From the NCBI GenBank assembly GCA_027923505.1, contig BROI01000009.1, forward strand, positions 558,001 to 622,000: 64,000 nucleotides of DNA. The letters run 5' to 3'. Positions 1 to 64,000 of this stretch are shown piece by piece. A program made the translations under genes and the position numbers. The stretch's first letter is position 1. Every line of letters begins with the position of its first letter. The notes below the pieces were generated by a model that saw only the letters and a program-made list of their open reading frames with translations, did not search any database and was not told the DNA's origin. This DNA comes from Mayamaea pseudoterrestris. Lineage: Eukaryota.

Positions 1-2
1 GT

Positions 3-2136
3 GAGGCTATCGACCAAATTAGAAACGCACGCTTAAAGCGAGAGGCGGACGGACGACGCATGCGCGATGTAGAACTCGCCCGAATTGCGGAGCAGGAAGC
101 CCAGGAAGAACAAGCTCGTCGTAAAGAAGAACTGGCTTTCCAAACACAACTAAAACGCAGAAACATGCTGGAACAGCAGCGCAAAGAAGAGAAAATGGAA
201 CAACTTTCACAAGAGCGAGCTTCCGAAAAAGAGCGACGTGCTGAAGCCCGGCGAAAAATTCGCGAGGCCAACGACGAATTGACGCGTAGCAATTTGGAAG
301 AGTTGGAACGCGTTACTTGTGAACGGATTGCGCGAGAGGCTGAAGAGGCACGTTTGCGCGAGGAAATATTGCGGGGGCAACATGAGAAGGAATTTCAAGA
401 GTTAGAGGCGCAGTGTTTGGCAGATTTAGCGGAAAAGGAAGCTGAGCTGCGCCGGAAGAAAGCTGATATGGAGCGACAGATAGAACTTGAGAAAGAAGAA
501 GAAGTTCGCTGTGCTAGGAAGCGGGCGAAGAAGCGTGCTGAAGCTGCAACGAGGAAGTTAACAGAGCAGCTGAAGTGGGAGGAAGCTCATCGTCGCGATT
601 TGGAAGAGATACAGAGGCTCAAGCAAGAGACACGAATTAAAGCCGCAGCGTTAGAGCATGAGCATTTAGAATTGCTGAAGAAAGTTGCCGAAGAAGAAGC
701 CGCTGAACTGGAACGACAACGTGAGGAGCGAGCGGCTGAGGAACTCGATAAGTTGAAGCAGCAAAATGAGCAGGATCAAAGGAAATTTTTGGAGCATCAG
801 CAGCTGATTGAGGATGCTTACCAGCGGGATAAGGAGCTAGCCAAGCAGAAAAAGTTAAAGCAGGCTGAGCAAAGGGCATGGGAGGAAAATTACCGTCGCG
901 AACTTGCCGAGTTGGAGACTGTCAAAGAGGTATGTCGTTACACCGACAGTTTGGTTTGCTCGAGGAAAGCACAATCTAGGTATCAGTTGTTTGCGGGTGC
1001 GGGCATTTACATTCGCTTGCAATGGAAAGGTTCGATTCATGGCATGTTAACAGCAACTTCAAAATCTAACTCGAATTTTATATGTCCTGTAACAGGCGAG
1101 ACTCGATAAACGACGGCAAGAAGAGCTCGATATACAGGAGGCACTACGCAAACAACAGGAAGACGAAGGTGCTGCAAATGCTCAGGAAGCCGAAAATCTA
1201 CGATCTGCCCAAGAAGAGAAGCGCATTCAGCGTGAGGCTTGGCAACTTGAGAAGCAGCTTGAGTACCAGCAAGAACTAAAGGACGCCGAAGCGCGGATTC
1301 GTTTATTGGCAGAGCAGAGGCAACAAAAGGCCGCAGAACGATTGACATTCTTAGAAAAAAACCAACGCGATATGGACGAGATCGCGAAACAAGTTGCGAT
1401 TAGGAAGCGAAGCCAGGCTGAGCAAGAAGCTCTGGAGCGCCAGGAGGCTTTACGTGCTCAACATGACGCCGAGGCTGTAGAAAAGGCTCTTCTCGACGTA
1501 CAGCAACGGGCCAAGGACGATGAGCTGCGCCAAAAGCTCGAACGAAAAGCTGAAAGGGAACGAATTGCTTGCGAACGCGACATTAGGGAAGCCGCGGAGC
1601 ATGTTCAAGCATTGAAAGTCGCTAAAGCGTTGAAAGAGGCACGCCAAAAGGAATGGGAGGAGAATCATCAGAAGGAACTTGCAGACATTGAGAAAAATAT
1701 GCAGCTGCGAATCCTCAGGGAGGAACAAGAAGAGGAGGAGCGACGAGAAGCTCTTCGAATGGAAAGGCAGGAAGAAGAACTGGCTTTTGCGCGCGCCATT
1801 GCGGAGCAGGAAGCTATGGTTGATCTCAAACGTCGACAACAGACAGAAGATGCCCTGGTTTACAAACTGCAACGTGAAAAGGATTTGATCGAAGTTGAGT
1901 CTCATATTAAAAGGTTGGCGCTGCAAAAGTCCCAAAAAGAATTAGAAAAGCAAGTATGGGAAGAGAACTATCGCAAAGAGACTCTAGAGATTGAGCGATC
2001 GCGCAAGAAAAAGTTGGCTGACAAGGCAAATGAGGAACGAAGACGATTAGTAGCAGAGAAGGCCGAGCGCGATGAGCTGGCATCAGTGCGCCGCAAGGTG
2101 CAGGAAGACGCTGCTCGAGGCAACAGTTTTAAGTAG
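3..2136 (+). CDS. Glu/Arg/Lys-rich long coiled-coil (trichohyalin-like) protein, 5'-partial; intron 930..1095
   Basis: Frame is open from base 3. GTATGT donor at 930 and AACAG acceptor at 1095 join ORF 60..1109 in frame to ORF 1306..2136. Recurrent WEEN(Y/H)xxEL motif. Confidence 0.75.
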
Positions 2137-2668
2137 TAAGTTGACAGACGTAAACCAGGGTTGTAAAGATCGCAATGCATGGAGCTAGGACGATGCACGA
2201 ACAGAATCGTATGTGTACAATCTCGTCTTGGCATTTTTTGCGCTTGGTAGTACACAATGGCTTCACCAATTGCCACCAGCTCATGGCAATTAGCAATGGC
2301 ACAAACAACGAACCCACAACGTTTTCGCTTATAATCAGATTGAATACATTCCTTCCACCCGTAATCTTTGTAGCAATCACCACTACTTACTCCCGCGCTG
2401 GCTTGCGACTTTTGGTATACTTGCCAGTGAGTATTTCAGAATCGCCCTCCTTGGCCTTGATTCCATCACTAGAAATGGGATACTGCTCGGCAGTATCAAT
2501 CAAATTGACAGGTTGCTCTTACTTCGCAAAAAACATAACGTCAGCTCTGCGTTTCCAAGTAGTGCAAGTGCCAATAGATCATAGCTACGGCTAAATAAGC
2601 AGAGACGCCACGAATTGCACCTTAAAGTTCATGAACTATTAAACATACAGTAAATAAACATGGACGAA

Positions 2669-4312
2669 CTACGGCACGACCGCATGCTTCAATTCTTCCA
2701 AGAGTGTACGGCGACACCGGCATTCATCCCTCGACAAGAATGCAAACCGAGCACTGGCATCAACCGTGCATAATCCCTTCACCAGCGCCGCCCCGCGAAT
2801 GCCAGCCGTCTCGGCCCACATCGCAGCGTCAAACATGTGTCCCGCACGTCGTCGGTGGCGATTCAGATTTGAGAGGCAATGCTTTTTAAGCAACAGTGCC
2901 CAATTTTCGCTAACAGGCTTTCCAGCATCATCCACAATCTCAAGCTCATCCAAGCGTCCATTACCCGAACCAACGGCTACCAAAAAGGGTGCTGGTACCA
3001 TAAGATTATCACGCGCAAATGTGGCACAATGTAGAACAAGGCGGTGAAGGTACTTGGTGGTAGCGACGTAAAGCGTTAACGCAGCTGTAAATTCCTCCGT
3101 CCAATCAAATGAGCCGATTTTCAAGTGAAAACACTGCAATCTCCAAAGGGGAGCATGCTGCAGGAGTGCTGTGGCGCATTCAGCATGAACCCAAACATAT
3201 TCGAAATGTAGAATTTGTAAGCGCGACGCTGGCGCTGCCAAACCAAGCCCCAAAGCATTGTAAAATTCAAGGATATTCGGGCCCCAGTAGCTAAAAGAGA
3301 GTTCAATCAGCTTGGACGAAGTAAGCGCCTGGGCCAAAGCCGCACACTTGCTTTCCGCGAAGCACCAATTGGTGGCCGTGAGGTGTGTCAAATTGCTGTT
3401 TTCCAAAGCCGCGCAAATAATATCAGTCGCTTCTTCGTCCTCGTCCGTTCCAAAATTATTCAAGGTAGCTTTTGTGAGTGTCTCTACTTCCAACACGCTG
3501 CGCAAAACCTCTGCGTTCTTTGAATCAAACTCGAAAAGGTCTTGAAAATCAATTGTTAGCGTGGTAAGCTTTCTCAAAAAGGCGAGAGGGCGGACAAGAG
3601 AATCAAAAGCAGTGTCCTGTACATTGCCATCAATATCAACAATCTCAACAACCTCCAAATTTGCATGGTATTGGATATAGTTGGAAAAGATGGCAAATGC
3701 CTCAGGGGCACCGCTAATAGGTTGCATAACCAATCGCTTCACCTGACGGCAGCCTAGTACAACTCGAGTGAGTGTGAATTCCATATGTGGACCAGCACTG
3801 CCTTTAAGCACAACAACAATTGTTTCAAGTGCAGGAAAAGAACCAATTGTCTGACCGATTGCAGTCGTCGTGCTAACCAAATCCATTGATTGAAATTGCT
3901 CAACTGCGGCAGGATCGACGATTTTCACGCCGACAAAATTAAAATGAACTTTTTTAATCTTTGATGACTGTTCGTTCAAAAGCGCAAAAAAGAGGTCTTT
4001 CAATATAGCTTGACGAGATATGGCAATGACTTGGTCATCCCTGATTGAAAAGTCAGAATCGAACATGAATTTGACGCCGTCACGAAGCTTTTGCAATTGC
4101 TCTTTCACTGCACGCTCCTCATGACGATTCAAAAGAGCAGTGCGCCTATTCCGCTCATTCTTAGTATCTGTTAAGGATTGTTGCAAAAACGCTGTCGTTT
4201 CGGTTGGTGGGCCGGCCGCCTCGAGCTTCTGAATGCGATCCGCAATCCGCCCCTCAAAGCTTCGGAACCATGCATCGTCGTTGTAAAAATCATTGTAAGA
4301 TTCGTCGTCCAT
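2669..4312 (-). CDS. Hypothetical protein, probable RNI-like leucine-rich repeat solenoid
   Basis: Intronless ORF (first ATG at 4312) with degenerate LxxLxL repeats such as LRKLTTLTI, LTHLTA, LIELSF, LQILHF, LHRLVL, LDELEI. Confidence 0.6.
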   Translation of the reverse strand: MDDESYNDFYNDDAWFRSFEGRIADRIQKLEAAGPPTETTAFLQQSLTDTKNERNRRTALLNRHEERAVKEQLQKLRDGVKFMFDSDFSIRDDQVIAISRQAILKDLFFALLNEQSSKIKKVHFNFVGVKIVDPAAVEQFQSMDLVSTTTAIGQTIGSFPALETIVVVLKGSAGPHMEFTLTRVVLGCRQVKRLVMQPISGAPEAFAIFSNYIQYHANLEVVEIVDIDGNVQDTAFDSLVRPLAFLRKLTTLTIDFQDLFEFDSKNAEVLRSVLEVETLTKATLNNFGTDEDEEATDIICAALENSNLTHLTATNWCFAESKCAALAQALTSSKLIELSFSYWGPNILEFYNALGLGLAAPASRLQILHFEYVWVHAECATALLQHAPLWRLQCFHLKIGSFDWTEEFTAALTLYVATTKYLHRLVLHCATFARDNLMVPAPFLVAVGSGNGRLDELEIVDDAGKPVSENWALLLKKHCLSNLNRHRRRAGHMFDAAMWAETAGIRGAALVKGLCTVDASARFAFLSRDECRCRRTLLEELKHAVVP

Positions 4313-4571
4313 GATGTTGTATATGATGCTCCGGTACAAGCTTGTCTTGTGCAATTACGGTTTAGATACAGCTGGCGGCAAAAATAATGCGACGAGAGAC
4401 GCGTTGGAGCGGTGGAAGCCACACACTCGTGCGAGAGTTGCGCTGGGACACCGCAACGTCGCATCGGTCAAAGGCTTGGGCAGCTCTGGCGCTTTCCAAC
4501 AGCAAGCATGACGGAACGAATGACGATCCGCATACAACAATCGAAGATCAATATATAGCGAAAAAAACAAT

Positions 4572-6302
4572 ATGGCGAACTTCCTAGCAGCGTATCACTG
4601 TCTCCAACAAAAGTAAATTTAGATCCGACTCTTGTGGGCAGAGCTTGGAAGCATCGGAGTGGCGTTTCTGGAAAGCTCTCCGCCAAGACGCCTTCTGCTT
4701 GGGAACTGCGAAATTTGCAACTAGTTGGCACCAAGCTCAACTACTACTCAACGGATGAGACTACAGAAGAGGAGGAGGTGATTTTTTCGATCGTAGACTC
4801 TAAACCAGCTTCGCCGGTGTCGCAAGCGAGTGAAGCGAGTGGTGGCGTTGCTGCATGGCTGGACAAGACAAAATCAACTGCCGGAAATGTCACGAACAAC
4901 CATATTCGACCCAGTGACAACGCTTCCAATAATATCAACGAATTACGCGGTAGCTTGGACTTTTGCGAAGCTGAAACACGCGTCTACGCTAGTTTCGGGC
5001 ATGCTGGCGCACCGAGCCCATTTTGTTTGAGCTTCCAAGTTGGAGTTGCAGTGAAGAAACCAAATGGAAATTGGCGTTTGATACCCTGCAGGAGCAAATA
5101 GAATGGCTGTTGTTGCGAGCCGCGTTTGTGCAGACGATGAATCAGCAAATCGACGGTGGCGCCTTGTTTGTCCACCAGCCGTCTGTCCGTGAACCGCCGG
5201 CACCTCTCATAGGCGACAGCATTGATGGTCGTACCAGAAGGGTTATGAACGGAAGCGCTGGATGTAGCGGTGGAGCGCATCGACTTTGGATGATGGATAG
5301 CTACTCGGTGCAGTAAATGGACCCGTATGCACCGCTTTCCAATCTGACAAAACATCAACAAGTGCAAAAGGAGCAAGTCGAAACGGCCATTGCCGATTCG
5401 AACAAGAGTCTTATGGTGCTTTGCCAGCAGTCGCAGACGCAAGTAAGTCATTTGCAAGCGCAAATTAAGGCAATCAAAGTGGACCATCGAAATGCATTGG
5501 CTTCACTTCAAATTGAAACTGACGGGCACCAACAAGCCGATGCTACCAGTACGGAACAAGAAAACGCAACTGTTGAAGCATTGCGAAACGTCATTGCCAA
5601 GCTTTAAACAGGATACGAGGAGAAGCTTACGTCGCGGGAAGAGAAGCATTGTAGACAAACGGAGCAGCAACAAGACGAGTTTAATGCTCACTTGGAATTG
5701 GCCAAGCAAAGGCTGCTAGAACAATCAGCAGATAATGCTTTGTCATGTAAGGCTCGAATCGGATAGTTGAAGCTCAAGATGGAAGAGTTGCAGCTACACA
5801 TACAACAGTTACAGTCAGCCAACGGGCAGTCCAGCGCGCGTCACCGAGAGGATCAGCAACTTGAAGAGATTTCGAAGCATCGCTGAAGGAGCAAATGCTG
5901 AGGGAGGAATTATAAGCAAAACGTTTCGTCACTCAAAACGAGCCCTGAGCAGCAACAGCAGCAGCAACTCGACGATCAACAAGATGACGTTGACACACAA
6001 CTCCAGAGCTTGCAGGCCATGGCGTCAAACGCTACTGTTTCTTCGGGTCATAATACGGTATCGATGATTTAGAAGAGCGAGTGTCATCACTTGAGTCGCG
6101 AAACAAAGAATTATCAGAGGTGCGTGGCATGGCGCGGAGAGAAGAGATGCGATTGCGCAAGCTAGTTGAGTCTGCTATTGGTACTGCTCCGAAAGCTGAA
6201 GATGCAACTAACGATGCGGAAGATCTACAGGTAGTAGTTCCCGAGGGGAACGACGCAGATGACGACGAGGATAATTTTGAAGACTGCATTGATGAAGAGT
6301 AG
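4572..6302 (+). pseudogene. Disrupted PH-domain plus coiled-coil protein
   Basis: PH-like segments GRAWKHRSG..AWELRNLQLVGTKLNYY and ETKWKLAFDTLQEQIEWL lie in different frames. In-frame stops at 5314, 5605 and about 5764 interrupt a continuous coiled-coil; further frameshifts near 5885 and 6060. Confidence 0.6.
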
Positions 6303-6702
6303 CAAGCCTACAGTAACTTGAATGTCAACGACAGTTGTTTTATAACAGCTCGTATTTCCTCGTCATATAAAGGATTTGCGGGGTAAACAAATAGAGTGTA
6401 TATTATTTTGGTCATTATTGGATCACCTTGGGTAGCTGACGCTCGTAGCGGTATTGACTGCATCGTCGTCCGATTCTTCGCAAGTCGACTCATGGCCATG
6501 AATCGATTTCGATATAGTAAACATCAGTCAACTATCGTCCTCCACTCTCTCCGCTCTGGTTTTTATGCATTAATACAGTAGCGACTGACCGTGCATGTTC
6601 CATTGTTCGCTTCGGGTCTTGTCGGCTGTTCATTCTCGCATCACGCGAACCGTAATAAGCAAATCACATCTTCTTGGTCTCGTTTCTCAATCTGTCTGCG
6701 AC

Positions 6703-8199
6703 ATGGCTGACCAGGGCGAGAGCAACGACCCCGAGACGAACAATAGGAAGCGCAATGCAGTGGAACCTCGAGAAGATGGAAATCGCAGCAATAAAGACAA
6801 TGGCTCACGTCGGCGACGCGGTTGGAACGAACCGAAGTCGACGGATAGTAAAGACGTTGCTCCAGGTTCCTACGCGCACGAAAGCCTTCGAGCGTTGCTG
6901 AACATTCAAGTACCAGAACTTATTGCTGACAAAGCAGATGGCGATGATTCCAAACTGCCGAGTAAGAAGAAGGTGGCTATGCTCGTCGGCTACTGCGGAG
7001 GTCGCTACGGAGGGTTTCAAATGAATGCCGACCAGCGCACCGTCCAAGCGGAGATTGAATTGGCGCTGCTCAAAGCCAAACTATTGTCATATTCCAACTT
7101 TGGATATCCATTCAAGTATAATTGGAGCACGTCGGGGCGTACCGACAAAGGTGTGCACGCCTGTGCCCAAGTTTGTGCCGCCAAGCTGCACATTGGTGAT
7201 GTGACTGTTGGCAATAACGAGGAGGCAGCGCTGGACCAAGTTCGTGAAAGAATCAATAAGGAGCTTCCTCACGATGTTCGCATCCTGCATGTCGCGAGAA
7301 CGACGCGAGGGTTCTGTGCCAAGAATATGCGTGCGCACGTTCGCTACCAATACATGATTCCGTCGTTTTGTCTTCATCCAAGCCTGAAACAGTTGTTTAT
7401 CGATAACGGAATCACTTGGCAACCAATGAGTGCTAGCAATGGTGTTGATGAAGGCGACAAGGCAGACGATACTAGTGATGCAGGTGCCGGCGGGGATAGC
7501 AATGACTACAATCCGCGCCGACGTCTAGCGAACGATCCATTGACTGCTGATGAGCTTGCCACAATGCAAAAAGCACTTTGCAAATACCGCGCATCACCCG
7601 AACAGTTGGAACGACTTCAGCAAGGTCTAGTCGCACTGCAAGGTACACATTCCTTTCATCACTTTACCAAGAATGTCACGGCCAGTGACGCCAAAGCGAC
7701 GCGCTACATTCTCAGCTACATTAGTCTACCGCCCGTTGTGCTAGACGATGGTGTTGAATGGATTCCCACACAAGTGACAGGCCAGTCGTTCCTGGTGTAT
7801 CAAGTGAGGAAAATGTCTAGTCTACTCATTGATGTTGCTCGTGGAGCGGCGCAACTGACCGTCATTGAGCGTGCACTCGCCAAGGATTCCAACATTCGGC
7901 TCAACGTTGCACCCGCCCAAGGCTTGTTCAAAGAAATGAGTTACTATAATAGCTATAATCAACGCAAGAATAGTGCAAATCCAGAGCTGCAAGACTTGGA
8001 GTGGGACAAGGATGGTTCCAGTGTGCGGAAGCGCTGGCTCGAATACAAGGTGCGAGTGGTTCATCATATTGTGCGAGACGAAGCGTTGCATGCAAACTTT
8101 GTCAAGTACATGTTCAATCAAGACTTTATCTTTAATAAGCAGCGACACTACAAGCTGAGTCCTCAGACAAACTTGATTGGTCCTGATGGAGAATCGTGA
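6703..8199 (+). CDS. PUS1: tRNA pseudouridine synthase, TruA/Pus1 family
   Basis: KKKVAMLVGYCG.RYGGFQ, catalytic GRTDKGVHA, GTHSFHHFT and GQSFLVYQVRKM motifs. An upstream in-frame ATG at 6595 is an alternative start. Confidence 0.9.
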   Translation: MADQGESNDPETNNRKRNAVEPREDGNRSNKDNGSRRRRGWNEPKSTDSKDVAPGSYAHESLRALLNIQVPELIADKADGDDSKLPSKKKVAMLVGYCGGRYGGFQMNADQRTVQAEIELALLKAKLLSYSNFGYPFKYNWSTSGRTDKGVHACAQVCAAKLHIGDVTVGNNEEAALDQVRERINKELPHDVRILHVARTTRGFCAKNMRAHVRYQYMIPSFCLHPSLKQLFIDNGITWQPMSASNGVDEGDKADDTSDAGAGGDSNDYNPRRRLANDPLTADELATMQKALCKYRASPEQLERLQQGLVALQGTHSFHHFTKNVTASDAKATRYILSYISLPPVVLDDGVEWIPTQVTGQSFLVYQVRKMSSLLIDVARGAAQLTVIERALAKDSNIRLNVAPAQGLFKEMSYYNSYNQRKNSANPELQDLEWDKDGSSVRKRWLEYKVRVVHHIVRDEALHANFVKYMFNQDFIFNKQRHYKLSPQTNLIGPDGES

Positions 8200-9366
8200 A
8201 ACGTGTCGACTAGCTGCCGTTGCTCGTTGATATTCCGGCAAAGCGACGACGAGCTAACAATATGCGACTATAAACTCGCTATAACATTCAAGTTTATTGT
8301 TAATCTTTCGGGCGCATTCCGTACGCCGCCATTGGTTCGCGGAACAAGAAAAGTTGTTTGTCTTCTATATGTCTGGACGTCCTCTAGGCAAATAGTTGGG
8401 TTTAGCCATCGACTCGTTTGTTACTATAACCTATCTATGTGTGTGTACTCATGATACCCAAAGCTCACAGCGCAGCCAGACATAAGCGGCTTGGCGACGG
8501 ATTCAACAACCTTTGTCAACGAAATGCCACAAGAATACGATGCGTCGTCCCAAGTCCAACCGACTGCGCCCGCTCAGCGCTCACGCCGTTCTCGCAGCTG
8601 CTACCATAACTCTCATCTTCGAATCGGCACCTCGCTTCTCTCATGTTTCGATGGAAATCGGTGATATCGCGACGTAGGGGTTTCTGGTTTCTCCACGAAA
8701 GCGATACTACAAGCGTGACCTATGAGGCGTGACAAGCTCGTAGGAACGTGCCTTGGCTAGGCTTGTTGGCTAACACCACGCGACGCTTGAACTGGGCAGT
8801 GCTGCTATGATGTGACGGCAAGATCATGTTAAGTGGGTTGTCACTTTACCAAGCAGGGTCAGATATTTAATTAAACGTTGCCGGTGATTGCTCGTTGCCT
8901 CGTTGCCTGTTGCCTGTCAAATCTGCAAGTCACAGTCGCCAAAAAGACTCGTAGCATCGGCAATGATGCCAGTAATAAACAGCAGAGCCGGATGTTTCTG
9001 CTGCTGACTAAAATTGTTCTTCCGTTGCTGGAAGCATAGGCATGGCAACATGCAACGCCTAAACCTTCAAGACTGATGATCGGTTTCACATCCTTTAACA
9101 ACGCGCGATCCGATGTGTGACTGGCGCGGCCGGTGTGAATCGTGGTTGAGCTGTACTTAAGGGCAATCGGATAAATGAGTCATGAATTTCACTCTTGTCA
9201 CGCTTTTCACGAAGAAGGTTCCGGACAGTCCAGTCAATGATCCTGGAAAAATGGAAGTCCATCGTCCACGATCGATCGCAGTCAATCACCGGATACTCTC
9301 ACAAAATAGATTCGATCGCTCACCTCGACGCCTCACAAAACTTTTCAACAATCAATCAATACTACG

Positions 9367-10194
9367 ATGAAGTACCTTTCCTTATTCACCTTCGCTATCG
9401 CAAGTGCTTCGGCCGCGTCCGCCGACAAGACTCTCCAACAACAAGAGCAACTTTCGAACCATGGCCTTCGAGCACTGCTGTCTGTCAATAAAGTTGACGC
9501 CGCAGCTGTGAACGACAAGGTGGCGCATTGGCAGGATGTTGGCCACACGGACCGCCAACTGTTTGGGGAAGTTGACGCAGGACGCGCGCTTTCTTCTGGG
9601 TCTGGCAGTGGATCGTACAGCAGTGGCTCTGGAAGCAAAAGTACCAAAGGATCGAAGGGTTCTGGCGGCAGCAAGTCTGCGAAAGGCAGCAAGGGCGGCG
9701 GATCCAAAGGTGGTAGCAAAGGAGGATCCGGAAGCAAGTCCGCGAAAGGCAGCAAGGGTTCTAAATCTGGATCCAAGGGCGGTGGCTCAAAATCAGTAAA
9801 GGGATCTGGCTCAGGTTCAGGTTCTGGCAAGGGAGGCAGTAAAGGAGGGTCTGGTGGCGGCTCTTCTGGTGGATCTGGAAGCAAGGGCGGAAGCAAGTCA
9901 GCCAAAGGCAGCAAGGGATCTGGAAGCAAGGGCGGTGGCTCTTCTGGGGGATCTGGAAGCAAGGGCGGAAGCAAGTCAGTCAAGGGCAGCAAGGGATCGG
10001 GAAGCAAGGGCGGAAGCAAGGGTGGAAGCAAGGGTGGAAGCAAGTCGAGTAAAGGAAGTAAAGGTTCTGGATCAAAAAATGGAGGTGGTAGCAAGTCGAC
10101 GAAAGGCAGCAAGGGATATTCTGGAAGCGCCATCCGTTATAACTCTGGCAGTAGCAGCGGCTCTGGAAGACGTCTTGGCGCCATGACTAACTAA
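9367..10194 (+). CDS. Secreted silaffin-like Gly/Ser/Lys-rich protein precursor
   Basis: Signal peptide MKYLSLFTFAIASASAASA; RXL motifs (RAL, RQL, RAL, RRL) flank a G/S/K domain with repeated SKS[TAVS]KGSKG (KxxK) units. Confidence 0.8.
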   Translation: MKYLSLFTFAIASASAASADKTLQQQEQLSNHGLRALLSVNKVDAAAVNDKVAHWQDVGHTDRQLFGEVDAGRALSSGSGSGSYSSGSGSKSTKGSKGSGGSKSAKGSKGGGSKGGSKGGSGSKSAKGSKGSKSGSKGGGSKSVKGSGSGSGSGKGGSKGGSGGGSSGGSGSKGGSKSAKGSKGSGSKGGGSSGGSGSKGGSKSVKGSKGSGSKGGSKGGSKGGSKSSKGSKGSGSKNGGGSKSTKGSKGYSGSAIRYNSGSSSGSGRRLGAMTN

Positions 10195-11042
10195 ATTGCT
10201 TGTCTGCAGCGTTATAAAACGAGCCGCAAAATGCTTTGTTGATATGTCGCTTGCTGCATACGCTCCAAGCCTTGTAACATCCCAAGTAACATAATATTAT
10301 AAAACTAGTTGATGCAAAAGATGACTTATACGTCTGTTTACGGTTTACATTGTCAGATGCTACCGGCATCATGAGATAGCTGATCATCGTAACGCTAACC
10401 TCATGTGAACTAATGAGGACGCCCGCCAAGTCCACTGACGTTTTCTTCGCCAGGTTCATGGCACGCGACCTACAATGGAAGCCTATCGAACGGCAATAAA
10501 CGGACGGCAATGATCGAATAGTCATGCGGACCTCGATCGAATTTGTGGTGCATTGGTTCTCTACTATTGCCTTTACTTTGCACAAGACTCCTTCAGCCGT
10601 TCAGCGCGGGCTCTTCGCGGCTTTACTTAACAATTTATCGTTCAATCCATGACCGTGAACTGGCAGGCAATAGTAAAATCTGGCGTGGCATTTCGAATGA
10701 CGACATGGCGGTCATCCGTCCATCGAGTGGACCCCGAACGGAGTTGAAAGTCCCGCGCCTGCCTGGATTGGTCGCGCGAAAAAGTCACAAGTGTGACATA
10801 CATAGAGCAATGACACATGTGTTTGCGAAGATGGCGCGCCAACGGACACTTTAAGCTTAAACGAATCGTGCGAAGCCAATGCATGTGCTTGCAAAAAGTT
10901 CGATGAGCGACGTGTTTAAGATTTTGCAAGTGCGCGCTGCACCTCTCTTTTCGTGCAGCCACAAACATTCGAATCGTCCGAGTCGATAAGTACATTAGAA
11001 CCGATACCGCTTGTTACAATACCAAGTACATAATAACATCGA

Positions 11043-14000
11043 ATGAAGCACGGAGCAGTCGTCGTTGCGTCGCTCCTCGGCCTTGCGGCTACCGCTTCGG
11101 CGAGTAGCTGGATCGTGAAGGAAAACGATTGGGAGAAGCGAAGAAACATCCGCGGCCTTGCCAGCGGCTCTGGCGCCGTTAATCCAGTAGCTGGAGGAGG
11201 CGGCGGACACTCTGGAGGATCCGGAGGACGCGCTGGTGGATCTGGCGGAAACGCCGTGAATCCTGGAGGTGATAGCGGCGGCGGCGGGGGAGGCTCCGGC
11301 GGTGGAGTCCAGCCTGTCCAGCCAGGCGGCGATGACAACAGTGGCCCAAGCGGCGGATCTGGTGGAAATGTGCGACCAGTCCAGCCGGGAGGCGGAGGAG
11401 GAGACAGTGGCGGCCCAGGAGGCGGCTCCGGCGGAGGCGCTGTTCCACCACAGCCAGGTACGTTACGTGTTGGAACGAGAGACTCTGCCTCGTTGAGTGA
11501 GCTTGATTTTACGAGATTTTAGTCGAGGACCTTTCTTCTCACACTCTACCTTTTCATCATCTTCTTTCTGCTCTTTCTGCACTTACAGAACAACCCGTTC
11601 AACCGGAAGGGCCCGGGTCTCCTCCATCTGGCAAGACCGGAAGTGGCGGATCTCCAGTTCCCTTCTTGCCTCCGCCGGCTCCAACCACGCCAGGCGGTCC
11701 ACCGAGCGTTCCGGTTGTCCCACAGCCGACTCCTGGCGCAGTCCCTTCTCCACCAGTCATGGTCACCATGAAGCCAGTTGCTGGATTTCCAGTACAGCCA
11801 CCTACTTTTGTGGGACCACCGCCGACGACGGTCTTTCCTCCGGCACCTACGACACCGCAGCTTCCTCAGACCACGGCGCCCGTTACCACTGTTCCTCCAC
11901 CTACTTTCGTAGGGCCACCGCCGACCATGGTGCAGCCGCCGACAAGCATTGTCCCGCCGCCAACGACCGGAGTATTGCCAACGACTCCTCAAGTTCCGCA
12001 GCCAGTGGCTCCTCCAACCATGGTGCAGCCGCCAACGAGCATTGTTCCACCACCAACCACTGGAGTTCTGCCAACGACGCCTCAGGTGCCGCAGCCAGTG
12101 GCTCCTCCCACCATGGTGCAGCCGCCGACGAGCACTGTTCCGCCTCCAACAACGGGTGTATTGCCAACGACGCCTCAAGTTCCGCAGACAATGGCGCCAG
12201 TCCCTGGTGTTCCAACTTTCGTAGGACCTCCTCCAACAATGATTCAACCGCCAAGCACGGGAGTTACGCCAACTGCTCCAGTCATGCAGCCAGGGGTTCC
12301 AACAACTGTCCTTCCACCTTCCATGGGAGCTCCAACGACACCACAGCTACCGCAGACGAACGCTCCTGTCGCTCCACCAACGATGGTTCAGCCACCGTCA
12401 CCACTTGTGCCACCGCCAACGCAAGCAGAAATCACACCGCCTCCGGTCACGCCGCAGCTTCCACAGCCTCAAGCGCCGGTACCAGGCGCTCCAACTATTG
12501 GCCAGCCGACGCCACTGGCACCTCAGGCTGCACCAGTACCGGTTCCAGCCATTCCTCCAGCTTCGACGCCAGTCGCAGTTCCGTCTCCACAAACGCCTAA
12601 TTTCAATGGTGGCGGTGACACGGATGATGGCGACTTTGGCTCGGGTGGTGTACTTCCGCCGTTTGCATCGCCCGCCATTGCGCCGAGTCTTGGGCAGGCC
12701 CCACAAGCGTTCCCAGTTCCAACGACCGTTCTGCCGCCGAGCCAAGTCACACCATCGGCACCAGTTGTTCCCCAGTTGCCGCAACCAGGCGCTTCTCCAG
12801 TTGCAACTCCTGTGCTAGCTCCTCAAGCTTTTCCGGTCCCAACTATAGGTGGTACGCCAACGACCGTTCTGCCGCCGAGCCAAGTCACACCGTCTGCACC
12901 AGTGGTTCCTCAGCTGCCGCAACCAGGAGCTTCTCCAGTCGCAACTCCTGTGCTAGCTCCTCAAGCTTTTCCGGTCCCAACTACAGGTGGTACGCCAACG
13001 ACCGTTCTACCGCCGAGCCAAGTCACACCATCTGCACCGGTGGTTCCACAACTGCCGCAACCAGGGGTGACTCCAGTCGCAACTCCTGTGCTAGCTCCTC
13101 AAGCTTTTCCGGTCCCAACTACAGGTGGTACGCCAACGACCGTTCTGCCGCCGAGCCAAGTCACACCATCGGCACCAGTGGTCCCGCAAGTGCCGCAACC
13201 AGGGGCTTCTCCAGTTGCAACTCCTGTGCTAGCTCCTCAAGCTTTTCCGGCCCCAACTACCGGTGGTACGCCAACGACCGTTTTGCCGCCGAGCCAAGTC
13301 ACACCGTCTGCACCAGTGGCTCCACAGCTGCCGCAACCAGGGGCGACACCTGTTCAAACGCCGACGATTGTTCAGCCGCCGACAAACGCCCCAGACATTC
13401 CACAAGGTAGTCAAGCTCCGGCCATTAATGGAGGTCCGCAAGTTCCAACGCCTGGAGTTCCAAGTCCGGCAACTTTCCCGTCTCCTGCTTCCATGCCGGT
13501 CCCGCTACCGGTGATCCCATCGCCAATTGCTAGTCCCGTTGCGTTCCCATCTCCAGCGGGCATGCCCGCTATTCCTATGGTTCCAGGACCAGGCACTCCA
13601 GCGCAAGCTCCAAGTAACACTATTGTTGATGATGATGGATTTGGTTCGGGCGGAGTTCTCCCTCCGTTCACTTCGCCAGCCATTGCACCCAGTATTGGAC
13701 AAGGACCACAAGTTTTCCCTAACGTGCAAACACCTACCTTTGTCTTGCCGCCTAGCCAGGAAGAAACGACCAACGCGCCTGCAATTCCGCAAGGCAGTCA
13801 AGCGCCGGCGATTGCGGGAGGCCCAAATGTTTCTGTTCCGAGCCCTGCTTCTTTCCCAGCGCCAGTGCCACTCCCAGTGGTTCCTTCTCCAGTTGCTTCT
13901 CCGGTCCAGCTTCCAGCGCCTACAATGGGACAGCCAATTCTTCCTGCTATCCCACAGCCAGTGACTATTCCTGTCCAAAGCCCGATTCAGCTTCCAACAC

Positions 14001-15317
14001 CTACAATTGCACAGCCGATACTTCCTGCTGTCCCACAACCAGCAGCGATGCCTGCGCAAAGTCCGATCAAATTGGACGACGATGATATTGGTTCAGGTGG
14101 TGTGCTCCCTCCGTTTGCTTCGCCAACTTTTGACGCGCCAGCCATCCCGCAAGGAAGTCAAGCTCCGGCCATTGCAGGAGGACCGAATGTTCCAGTTCCA
14201 AGCAGCGGTACAACAACTCCTCCAATCCTCCCCGCCGTGCCGGCACCAGTGGCCGAACCTGTGCAAACACCTGTCCAAATGCCATTCTCGCAGAATGGAG
14301 AATCAGATGACGGTTTCGGTTCAGGCGGTGTGCCACCTCCATTTGTTTCGCCATCGTTCGATGCTCCAGCAATTCCACAAGGCAGTCAAGCTCCAGCCAT
14401 TGCAGGAGGACCGAATGTATCACCTCCAGTCCTCCCAGTCGTTCCAGCGCCTGTGGCTGCTCCTGTGATGATTCCTGTTCAGACGGATGACGGCTTTGGA
14501 TCAGGCGGGGTGCCTCCTCCGTTTGCGACGCCTACATTTGACGCGCCAGCCATTCCACAAGGAAGTCAAGCTCCGGCCATTGCCGGAGGACCGAATGTTC
14601 CAAGTCCTCCAGTCCTACCCGCCGTCCCGGCGCCCGTATTTGCTCCGGTGCCCCTTCCAGTTCAGACAGACGACGGTTTCGGTTCTGGTGCTATAATTCC
14701 TCAGTCAACCGAAGCGACTGCTGGCGACCTTGATGCAGTAACTGGCGTAGAATCTGGAAAAGCACCTGATGAGTTTGGCCTGAGATTATATTGGAACGAG
14801 ACGTACCGTTGGCAGGGCGAAAGCGTCGAGAGAAACTGGTGCATGCGCTGTGATGACGATGAGTAAGTGGCTTGTTCTATTCGTGTCACAACGAGGTTTC
14901 AAGTGTGTATCTTTCTTACGTTGAAACCATTTCGTTCACAATTACAGACCTGAGTGCAGTGCGGGCCGCCGCGTCTACCTCACCGACTGCGACACCGACA
15001 TGATTACGATCTGGAGCTGGGTTGACAACAAAGATGATACTTACTTCCTCAAGATTGCTGGAACCGACCTTTGTTTGGGTGCCGATGGCAATTCGGATGC
15101 CATTAGCATGCAAGGCTGCGACGACACGAACGCGCTCCAGCGCTGGATCATGAATGGAGGCAGCCCAACGAAAGACACCCAGTTTGAGCTTCAGCCAGCC
15201 TTGGATTCCAATCTTTGCGCGCACAGCTCTCATCATCCACGTCTCGGTGAGTTGCTCTTCCTTCAGGACTGTGCCATTGCTCGTTATGCGACTACCTCGC
15301 TTTGGACCATGGTATAA
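11043..15317 (+). CDS. Large secreted Gly-rich/Pro-Thr-rich repeat protein with C-terminal Cys/Trp ricin-B-like domain; introns 11458..11588 and 14863..14947
   Basis: Signal peptide and RRNIRGL; both GT-AG introns restore frame between ORFs 11043, 11666 and 15000. C-terminus LRLYWNETYRWQGESVERNWCM...DLCL...QRW...HHPRLGE. Confidence 0.8.
11918..12195 (+). repeat. Coding tandem repeat, 93-bp (31-aa) unit, 3 copies
   Basis: ACCATGGTGCAGCCGCC recurs at 11924, 12017 and 12110. Confidence 0.9.
12719..13350 (+). repeat. Coding tandem repeat, 138-bp (46-aa) unit, about 4.5 copies
   Basis: CCAACGACCGTT recurs at 12719, 12857, 12995, 13133 and 13271. Confidence 0.9.
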
Positions 15318-15680
15318 GAGCTGGGATATGGCGAAGATCTGAAATTTTCATGGTGTTCACATTATATGTTTCGACGGAACAAGTATATAAATAGAGTACA
15401 GTGATACCACTATGCCAGTCGTTGTAGGTTAATTATTTTAGCAATGAGTGGTTACTTTGCATGGTCAAAAGTCGTAGAGTACTGGTACAAGTGTTGTAGA
15501 GAGAAGCGGGTCATTCATACTAAAATGAAACCTGTCGACTGTTAGCAACCAAATTATATTGTCTCAACTTACTGGTATTGTCTAAATAATATTAAGTCAA
15601 GTAACAATTACGTCATGCAACACAACATTCACATTGATGTCGTTCTTCAGTGGCACAAACACTACTCGTCCAGAAGCACT

Positions 15681-17564
15681 TCACATTTTCAAGGGCTTGT
15701 TTCGCTTCTTGGTCACCTTTGCTGTTTTGTTCGTCAACTTCTTGAGCGCGCCGTCAATAAAGGATTCTAAAATACCGGCCATGATCGTCGCATTCGTGTA
15801 AAACACAGCATTGATCAGCGGGGATATATGACTGCGATTAAACGTCTGTCCACTTCTCTCGGCCCGCACCGTGAAAAATTGGCAAATGAATTTCACTAGC
15901 AAGTAGAGCGATTTGGCTGAAAGAGGTAAAACCATCAGCAGCTCCTGTTCATCCTTGTCTGAACAGTGAAGTAAACTGTAAAGAGCAGAAGGCTCCTTTC
16001 GATACTTGTGTATATCTGCATACTGCTCCACTTTCCCTTTTCCTGATACGACTCCCTCCAAGATTGCATTCGCACTATCAGGATAGATGAGTTTAGCCAC
16101 GGGCTTAATAGGTTTGAGCTCGAGCTTCTCTGGGGTGATGCCGATTGTTAAACAGCATTCAAGAGCTTCGTCTTCCGACAAAGCTTTTGTCGTCACCAAC
16201 AGCTCGCTCGCATACCTGAAAAGCTCGTCCCAGGTACTCTGGTCAACAATGTCACTGGGTCGTTTGACATTCTCCATGAAGTTCCACGCACCGTCACGCT
16301 TCACTGTAGTCAAGGCGATCAATATTCGTGTGGACCAAAGTTAGCACGAGAAGCTGACATTGTCCGTCGTTCCACACATTCTGTACTTACCATTTTCGGA
16401 CTCGCTGTCGGCCTGGCTCAAGCCGACCGTTTTCTCGTTCATGTGTACAGTGCGCTTGACACTCTTGATCTGCATCGAGCCAGAAGTAGTGTGCTGCTTG
16501 AGCGGCAGGGATCCCTTGTGCTCCTTGACTCTGTTATGCCCCGGCGGCGCGTCAAGTTTGCCTTGCTCTTTGTGGCTGCGCGCCGTGTCAGAGGGTTCAC
16601 CACTAATGTCAATCTCGCGCAGCTCCTCAGTGACGGCTTTGTAGTCAGCAAGATCCTTGTTCGGTTTCTTGGAGGAGCTCGTGTTGCTGTCGTCATCATC
16701 GTTGCTGCCTTCTTCATCTTTATCTTCGTCGTCGTCCTTTGAGGTGTCGTCGCTGCTTGTTTTCAATGTCGCTCCCGACGGCCATTTGCGTTGCAGACGA
16801 TGCTCGGTAACCTCGTTAAAAGCGGCGATTACTGGAGGCGGGATCTCATCAAGCTTCTCAATGACTGGAAGAGGAGGAAGGCGACCAATGAATGCTTTGT
16901 AGGCAGCGGTAGGAGTGGTCGTGTTGGCTTGTTTCATCAACCACCACAAGATGCGGGCAGGGAGGAAGGCGGCCGCCTTGATGTCGTCGCCATGGATGTC
17001 TTTATAGTTTGACAAGCACTCAATGAAAGACAAGAAAGAGTTTTGCCAATTGGCGCTAGAACCAAACTGCTCAAGGACGGCGAAAGCAAAGGGCGGCAAC
17101 GGGATGCTTGCCGAAAAGGAGAGGGGATTGGTTTCGTCGACTGCCATCCCCAAGTAATCATCGGCGCCAAAGTTGTTCATGGCGTCATCGTCCAGGAGCA
17201 TACCAAAGGAAGGCGTGAATAAAGCCTCTTCTAGATCAGTAATCACTTGAAGACTCCCGGGCAAGAGACGAACGACGTTCGCCCGCGCCGAGGGACCGAT
17301 GAAAGCAAATACGACAGGACCGTCGCCGTCTTCCAACTCGTAGACGATGGGATGATGGATCAGGAGGAAATCAATCTTGGTAGCTTTCAATCCAAGGACC
17401 AAGTAAAGGTCCTCCGGACCGTGGCGGAGCGCGTTGTGGCGGTCGGAAAGGGAGACACTTGAAAACGCCGCGCTGTTGTTTGCCAAGTTGCCGTAGCTCG
17501 AACGTGAGCGCTTGGCGTCGGAATAGAAGCGAAACCATGAGGTTGCAGAGGTGGAGAGCATCAT
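15681..17564 (-). CDS. Hypothetical protein, two exons (intron 16304..16390); exon 2 is homologous to exon 2 of the gene at 25584..27886
   Basis: GTAAGT donor and CTACAG acceptor (phase 1) fuse ORFs 16341..17564 and 15681..16322. Contains LPLSAKSL and FYTN motifs. Confidence 0.75.
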
Positions 17565-17634
17565 GATGACTTGGAGGAAAGACTTTAATCTATATTACTT
17601 GACTCGAGTCGGGATGATCGAGGCAACAGAGACT

Positions 17635-17985
17635 GAAGAATGAGGACGATGGCAAGTGCTTGCAATCGATTGCAACTCGGGGAGACTCCGGCAGCTGGTC
17701 TTGGGGCATACTTAGACAAGGTCACGTTCCCGAATCTTCACGACCAGATCCTTCGGAGTCGCCTAAGAACGACTTCGCGGGGAATCAATTCTCCGAACTT
17801 GAAGGGCGGGACGCCAGCAGATGACAAAATTTGCCGAAGAATGGCTGCGTCATCATGACTACTAAGGCTGTAGCCAATCACTGCTTTCCATCCTGCAATT
17901 CTGAATCCCAAATAGACCGAAGAATGACGACGATATCAGGGCTTGCAAGGAGATTGCAACTCGGGGAGACTTCGGCAACTGGTCT
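17635..17985. repeat. Diverged direct repeat of about 67 bp (17635..17701 and 17919..17985)
   Basis: Shared core GATTGCAACTCGGGGAGACT(C/T)CGGCA(G/A)CTGGTCT preceded by GAAGAATGA.GACGAT. Confidence 0.8.
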
Positions 17986-18487
17986 ACATGACCGTTATGT
18001 AGGATTCTGGAAAGCCGAAGGGAAAGCGGAGATTTGATTGGCCAACTGTGACATCATCGGATGACGGCATTGGCCGCATCGGTTCCAGAGGTCATGGGTC
18101 CTCTTCAAGGATTTGAAGCCCGCCGTCGCAAGGAGCCTGTTTGCTTGTGATTCTTTTGGTCAGTTTGCCTCGAAGCTACAGTACCGTTCAAGAACTGTAA
18201 GATAGAGTAAAGTTCCCACCCTAGCCCACCCCTGAGTTCAGCAGCAGCTCACTGCAGCTGGCAAGCATCCTGCTCTTTAGCGCGGATCTAGCCCTCCTCT
18301 GATAGCTCTGTGGGGGTGCTTGGGTAGCTAAACCTAGCTTAACACTATCGATTAAAGAGTACAGACAAAAAATTGGCATGACTGCCGGGCCGGCCGCGCG
18401 CAAAAGCCTTCGCGCCAAGCTTGCGAGGCCTCGCTAAAAAGGCCATCACGATCGCTTTCGCCACAAACACAAACGTGCATCATCACC

Positions 18488-20278
18488 ATGGGTATCAGCG
18501 CCTCAACACTTACCAGTGGCTCGCTCGTTTTGGTTGAATTGGATAAAGAGAAAATGGAGGAGATCCCTCCGGAGCCTCAGCGTCTGATGGGCGCAGTGGC
18601 GTCGAGCAGCGGTGCCGCCGGCAGCATGCTGGATGTCGCTCATGCCTCTGCAGCCGAGTTGGCAAGCGACGGCTTGATTGGAACTTTCGCGTTGTCGGGA
18701 GGAGTCAATGCGGCGGCGGATCATGGTAAGTCTACGATTGAGTCCTAATAAATGTGCAGCGTGGCGTGTCAGTCAATACTGCATGCTGCTCAACAGCCTT
18801 GCTCTACTCACACCTTTTTCTCTGCTGCACCGTTCCTCCTACTCTCTTACAATCATGATCTAGGCAAGGATGAAGCTCTTGACATTGATGACCTTGATGC
18901 CAAGAACGCCGCGTTCACGGCCTTTCAAGCGGCAAGCAAGATCTTGTGCGAACATTACGGCTTCACAAGCGAAGACATCAAGGCTGCGATTGACAACAAG
19001 GACAAGAAAGGCAAGCATGCTATTGCACTCACGGATGAAGATTTCATCCAGCTGCGCGACGCAAAACTGACCCAAGTCACGGGGCTTGTCGAAATTGCAG
19101 GAGAGACCATCGACCTCGACGACGTCGAGATTGATTGGGACGCCGAGGAAGGACTGTTACTCAAGTACGACTTCACGGGCACGGGTCGTCATGAATGGAT
19201 TGTACCAGTTTCAACAACTGGCATGATCTTGGTTGCGACTACTGATTTAGAGCACTCTTTGAAACGAGTTCTTGCAAGCGGGAATGGGAAGCATTCGTAC
19301 AGCCGCCAGGCATCCATCAAGGAACTCAAGTTAGAACGTCACATCTGTCCAAGCTTGGTAAACCTTTACGCCGACTCAGCGTTCCAGAAGCACGTCAAGT
19401 ATATCACAAAATACGCTCAGAACATCCGAAATTGCGAGATTAAAGTCGAAAAGGCGCACTCGGAAGACGACCTTGCCGAGGCAGATGGCAAACTAAGCGC
19501 CGCCGCTATGGAGTACAACCGAGTCTTGTCAACGTCCATGTTGTATTTTGCTTGCAAAGGAGAGGTCTTTGCGCATGACTCTGCGCTAAATGGACCACCG
19601 ACCAAGATTGTGACTTTTGGATTGGCACGCGAGCCAGTTATTAATACTCAGATGGAAGCTGGCCGCGTTCCGTCGTGGATGACAGAAATGACTGACGCCA
19701 TCGAGGCGCATGCCGCCGAGCTTGGTCGTAACACTGTTGCCATTCAAGACAATCGAGCTGAAAGTTCGGCACTGAAAATTCGCCAAGATGCTACCGATGG
19801 CCAAGTTGCCACGCTCAACAGCTCCATCGGTATGTACGATGGACGCTTGAAGCAGCTCAAGGTATCCGACACGCTCCAGGAATACACCAAAGACTATTCA
19901 AAGGCGCATGGAGCACGTCACGATGGTGTGGTCGAATTGATGGAGGTGCACGAGAAGTACAATGTCGACTTGAATCCGGATGTTGGGTTATTGATTCAGT
20001 CGGACGCGCGCTACGACTACCACCTTGCGACCCACGACAAGCAGTTCATGGCTCAGGAGGAAGTCAACGCCGCCACTGCGCAGAAGCATGCCAAGTATGA
20101 GCAATTCATCGCCAACCAGCAGGAAGTCAACGCCGCCAATGCGCAGGAGTTTGAACTCATCTGGTCCACCTTGAAGAAGGCGCAGAAGCTGGACGATGAA
20201 GAGGTGGATGTATTTGAAGATTGCATCCAGAGCGAGGAAGGCGAGAATGTCGATCCCAAACGCCGTTTGAAATTTTAA
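18488..20278 (+). CDS. Hypothetical protein with C-terminal coiled coil; intron 18726..18863
   Basis: GTAAGT donor and CTAG acceptor (phase 1) join ORFs 18488 and 18752. Duplicated QFxxQxEVNAAxAQ unit near the C-terminus. Confidence 0.7.
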
Positions 20279-20644
20279 GTTCATGGAAAGCGAAAGTGCA
20301 AGAGTGTGTCGAGTAATGTATGAAGGACAAGATGGAAATAGTACTACTAAGTAATGTTACGAGTATAAATTAACTTTGAAGAATTTCACGGTTTCTCTTG
20401 AGAAGACTAGTTTCGATGGACGTTTTTTGTTCAAGTGCGGTCGAGCATCGCGAGTATTGTTCCTACAAATAATCGATTAAAAAATGTCCATTTCCTCATC
20501 CACTAGTCCACTTCTGTTCGCCTGCCAATTGTTGGTGTACGAGTAATGATGGCTCAAACATTGCAACTGAGCATGCAGCTATGCAATCACTACTCGCGTC
20601 ATCCCCTCAAATGTTCATGCCGGTTCCATACACCTACTGGCACG

Positions 20645-22117
20645 TTAAGCTAGCGAGGCCACTGCCAAAGCCTCGCCATCATTCTCGTTCATTATGGCAG
20701 GCTTGTTCGCTGGCTCGGCTGATAAATGTTTCTGTTTGGTCCTCATGCTCCACAGCAGCACACCAATCGCTCCAATGGCTGCAGCGACAACAAGCCCGAG
20801 AAAGAACCCAGCGACACCAGTGATCCGTTGACCGCTATTGTTCTTTGTGGCCAAATGGCAAATTGCTTGTGATATATTATACTTGGTACATGCATCAGCT
20901 TGCGATCCGCAGTCATGACACCAAGACTTGAGCGTAACATTGGCAAAGTATTCGTTCAAAGAGTCTAGCGAGCACAAGGCCGTCTCGTCAGCATTGTCAA
21001 TGGAACAAATGGAGTCCAACACGACAATCTTGTCAGTATCGAGTCCATTTTCGCTCACTCCAGGACGATACACGACGCGAACACGTTTGTTCATCGGCCT
21101 GGCCGCATCCACGTACAGTTCCAATACGAGCGCTGCCGCATAGGCTGGAATGCTTTCCTTATTGACCGGATCTTCTTCAAGTGCGGCTAAGAGTCCAAGG
21201 AGAACCGGATAGTGTGCCGAGTACAAGTAGAAACCGTCCAAGCCATCAGCACTTGTCGTCGTTGTCATTGGTGCAGCATTATCGTCATCATTCATGCGCT
21301 CCAATATTTGCAACATCAAGTTTCCTCCAATCAAGCGTCCAGCATTCTTAGTTCCGTACTTGAGAAACTCGGCTTGTTTGGCAATCTCTTGTAATTCGTT
21401 CCACTGCTTGGGTGTCAATACGTGAACAAGCTGGTGGCGCTCGGCCGTGCAAGTTGATCCGTTTGGACTCGCGCCGCACTCCGTCTTGGCAACTTGAATG
21501 CTGTCGTAAACATTCCAAACCAAGTCAACAGCAATGGAGCCCCCCGTTTCATCGGTGAATGCATTGAAGCGACGCATGGCACCTAGAGTTTTGAGCAAAC
21601 TGGCATGCTTCTGCGCGAGCGACTGAAACTGTAGGCCGTCGTAAAGTGCGTCAAGCTGGAGTCCGTTTGGACACTTGTCATATGCTCTGATTATGTAGTC
21701 GTCTTTCGCGTCGCGGCTGTATACGGGAACATTGGCAGCAATCTGAATATTTGAAGGCAGCTGACTCTCCTGTAAAGGATCGCGTGCCGTTGCGTTGAAC
21801 AATCCAAGTGCGAGGGAGTTGGCCGAGCTGACGGTTCGCTCAAAGGATGAACTCTCAAGACGAACCTTGTCAGCCTGATAAGTGTCAAAGAAGAATGAAG
21901 TATTTTTGTGATTATATCGTTCCTTGATCCATACTCCTAGATTGTACATTTGCTTTTGACCGAGTGATGTGAGTGGGCCCTCTGTAAATTCTTTCAAATT
22001 GTCTCCCTTCCGTAGCGTGAGGCGACTGCCATGGCGAGTGACGAGATGAACTTGCTTCAAAATGCTTTCAGCTGTTACTGCCGAAATCAAACTTGAGAGG
22101 AGGCAAACAATGTTCAT
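20645..22117 (-). CDS. Histidine acid phosphatase (branch 2), secreted and membrane-anchored
   Basis: Signal peptide, VHLVTRHGSR, GPLTSLGQKQMYNLG, SSFERTVSSA, YSAHY and a C-terminal TM helix. Confidence 0.85.
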   Translation of the reverse strand: MNIVCLLSSLISAVTAESILKQVHLVTRHGSRLTLRKGDNLKEFTEGPLTSLGQKQMYNLGVWIKERYNHKNTSFFFDTYQADKVRLESSSFERTVSSANSLALGLFNATARDPLQESQLPSNIQIAANVPVYSRDAKDDYIIRAYDKCPNGLQLDALYDGLQFQSLAQKHASLLKTLGAMRRFNAFTDETGGSIAVDLVWNVYDSIQVAKTECGASPNGSTCTAERHQLVHVLTPKQWNELQEIAKQAEFLKYGTKNAGRLIGGNLMLQILERMNDDDNAAPMTTTTSADGLDGFYLYSAHYPVLLGLLAALEEDPVNKESIPAYAAALVLELYVDAARPMNKRVRVVYRPGVSENGLDTDKIVVLDSICSIDNADETALCSLDSLNEYFANVTLKSWCHDCGSQADACTKYNISQAICHLATKNNSGQRITGVAGFFLGLVVAAAIGAIGVLLWSMRTKQKHLSAEPANKPAIMNENDGEALAVASLA

Positions 22118-22345
22118 GGTGATGATGATTGTTTATTACACTTCCTTCCATTGCATCGTTCCGCAAAAGTGTGAGTGGCAGAAATATCGTGTGCCAAAGA
22201 TCGCGAAGAATGTTGGATGCTGCCGGAACGTGTCGAAAACCTTTGCGACATTCACGCCGACCATCAAATCCGACCATGACGCAAAACGCCGTCGACATCG
22301 GCACAAATTCACAGTCAAGCTTGTACACTGCGTACATCGCACAAC

Positions 22346-23866
22346 ATGATTTCATCTTCCGCGCAAAATACCCCTCGCTTACTTATGCGTCGCTCTTTAT
22401 CAACGGCTGCAGCACTTCGGCGCAAGGCTATTGCCGTTTCCGGTGCTCCACCTTCAATTTCCGCCGTTGCTGAGTCCAGTGACGAAGCTCGCGCTCGAAA
22501 GACATCCATCATGATGAGTCAAGTCGGCTGCACTCGACGCGTATTTCTACTGGATCCATATTTGAATTCCGATGAAGTGGAAGGACTGGCGTATCGCATT
22601 CGCGCATTAACTAGGAACGATGCAATTAACAGCGTCTTGATTGCCACTGATGCTTCGGATAGCATGCTTCCAAGCAGTCTCGAGGACTTGGACTATCAGT
22701 ACCTACACAATGAAAGTGCGGATCCTGGATTTGGACCAGAGCCTGGAAAAACCTACTTTGTCGCGGGAGGCTACGATGCTCTTCGCTTGTATACGAGCGG
22801 CGCGTACCAGGACGGACGGCACCTTCAACAGCTCTTGACGGGTCTCAGTGACTTGGCGCTGGCTTGCAGAGGTGATGCATCTCGAACCAAGGTACCTGTC
22901 ATTACCGTTCCTCATGGAGCCGTGGAAGATGCTGGCTTTTCCTTATTAATGAGTTCATACGTCATGGCAACATCAGAAACTACTTATTCCATTCAAAACC
23001 CTTCCAAGGGATTGTCACTCGACCCTGTGGGCTTGAGCTACATGCTGCCACGTCTTGGCCAAGAATTCCAGCAACCTTCAGCTGCCTACCCAGGTTGTGG
23101 ACTGCTTCTTGGCCTTTTCGGATATGTGGCGGATGCCAATGATTTGGTCGAAACTGGTTTGGCGACTAACTTTATGGAATCAATCGTATCACTTGGCGAT
23201 TTTGAGCGCACACTGGCACAGATCCCTCCATGGAACCAGCAGGCGCTCGTGAAGAAGCCTGTCCGCTTCTACGGTTACCCGGAGCCTGCACTCGACCACA
23301 ATCATGCGTTTCGCAATGTTGCTGTCGCTGATGCTGTGCACTGCTTCTCGCGTCACCGAGCCGACGGAGCAGAAATGTGGAACAATATTGACGCTTGCGA
23401 CTTTGACGACCCGTCGCTCGAAACGGATCCGGTCCCATGGCACGAGGCTCGATCGAGTAGCTTGGTGGATTATGCGGCGACCTTTGACGAAATCTTTCGC
23501 AGCGAAACTACAGCGCATGGTCTGCGCGAGCGTTTCTGTGAAATCGCGGGCCGATTTACCAATGATCCAGAGGTTCAGGAGGGTATTGATGTAGCGGCAG
23601 ACTTTGTCGCACGATTGGACAGACAATCGCCGTTGGCTATTTCCGTCATCCACAAGCTGTTGACAATAGGTTCTGACAAGTGGGAAACGTTACGAAGCTG
23701 CATGGAGCGGGAGCGCAAGGTGCAGGCAAACATGTTCAAGCAGAATGATTTCAAGAATTGGGCGCAGTCGGCTGCAACGAAACCACAGGATAGGTTTGCG
23801 GGTTGGAAGCACAAAAGCTTGCGGGATGTCTTAGACGACGAGGTAACAGAACTGATAGAGTCATAA
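22346..23866 (+). CDS. Divergent 3-hydroxyisobutyryl-CoA hydrolase-like (crotonase fold) protein, probably mitochondrial
   Basis: Arg/Ser-rich presequence; KVPVITVPHGAVEDAG, GLSLDPVGLSYMLPRL, DLVETGLATNF and QSPLAI resemble the HIBCH/ECH_2 family. Confidence 0.65.
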   Translation: MISSSAQNTPRLLMRRSLSTAAALRRKAIAVSGAPPSISAVAESSDEARARKTSIMMSQVGCTRRVFLLDPYLNSDEVEGLAYRIRALTRNDAINSVLIATDASDSMLPSSLEDLDYQYLHNESADPGFGPEPGKTYFVAGGYDALRLYTSGAYQDGRHLQQLLTGLSDLALACRGDASRTKVPVITVPHGAVEDAGFSLLMSSYVMATSETTYSIQNPSKGLSLDPVGLSYMLPRLGQEFQQPSAAYPGCGLLLGLFGYVADANDLVETGLATNFMESIVSLGDFERTLAQIPPWNQQALVKKPVRFYGYPEPALDHNHAFRNVAVADAVHCFSRHRADGAEMWNNIDACDFDDPSLETDPVPWHEARSSSLVDYAATFDEIFRSETTAHGLRERFCEIAGRFTNDPEVQEGIDVAADFVARLDRQSPLAISVIHKLLTIGSDKWETLRSCMERERKVQANMFKQNDFKNWAQSAATKPQDRFAGWKHKSLRDVLDDEVTELIES

Positions 23867-24052
23867 GACGTCGGTAGAGTTGAATTAACTATCATACATG
23901 GTGGTTAAAATATCGTTGGAGTACTTGTACTATACACAGTAAACACACTTGCAGTGCATGCACCCTGCAAATGCCACGAAAAAGCGTATGTCGCAGCGTT
24001 ACACCGTCTTTCATGACGCCCCGTCCACTCAACTTTCTCGTCGTCGACAACC

Positions 24053-25003
24053 ATGAGAGCCTCGTCAACCGCTGCGCGCAGCAAGCGAGTCTGGAAGCAA
24101 TCATTTCCATACGAGGTCGACTACAATGATCATTTCGAGACGCCTCTTCGAGCTTACGAGGATATCAAGCCATTTGTTGACTTGTTGTTTCAGACGCAGA
24201 CGCAGCAGCGACTTGCCGACAAACAATGTAACAACGACGACAATATTACACGTCTTTTGCCGTCACCAACGCCAGTCATTTACGATCCATACTACTGCGA
24301 TGGTCGAGCTGCAGCTCTTTTGCGACAAGCTGGATTTTCCGGGGTAGTCCACGAGAAACGAGACTTTTATCAAGACATTCGCATCCACTCAGTTCCACAC
24401 CATGATGTCGTAGTTACCAATCCGCCCTACAGCGACAAGCACAAGCAGCGCTGCTTCGAATTTTGCTTTCGACAACTGCAAAAGCACAACAAGCCATTCT
24501 TTGTACTATTACCAGCCTATGTGGCAGCGCGGCAATACTATAAATTGATGCTCGAGCAGTATATCAACGATTGTGCTGTGATATACTTGATTCCAGCCAT
24601 CAACTACGAGTTTTCGCATCCGGAAGGAACCGGGCATAAAACGAGTCCTTTCCAAAGTCTCTGGTTTTGTGGCATTCGTCGGGAGAATATTGGCACCATT
24701 CATGAGGATTGGAAGGGCTTGCAGCACCAAGCAACCAGTTGTTCGTTGCCAACCTTGGCCACCAGCATTAGTGAGCTGGAACAGGTCCGCGTCATTTCAA
24801 CGTCGAAACGACCTAATCCAAAGCAGCGTAGAAAGAAGCGAGATTGTTGTGCAGCGGCGGTGGAGGATGAGGGTGGAGCGGCGCCTACAGCGCTACCAGC
24901 ATCTGTTAAGACGATGTCATCCAACAAGGAAGCTGCGTCCTCAACTCAAATTACGGCCAAGTGGAGGGACGAAAGAGGAAAACGATCGAGAAGACGTTTT
25001 TGA
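24053..25003 (+). CDS. NPPY-motif (N6-adenine-type) methyltransferase-like protein
   Basis: DHFETP, IYDPYYCDG (motif I-like), RDFY, DVVVTNPPYS (motif IV), KPFFVLLP; basic C-terminal tail. Confidence 0.65.
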   Translation: MRASSTAARSKRVWKQSFPYEVDYNDHFETPLRAYEDIKPFVDLLFQTQTQQRLADKQCNNDDNITRLLPSPTPVIYDPYYCDGRAAALLRQAGFSGVVHEKRDFYQDIRIHSVPHHDVVVTNPPYSDKHKQRCFEFCFRQLQKHNKPFFVLLPAYVAARQYYKLMLEQYINDCAVIYLIPAINYEFSHPEGTGHKTSPFQSLWFCGIRRENIGTIHEDWKGLQHQATSCSLPTLATSISELEQVRVISTSKRPNPKQRRKKRDCCAAAVEDEGGAAPTALPASVKTMSSNKEAASSTQITAKWRDERGKRSRRRF

Positions 25004-25583
25004 TAAAAATTATGAGATCTTTTTTGTCGTTTCCGACGAAACACTAGATTCAAGTAATACTCATTTAGGTGTCCATGTGGCGGGCAACAAGGCCTCATGT
25101 ATCGAAGTTACTGACACTCTACCATCCGACTTCTTTTAGTTTTGCGGGGCAAAGCAAGAGCTGGCATGTTGGCGATTGTGATCAACTAATTCGGATCATC
25201 TGTTGGCTTGGAGTTATGTACTTCCAAGTGAGCTCAATTCCTGCCTACCAAAGACAGTGGACTGTTACTATAGTTGCACTTTGTGGCATTTCTTGGTTGA
25301 GTTTTCATAGCTTTAATTTTAGTATTAAAAGAAAGGAGGCCACTTATACGCTGCTTGCTGGTGCATGCTTTGGCCACTTGATCGGCAGTTATATTCTGAA
25401 AACTCGTTCATTATATTAAATTAACAACTATTTTATATCTCCGATGCTCTCATACACGTTTATTGTCTTCGTAAAAATGATAAGTCTGACCTCGCCCCTT
25501 TTGCTGTTTCAAATTGTATTCGCTGTCATCTTTCAGTGAATGTAGAACGGGGCAACATATCAGGTTGCTCCTATAACAAAGTT

Positions 25584-27886
25584 CTACTCGTCAGCCGCTG
25601 GGTACGTCGCTTGGTAGGAATTAAGTCGAGTCGAAGCCGACGTGGCACGATTCTGGACATGACGCATTGCGCTCATATCGCCTCGCTGCATGTCTTGGGC
25701 CGTACAAACACTCGACCGCTTGCGGTAACTTGAGGCGGCCTTTTTCGTTGATTCCTTGATGTCTGCAGTAAATGGAGAGGACTTCAATATGTCGCACATA
25801 ATTTGCGTGTTGGTGTAAAAGAGCACACCCATGATCTGCCGCATCTGCTGCGCATTATATACGGAACCCGTTTCATATGCGCGGTCAGTGAAATATTTCT
25901 TGAAAAATGAACACAAAAGAATCAGAGACTTGGCTGACAATGGCAAGACAGGCTGTGTACCTTTATTGAAGCAGTGCACTACGTCGTATAGTGCTGTATG
26001 AGTCTGGTCATATTTGAATTGGTTCAAATGGATTGCTTTAGTGAAGGCCGCGTAGACTCTTGACTTTGGTTTCGTTGCGCCAGACTTCAAAGTGCTAATT
26101 AATTTTAGCTCGTCTTCCCCGAGGATCTTTCGAAATTCCTTGCCGGTTGCGTCGTAACTGTTTATATTCAAACAAGGGTCATCTTCGGTAAGGTTCATGG
26201 TTTGGAGAACCATATGAACCTCGTTTTCCGGCATGGCTTTGACATGCTTCATCATTGTGGCCAAGTACTTTTTGGGTCCCTCCAAAGTCGTCACGTCTAG
26301 AATCCACTTCGTTTTACGCTTTCCACAATAGTTATTGTGCTTTCTTGCAATTGTACCTATGCATGCGATGTAAAGAGCCAGAAAAAGAATCAGTCATGTT
26401 CAATAACCATGTGTCTGTCACCGCCATGCATTTCTTGTTCGTAATGAGACTTACCAGACGCTTTTTCAGCGGCCAAATTAGGGTACATGCATTTGACAAC
26501 CCGGCATGACATTTTTGCGTACTCATTGTTAACGGCAACCGAGCCAGCCGCCTTGTCAAAACTGTCTTTGCGTCGTACCCAAGAAGGACATTTCTCAAAC
26601 TCCTTGTCGCTGTCAGTCAAGCCAGCAATATCATCATGGGCGACAATTTCGCGCTGCTTGAGAGGCAAACTTTCATCCTCGTCACTGCCCGCCAAACCAG
26701 CAGCATCGCCATTATTGTGAATCTTGCGCTGTACACAAGGCCAACGCTTCTCCTGGTCCATGCCTCTCTCGTCAGTGGAATTACACGTGCGCTGTGTGCG
26801 TGGAGGTGTATCATCCTCGACTGCTGTGCTGGCGACAATGTTACTGTTCTTCTCGGCCAAACGACAAACATTGACTTGCTTGAAAGAACGACCGTCATCC
26901 TGCTCAATGTTAAACGTCGCCGAATCAGCAAACTTGCTTTTAAATGAGCGCTTGGCAGTTTTGCTTGGAGGTGTATCATCCTCGACTGCTGTGCTGGCGC
27001 CGTTGTTACTGTTCACCCCCGCCGAACGACGAGCATTGACTTGCTTGAAAGAATGTCCGTCATCCTGCTCAATGTCAAACGTCGCCGAGTCAGCAAACTT
27101 GCTTTTGAATGCGCGCTTGGCATTTTTGCTTGGAGGTGTATCATCCTCGACTGCTGTGCTGGCGCTGGCGCCATAGTCAATGCTCTCCTCCTCCGAGCAA
27201 ACAGACATGTCTTGCTCAAGAATCATATGGCCAAACCGCTGATAACCATTTGTTGTCGAGCCAGTGCATGCGCGCTTGTGTTGGTCACTATCATCCTCCG
27301 AATCTGAGGTGATAGTATTTTTGTGCTGCATTGATGCGCGTTTCTTGGCGTAAGCACTTGTGATCGGTATGCGAGAACCAAGCTCTTCTTCAGAATCAGA
27401 GTCATAGAGATCAAGATTCCGTTTCTTTGGGCTATCAGTCGCGGATGCTTTGTGAAGCCGTTTGAAAGTAACACTTCGACCATAGGCGCAGCTTGCCTTG
27501 AGGGTTTCGATAGCTGGTTTGGGGGGCGGACTCTCCTCAAAGCTTCCTTCATCACAACTGTAGAAGCTCTCTTCATCGCTGCGTTCAGCAATGGCCAAGC
27601 AGCTGCCCTTGTTGTTCATTGTCGTGATCGAGTCGCCATCGACGACAACAATTTGGCGACTCTCCTGGTCGCTCACCTTCTCGCTGCCACTCGTTTTGAC
27701 GTGAGTGCTCATAGGAATAAAGCTATTTTCCTTCCGCGCTTGCAGCTTTGCACTGGGTGCGATTGCGCGACGAGCCAATGGACGGTGGGCTTCTCCGCCA
27801 TCGAGAAGGTAGTCACCGTCCATTGACATTCCAGGGGCCGAACCCCGGCCCCGATTGTTTGATTTTGTTGAATTTGTCGCCATCAT
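25584..27886 (-). CDS. Hypothetical protein: disordered repeat-bearing exon 1 plus conserved exon 2 (intron 26357..26454)
   Basis: GTAAGT donor and CATAG acceptor (phase 1) fuse ORFs 26390..27886 and 25584..26294. Confidence 0.75.
26802..27165 (-). repeat. Coding tandem repeat, 165-bp (55-aa) unit, about 2.2 copies
   Basis: GGAGGTGTATCATCCTCGACTGCTGTGCTGGCG at 26802, 26967 and 27132. Confidence 0.9.
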
Positions 27887-28489
27887 TTGTCGAGTTTTAA
27901 AGCGTAGTATACTCTGTGCTGCTGGAGATGGATGCTGACTTGATTGTTACTCTCTTGTTGCTGCTGCTGCTGGTGCTCTTTTTGTGACGGCCGATCGATC
28001 ATCGCCACCGTCTTTCAGCGACGATCAGGCGTCCGGCCGGCGTGACAAGAATGAAGGCGTCATGCTGACGTCATCTTGACGTCTTGATGACGTGGAATCT
28101 TTTTATTCCCGCTTTCTTTTATTTTCTGCAGAAACGCGCGTTGTTTTGCCGCTCGACCAAGCGCCTTGTTCACGCCCGTTCCTGATGTTGGCACCCAAAT
28201 AATCATTACACCAGAAGGCTGCCAACTTGATCATGATCATTTAGGATGCGCTACAAGACGGTATACCTGGCTAATGTCTCAGTACACTGCAATGTGACTG
28301 GTGAGATCTTCTCACCACTCTCAGCCCACAGATGCTCTGACGCTCTGACAGTCAAGTGCCCATACATCATGTTATGTACTCGCTTAAATCACACCAGAAT
28401 GGTGCTAACATCATTATCAAGACTGCGCTACGATATATAATGCCTGCTGGTGTTTCTGTGGACTGCAATGTGACTCGTTTGAACGGGTC

Positions 28490-31330
28490 AAGGAAGCGAT
28501 AACGCAGACGTAATGCTTTTATTCCCCGATTTCAACAAGCCATTCGACGTGCATGGCGACTCGCAACTAGGGCTGGTACGTCACAAGGAGGAAGACCAAT
28601 CGCATTCGAACGAGAGATGCTCGGTGCTCGGTATTGTGGAGGCGCTCAAGGAATACAGAAACGTTTTGCTTGGTCAAGAGGTACGCATTCACAACTCACA
28701 CGGATCATTTAAACAACATCAATCCAACGACGCGGCATCAATCGAATTGCATTCAAAGATGGAGATGGTTATTGAAAGAATACGGACCAACGTTCTATTA
28801 CATCAAAGGAGGAGACAACAAGATTGCCGACGCATTGAGTCGTGTACCCATTGAAACAGAAAGGGCTAAAACGGACGCCTCAAACGAAACATCCTTTACC
28901 ATCGTGGATGCAACAAGCTCCCACGCTCGTGTCTTACAAATGGCAAAAGCACTTGCAAAGTTATCAAGCATTTTCAATCAGGTATATACGGATGCCGCAA
29001 GCTACCAATCGTCGAGGAACAAACAATTAACAAGCAGTCGAGTCGAAAGGAACCGACGGCCGCGGCAAGAGATGCGAAGGAAAAGGAACAAGACGCCTCC
29101 ATCTATCCACTGCAGCTGCAAAACATCGCCAAAGCTCAAGCACAAGACGCAGAGCTACAAGCTGGATTCGCGCGCGTGATACCTCACGTGGAGCTTACCA
29201 AAGTCGCACCGGTTGAATGGGCTTCGCTTATCATCGTACCGGTACTCCGTGTTAATTCACACGATAATTCGACGGAGAGCTGCACTTGAGTCAACTATAG
29301 ACCAGTTTGACGCGTTAAGGCCACTATTATCGGACCATAACATGCGTTAATGCCACGGATGAGATTGATGAATAATAGTTGCCTTAACGACATAGGGATC
29401 ATGAGTAATTCTCCTCGCAGTGGTACGTTGCCTCGAGCATGCTCGGTAGAATTTGGTTCGATCAAACCAAAGAGCTCTTTCAACACCGGCGAAAAGTCGT
29501 CCATACACAAACGTGATCATGAAAGATATCATATTTAGCGATTCGTCAACCAAAGGATCGGCTAGTGCGTCAATATAAACGTTTTGGGCAAGTGCTCGTT
29601 CCATGCCGCCGTTACAAAACTGGAAAGACGAAGACAAGTATGAGGCGCTAAGGCCACTATTATTGGATGAAATTGAGCATACACATGCCATGGATGCAAT
29701 TGATGAATAATAGTGGCCTTAACGACGTTGGATGGTGAGTTTATTTGCCTCAGAAGAGCTCATAAAATTGTCGCTCTGGTTGCTGCCTCCATTTACGACC
29801 TTTAAAGGGTACACTTTCCGCATGTCGCGTCAACGGTGTGTTGATTATATGATGACCAATGAGTCGATAGCTGGATTCCTTACTTGGATCATTATCGGAG
29901 GCATTGTATTCCATTTGACACCGGCAAGGGAGCGCGCAAATGAATCCTTTACATTGCAGCGGGTCTCACATACTCAAACAAGCTCCGATTGACTTAATTT
30001 TAGCGTCATATACACTGGATGATTGTATTGTATAAGCCTGTGTAGTCTATATTGCTGCGTTACCTATATAAAACATGACCGGCGGGATCATGACCAGCTT
30101 GTCATGGTGATGGTCCGTTTTCGACTGTCTGCCCTTGGTGCGTCATGATCGAGTTGTGTGGTGGATAATCAGTGCCGGAACGACGTTGGTAATGGCTACG
30201 TGAGGTATCGCGCGCGCGAATCCAGCTTGTACAACAAGAGCTTGCGAGACGACCAGAACACTTTCCAAAGCGACGGATCGAACGGACAGAACTCATTTCG
30301 TTCAATGGCAAGATTTATGTGCCACTGCCTTCGCGATTATCAATATTGCAATGGTATCACGAATCATGTTGTCACCCTGGTATGAGCCGCCTGGAAGCGA
30401 CGATACGACGGCACTTGGTCTGGCCAACCATGCGGCAGTCTGTTGAGTCGTTTGTACGCAGTTGTCACGTTTGCCAGCTTTACAAGGCGACGAGGCCACA
30501 TTACGGTGAGATTCCACCAAGGGAAACGGAGTATCATCCATGGCACACCGTTTGTGTCGACAGTTACGGACCTTTCGCCGTCAAGAATAGCAACAATCAG
30601 GAAGAGTACACGCTTAACGCGATTACGATGGCAGGTCTAAGTACAGGATGGTTCGGAATCGCTGCCGTTGAAGATAAAGGAGCAGCGACGGCAGCCGAAA
30701 CGTTCGATCACGTTTGGCTTTGCAGATATCCACGACCAGTGCAATGTATACATGATAACGGACCAGAATACAATGGAGCAATGGAGCAGCGTTTACAGAG
30801 ATGCTCGACAGCTACGGCATTCAAAATTTTAAAAATCCACGAGCAAACGTTGTCAAAAGGATCCATCGAACGCTCGGCAATATGCTTCGCACGTGCCAGG
30901 TACAAGACTATCAATTCGATCAAGAGGATCCTTGGGCGCCCATATTAGCCAAGTGTGCTTGGGCAATCGAACAACAGCGCATACGGTATTAGGAGCGACA
31001 CCAGAGAGCTCATCTTTGGCAGATCAATGTTATTCGATTTATCCTTTCAAGTCAATCGGAACGAATAGCAAGCGCGCAAAAAGTGCAACAACGCGAGAAC
31101 GCCAAGCGATTACGATTTGAATATAAAGCAGGCGACAAAGTCTTATTAATACTCGAGGGAGGCATCTTGCAGAAGAAGAAGAGCAGCAGCTGCGCAACGG
31201 TCCTTACCAGGTTACTAAAGTCTATACGAATGGCACCGTAAAGATCCAACGAGCACCAGTGGCTCAGAAGGTTTCCATCAGACGCCTATCACCTTACTTT
31301 GAATCTAACGCCACCATCCGGGAAGCGAAA
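28490..31330 (+). mobile_element. Decayed Ty3/gypsy pol remnant (RNase H, integrase, GPY/F tail), frameshifted and interrupted by a TIR element
   Basis: LFPDFNKPFDVH, IVEALKEYRNVLLG, RWRWLLKEYGPTFYYIKGGDNKIADALSR, HxxxxHPG...CHVCQ, PWHTVCVDSYGPF, IHDNGPEY, GPYQVTKVYTNGTVKIQR. RNase H precedes integrase. No LTR pair found. Confidence 0.9.
29158..30229. mobile_element. Non-autonomous TIR DNA transposon (MITE-like), 1072 bp, TA target-site duplication
   Basis: 32-bp TIRs at 29158..29189 and 30198..30229 with one mismatch; TA at 29156-57 and 30230-31. Removing it restores the gypsy reading frame. Confidence 0.9.
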
Positions 31331-31456
31331 TAACGTACCCTGTAGACAGGAGCGCTTACGGGGAGCTTAATAGGAGAGCAACTCGAAGCCCGCACGGTCG
31401 ACTGACCATTACTTTTATTGCATTACCTCACAGTCTTGCAGATACAAGAAACCGAC

Positions 31457-31930
31457 ATGGTGTTTACTACTCTTGCTCGGTTCATTGCGCTCGCATTTCC
31501 TTTGGTCAATGCTGGAGCAGGAACAGGGCACCCCGCATCAACAGTGGCATTTGCTGCACCTCCTCCCCCTCGTGTAAGCGGCTGCGCTCCCTTTTGGACC
31601 GCTCCAATTGTCACTTCCGCCGCCATTCTGATGACATCGAGTGCTGCTTTTGCTGGTGAAGCAAACTTGTTGAATGGAGCAACACTGTTTCAAGCCAACT
31701 GCGCCGGCTGCCATGCCAATGGCATGAACTTTATTTCGGAAAAGAAGAATCTCAAAAAGGAGGCGCTCGTCAAGTACCAGAGTCTCGACCAAGCACAGCT
31801 CCAGCAGTTTGTGCAGCAGAAAATGCCTCACAAACTGCTGCCGTTTTCCAAAACGATGACGGACGAGAACTACTTTGATGCGACGAGTTACGTCTTGGAT
31901 CAAGCCTTGAACGAAAAGTGGGGTGTATAA
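31457..31930 (+). CDS. Cytochrome c6-like protein, plastid lumen-targeted
   Basis: Long presequence ending in AFA; GATLFQANCAGCHANGMN (CxxCH), KNLKKEAL, SYVLDQA..W as in the PetJ family. Confidence 0.8.
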   Translation: MVFTTLARFIALAFPLVNAGAGTGHPASTVAFAAPPPPRVSGCAPFWTAPIVTSAAILMTSSAAFAGEANLLNGATLFQANCAGCHANGMNFISEKKNLKKEALVKYQSLDQAQLQQFVQQKMPHKLLPFSKTMTDENYFDATSYVLDQALNEKWGV

Positions 31931-32248
31931 AGGAACAAGTACTCTGAGCGTACTGGTGCAAACAATGTAAGCGATATAAAATGATACCATTTACGTGTTG
32001 AACAATTCGTAGTATGTATTATTAGTAAGCCGAACTAGTGATGAGGCGAGACTACCACGTACCACGTCCAACAATGAAATGCCACCGACTGTTAGACAAT
32101 CACATGTGGCTAGTGAGGTGCGCGTCAACGTAAAGACGTACGTCGTAGAACATTTGATAATTAGTTCGTTTTAAATACGCTTATAGTTTAAAGTGAAGGC
32201 TTGCTAAATGTGCAAAACTCATGCGACGTTCCCGATCTGACAATGGTC

Positions 32249-33345
32249 CTATCCCAAAAGCTTGGCCACCTCCTTGGCGCAAAGCTCCGACGACTGTGGA
32301 TTCTGTCCAGTCACCAATTTGCCATCGACGCAAACCTTGGGCGACCAGTCATCTCCCTTTTCGTACTTGCCGCCCAGCTCCTTGAGTTTCGACTCGAGAA
32401 GGAACGGCACCTTGTTTTCGAGCTTGACAGCCTTCTCCTCTGAATTAGAAAAGCCTGTGACCGTTTTGCCAGACACCAAGCTTTTTCCATCCGCAGTAAC
32501 GCACTGCACCAGTCCATTGGGTCCATGACAGACGGCGGCGACAACCTGGCCAGCCCCCCAAACCTTTTCAATGGCCTGCTTCAACTCAAGCAATCCGACA
32601 AAGTCGACGCAGGTTCCATGTCCACCAGCAAGGAAAATAGCATCCACGCCTCCAAAGTCAATATCGGCGATTGGCTGACTATTCTGCAACTTTCGTTGGG
32701 CGTCTTCGTCCTGCATGAATCGTTTCGAAACGGCTCCGTAGGCGTCACCCTGTAGACTGGCTGGATCAATGGGAATTTCGCCTCCGCGAATGCTGGCAAC
32801 TACTACCTGGTAGCCCTTTTCGCGAAAGACTGCGCAATCATGGTGAGAAAACACGGAACGAGAGTCTGTGAGCGACGGGTTCTGACTGTGAATTCTGATG
32901 CAATAGTGCATCATTCCTGCCAATGAGCGAAATGTATCGTCCAGCCATGACGTACCATAGTATGGAGCGGCAAGTTCCTCGATCCACAGACCCGTTTTGT
33001 GACCGTCAAGGTCGTTGGCGGAAGTGCTGACAATGACAACTTTAGGCTGTAGCAAGTGTAAATGAGGCGTCCATACTGAGTGAGGAGTGACGACACAAAT
33101 GCCTTGACATCGCATCGCAATACATGGTCGTACGATAACATGACTTTGATATGCACCGCACGACACGTCTCGTCGGAGCGGACAGCAAGCTCTTACAAGG
33201 CACAATGACCAAAGGCAAGGACGACCATGTCATGGAAACAAAGCGAACCGACCGACACTGGACGTGGGACATGAATGAATCATGTCATTTGCTTTCGGTC
33301 TTGATTCTGTACACCTTGGAGACGCTACCGGTAGCTACTTACCAT
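32249..33345 (-). CDS. DJ-1/PfpI family protein (Hsp31-like); intron 32830..32955 and a probable ATG-only first exon (intron 33047..33342)
   Basis: TGLWIEELAAPYY, DAIFLAGGHG, AAVCHGP, VTGFSNSEE, VTGQNPQS. The 5' exon is uncertain. Confidence 0.85.
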
Positions 33346-33690
33346 GATCTGTAAGTAGTGTTAAGATTTGCGGACGATTGAATACGAAAGCTTTGTATGA
33401 TATACAGTATGATGTATCGATTGTTGTGATGACGACGGCTATTCGAAGGAGGCCCAGGAAAGATCGCGCGAGATCCTCCGCGGATGGAAGATCGTCGAAC
33501 CATTGATAACCGCTGCGATGGCGCGTCACCCTAGCAGCCGGCAGACATGAACCATCGGAAATGGCTTGGCCGTCATTCACAAACTTCCTCCCGACCTACT
33601 TGCACTGTGACTTTCCTTGGCGAAATACGCAGTACACATCTGTCAGTAGCAGCCTTGCATTGTCAGTTATTAATCAATCCCATTAAAATC

Positions 33691-34989
33691 ATGTCGTTAC
33701 TTTCCCGAAGCCTTGTTCGTTGCGTCGTGCAACGCAGCAGCAGCAGCAGCAATACTACCTCTGCTTCCACGACCCTTGGACGACTATCTGCACTCCGCCG
33801 CAACTACACGACGCACAATCACTTGCCGGAGGAACATCGCATGGTTTACGAAATGTGTCGCAACTTTGCCGACCAAGAGTTGGCTCCCAATGCTGGCAAG
33901 TGGGACCACGACCATTCCTTCCCGACGGACGCAGTCACAAAGCTTGCCGAGCTTGGTCTCATGGGAATTAACACGCCATCTCAGTACAATGGAAGTGAAC
34001 TAGACGCCATGAGTTACGCCATTGCCATGGAGGAAATATCGCGTGGATGTGCAAGCGTTGGCGTCATCATGAGCGCGCACAATTCATTATACTTGTGGCC
34101 GATTCAAACGTTTGGATCCGATCGCTTGAAGGAGGAGTTTGTCGCTCCATACGCGCAGTGCGTCGACGACAGTAGCAGCAGCAACAAACTAAAGATTGGC
34201 TGCTTTGGCTTGAGTGAACCAGGCAATGGATCGGATGCCGGCGCAGCTTCCACGACGGCTACTTTGGATGGAGACGAATGGATCATTAACGGCACCAAGG
34301 CATGGATCACCAACGCGCACGAGGCGGGGGCGGCCGTCGTCTTTGCAACCACCGACAAGTCGCAGAAGCACAAGGGCATTAGTGCCTTTGTCGTTCCCAT
34401 GGATGCGCCAGGCTTTTCGCTGGGGGCAAAGGAGGACAAGTTGGGCATTCGAGCGTCGTCCACGTCCAATCTCATCATGGACAATGTTCGCATTCCAAAG
34501 CACTACTTGATTGGTGAACCAGGTGAAGGTTTCAAGATTGCCATGAAGACGCTGGATGGTGGACGCATTGGTGTGGCTGGACAGGCGCTCGGCATTGCGT
34601 CGGCCTCGATTGACTGCGCCGTCAAGTATGCGCTGGAGCGCCACGCCTTTGGCAAGCCCATTGCTAGTTTGCAGTCGATTCAAAACAAGATTTCTGCCAT
34701 GGTGGTTGCGAGAGACTCTGCTCGCTTGCTGACTTGGAGAGCTGCTCAAATGAAGGACAAGAATGAGCGATACACTCGCGAGGCTGCCATGGCCAAGCTT
34801 GCTGCTAGTGAAGCCTCCACCATGTGCGCGCACCAGGCAATTCAGATTCTGGGAGGAATGGGTTACGTCAGCGACATGCCGGCGGAGCGCCACTATCGGG
34901 ACGCTCGCATCACTGAAATCTACGAGGGTACCAGTGAGGTGCAGCATTTGGTGATTGCCAACGACGTGATCAAGGAGTACAAGGGATAG
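33691..34989 (+). CDS. ACADS: Short-chain specific acyl-CoA dehydrogenase, mitochondrial
   Basis: [74 protein letters not shown]. Confidence 0.92.
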
Positions 34990-35076
34990 ACGAGTGTGTC
35001 ATTTTGACGGTCGTTAGAATTATCATTACTATAGCAAATGCAAGTTTGTCAACTCATCATACTCTACTACTTTCTG

Positions 35077-35811
35077 TTAGGACACTACAGCGTGACAGTT
35101 CCAGTAGTCGACAGCTTGCATGTATTGCGCTCGGTCAATGGGAATGCCACTACCACCTTCCTCCTTGCCGAGAGCGTTGCGCATGGCCGTGATGGGATTC
35201 ATTGGCAGCTCCTTGTCAATGTCTTGCGCTTTGACGCTGACAATGCCCCACTCAGCCGTCTCCAGATTGGCGGGTCGACCTTGAGCAATATTTTCCTTAT
35301 TGATTTGCTCGCGCGAATACATTATGAGATCCAAATACTTTGCGACTGGCAGATCGTCATCATTCTTCGCGACAAGGTCTTTGGGAAAGAATCTGGTCAA
35401 GACTGGTAGTTCCTTGTCGTTCCGCGCCTCGTATTTGGTCCGAAGCAACGGTTCGTTGGAAGGCGTAATGGGCAAAACGTTGACGCAAGCATTCGTGAAA
35501 TCGTTCTCGATGAACAAATGCTTGCAGAATGGCGCATACCCATCGCGTAACATAGTTTCGTTGTATCTGCTATTGACGATATCTTCAAACGTCGCAATCG
35601 ATGTCGAAAATACGGTGCCTCCATAGGCTTTCGACGCTTCCGTCTCGGCAAACTGCCGAAAACAAAAGGGGTCGACCACCAAATGTTTATGTTGAGAGGT
35701 TGATGCCGAGGTCATTCTTACAGCAGTAGTGGAGATACACCGACGAGAAATAATTGCAACGTTTCTGGAAGAGCGGCTCAAGGCGAACAAGAGCAGCAGC
35801 GTCGTCGTCAT
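35077..35811 (-). CDS. DUF3228 family protein
   Basis: DGYAPFCKHLF, YEAR..KELPVL, YLDLIMYSREQI and ELPMNPITAMRNALGKEEGGSG motifs. Confidence 0.8.
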   Translation of the reverse strand: MTTTLLLLFALSRSSRNVAIISRRCISTTAVRMTSASTSQHKHLVVDPFCFRQFAETEASKAYGGTVFSTSIATFEDIVNSRYNETMLRDGYAPFCKHLFIENDFTNACVNVLPITPSNEPLLRTKYEARNDKELPVLTRFFPKDLVAKNDDDLPVAKYLDLIMYSREQINKENIAQGRPANLETAEWGIVSVKAQDIDKELPMNPITAMRNALGKEEGGSGIPIDRAQYMQAVDYWNCHAVVS

Positions 35812-36169
35812 GGTGACGACCGATGGATGAATGTGGCGCGCGGCGGATGGCTCGGAAGTGTCGCTCTGGTTACCATTTTTTGTCGCTACGGTACTCTCGT
35901 CGGGCTCGGCCGGCGTCGTTCTCGCTGCCGTAGCCGATCACCATGAAGAGTTGAGGCACGAAAATGTTATTGCTGTTCCATGCCCTTGCAAATGCCAAAT
36001 TGTTCATGCGATAGCATTATAAACTAAACCACCAAGAGCTAACAGATTAGAGTCGGTGATTGGCAAGTCGATCACTCCATCGAGACTTCTTGGACACTCC
36101 ACGTTAGTCTCAACTGCATCTAGTCGACTGGTTTCTCGTTTCGCTGCGCTGACAATCCACAATCATCGC

Positions 36170-39100
36170 ATGGCTTCGTTACCTTTCAAAAGGCGCAGTC
36201 CAAAGCGTCAACACTTCACAACTATCAAGAACAACATACTGACAAAAAGGAAGAAGAATGAGCTTATCGCTGGTGATAATGACGGAGTGGCAGATGCCTT
36301 TGGCGATGCGTTGCAAGTATCGCTAAACTCGTCGTCGGCATTTTCCTACAAGGCAAGCAACAATGAGATGCATGCAAAATTGAAAGAAGACGGATGGACG
36401 ACGCCACTGTTCACCGTCAGGAATTTGCGAAGGTTGCTAAAATGGCTCATATTTCAGTCGTTGCCATTGTCAAAGCAGCAACAACGTTCCTCAGTTGAAC
36501 GTCGAGGCACAGTCGAGCAAACGTCGCCGCATCAACAGCAACACTATCGTCAACTTTGGAACGTAGTGAAATTCTTTGGACTCCTCTTGCTACTACTAAT
36601 GAGTCTTGCAGCCGCGACGAGTGCATGGCTAACGGTGCAAGTCACATGGACCGTCTACCTTGCAGCGTCTCTAACCATTCGACTTTTATTGGACACCCGG
36701 ACTGAACCGTTGGCTAGCGCTCAGAGATTCGCGACCACCTTTATGTCAGTCCTAGACTTGTATCTGTTTCAAGCACATCGCTACGTTGGACGCGATTTAC
36801 AGATCGAGTCGTTAGCAGCACCGACGAATATATCGTCGCCGGCAAGATTTTCCAAAGCCACGCTGCTTCATAGAAACGCTATTGCCTTTTGCCTTGACAT
36901 GATGACGCAGCAGCAAACAGATGCGCGACGTAAGTTTGAAAGGAATAGCAAAGCAGCAACAGGCAAGTCTTCATGCTTTGGAAGCAGTCAATCCACGTTG
37001 CAGAATCACGTGGCGAAGATTGAAACAAGCTGCACGCCACCGCGAGCCCTTTCGCTGGGGACGATTGACCCACCATCTGCTGACGAAGATGGAGGTTACT
37101 ATGGACTTGCCATGGTGCCATCTATGACAACATTGATAGCAACGCCGGTGCAATCGCCCACACATTCGCGCCAAGGCTCGGGCGAACTTGGAGCTGACAT
37201 GCCATGGCTAGACGTTGGCGCCAAAATTGGATTGCGACTATTGAACTCGGCGCATGTTCAACGGGTCATGTCGGCCACTACTCCTGATCTGACCAGACGG
37301 CAATTGCGAACGCCAGCTGATACCGATGACGACGATCAAGACTATGAAAAAGATGGCAAAGACACTGGTGGGAGCATTTTAGCTGGTGCGCGAGATCAAA
37401 GAATCCACGACGCGAAAAGAAGACCAGTATCAGAGCCCCGCGTAACAAGAGGGGATCGGGTTGAGCTGCACAAGCCAATTCATACATTGTGGACGTCTCC
37501 GTCGGCTGCCATGAGTCCTGTCATGTCCAACAGATCAGAGGATGAGAAAGCATTTTTCCCCGACAGTGCGCAAATTACAACGACACTAAACTCTGGTTAT
37601 TGTTTGAAAACGACGACGATGCAGCATGCGACCGGCCATGAAGATGATCGTTTATCAAGCGGTCGCCCGCCATTGTCGCCAAGATCGATTGACAAGGAGC
37701 CTGATTTGCAAGAACGAGATCCGTCCGTCACGATGCAGCTCGAGTCGAACTCGACTGTCGGCGGCGAGGATGATATCCATCGTGAGATGGATGAACGAAT
37801 CGATTTGTCGCCGCCACAGATAAACCGATTCGTATCGCTCGACGATGAGAAAAGGCCGATTCGTTTTCAAAGCTTGACAAATCCATCTCCCGACTTTACA
37901 CTACCAACTCAAAAGCCTACTCAGCAAACGTCATGTCGACGAGAACCGTTACAGGCCGGAGTCAAAGTGGCTGTTCCTATATTCCCATTGCAGCCGCGAC
38001 AACATGGTGTTGTTAGACGCTACACCTTTTCTCAATACCAGATGGGAACGGTCGTCAGAAGCAAGAGAATTTATGTCGCGTCGGCTGATATTGATACAAG
38101 TCGATATTATCGGCACAATCGCGAAACAAACTGTCTCTCTGTCACGGTGAAACTTGACAAGTCTTTCCTTCGAAACGCCGAGTTTGCAGAGTTGTCGTTT
38201 CGCGTCCTGGATTCATGGAGTACCCGATACATGCCCAAGTGTTCCAAAGTGCCAATTGGTGCCTGCGTTGCTACGAAATATGGAATCGGTGTGTTGGTCG
38301 GCTGGCGAGTTGAAGGAGATTGTCACGTGATCCGCTCACTTTGGAATCGCAGAGGCGCTGGCTCGGCTCATGCGTATCTTGGTCGAGACGCAATCTACTC
38401 TACGATCGAGGCAGCAATCGGCTTTGATGTCAAGACGCGGTTCGGTGGGGGTGTAGTCGTAGCATATGTCGATGGAGGGAAGACATTCGACATGGGAAGA
38501 TATCTAGTCGCAATTTACGAAGATGGCCGCCATTGCGGACATGTGCTGGATGTTCATCGCAACGACATTTACGCATGCTATGGTTCTCAATTCATACCAA
38601 TTATTGAACATGTGCGAGAAGCGGCCTTGTACCAGATACAGGTGGACAACTACAATGCAGCACTTCGCGAGCAACTGTATTCGAATGCTGCTGAGACGAG
38701 CGATCCGCGATTTTGGAATGCTATACGTGAATGTGGTGACATTCTATGGGACAGCTTTTTGCGTGCGGTCGAAGAAGACAAAGACTTTGATGCTGGCGTA
38801 AATGAGTTTATGGCTAAAATTATTGAGTTTCTCGAGCGTTTAGACTCCAGTCCAGCGGACTGCGACGTGACGACGAAGGATGAATTTGTTATGACAGACT
38901 TTGAAATCGAATGCATCACCCAATTTTCGTCCACATCGGAGGATGACATAGACAGCGATGGTTGCGTTCGAAATGAGCCTGGCATGTGGCTGGTAAATGA
39001 CATCTTCGGGGGATTCTTCAAGCAAGGAGAGCAATCGCTCGATGAAACGTCGGCTAATGCGCCCAAGGATTCTGCCGTTCCACAGCAATCCCACGTCTAT

Positions 39101-41573
39101 ACGACTGCAGACACAACTAATTTCGACAGAGCTTTTGCTGTGATTCGGACTCTCATGCACACTGTTACTTTCGCTAAGGCAGCTAGCGTGGACCACCCTC
39201 ACTTTCGACTTGCAATGACCGTTGTGCACGAAGGCAAGTATTGTTATCGGATGCTTGACAGGCCTTCACCATTCCTTTGCTTATACGCCATACCTTTTTT
39301 CACCAGTGCTGCTTTTCGTCAGAAATTGTCTCAAGGTAATTTACAAGAATCGCTCAAGTCGCTCCACGGAGATTTGGAAGGAGGCGCTGCAGGATCTGGC
39401 TGCGACATTCGGACCATTAAAGGCACGGTTGCATAGAATAGGTCTAGGGATTGCGCAACGAATGGAGAAGCAAGGCCGTAAAGCGAAGGCTCGTGCTCTC
39501 CAACTGGTGGATACGATCATCAGCGACGAAAAATTGCTGTTTGGGATGGAGCAAGGCGACTGGGCGATGTGTGTGAATCGACTGGAAATCGCTTTCGTTC
39601 AGTCGAATGTGGTAGAGAAGGAAAGCATGTTCTACTACCGCAAGGCTGCGCAATATATTTGCAAACATATTCAATCGACTTTCACAGCAAATGAAGGAGC
39701 TGCTACGCGAAATAACGAAAAAATGGCTCTTTTAGGGCATATTGTAAGATCCTTAGCTGCCCCAAGGCGTACCATACTCAAGACGCTGCTCGATAACGAC
39801 ATCCTTGAAGTATTGGAACGAATTTTGGTCCGCGTGTACTGTCGTGAGGAGTTGTCTTCGCGGATGCTTACCATTCATGCCTCAAACTTTCACTCGCTGC
39901 GGCATCTGCGGATATTTAAAGACATCTCCGTCGCCGGGCGCATGTGGCGCCCCTTGTTGGACGCTGCCGACGAAGAATTCTCCTGGGTCGTCTCGAACAT
40001 GCCAGAAAACTCCCAAGACTTCATGTGCCCATTGTCGAGTCTCTTTTCTCTGTGCGTGGCTCGGTTTCATAAAATGTCTGACGGAGACTTGTCAAAAGAT
40101 TGGCTCGATTTTCTCTTGGAACCCGACGCTGTCAGAATTATTCAGGACATCGACATGAAGTTGCTTCTTGCGCTTAGGGCCTTTTCTGAGGATATTAAGG
40201 AAATGATGGTCATTTTGCCGTACTACTCTAACATCGATGATGACATACTGAAGCTGATGGATGAAGTCAATGTAGATGAGTTTGTAAAGGGTGCATCAAA
40301 AGCACTGGATGATCCCGATGCCCTGGCAGGTTTTTTAAAGCAAAAAACGTCGATAGCAGTTGAACGTTTTTTGAATTATCTGCCAAGGCTCTCGATTCCG
40401 GTTGAGAAGCGGGAGTTGGGGGAAGGGTTTGTGCTCACCTGTCGAGGTCACGATGGCAGTGACCTCACTCTCTCGGACGTTGTGATACGACGAGAGAATC
40501 TTGTCTGTCGGATACTTGGTGGTGACTCTCTTTTCTTTCCAATGATCGGCGATGAATCAAGCGCTACTTGTTCTTCAAATCCGTCGCAGGTAAATCAAGG
40601 CGTTGGCTTGGACGAGGAGGATGTCTTGGCTCACATTCGCAAGCTCCTTGCGCAAGCGCAAAGCTATGGCTGCTGGACATCTGGCGTTAATGGCATTGGT
40701 GAGGCGCCATCAGACCCCTATGTTGCGTCAGCACTGCATGGGCTCCCCGTGTCAAATGTATTAAACTGCGCGTTTGAGCTTTGGAGAAATCTGGAAATTG
40801 ACGACGATGAACTTCTTGAAGTGGCTATTAAGGATGTGTCTCTACAAATTCAGCTACAGAAGAAGCGAGAAGAGAATATGCTAGATTCGGCCGAAGAAGC
40901 GGTGATTGATGAACCTACCTCGCATCCCGAATCAATTGCCAATAACTTAAAGGTTCCGTGTTCTGTTAATGGATCTAGTCGGCGATTCAATCCTCGCGCC
41001 GATCCAACGATTTTCTTTCTCGAGATGAGCAAATTGACATTGAACCTCGACAATTTCTTGTTTCGTATCGAAAAAGGCCAGCCGCAAAGCGTATTCGATC
41101 CTGTACTTGAAGGCCGTGCAATGATTTCATTACAGAATATATCTATGCGGCTTCGCGTTGACTGTGCGAAACAGCGTCTCCAGAAACCTGGGCAAGGATT
41201 CGCTGTCGCCATACCCATTCTGCAAATCACAGAGCTCGATGTCCAGCTTGAAGATATGAAAATGCGAGTAAAAGACACTGGGTTTGGGTCCGATTGGTTA
41301 CTGAACCGCGCCGTCAAGACATTTGCCGGCAACATTACAAATATTGTTAAAGAGAATCTTCGCGCACAGATTCGGGAGCAATGCCAGAGTGTGGTCGACA
41401 GTTTGAACGCTTATTTTGCGGGTGAGTTGTAGTGCCTATCTGCGTTGTTCTCTTTCACGTTTTCGCTTGCGCTAATATCGTCCCTCGTTCCATTGCCAGT
41501 TAATCCAAACATGCTGTTGAGCATTTTGGGGATCAGTATTGACGATTTGGACGATACCGTCGTCTGGGTATAA
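36170..41573 (+). CDS. Large hypothetical membrane protein; GC-AG intron 39234..39306 and GT-AG intron 41422..41499
   Basis: The introns restore frame between ORFs 36056 and 39222 and a terminal exon ending TAA at 41573. N-terminal TM segment, VxTxYGxG repeats and a possible BPI/TULIP-like C-terminus. Confidence 0.75.
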
Positions 41574-41722
41574 TGCGGTATGTACATCTGCGCGTTACCA
41601 AGCATATGGTTTACATTCTGACGCTGGCGACGAATGCAAATAAATGCAATATTTCTATGACCTGTTACTTAAAACTGTAAAATCTAAACGAGGATAAATT
41701 GTTTATTTCCAAGCAGACATCG

Positions 41723-44700
41723 TTACATCGTAGAAGGTCTTTCGATGACGAAGGTGCGTTGCTGCTGGTGCTTGACTTTCATGAGAGCTGAAATTGCAGC
41801 CGTCGACATGTTTTTGACAAGTACGCCATCGATTTCAACTAAATAATCACCTGGAACAATATATTTAGAAATTGGTGACTGCGCTTCGACACCAAAAACT
41901 ACTGCACAACCGTTGCTGGTGTCGAGAGTGATTCCGAGCGTACCAGGCGGAGCTGTGAATGTTATCGGTTGAACGATGTTGAAGGCCGCCTTTGTCTCAT
42001 TAGGGATGTCATCTTTGATTTTAACAATGGTTTCGGCATCGGCCCCCTTTCCTTTATTAGATAAGCTTACGCATCCCGTACTCTCTGGGCCAAGCAGTCC
42101 TTTGCGTCGCGCCTCCCGTTCGCACTTTGCCTTGAAATCTTCCACGCACTGCTTGCCCTTTATCGCCCATTCTCGACGGTTTTGCATCGCGTAATTCAGA
42201 TATTCATCACTTGATACACCAAATACACCACACTCTTTCAGCCTACCAGCCAAGGGGATGATATAATTGTCGTAAAACCAAAGCTCGCCACTATACCAAC
42301 CGATACTGGGATCCTGTTGCGCCATTTCAGGGGGAAACGTTGTGAGCGACGCAACCGGTTACATATGAAAGTTTAACAACATGAAGCGACTCACTTTATC
42401 CGAACGATGCTTCAAGAAAGCAAAATACATCTCGCAAAAAAGTCTTTCATTCCATTTCTGTAAGTAAAGGCGAATCATGAATGTGAGCAAAATTGTATTG
42501 TGCGAATATCGTCATGCTTCGAGCTAAGGCAGCGGGTACTGGTCGCTCACCAAATAAATGTGCCAGTGTTGCATGGTATGAGAAACGTCTGACGCCTGAA
42601 TAATGTGCTCGAGAACAATAATGGCTCTGCGGTCCATGTGTTCCTTCGCATCCGCAAGCGACACTCTTGGAGAGAATGCAGCCGACCAGCGTTCATTCTG
42701 CAGAGCTTTAAGAGTGGGACAAAATATGTCCGTGGCTAGAATAGAATGTACAAGAAGTGAGCGGAAACGTTGCTTGTCTTCATCGTTTTGATAAATGCAT
42801 CGGCGCAAGTTTGTGAAGTGAGGCAACATGAGTAGCTGCCAGGCCGTATCGATTGAGCGCTGCTCCGCAAGGCTCTTGTCACGGTATAACGCCGCCATCT
42901 CTGGCTCTTCAACCGCGAGTCTTCCATTAGGAACGCCTTTGTGGCCCACATCGTGAATGAGGGCGCTAAAAACGACCGCAAATTGGCACATTGGTTCTGT
43001 TGCGATGCCGTGCGAATATTCGTGGAGATCCTTAACCAAAAATGAAGTGTTCTGATCGACCTGGTCGGGATTGACGATTCTCTTCATGAGCTTGGTGGCA
43101 GATAATATGACATGAGATGCATGTTCGAAGTTATGAAAAGGATTTTTTCGGTAACCTGTAGCAATGGCCATCACGTACTCGCGGGCTTCGCGGCGGACTT
43201 CGCTGCTGAAATCGACATTTGACGGATCCATCCGGTCAAAGGCACCCTTGTCAAAATCGGACATGGGAACAATCATGGTCAATTCGTCCAGACAGCTACC
43301 GACTACCAACTGATTCGTGTCGACATTGTCTTGCATGGGCGATGATTCCTGCTCCCGAGCTTCGTGCATCGCTACAACACTCTTAAGCGAGCTCAGCATG
43401 ACTTCGGTAATCCAATCAATCAACCGCTCCGATTTTGTATCAATATCTGCTCGGCCAAGCACCGCGCTAAGACCTGTGTTGGCCCAAATATCTTTCAAAG
43501 TGTGTGGCTCGTCCAATCTATCAAGCTCGGGATTGACATCGATGGGCGTCTCATTCGACGTGGCCGACTGAATGGACGACGCATACGAGGAGGCATGAGA
43601 ATCGGACGAACTTCCCAAGTCTAACCAGTAGGTTTGAACCAAACCTTTTCCTTTGCAGTCAACGAGATCGGCGCGTTCCGTGACTCGGTGGCCCTGGCCG
43701 GCATCGATGAGCAGCTTGGCCGTTTCGGCTGACAAATGCACTTTGTTCTTCAAACCATTACTCTCCATGCGAGCTGCCATATTGATAGTGTCACCAAAGA
43801 GCTGCGCATGACGAAGCAAGTAAGCATTCCAAATTTGTTGCCGATGCTAAGTAAATACAGTTTTATTGATTCTTACCTGGAAGCGACTCTTCTGCCCTCG
43901 GAGAACCCCAGCCGTCACCGGGCCCGAGTGGATACCCACTCGCATTGACAAATCGCCCGTCCCAGGTCCCAATGATATTTCAAGATTCTTCGTCAAGTGA
44001 TTCACTTTAATGAGACTGATTCGGGCGAAACGACACATGATTTCAGCGTGATCCTTTTGAGCTTCGGGAACGCCGGTGGCAGCAACTGCGCGATTATTAA
44101 GCGTCAGTGCTGTGATCAAAGTGGAAAGTAGCACGACACATACGATAGCACATATAAGACGTACCGTAGCAGTCACCAATCGTTTCAACCTTGAACACAC
44201 CAAGCTTCTTGGCGATACGATCCATGGCGCGATAAATTGTCTCCAGCAAAATAAACACTTGCGAAGGTTCTCGTTCGCTGCTCCATGCTGTGAAACCAGC
44301 AATGTCAGCAAACAAGACAGACTACAGTTGCAACGCAATGTGGGTGAGTGTTCAACGTGACAAGACGACAATATAAGATAGACAAAACTTTTCCTTACCG
44401 TATTCGGAAACAAGTCGGCAATGGGCTCCGAGCTGATTCCTTGCCCATTGGCGCGATCTTCTGCATCTTCAGCCAGCATCTTCTTCAACTTGTGCTTGGG
44501 CGCTTCCGTCAAACCATTTTTATGCAAAAGCTTTTGCTCTTCTTCTTTTCTGATGGCATTTTGATATAGCTTGTCGCGGACAGCGTCTGGAAAGAGAGAT
44601 CGTACAATTGCATCGGACCGCTGTGCCTGATTTACCACCTTGGCTTGCCGATCCTCGACGACGCAGTCGTATATGATAAATATGAGTATGACGCCAAAGA

Positions 44701-45994
44701 AAACTGACAAAACTATGCCACGGAACATATTTGGATAGAAATTGTGGTATGTCGCTTGAAACTCGGGCGAAGGAAAGACCATGAGCTTGTAACTACATGC
44801 CGTTGCTGGGTCGACATTTATGTCGCCATGCTGGTCAAAGAGCGATGCGAAACCAGTGTACGTGGACTCGACGAGAGTATAAGTAAGATCTGTCAATGCG
44901 GCGAGATCTCCTTCTCCGACAAATACAGCTTCGACGCCTTGCACCATGTAGGTGAAGTTGCCACCGCACAAATTTTCAATGACTGCATAGAGTGGCTGCG
45001 AGTCTTCCTTGACGACATTCGCCAGCACTTGCTCCCATTGAAACTGAAGGTTGAGCGCCCCTACCACCAAACTATCTTGCGAAAGTCCGAGGCGAAGCGG
45101 ATAGCTAAGGACCGTCTCTGGGACCTTGTAGAAGCAGAAGTCGGAATGATTTGTCTGATTGTACAGCCACGTCGACGCAACGCTACCTCCTCGCAAAACC
45201 ATGGCTCGGAGGGCTTGAGAACGGGCTGGAGTGGTTTGACCATACAAGACTGCATTAAGCCCAGTGGAGGAGTTACTTATGGACGGACGCGGCGCAGTTT
45301 GCCATACTGGAAAGACGTGATCGTTCGAGACGCCAAGCGTAAAGGCTGTCTCGTCCTTAAAGAAATAAATGCCTTCATGAATATTTCGATTGGTCGCTAT
45401 ATAGTTGAAATGCGTTGAAGCGTTGCTGCCAACTATGTCTGGATCTTCCTTGATGACTTGCTCGTACGTATCAGAAGCGTATGTTTCCCAAGTAGTTCGA
45501 GTCGGCGCATCTACGAAAGGTGAGAAATGGATGCTAGAAGCTCGAGCAAGGTGCATGGGAGCTTGGCAGCGGGCTTGATAATTTGGGATTGATACAAATG
45601 GCCAAGTCTGCCCGGTTGCGGCACTCGAAATCTCCGTCGAAAGTGCTTGAGTTGCATACAGCTTGACGCTGATGTCGGCGTAAAAAGCATCAACGAGCTC
45701 ACTCGCCGCAGATGTATATCCACTGCGAAAGTTGCTTTCATTCTGTAGCGTTGAAACAACAAAAGCGACTTCAGACAAAATAAAGGCTAGGGTCAAAAGG
45801 ACAAGTATGATGATGGCTCGAACAACATTCATGAGCCGAATGTCCTCACGCGCGACGTTGACGCTCCCAGTCAGGCTTTCGGTATCCGTCGAGTCGTCAT
45901 CGAGGAAACTGTCGTCGTCGCCGTCTTCCTCTTTGATAGACACATCGTCCGTGGACATGAAGTTCATGATGGTGGTCCGCTCTGGTACAAGCAT
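41723..45994 (-). CDS. Membrane guanylate/adenylate cyclase-phosphodiesterase fusion with C-terminal PDZ-like domain; introns 44322..44398, 44086..44164, 43802..43876, 42458..42550, 42314..42394
   Basis: TM, extracellular sensor, TM; FADIAGFTAWSS, KVETIGDCY, RVGIHSGPV, LFGDTINMAARMES; PDE motifs NPFHNFEHASHV, IHDVGH, QASDVSH; APPGTLGITL..GDYLVEIDG. Confidence 0.9.
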
Positions 45995-46530
45995 AAACGG
46001 ATGTTGTGAGGCGACCGGAACGAGGAGCGGTCATGATGTTCCGTCGAGCTTCTCAAACTTGGGACGGCATTTTGGAAATAGCCCTGAGATTGATACCTTT
46101 ATAAATCAAGAGGCAATTCAATAAAGGGTCATTGAGTCATTCGCTCGTTTGAGATCGTCAAAACTTCTTGGGCGTCCAATCGTGGCTATCGGTAGATTTA
46201 AGCCTCCAATGATGGTCATCTTTTTGCTAACCTGCGACACGACCGAATGGCGGCATCTTCCGCCATGACTCGAGTTGCTGCCAGAAGACAATTTGGATCG
46301 GCGATACAGCAACGTGTTGTGCTCGAGAAGGGGACGCTATACGAACTACAAGTAGAGTATTGTTTAAGCATTGGAATGAACAAGACGAGAGCATAGAGCA
46401 GCACGTTTTGATAGCATTCGAAGTAAGATTGTTTATTATCTACGGATTGAGGAAGTCGGTCGACACAAGAAGAAGTAGGCTATCCTGAAATATGAGCAAT
46501 TTCACCGGCTACTCAAACGCAAGGATCAAG

Positions 46531-49500
46531 CTATCCTCCATTGACACGGCGGACCATCTCGGAGACAATTTCTTCTCCTTTCAGCTCCCATTCTCTGCGG
46601 TTTGTCTCTGCATAATTCAAATACTCATCACTGGACTTGCCAAACACGCCGCAATCCTTCAATTTCTTTGCGAGCGGTATAATGTAGAAATCGAAAAAGC
46701 CAATTTCACCTTTGTACCACGTATGACTTGGGTCGCTGTCGGATCTTCCATCCTTCCAAGCTCGCCAGCACTCCTCAAAGAGTCGCTCATTCCATTTGCG
46801 ATAGATGTGCCAATGCTGCATCGTATGTGCAACATCCGAGGCCTGTATCAAATGCTCAATGACAATGGTGGCCTTGCGGTTGCGCGCAATTTCTACACTC
46901 TCATCTGAAGCCACATCTTCAAAAGCCAAAACCCATCTTTCCTTTCGCTTTGCCGCTAACTCTCTATCCATGATGTCCGTCGCGACCACGCTGTTTACAA
47001 CGAGGTGTCGAAACCTTTCGAGTCCTTTCCTTGTTGTGTAGATTGAGCGTCGCAAGTTCGAGTATCGGTCGTCCATCAGTAGGGCCCATCCCAAATCAAC
47101 ACTGTTCTGCTCTGCAATACTTCTTCCCTTGTAGAAATCGGCAAGCTTTGATTTTTCCTTGACGAGTTGAGAGTTGGGAACTCCACTGTGATCAACGTCA
47201 TGAATTAATGCGCTGTAAACACACGCTAAATGAGTCAACGGATCGCTGGTTATCCCATAGGTGTGGTCGTGCAAATTTTTGCGAGCTCCGTCGTGACTGC
47301 AGTCAACGTCAGAAGGTGCCACAATCCGCGATAAGAGTTTTGTGACACTCATGGCAACGTGAGAAGCATGTTCAAAATTATGAAATGGGTTGTCGTGGTA
47401 CATGGCGGCAATGTTGGAAACATAGTCGTACATTTCGTCAACGACCTCCTTGGGCAGCACAATTGACTCGTAATCCAAGTTGCTCATGCGCTGATTAGGC
47501 ACTTCAATAATCTCCTGTACCTCGTCGATCACATGCATATTGGGTGCGATTAAACGATTCTCGTCCGCGTCTGCCTTTCTCAGTGGATTGCGTTTGAGTA
47601 ACACGTTACGTCGCGCGATCACCTGCTTCAACAAACGAAGAAGAATGTCTGTCGCGAAAGCCGTATAAGTTTGAGTGGATAGGCCCACAATTTGAACACC
47701 AAAACCGATAAAACTTACCGCAATTCCATTCAATTAGGCGATCAGTGCGGGAGCTGCCGAGAGACTTTTTGACATCGCCAATGACTACTTGGTTGACGGC
47801 GACTGATAGGGATTTCGTCACAGCTTCCTTGTCACTGCTGGTTGCCGAAACGGTATCGCTGTCCTTTTGCATGACTAGCCAATACGTTCGAAGTTGACCT
47901 TTACCCTTTGCCTCGACGACATCGTCCCGTGGCTCAACCCAGTGCTGCTTGCCTGCGGCGATCAGAAGATTAGCAGCTTCTTCGGACAAATGGATCCTGT
48001 TGGGACTACCTGTAGATTCAATGCGCGCCGTAGTATTGACTGTATCACCAAACAGTTGGAAGCTGCCGTTTTTAATATATAAAGACCATTGTTAGTCACC
48101 CATGGTTCAATGTTGGCCGGTCTAGCGCATTACAAGAACTTACCGAGCCTTGTCGCCGCGAAGTACACCTGCTGTCACAGGGCCCGAGTGGATTCCGACT
48201 CGCAGCGCTAGGTCCGCCGTGTCAGGGCCTAGAGTAATCTCGAGCTGTTGGGTAAGCACTTGAAACTTTGACACACAATCACGAGCAAACCGGGACATGG
48301 CAACGAAATGATCCTTGCGGGGTCGTGGGAGCCCAGTGACAGCCACGTAACAATCGCCAATAGTTTCAATTTTAAAGACACCGCGCTGCTTGGCAATTTC
48401 ATCAAACGCCGAATAGATGGTTTCTAGCAAGACGAAGACTTGGGCAGGTTCCCGCGTGGAGCCTTATCATAAAAACGTCGGGTTAGCATCGGAAGCTTAT
48501 CATCAAACTAACAAACAATGCTGGGTAAGAGAGCAACTTACTCCATGCCGTGAATCCCGCGATATCAGCGAAGAGGACAGTGCAATTCAGGTAGAGGTCA
48601 GCTATGGGCGCGTCGACACCGTCCATCTTGCCAGGCGTCATGCCGCCTTCGCCGGCCTGAAGGAGCACTTGCTTCCGCACATTCTCCGGAAAAAGTGACG
48701 AGACGAGACCCTCATGCTTTAACGCGACAGCTTTCACGACGCGTAGTTGACGTCGCTGGATCATGAAGTCATAGGCCAAAAATGTGAGGAACAAAACTGC
48801 ACAGGCCGCGACGACTCCCACGGTAATCATAGCCGGCACGTTGGTCTCCAAGGACTTCTGGAATGCAGCAGTAGGGTATGTGTGAACGGAGTAGATGCAT
48901 CGCTCGTCGAGGAGTGTCGCCGGAATAGAGTTGTAGCTTGATTCAGCTATAAGAAGAGAACTCATATTCATAGAGTCGAAGTTTGTGTCGTGAAAATCAC
49001 CGGATGATACAAAGTGTGCCTCCTCTCCTTGGACAGCATAGGTAGACATGTTTCCGCATGTACTCTTCATGACCGCAGTCACTGCCTCCGACGTCTCTTC
49101 AAGTATATTCGACAACAAAGTCTGAAAATCCAGCACGGCAATGTAGTGACCAACAATATTGGCTTTATCTGCAAAATTATCAAACACTGGCGCCACCATG
49201 GCCACCTGTTCGATCGTCTCCATTTCCTCTGACGCAAACAAGCGACAAACACTAATGAACGCTGGTTCTCGTGTATATAGCATTGTGCTGACGCCTTGAG
49301 CGATGAATGGCTTATCGAGGATATTGAAGTTGATGCTATGGGCCGGAAGTGGCGGAGAAATCTGTAGTTGGCACAAATGGATATACGCAAGTCAGACGAA
49401 GTGGTCCGGCCCTTACTAAGCGCTGCCAAAAGAAACGCACCTGCCAGAGAGGAGCGTAAGGTCCGCTATCTGCTGGGACATTGGCTTGCAGTTTCTTTTG

Positions 49501-50180
49501 CAAATGACGCCGTTCTCCATCGCAACCCTCGAGTGAGTTGTCGTCAGGATAGCTCCAAATATCGGAAGGAACTTTCTGGACATGCGTGCCGTTCGGGTAC
49601 GAATCTTGCAGCCAGGCTTGATTGTCTTGGCTGTACTTGTTCCACGCGTAGCGGTCGCTGTCGGAGACGATTGGAAAAAAGGCAACGGTTGTTGCCAGCG
49701 ATGATGTTCGGAAGGACTCACCCCGCTCCTGCGACATAAAAGTTGTAGAGGTGAGTGGAGCATGGAAAATTAACCACCGACCGCATTGCGCTCTGCAGCA
49801 AAGAAACGCACTTCAAAGTCAGGAAGAGTCACAAATGGCCACGTCATGTTCTCGTGCTTGGCGAAGGACGTTGTCGTCGTGCTCAAAGACTTCAGGTCCG
49901 CAATGAGGTGCGCCACCCGGTCTTGGGTTGTCTTGATGACTTGGAATGATGCGCTGTCGAACTGCATTTGAAAGTCATCTTGTTCATCCCTTGACGTCAA
50001 CTTGTAAGTGGTCAGTCCAATCGCGGCCGTCACCATGGCGAGCACGGCGACGACGAGCAATCTCGACCAAAAGATGAACGGGCTTTTTGGGCCATTGGAT
50101 GCTGGAATCGACGGCTCATCTTGCTGCGACGTGCTGGCTGTTGAGCACGAGTCGTCCGAGTAATAAGAACAGTCTTCCAT
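46531..50180 (-). CDS. Membrane guanylate/adenylate cyclase-phosphodiesterase fusion (tandem paralog); introns 49729..49811, 49362..49440, 48463..48541, 48063..48143, 47649..47718
   Basis: Same motif order (WPFVTLPDFE, APLWQ, FADIAGFTAWS, KIETIGDCY, NPFHNFEHASHV, IHDVDH, QASDVAH). All introns are GT-AG and restore frame. Confidence 0.9.
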
Positions 50181-50942
50181 GGTGTCTTTGATGGTGCAAT
50201 TGGCGGTGAATGACAGGCTCTTCGCGTCTCTCCTTTCGCTGATTTGTGGCAGCAAGTGTGATCAGGATGAAATTGACAGCAAACTGGGCGTAAATGAAAC
50301 CAAATGGCCATTGAAACCTGCGAGTCGTGAAGACTGGGCTGTTCCAAATGGTTGGCATTCTGTGATACACGACCACCCATGCGTTCTTTCATGCGTCGTT
50401 GATGATTCTATCCGCTTGTGGTATAGCCATGACATTCGTCACAAGAATAAAGGCAATAGAAAGTCAAACGCAAAGCAGTTCCATGTGACATCTACCTTCA
50501 AGTTGATGCTTTGAACTTGCGTTGTCGAGGACAACGTTACGTCATCAGATTGTGAAAAGGTAAAACAATCTTCTTGGTCGTAATTTATTGTTGGGGCAAG
50601 TACGGTACTCACAGTCAGTAGTAGTAGTATTTTACTACAGGAGTTGCATCGTATTGTTGGAGTTAGCATAAACTACTTTAAGTCTCCGGTTGCACATGCA
50701 GATATATTGGTTACGGTGAGGTAGTTGGCCGCCGTTACCAAGGAGTAATACAAATTTTTGTCGTTGGGAGCTTATATACGCCTCCACTACGTCGCGCTCC
50801 AAAGGCTACCCAGTGCTCATACTGTAGTACACAATACGCCGATGCTGACTAATTATTAACTATGGATGACACGAACGTTGTATCGGCAGCAACTGACGCG
50901 TTTGGCGCCGAGTTCGTCCAATTGCTGCCTGCACAGTTGATG

Positions 50943-52085
50943 CTATGGCATGGGACTGCCGCAACTGAACATGGCGCTCAGAATTCCATCTCCTCCTCTC
51001 GCTTTTCGATTGTCGTTTCCGGCGCCTCCATGTAGCCGCCGTAACTCCCTTTCCTCACTGAAACCAAGGTAGCTCTGAACCGTCTCCAAACCAGGATGAC
51101 CAGCCATCCTTGGCGCTGGTGGAGTCCTCGGCGAGCGTGACCGACCCCGGCTAGCATCGTCGGCTGTGGCATTTATATCAAAAGTGCACGTTCCAAGCTG
51201 ATAGAGTACTGATCCAAGTGCCCGGAGTCCTTCTTGGTCACCTCCGAAAACAAAATTGTCGTCGTGTTCAGTGTCTATTGTCTGAAATGTATCTATCGAA
51301 TCGTCATCTTCCGAGTCATACTCCTCGTCTTCAAAAACGCTCTCTTCAACTTCGGTCAAACTATCATTGTCCATGATAGATATATCGCGCAGATCTGATG
51401 TTTCCTCGTCGCCCCATGACGTTGCAAATTCGGAATCGACAAAAGAGTTTCGAACAGTTTCCGTTTCAAATGTCTTTGTTGCAATATCCTTTAAAATGTT
51501 TCGAGTGCGTTCCGATCGCGTCAAATCCTTTTCTTTGCTTGGATTCTCAAAACTCCAAACAGGAGGGATCGTTCGTTGCTGCTGCTTTGTGCTGTAGTCT
51601 TCTGCCGATCTCGACTGGCGAAATCCAGCAGGAACTGCCAGAGCTGCCCAATTGCTGCTGGTGTTGTAGAAGTTGTGCACGTCACTACTCTCCGACAGGG
51701 CTATTTCGCTGGGTTCCTTGAGGAAGGAGCTCGCGTTGAACAAGCCAAAGGTTTTACCAATGGCCTCGGAGATATCCTCGGAGGACGCCGACAAAGACTC
51801 AGTGATGCTAGTGAAATTCATCATGGTTTTGCCGTTTTTGTGCAAATTCCCAGGTAAGGGGCTTCCATTAGTTCGATGGGGAAAGAGAGGCTGGGGCGAA
51901 TCGTTGTTTGTGCCTTTTTGAACGACGATCTGATTACGATGGCTGCTGATTATTTCTGGCTTCGGCCTAAATTTCGAAGACAGCTTGATTGAATCCAAAA
52001 GGTTACTCATAGCAGAAGAGGCTGAAGATTGTTCGTCACGAGATCGATCCTCTAGAATGGCGTTCTCCAGCTGTATGATTGGCAT
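50943..52085 (-). CDS. Hypothetical Ser/acidic low-complexity protein
   Basis: 380-aa ATG-started ORF with no recognisable domain. Confidence 0.55.
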   Translation of the reverse strand: MPIIQLENAILEDRSRDEQSSASSAMSNLLDSIKLSSKFRPKPEIISSHRNQIVVQKGTNNDSPQPLFPHRTNGSPLPGNLHKNGKTMMNFTSITESLSASSEDISEAIGKTFGLFNASSFLKEPSEIALSESSDVHNFYNTSSNWAALAVPAGFRQSRSAEDYSTKQQQRTIPPVWSFENPSKEKDLTRSERTRNILKDIATKTFETETVRNSFVDSEFATSWGDEETSDLRDISIMDNDSLTEVEESVFEDEEYDSEDDDSIDTFQTIDTEHDDNFVFGGDQEGLRALGSVLYQLGTCTFDINATADDASRGRSRSPRTPPAPRMAGHPGLETVQSYLGFSEERELRRLHGGAGNDNRKARGGDGILSAMFSCGSPMP

Positions 52086-52757
52086 GGTAATTGAAGGTCG
52101 GTGGGAGGTGGCGGCAGGTGGCAGTGATTGCTTCGAGTGTCACTATTTGCTGGTGCGGTTGATGCTCACTCAGCGCGTTTCTGTTCCTGTCTACCCGATC
52201 CTCTACAATGCTTTCTTGCTAAGATATTTGTTCGGATCGCAATAGACAAGCAACCGTGATCCTTGGTTGATTGCTCCACAGAAGACTTCTAAATCTTCGT
52301 GGGTTGGTGGTCTGCGGCAGCATCATCGCCGAATCGCTTGAGGTGCGCTGCTGACGTCACTAAGAGGCGCGCGCCATTTTTTTAAATTTATCAAGCGTTG
52401 GTGCATGTGCTCTGTTACCGTGGTTGCTATGTTGTTTTGCTTTGCTATCATACTGTACTAATGTAAAACCAAGTCGTCCATGTGAGGGCCTCCTGGTTTT
52501 TAAAGTGGTTCTGCTAGAGCAGAGAGGCCCACACAATGTCGAAAGTAGCCATGGGCTTCAGGGCTGGCCTAACTTTGTTGAGCAATGCACGATTTGATGG
52601 AGCCACATTGTATTGTAAATATGCTGTCTCGCTTTGCCGCTAACAGTACGTATGTTAAATGCAAGTCCTTGTGGGATTTTTTCTAGGTGCCTATACGTCC
52701 CACACAAAGAGGCATTGACAATTGACATTTGTATATTTTCATGGGCCCAGATATGAT

Positions 52758-53191
52758 TGTTGTTATGGTAATTCAGTCGAGGTCAACTGAAGGGCTCGGT
52801 GGTTACTACTTGCAAGTAACTAGCAATCAAAGAAGGTTTGCTTTGTTTGGTAACTGTGAGTGTTTAGTGTTACTGCTATAATTTACTGCCTTTGCAGGCC
52901 GAGTCTCGCCGAGGTGCGGGCTTGCTTGGGCCTGCTATGTATTATAGCCAGTGAACTTGCCGTCTTGCGGGTAATTAGGGTGCTTTGGCGTTTGTAGCCA
53001 TTATTAACTGGTGATTGAACAAATAGTTAGAGAGTAAGTCAGTTGGATGCTTCGCCATCCCCTTGCCAATGGCGAGGCCTGCATCGCCATGGTCAGTCTG
53101 TGGCGAGGCTGGTTTGTGTGGACCGTACCGAATCCCGCCTGATCCGTCGATGTCGCATGGACATCCATCTATGTCGCATACACATCCAACA
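52758..53191 (-). repeat. 3' LTR
   Basis: Matches 59279..59712 except at three positions. Confidence 0.95.
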
Positions 53192-53200
53192 CTCCCTTTT
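53192..53200 (-). other. Polypurine tract AAAAGGGAG
   Basis: Purine run directly before the 3' LTR on the element sense strand. Confidence 0.8.
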
Positions 53201-53212
53201 CGGTAGGTACCC

Positions 53213-56200
53213 TTACCAGCCCTGGACTGTGAGCCGGTGCTTGGTGAGGATCTCTAATGGTACACTCTTGGTGAGGATGTCAGCCCGTTGCTCCTCCGTA
53301 TCGATGGGTAGGATGCTGATCTCGCCTGAGTTGACGTAGCTGCGGAAGTGGTGATACTGCACATTGATGTGCTTGGTGCGCGGGCGCATCTTGTGTACGT
53401 TGCTAATTTCCAGGCAAGCGCTGTTGTCCTCGAACACCTTGCAGTGTAGCGTTGGTGTGACGGTATCGAACTTGAACCCTGCAGCTTTGAGTTCCTTAGT
53501 CAGTTCCATCAGTGGTATGACCTCACGTAGCGCTGTGCTGAGTGCTATGTACTCCGACTCGGTGGTGGATAGGGCGATTTGAGTCTGCATCTTGCTGGCC
53601 CACACGAGCGGGCATCCTGCATAATAAATGATGTACCCGGTCCTTGACCTGGCGGTGTCAGGGTCGGTAGGCGCCTCGTTGGGATCCCAGTCGCCTATCC
53701 AGTTGGCGTCGACGTAGCACTCAAAGGAGTCACTGGATGGCCGGTAAATCATGCCCTTGTCCCTGGTCCCAGCGAGGTAGCGGCATATCCACTTGATGGC
53801 CTTGCCGTGCTCTTGCTTGGGGTCACTGGAGAACCGAGCGCATTGGTGGACGGCTTGGGCTATGTCTGGTCTTGTGCACCTTTCTAAGTGATTCAGCTTG
53901 CCCAGCACCGACCTGTAGTCGAAGCTTTGGTCGAATGGGTCCGAGGTGGAGTGTCTGGTGAGGGTCTTGGACGTACAAGCTGGGGTCTTCTTGAGAGCCA
54001 CATTTGGTAGGTCGAGTGAGACGTCGCGGAGTATCTGCTCTATCAAGTGAGGCTGTGTGAGATGGATCTCGTCTCCCTTCTGCTCGATTTTAACCCCTAG
54101 GAAGTCCCCTAGCTCGCCCTCCACCGTGAGGTTGAGGCCTGTGTCCCGCATGTCTTGGAGGATCCTCTCGATTTCGGCTTTGTCGGGGCCACAGAGGATG
54201 CTATCGTCGCAGTAAAGGACGTATAGGGAGGACCCTCTGTGGAATAAGCACTCGTCCACTTTGCTCTGTTGGAATCCGACACTCTTTAACTTGGCCACTA
54301 GGTGCTCGTTCCATGTGCGCCCTGAGTCGCATCCCCCGTAGGTGTTCTTCTTGACGTGTAGTACGTACTCCCCTGGCTTGGCGCCTGGGTACTCGAATCC
54401 CTTGGGTATCTCCATGAACACCGTGGTGGATTTGGCCTCGGCTTGATTGTAGGCTTGGACGAAGTCTATTTGCCGCGTGTGCCACTTGAGCTGCAAGGCC
54501 TTGGCAATCACTAAGCGGATAGTGGCCCAGGAGGCTACCGGCGCGTAGGTCTGGTCATAGTGCACTCCTTTAACCTGCTTGGATCCATCCAAGTTTAGGC
54601 GGGCCTTCCACTTGTAGATTTCGCCCGTGGTGATCCTTCTCTTGCGCTTCATTGCCCATACCGCAGGGAGTGGTACCACTCCTTCGGGCACTTGGGCCCT
54701 CGGGACAACCTCCCAGATTCCGTTGTGAGCTTGATCATCAATCTCCTTCTGGGCTGCCTTGAGGAACTCTTCCTTGTCCTCGGACTGCATGGCCTGGTGC
54801 CAGTACATGGTGTCTTCGGCCGACCCGGCGGGGAAGGGGGCTGGTGTCGCGAACTCGCGTGGTAGCGCCAACGCTTCGTAGGCAACCACACTCCCTTGAA
54901 CGTGCTGCATCTCTTGTTCCATGGACTCGACCAAGTAGTCCAGGTTGGCCGGGTTGGGGCTCTCCTTGAGTAGTTCCGACCTCATGGCTTGGATGAGTTC
55001 GGTGGGGTTCTTCCCGCCTCGTATTTGCGACCTGTACTGGCGGCCTTCCTCGGTGAGCTTGCGCTGGCGCTGTGACCTCCTGAGAGGCGGGCCATCTGGC
55101 TCCCTTGTGGGCTCTGGAGTGGGACCGTCCGGGCTCCCTTCTTCGTTGGCCGCTGGGTCTATTGGGTCGGGCGCGTCCGGTTGTTCTGGGACCCCGTGGG
55201 CCCCCGGTGTAGTGGACCCGGCCGGTCCGTCGGGCTCCTGGGGTTCAGAGGCTTCTTCGAAAGTGACCTGTGCCGGGGGACCGTTGAGGGTTTCGTTGCC
55301 TGGGTGCAGTGTCTCCTGTGGGGAGGCTCCCTTGTTGGCAGTGAGGAAGTGGCACTTGTCCTGCCAGTGTGAAGTTGGTAGGCAATCATTGAAGGACTTG
55401 CGCATGGTCTGAAAGCTTGGGTCAAAGTGTACGTGAAACTGTGGGGAGGCGAGGCCGGTTTCGAGTGACAGTACCAAGGCCACCGACCTGGCGTGGTGGG
55501 CTGAAGGGCCCAGGTATACCCCTACCCGCGCTCGGTCTACCCACTTGTCCTTGCTGGTCACGTAGGTGTACACGGGGCACCCGAACAGGGAGTAGTGCTT
55601 GGGATTGAAGGAGGCAGGGGCCCCGGTGAAGGTCTCCACTGGTATGCTGTTGTCTTTGAGGCCTGGCGTGATGTTCTTGGTCTCATTGGCCAGCCTTAGC
55701 GCGTAAGGCCACAAGTTGGCATTCACCGCAGTGGGCCATTGGCGGGCGGCGTGGATCATCATTGTTCTGGCTTGATCCTGTAGCTCCCTGATGTGTCGCT
55801 CAGCTATACCGTTCTGAAAGTGGGCATTGACGCCGCAGAATGTGAGCACTTGGTTGCTGGCCGTGCACGCGTTTCGCCACTGATTGTCGGCAAACACTCC
55901 ATTGTCTGCCCTGTAGTGTTGTATTTGGACTCCAACCGAGGAGGCGTAGAGCTCGAATGCTGCCTTGGCCTCCAGGGTTTCTTCGGCCGAGGTGGTCTTC
56001 TGCAAGTGGATGAAGGAAAATCTGCTGAACTGGTCCACAAAGATAGTGGCGCACATGTAGCGGCGTTTAGTCGGTATGCCCCTCAAGTTGGGCTATCAAT
56101 CCCGGAGTATAGGAGACCAGTTGGTCAACCGAGACACATTCCCCAGGCCGGGTGGCCAGTACCTTGGAGTCCTCTAGCTGGGCTTGCGTAGGCTTGGTCC

Positions 56201-57818
56201 TCCATGGTCTCTTCGTGGCCTTGCCGTAGAGGCAGCTGGTGCACAGGGGCACTGGACACTTGGCTAATCGACTTGGGAGGATGCCCATGCGGGCCATTGC
56301 TTGTAGTCGCCTTGGGGACGCATGGTTGAGCTTATGGTGCCAGCGCAGGAATTCTGCCGAGGCATCTTGCGGTCTGGTGTCCTCCTCGTCCGGGCTAACC
56401 TGGTCTTGGATCGAGCCTCGTCCGGCCGGGCCGTCAAGCTGGAAATCCGTTGTCAGCGGCTGGGTGCGAGGCGGCTCGGCCGGAGTGACCGTGGGCGATG
56501 GGTGCCCGTCGTCGGGCGGGGAGGATCCCATGTAGTCATTCCCCCCCGGATGCCAGGCGGAAGACTGTGCTGGGAGGTCGTACGGGAGCACGGCCGCGGC
56601 GTAGCAGGTAGGATGCTCGTCGCTGACCGGTGGGATGGTGGCGAGGAAAGCGGAGTAGTTGGCAAAGCCGGGTGCCGAGTTGAGAATGCCCACATTGGAG
56701 GCGGGATCCAGGGGCACCGTGCGTTGGTGTCGGCGCTGATCCCAGTAGAGGACAATGCGATCCGAGTAGGTGAGTGAGTAGGTGCCATCCTTGTCTGGGT
56801 CGTGATCGTTGGCCAGTTGTGCCCAGTGCTGGGGGCTCAGGAGCCGACTGTGCGCTTTGGCGTCGTAGATCAAATTGGGGATGTCGATGGTGTAGGGGGC
56901 TCCCTCGTCGTCCTCAATGGTGTAGCGGCCGTGACCCTGGGCGAGTGGACTGCCAGGCGAGCCATGGATGCCGGTGAGGGTGTGCTGGATCGCCTTTGGT
57001 GGCGAGTAGAAGTCCGATAAGTGGCTGGTGATGCAATAAGATGCGCAATTGTCAACTCGAAGTTGGAGGGAGTCGGTATCGAAGCGGACTTTGCGTGAGG
57101 ACGAGCGGCCGGTGGGGCAGTGGGAGGCGAACGCTAGCCATGGTGACAAGCGTCCATCGGTGCGCGTGGTGGCCCATTCGACGAGTGTTGACAGTGGTGT
57201 CCCACCGTTGTGTTGAGTAGGTGCGCGTGTCGTATCTGGAGGTGCGCAAGTGTGACTGTCCGCTGAATAGGTGAGGCGTAGTTGTGAATCTCCCTTGTTG
57301 ACTGCGCTGGTAGGAGGCGAGAACGGCGTCGCCTTTGGGTTGCGATAAAGGTAGTTCTTATAGGCGTTATACGCTCGCGCCCGTCGTATGAAGTCAACTG
57401 GGACGAAGGGAGCTTGACGTGTGTTGTAGCGCGTGGGCGTCTCCCTTTTAGGACGATGGCCGAGGTGTGCGTCGGCCGTGACGCTGATAGCCCAGCAGGC
57501 AATGTGATAGTAGCAGAGGCGACGGGCCCAAGTGCGTGACTTGCTGCGCCGAAGGTGGTAGCTGAAGGGGTTGACGGACTTGCGCTTGCGTCGCTCGGCC
57601 TTGTAGGGAGGCCATGGCCATGGTAGATGGTGGAACCAGCTCAGCGCTCGGTCCCATAGTTGAAGCGGACTGGCCGAGGAAGGTTTGGAGGTGTGGCGCG
57701 AGTTGGTGCTGGCGCTCTGGTGCAGTGTAGCTGGTGTGTGGCAGATGAATCGCAGGGCGTTCAGGAGTTTACTCATCAGCCCGTAAAACATTAAGATAAA
57801 GTTCCACGGGCATCCCCG
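53213..57818 (-). CDS. pol: Copia Pol (protease, integrase, reverse transcriptase, RNase H) with a 1-bp frameshift near 56086
   Basis: VDNCAS protease; WHHKLNH...CTSC; YRADNG...QNGIAER; YKWKARL, QIDFVQAY, LYCDD; YVDANW, LSTTESEY, FEDN, ADILTK. Confidence 0.92.
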
Positions 57819-59240
57819 TCAGCTGCTCTCGTCGCCGCTGTCCTGTTGGTAGATGGCCATTTGCGCTTGGAGCGTCGATGCTGGGGTGGCTGTGGCGGCC
57901 TCCGGCGTGGCGGCCTCGGGGGTCGCAATCTTGCCTTCCTTCTGTGCCTTGTGGCAGTCGGCCGCTGCGTGCTGGCCCCACTTGGCGTGGTGCGGGCACC
58001 AGGTCCAGTCCAGCTCCTTGCCCTTGGCGTTCTTGGCCTTCTTGTGGAGCTTTCCATCCGTTGGTGGGACAAGCATCCACGCGGGAGTCTCCTTGACCCG
58101 GTCGGCCCGATCTGCGCGTGGCGCCTTTGCCGCCTTCGCCTTGAGCGCCTTGATCTCCGTTTGCAGGGCTATGACTTTGGCGTCCGCCTTGGTGGCTTCG
58201 TTCCACTCTTTGGCCGTTACTTTCATGCGATAGTACGCCGAGACTTGAGCCATAAGGCCTTCCGGTGTGAGGTCCGGATTGAGGCTGCTGGTGTAGTCAT
58301 CCTGTTTGCGCTCTATCATGCGCTTGAACGCCCCGTTGGTCACTGTGTTGTAGGCCTGGAAGAGGATCGACAGCAAGTTGGGTGTGGTCTGCCCCCGGTT
58401 CTGTAGATCCTGGTCAACCCTGCGCACGTGGTCGTGAAACTTCTCGATGTTGTAGTCGAAGACTTCCGCTAGCTTGGTTCCTGAGCAGTCCATGATTTCC
58501 TTGTGGAGGTTGAATATGGTGGCCTTGGAGTCAAGCACCGTCTTGGTAATGATAACCATGAGGAGGGCGATGCCCGAGGCAGTGACCACGTCCGAAGCCA
58601 TTCCCTTGAGCTTGTACTCGCTAGCCGACAGGCGGATGCGCGCCTTCATGTCTGGGTCCAGCGACTGAATAATGGTTGAAGCCAGTTGGTTGTCGGCCTG
58701 AGCTTGGCGCGTCTGGGTCCCAAGGAAGGACTTGGCGTACTCTTGGACCTTGGTCATGTCGAGCTTGCCGTACTCCGAAATGAGGTTGGCGGTAGTCAGG
58801 GTGGTCCCCTGTTCGCACTTGGTGAGCGGCACGTCGTAAACGTTCCAGTTGAACTGAGTTCCTTTGTCGTCCAGGTCGGCGAGAAACCCTGAGAGCTCCT
58901 CCGACTTGCCAGAGTACTTCTTGTCGAGTCCCTTGGAGGATTCGATGAATACCTTCATGTTCTTGGCATCGCTAAAGTTCATCGGCTGGTTGGTCGCCAA
59001 TGGCGTAAGCTGGTACGCACTGCTGCTGGGAGCGGCCACCGCTGGTGGAGCACCTTGCTGCGCGGTGGCAGCCAAGGCTTCAGCGACTGCGGCTGCGATG
59101 GCGGCTTGGAGAGCAGCCTGATTGGCTTCCTGGTCCTGGAGGCGACGCACTTCGGTGGCGGCGGCAGCAGCTTCGTTGGCTTGCTGCATGGCTGCAATGC
59201 GTGCAGTCATCTCGGCGATCTGGGCGGCGTGGGCGTCCAT
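57819..59240 (-). CDS. gag: Copia Gag
   Basis: 473-aa ORF just after the 5' LTR; C-terminal WCPHHAKWGQHAAADC Cys/His knuckle variant. Confidence 0.88.
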   Translation of the reverse strand: MDAHAAQIAEMTARIAAMQQANEAAAAATEVRRLQDQEANQAALQAAIAAAVAEALAATAQQGAPPAVAAPSSSAYQLTPLATNQPMNFSDAKNMKVFIESSKGLDKKYSGKSEELSGFLADLDDKGTQFNWNVYDVPLTKCEQGTTLTTANLISEYGKLDMTKVQEYAKSFLGTQTRQAQADNQLASTIIQSLDPDMKARIRLSASEYKLKGMASDVVTASGIALLMVIITKTVLDSKATIFNLHKEIMDCSGTKLAEVFDYNIEKFHDHVRRVDQDLQNRGQTTPNLLSILFQAYNTVTNGAFKRMIERKQDDYTSSLNPDLTPEGLMAQVSAYYRMKVTAKEWNEATKADAKVIALQTEIKALKAKAAKAPRADRADRVKETPAWMLVPPTDGKLHKKAKNAKGKELDWTWCPHHAKWGQHAAADCHKAQKEGKIATPEAATPEAATATPASTLQAQMAIYQQDSGDESS

Positions 59241-59264
59241 TGCTTGTTATGTTTGTTGCGGGTT

Positions 59265-59278
59265 GCGCAGAGGAAGCG
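59265..59278 (-). promoter_or_regulatory. Candidate non-canonical primer-binding site complementary to the initiator tRNA-Met D-arm
   Basis: Plus strand GCGCAGAGGAAGCG(TG) abuts the 5' LTR. No TGG-type PBS is present. Confidence 0.6.
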
Positions 59279-59712
59279 TGTTGTTATGGTAATTCAGTCG
59301 AGGTCAACTGAAGGGCTCGGTGGTTACTACTTGCAAGTAACTAGCAATCAAAGAAGGTTTGCTTCGTTTGGTAACTGTGAGTGTTTAGTGTTACTGCTAT
59401 AATTTACTGCCTTTGCAGGCCGAGTCTCGCCGAGGTGCGGGCTTGCTTGGGCCTGCTATGTATTATAGCCAGTGAACTTGCCGTCTTGCGGGTAATTAGG
59501 GTGCTTTGGTGTTTGTAGCCATTATTAACTGGTGATTGAACAAATAGTTAGAGAGTAAGTCAGTTGGATGCTTCGCCATCCCCTTGCCAATGGCGAGGCC
59601 TGCATCGCCATGGTCAGTCTGCGGCGAGGCTGGTTTGTGTGGACCGTACCGAATCCCGCCTGATCCGTCGATGTCGCATGGACATCCATCTATGTCGCAT
59701 ACACATCCAACA
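59279..59712 (-). repeat. 5' LTR
   Basis: Matches 52758..53191 except at three positions. Confidence 0.95.
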
Positions 59713-60301
59713 ATGATGCGATCATTTGGAGTACTTATAAAATCGGCGCGGCAGGTAGCTAAACAACCTTGCCATCGCCAATCAGAGTCGACAGATACTT
59801 CAACTACGTAGCAGAAAGAATGCATACTAAGTCTTTCAGAAATCAAATTGGCCATTGGCAAATGCTGCTACAAACAACGGTCGCCTACGGCACGCCGGGA
59901 CTTGCCATTCATGCCGAGCTTGATATGCGAGTCGATGTGATTCTTTTAGCGATCGATTGCCCTTAAAACACGAGTGACAAGACTCGGAACTTGCATGTCC
60001 GCAAGTCGTTGATCGGTAACACGAATGCTGAATATAGCCGTTCGTTCCGGTTCGCGTGATTGGACGCGTGGCGAACTGCCGGTAAGTTTGAATTTCGTCC
60101 AAATTGACAGCCAAATTCGGTTGCCGGATGAGAGCTGGTCTTATCTTTCGCCAGTAACGTGGGTTTCATTTTCTCTTTCGCTTCACAAGATGCTCATAAA
60201 TTTATCCAGCGTCTGCGCAATCGCTCTTTGTTGCTCCTGTTCTAGACGCCAACAAACTCGTCATCTTCCAACACCCATTGTCCAGGAACAATTGCATCAT
60301 T

Positions 60302-60892
60302 ATGAAGACTGCATCACTATTTCTCCTCTCCTGCGTGAGCATCGCTGCCATTGGCACCCCTCAAGTCGTTTCTGCTGATAAGGAAGTCGAAAACACTCGA
60401 TCACGCCTTCGCATTCTTCTTGCCGAAGACGAAACTAGCAGCGCGGCGCTCCAGCAACTGCGTGCGGAAGAACCAAGCGAAGATCTGGACTTTTTTCAGC
60501 GTGACCTAGCCGTTTCTCAAAGTAGCATGCCTCATGGCGGTTCCGTCGGTGGAAGCAAGGGCGGCGTCACTGGCCACGGAGGTTCCAAGTCGACCAAAGG
60601 CAGCAAGGGCGAATCCAAAAGCAAGTCGTCAAAGGGTAGCAAAGGAAAAGGGTCGAGCAAGTCATCAAAGGGTAGCAAGGGAAAGGGCTCTAGCAAGTCA
60701 TCCAAAGCATCGAAAGGGAAAGGATCTAGCAAGTCATCGAAGGGATCAAAAGGCAAGGGTGGAAGTAGTAAGGGAGGCTCTAGCAAGGGTGTGAAGGGAT
60801 CAAAAGGAGGCAAGGGCGGTGGTGAATATTCTGGAAGCTCAAGCAGCCACCGCAGTCTTGCCGAGCGTGCGGGCGCCATGTACTTGCGCTAA
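60302..60892 (+). CDS. Secreted silaffin-like Gly/Ser/Lys-rich protein precursor (paralog of 9367..10194)
   Basis: Signal peptide; RXL motifs RIL, RDL, RSL; 12-aa unit SKSSKGSKGKGS four times. Confidence 0.8.
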   Translation: MKTASLFLLSCVSIAAIGTPQVVSADKEVENTRSRLRILLAEDETSSAALQQLRAEEPSEDLDFFQRDLAVSQSSMPHGGSVGGSKGGVTGHGGSKSTKGSKGESKSKSSKGSKGKGSSKSSKGSKGKGSSKSSKASKGKGSSKSSKGSKGKGGSSKGGSSKGVKGSKGGKGGGEYSGSSSSHRSLAERAGAMYLR

Positions 60893-61270
60893 TAATCTTG
60901 CGCGAACCGTGGCGTGTCTGTATGCTGGAGATGTTGCAATATTACGGCAAGTAGTTGTTGATGTATACAAAAAAGATCGATTCGGATGTCTTCGTTTGAC
61001 GTAGAATAGCGAGGAAACACAAAGCAAGTCGAACATTTATGAATAATTAGAGTAATTGTTACATATTATGCTGCGTCAAAGTTGCATATATAAAACCCGT
61101 TAGCATGTACCTGTTAACATCCCGGTTGACGCAGTTTACGTACATAAAGAATAGCTAGCACCTTGAGTACCGTTCGGATATTGATCGTGCTTCCTTGCGT
61201 CCACACCTCGCACGGTTTTGGCCAAGGGAGATAAGTAAATTTATCTCCCTTGGTTTTGGCACACCGCACC

Positions 61271-64000
61271 ATGGCGGACACGGACGCTACGATTCGCGCC
61301 TTTGTGGAGCAGCAACGAGTCTGGCTCCTCAAGGAACTTCAATGCGATAATGTCTCGACGGAGGAAGGACGTTCTCACGTTTTGCATCAACTGGAAGCTA
61401 TCGATGTTTCTGTCGGGCTCTACGGACGAACCGTTTTGACCCTTGCTAGCACAAACTCTGCTGCTGCTTCGAATCAACCGGTCTTATTACCAGCACATCG
61501 TTTTACTAGTGGAGATGAAGTGGAGATTCGGGCGAAATCTGCATCATCGACTAGAAAGCTTCCAGGAGGAGTCATTTCGCAAGTCACCGAGATGACCATT
61601 TCCGTCGCTCTGTTTGATGGCATGGAGGGCGACAGCGAGCATTTAACGCCACCCCTTTCCATTTTACCGCGAAGTTCTATCGAGGTTCACAAGAAGCTTA
61701 TGATGGCACTTGAAGATTTAGAAAAACATGGAACGAGTCATTCGGTTGCAGGTCCCGTAATCCGCGCGGCATTCGATCCAACAATCGATCGAGCTATGAA
61801 AGGTTCTGCTTTGGATTCGAGTCAAATTTATTCAAAAGATCTGAACGAGAGTCAGCTAGATGCAATATCTTTTGCATTGACAGACAATCGACCTATCTCG
61901 TTAATTCATGGGCCTCCAGGAACAGGGTACGTTTGGGTGGCGTAGCTCGCCTCAAATTTTCTTAATTTATCAAAGCCTTGCATCATTTAACTCATCTTTA
62001 TGTGCTTTGATCATTACAGTAAAACCACCACAGTGGTTGAACTCATTCAGCAAGCTGTCATCACGCGTGGATTCAAAGTTTTGGTGGCTGCACCAAGCAA
62101 CATCGCTGTCGACAATATTTTGGAACGATTACTAGCGGGTTGCAATGTCGGCAGCAATATTAGTAAGCGAAACGCCGGCAAACTTCGCGTTGTAAGGCTC
62201 GGTCATCCTGCGCGTTTACAGCCGAAGGTACTTCCACATTCACTCGAAGCCTTGGTGCAAAAGGCGGAAGGAACGGAGATTGTTTCGGATGTGCGCAGTG
62301 AGCTCAACTCGTTCCTGCGGATCCTTAATAGTCCCAAGAGTCGAGCAAACGACAAACGACTAGCTTACAAGGAAGTCAAAGCACTGCGAAAAGAATTGCG
62401 AACGCGCGAGGAAAAGGTCGTTCAGGAATTATTAAATAATGCGCAGGTTGTATTGGCGACGTGTGTGGGAGCTAGCAATAGACTCTTGCGTGACCAAAAA
62501 TTTGATCTTGTTATAATTGACGAAGCGGCGCAAGCTCTTGAAACAGAGTGCTGGATTCCTGCTTTGCGAGGCGTAAAGCTGGTATTGGCGGGTGATCATT
62601 GCCAATTGCCACCGACGATCAAGTCTACAATTTTCGAAGTTGAGCGAGGACTCAGTCGGACCATGTTTGAGCGTGTAATGGATTTGTATGGCGACATTAG
62701 GCAACCCGCCAAGGACGGCCATGTTTCGCGCATGCTTAACGTTCAGTATCGAATGCACGAAACAATCTCGGACTGGGCTTCGCAAGCGATGTACCACGGA
62801 CAGCTTCGGACACATGAAGATGTCCGGCTGCGCACTTTATTGCAATTAACTGGCCAGTCCGACGATGATAATTTGTGTGAGACGGCGTTGATGCTGATTG
62901 ATACGTCTGGTTGTCATATGCATGAGTCTGTGAACGCTGCTGGGTCACGTTATAATGTTGGCGAGGCCGAAATCGTGGCTCGTCAGGTGCGCGCACTCGT
63001 GAATGTTTTGGGTGTGCAACAAGAAGAGATTGCCGTCATAACACCATACAATGGTCAGGTCGAGATTCTAAGAACAATCCTTCTCGCAGACTTCCCAAAG
63101 CTAGAAATTCGAAGTGTTGACGGGTTCCAGGGTGGCGAGCGTGAAGTAGTTATTCTCAGTCTTGTGCGAAGCAGTGAGAGGTGCGGCAAGGATGGAATCG
63201 GTTTTTTGCAGAATGAGCGTCGTCTCAATGTTGCGTAAGTCAGGACATTTTGTTTTAGTGATTTGTATGGTATATGATGCTAACAACTGTCGTCAACTTC
63301 CCTCTACGAAGTATCACCCGCGCAAAGCGTCACTGTAGCGTAATCTGCGATTCTGAAACTGTTTCGCAGTCGCTTTTCATTAAAAACCTGTTGGCATGGA
63401 TTGATGAACACGGTGATCCTCGATCGGCGCTGGATTACTCGCATGATTGGCACTCTGGTGCAATAAACAGCGACATGTTGGATGCTGAGTGTGTTCTGAA
63501 TGGACTGTTAAAACAATCAACGCCTGCCCGTACGACAAAGGATTTGTCAAGCCAGTCGTCACCCAGGGATGGTGCTACACGGCGGAAAGAGTTGTTACAT
63601 GTTTTTGATGAGTTTGTCGAGTCAGCAGGTCCAGGAGATGCGATGTCGTTTAGCTCAGAGCTCAATTCATACGACCGTATGCTTGTCCACGAGGAAGCTG
63701 AGAAAAGAGGCATTGGACATTGTAGCGAAGGGGACGGTTCAAGTCGCCGCTTAGTTCTATCCTTGCCTGCAACGTCTATTAGCAACAACTTGGACGCATC
63801 GGAAGCCATCGCTTTGTCGTCGCATGGAAAAATATTCGACGGAGGAGCGATTGCTGATAATACAAAGTGTGACAATGGTCTTAACAAAGGAATCATTCAT
63901 CACGCAGCTTTGATCGACCTTAATAAAGTCAGTCCAGACCCGATTGTTAAGGAGCCCTCGTTCGAAGTAAACAATATACTCGGCAGTTTGGCCAACGAGC
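61271..64000 (+). CDS. IGHMBP2: SF1 Upf1-like helicase IGHMBP2/SMUBP-2 with R3H domain, 3'-partial; introns 61927..62019 and 63235..63311
   Basis: HGPPGTGKT across intron 1, APSNIAVDN, IIDEAAQ, GDHCQLPP, QYRM, SVDGFQGGERE, RRLNVAITRAKR, and R3H-like NSYDRMLVHEEAE. Confidence 0.92.

Follow-up and report, generated by a model that had tools for sequence, protein, structure and literature searches.

A 14-nt site conserved behind the 5′ LTR of diatom-type Ty1/copia elements matches the D-arm of initiator tRNA-Met and may bind a short 5′ tRNA fragment

Among the traits that define LTR retroelements is the choice of primer, which is also used in the taxonomy of the Pseudoviridae (PMC8515867). According to a survey of plant elements, the primers fall into three types, namely a whole tRNA, a half tRNA cut in the anticodon stem, and a self-primer (PMC6317226). 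The closest described systems to the one reported here are the hemivirus-type elements (Drosophila copia, yeast Ty5, Volvox Osser and 1731), Ty1/copia elements in which a primer-binding site (PBS) flush with the LTR is complementary to an internal part of the initiator tRNA-Met (tRNAi-Met), and not to its CCA end (PMC1181622, PMC8515867, PMC6317226). Their primer is given as a half tRNA with its 3′-OH at nt 40, that is, within the anticodon stem-loop at about nt 39–40 (PMC1181622). Ty1 and most plant copia elements (Pseudovirus) use the same initiator Met tRNA species (PMC8515867), but bind the complete tRNA at its 3′ CCA end. Sites matching internal regions of tRNA-Arg and tRNAi-Met have been described in Candida (PMC4139406), and anticodon-loop sites in fungal elements (PMC10886601). 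In diatoms, copia elements are the main transposons and some of them respond to nitrate stress; the main text of the paper that defined the diatom copia lineages mentions no tRNA or PBS (PMC2806351).

The 64-kb stretch of Mayamaea pseudoterrestris DNA analysed here (the window) carries on its minus strand an intact-looking Ty1/copia LTR retrotransposon of 6955 bp (52758–59712). Its features, all on the minus strand, are listed below in the sense direction of the element.

59713..59717, minus strand: upstream copy of the target-site duplication, ATCAT in sense orientation; the empty-site contigs of runs X1 and X2 connect 52752 with 59713 and share these 5 letters
59279..59712 (read 59712 to 59279), minus strand: 5′ LTR, 434 nt, TGTTG...CAACA, with 3 differences from the 3′ LTR
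59265..59278 (read 59278 to 59265), minus strand: candidate primer-binding site CGCTTCCTCTGCGC, complementary to nt 10–23 of initiator-type tRNA-Met (D-stem, D-loop, D-stem); conserved in 45 distinct elements
59241..59264, minus strand: remaining 24 nt of the 5′ leader, as far as the gag ATG; unconserved among relatives
57819..59240, minus strand: gag ORF, 473 aa, no Pfam match; ATG at 59240, ending in TGA at 57821–57819
57779..57811, minus strand: hairpin with an 11-bp stem, likely read-through stimulator, starting 7 nt past the gag TGA
56067..57818, minus strand: first part of pol, in frame with gag behind the TGA, including GAG-pre-integrase (PF13976, E = 7e-07)
56079..56082, minus strand: G run, site of the pol frameshift in this copy; relatives have one continuous pol ORF
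53213..56086, minus strand: second part of pol, with integrase core, RVT_2 reverse transcriptase (PF07727, E = 4.4e-34) and RNase H
53192..53201, minus strand: polypurine tract GAAAAGGGAG, adjoining the 3′ LTR; relatives show GAGAGGGAG-TGT at the same place
52758..53191 (read 53191 to 52758), minus strand: 3′ LTR, 434 nt, identified by comparison of the LTR pair
52753..52757, minus strand: target-site duplication, downstream copy, ATCAT, flanking the 3′ LTR and confirmed by the empty-site contigs

The element is a member of Ty1/copia: its LTRs have TG...CA ends, it is flanked by a 5-bp target duplication, a polypurine tract precedes the 3′ LTR, a Pfam search finds the RVT_2 reverse transcriptase within 53213–56086, and an ORF with the GAG-pre-integrase domain lies upstream of the RVT_2 ORF (relatives have both domains in one protein). 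Because an empty-site allele was seen in two public runs from two studies (X1 and X2), whose contigs join 52752 directly to 59713 and share ATCAT, the element borders are exact and the insertion is polymorphic. Probably it is also recent, in keeping with only 3 differences across the 434 LTR positions.

The candidate site CGCTTCCTCTGCGC starts at the first base past the LTR's terminal CA. On the plus strand it reads GCGCAGAGGAAGCG at 59265–59278, followed at 59279–59280 by TG, which is the terminal CA of the LTR on the sense strand. An earlier reading of this DNA, made from the sequence alone (the sequence-only reading), had given this sequence and its position directly inside the 5′ LTR correctly, and had remarked that no TGG complementary to a tRNA 3′-CCA stands next to the LTR. 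That remark is accurate as well: the leader contains no TGG, and the first one is the ATG-G of gag. Taken by itself, the 14-mer is unremarkable in the 64-kb window (one match at ≤2 mismatches against 0.82 expected, with at least one match in 58 of 100 shuffles); its significance comes from its being flush with the LTR and conserved in relatives.

The tRNA complement of the site was examined by scanning the motif GCGCAGNGGAAGCGTG against public viral contigs, which gave at least 120 loci in which ARAGORN predicts 182 tRNA genes. Among the matches listed, the D-arm motif falls within 47 predicted tRNA genes at 46 loci (46 tRNA-Met(CAT) and one tRNA-Pro), where it always begins at tRNA nt 10, or at nt 11 where ARAGORN adds a 5′ base; the remaining 74 loci listed are unrelated sequence. 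The free D-loop base in the 46 tRNA-Met genes listed is A in 22, G in 17, T in 5 and C in 2. The complement of the window 14-mer plus the CA of the LTR is identical, at 16/16 positions, to nt 10–25 of 22 of the tRNA-Met(CAT) genes listed, these being genes of viral contigs and not of the host. Among the matches listed, 35 distinct motif-bearing tRNA-Met genes have a GATCGAAAC-type T-loop, which we take to be the hallmark of eukaryotic initiator tRNAs and thus to mark these genes as initiator-type. The contigs that carry the matching tRNA genes are giant-virus-like or otherwise viral; none of these genes is the host's own. For the human tRNAi-Met D-arm, the sequence-only reading had counted 15 of 16 matching positions, and this figure holds: the human version has C at the variable place, and a published probe directed against the human 5′ tRNA-Met half contains the reverse complement of the 16-mer in this form (PMC2700517).

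The window itself contains no tRNA gene. In ten partial genome bins with relatives, the D-arm pattern yielded no tRNAi-Met gene, only more copies of the candidate PBS or unrelated matches, a result uninformative on the hosts' tRNAs; an anticodon-to-T-loop pattern found no tRNA gene in two of these ten bins either. Many of the viral contigs in the scan (L003–L120) are of giant-virus type and carry tRNA arrays that include initiator-like tRNA-Met genes, with L046, L048 and L052 each having two or three such genes in tandem.

Relatives of the pol ORF numbered 970 at E ≤ 0.001 among the candidates scored, most of them from contigs of ~6 kb. The best were 46–62% identical over the whole query, and one half-length match reached 76% over 55% of the query. 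An alignment of the proteins of 31 relatives (A1) was used for a metagenome scan, in which 450 stretches encode relatives, and the best 80 of these 450 correspond to 78 loci. These loci were fetched by reverse transcriptase (RT) protein similarity only (36–64% identity), the site not being used as a criterion. Forty-four of the 78 loci, drawn from the best 80 of 450 stretches, carry CGCTTCC[T/C]CTGCGC on the sense strand at ≤1 mismatch, in 46 occurrences altogether, and every occurrence directly follows an LTR-like end, the LTR ends being otherwise unrelated. The 14-mer is placed 2300–3010 nt upstream of the RT match, or 250–1010 nt past its end where the contig crosses the LTR, and one second copy lies 7179 nt past the end of the RT match. 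The antisense strand of the 78 loci gave zero matches at ≤1 mismatch, with a chance expectation, calculated by hand, of ~0.2 matches per strand in roughly 0.4 Mb; a scan at 2 mismatches added five antisense matches and one sense match, all at unrelated places. A scan of prokaryote genome contigs returned 11 further relatives, five with the site in the same position and the other six too short to reach it. Conservation in related elements, on which the sequence-only reading had made its proposal depend, is thus found at 44/78 metagenome and 5/11 genome-contig loci, flush with the LTR end. We regard this comparison of relatives selected by RT as the decisive result, and judging from these alignments the site is a trait of the whole lineage and not of one copy.

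Most of the 34 loci that lack the site are too short, and 13 of them were inspected by hand. The contig of L141 ends just beyond its 3′ LTR, and those of L179 and L186 end in a 3′ LTR with flanking DNA behind it; L141 and L179 share their LTR ends with the site-bearing L131 and L183. Four loci (L122, L138, L152 and L180) have 190–540 nt upstream of gag without the 14-mer. These may have long leaders, as leader length among the relatives ranges from 9 to 727 nt, or they may have a different site. Among the loci, no different PBS was found at an identified LTR border, and no locus lacking the site showed a 5′ LTR/leader junction.

The 90%-identity clusters of two relatives, themselves 52% identical to the window pol, include proteins named from Phaeodactylum tricornutum and Fragilaria crotonensis, which points to a diatom copia lineage. 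Neither the single protein nor the alignment found relatives in the viral contigs. Primers published for Blackbeard, Surcouf and PtC34 matched nowhere in the window at ≤3 mismatches. The sequence-only reading had named the element CoDi, after the diatom copia lineages of Maumus et al. 2009. The 11 contigs from the prokaryote scan (L199–L209) lie in bacterial genome bins (e.g. a 350-kb contig in a 'Planctomycetota' bin) and encode a eukaryotic copia polyprotein; these bins evidently contain mis-binned eukaryotic DNA, which is probably from diatoms.

The shape of the conservation was profiled over 40 distinct 54-mers (39 from loci plus the window). Within the 14-mer, positions 1–7 and 9–13 do not vary, position 8 has T in 35 and C in 5 elements, and position 14 is C in 35/40. 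Upstream, the adjoining base is always A (40/40); the second base is C in 34, T in 5 and G in 1 element, and a clade with TA LTR ends is stable. Apart from these last bases of the LTR, the flanks of the 14-mer carry ~0–0.3 bits. Because the motif (≤1 mismatch) was used to find the sites, the invariance of positions 1–14 is partly by construction; the contrast with the flanks and the specificity of strand and position do not follow from the search criterion.

Position 8 of the 14-mer pairs with the single variable D-loop base, its T/C matching an A/G in 39/46 of the tRNA-Met genes listed. In a quick tree of 34 RT-RNase H rows, the T/C state switches four times, and at least three switches are required by well-supported branches; this is no more than suggestive of repeated adjustment to host tRNA variants. 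Pairing stops at nt 10, as the partners of G9 and U8 are not kept though all 46 of 46 tRNA genes have TG there. An extended pairing of the window leader with tRNA nt 3–9, hinted at by the L003 tRNA, was rejected, being not conserved in relatives. At position +16 past the LTR (window 59263, two bases past the 14-mer), A is present in 31/40 with unconserved neighbours; this A may pair with tRNA U8, leaving nt 9 unpaired, or may result simply from leaders rich in A. At the opposite end, the base two before the site is not always C, so that tRNA nt 25 would not be needed in the primer, and the LTR's final A is able to pair with U24. A primer with its 3′ end at nt 23 or 24, not 25, and hence consisting of nt 1–23 or 1–24, appears to fit this pattern best.

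Eukaryotic initiator tRNAs carry m1G at position 9 and a methylated G at position 26, and in retroviruses the 18-nt length of the PBS is set by m1A58. Both m1G9 and m2,2G26 are frequent in eukaryotic tRNAs (PMC10275265), and if those modifications hold in diatoms, nt 10–25 would be the longest stretch of the 5′ half that is free of pairing-blocking modifications.

What is directly observed is where the site lies, that it matches initiator-type tRNA-Met genes exactly, and that it is conserved, within sharp limits, throughout the lineage. We propose, with a probability of about 0.7, that the 14-mer is a lineage-wide PBS for a ~23-nt 5′ fragment of tRNAi-Met, pairing with the whole D-arm (nt 10–23). 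The cytoplasmic initiator tRNA-Met, bound via its D-arm at the 14-mer, would then act as minus-strand primer. Because an internal tRNA segment has no free 3′-OH, the tRNA would have to be cut after G23 (or U24) by some cutting agent, and this would leave a 23–24-nt 5′ tRNA fragment whose 3′ end the element's reverse transcriptase could extend into U5-R. Later, during plus-strand strong-stop synthesis, the primer would be copied back, beginning at nt 23 and halting at nt 9; such a stop would account for the conservation of exactly 14 nt. The 14-nt limit would in that case be set by m1G9, which may thus play a role analogous to that of the retroviral m1A58. Counting against this scheme, the tRNA has its D-arm base-paired and enclosed in its core, and would have to unfold before it could anneal. 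To our knowledge, no nuclease cuts tRNA after nt 23, and the question is raised of how a 3′-OH arises at this point of a folded tRNA. In diatoms, ~19-nt D-loop/anticodon fragments have been reported for 9 tRNAs, and T. pseudonana has peaks at 19 and 25 nt; tRNAi-Met is not named there (PMC4247016).

As in the hemivirus-type elements, a 3′-truncated 5′ tRNA fragment would be needed as primer, a need that for the window element is read from its sequence. The difference lies in the extent of the fragment: here nt 10–23 would pair, and the primer of ~23–24 nt would comprise about one third of the tRNA. To judge from the site, the element works like a hemivirus but lacks the group's defining feature, a primer end in the anticodon arm, and the best reading of the D-arm site is as a shorter relative of the copia/Ty5 "half-tRNA" primer. 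The sequence-only reading had stated that copia and Ty5 use a tRNAi-Met half whose end lies in the anticodon arm, and PMC1181622 backs this; that reading's further statement that it knew of no description of D-arm priming agrees with our literature search and with the three-type list in PMC6317226. We found no description of a D-arm primer site in the literature searched; most subscription journals and the Repbase reports were outside this search, and a mention there is possible. Likewise, the 14-mer and its reverse complement, searched as text strings, led to no relevant paper.

Besides its main PBS, Ty1 has extra boxes that pair with the T and D arms of the tRNA. No second tRNA box was found in the window lineage, where matches complementary to tRNAi-Met did not rise above shuffles (68 matches vs 78), and the anticodon arm of the tRNA gave no match of ≥8 nt beyond shuffle level. 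The overall replication scheme is shared with Ty1 and most plant copia elements (PMC8515867). The fungal GalEa 'conserved hairpin site' (PMC5445492) and the self-priming of Tf1 and TAR (PMC6317226) likewise depart from a tRNA 3′-end PBS at the same position, but the window site differs from them in being not palindromic, in having no partner in the LTR and in matching a tRNA exactly.

With a D-arm site shared by the whole lineage, the known repertoire would gain a truncated-tRNA primer of a shorter kind. The 14 nt also serve as a signature by which these abundant diatom transposons can be recognised and annotated; standard PBS finders, built on tRNA 3′ ends, would report no PBS in them. A further-reaching version, in which the whole diatom copia lineage primes from a pre-formed ~23-nt 5′ fragment of tRNAi-Met as a fourth primer class, with a 14-nt length owed to the methylated G9, bursts gated by tRNA cleavage under stress, and the fragments or their lack acting as a host brake, strikes us as doubtful. 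That transposition is tied to cellular tRNA-fragment production is speculative; because copia elements are the main diatom transposons and some are responsive to nitrate stress, such a link would be of ecological interest.

How the primer's 3′ end would be produced allows a different account, in which intact tRNAi-Met is packaged, annealed via its D-arm and cut in the particle at the end of the duplex, for example by the element's RNase H, without any pre-made fragment. A precedent for such an activity is Tf1, a gypsy-type element whose self-primer is cut by its own RNase H. The inferred primer end coincides with the duplex end, as a duplex-guided cut predicts, and a site that is invariant across hosts is easier to understand without dependence on a host-specific nuclease; the hemivirus precedent, moreover, gives only the position of the 3′-OH and not the activity that cuts (PMC1181622). 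We rate a cut inside the particle as a substantial possibility, somewhat short of an even one. The contig data hold nothing that separates it from a pre-made fragment, and if it were true it would remove the link to cellular tRNA-fragment production. The 14-mer might, instead, be a cis-signal of another kind, serving packaging, dimerisation, translation control or the capture of tRNAi-Met without priming, with the primer binding elsewhere or priming being of another sort. The link of the site to priming is drawn from sequence comparison, and fungal GalEa has a conserved hairpin site of unknown role at the PBS position (PMC5445492). Yet since the position of the primer determines where the LTR ends, a PBS is expected to lie exactly flush with U5, as this site does in 45 distinct elements; beyond the site the leaders are not conserved and can be down to 9 nt in length, too short to hold another site; and a cis-signal would leave unexplained both the exact complementarity to one tRNA segment and the co-varying T/C. 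We consider this account improbable.

Self-priming, with the 5′ end of the element's own RNA folding back on the site as in Tf1 or the plant TAR lineage, is one of the three known primer types and is predicted for the TAR copia lineage (PMC6317226). In 33 elements, the longest LTR complement to the site is 4–7 nt, with a mean of 5.2 against 5.5 in shuffles, and the window contains no second copy of the complement at ≤2 mismatches; the absence of an LTR complement above shuffles in these 33 elements led us to reject self-priming, to which we attach very little weight. Least credible of all is priming by a full-length tRNA at TGGACGCCCAC, a string that overlaps the gag ATG at about 59239–59229 and is complementary over 11 nt, without mismatch, to one tRNA-Lys(CTT) gene of a viral-contig locus (L039), at its 3′ end and including the CCA. 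This string is found 38 nt into the internal region, but the end of the 3′ LTR corresponds precisely to the start of the 14-mer, and the LTR border thereby rules the string out as a TGG-type PBS; furthermore, the matching tRNA-Lys is that of a viral contig, and the string is not kept in the gag starts or leaders of relatives. A better match to another tRNA 3′ end adjoining the LTR, or to the element's own 5′ end, which the sequence-only reading had named as findings that would speak against it, did not turn up.

The arrangement of gag and pol is a further feature of this lineage. In 37 of 38 distinct junctions (the window and relatives among L122–L196), gag and pol stand in the same frame with one TGA between them, and this TGA is usually followed by C and, about 7–8 nt on, by a GC-rich hairpin. 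The 11-bp stem of the window hairpin is present in both the MFE and the centroid structure, with z = –1.05 on its own, and hairpins of a similar GCCC...GGGC kind occur in many relatives, as judged by eye. From its sequence, the gag-TGA-pol arrangement looks like programmed read-through. Candida albicans Tca2 (pCal), also a Ty1/copia element, has an in-frame gag-UGA-pol with a downstream structure together with a PBS like an internal tRNA region, but the tRNA in question is tRNA-Arg(UCU) and not tRNAi-Met (PMC4139406). The same Candida review calls this in-frame gag-UGA-pol of Tca2 unique among LTR retrotransposons (PMC4139406).

Whereas pol of the relatives is a single continuous ORF of about 1350–1450 aa, the window copy has a frameshift in a run of four G, leading to a premature pol stop at 56067–56069. 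The contigs of run X2 break at 56080/56104, right at this frameshift, which means that copies may differ there or that the G run may be mis-assembled. Elsewhere in the window, and unrelated to the element, tandem repeat arrays are present at 12581–13408 (138 nt x5) and 11911–12198 (93 nt x3), with further repeats of 123-nt units at 14078–14608 and of 165 nt x2 at 26797–27126.
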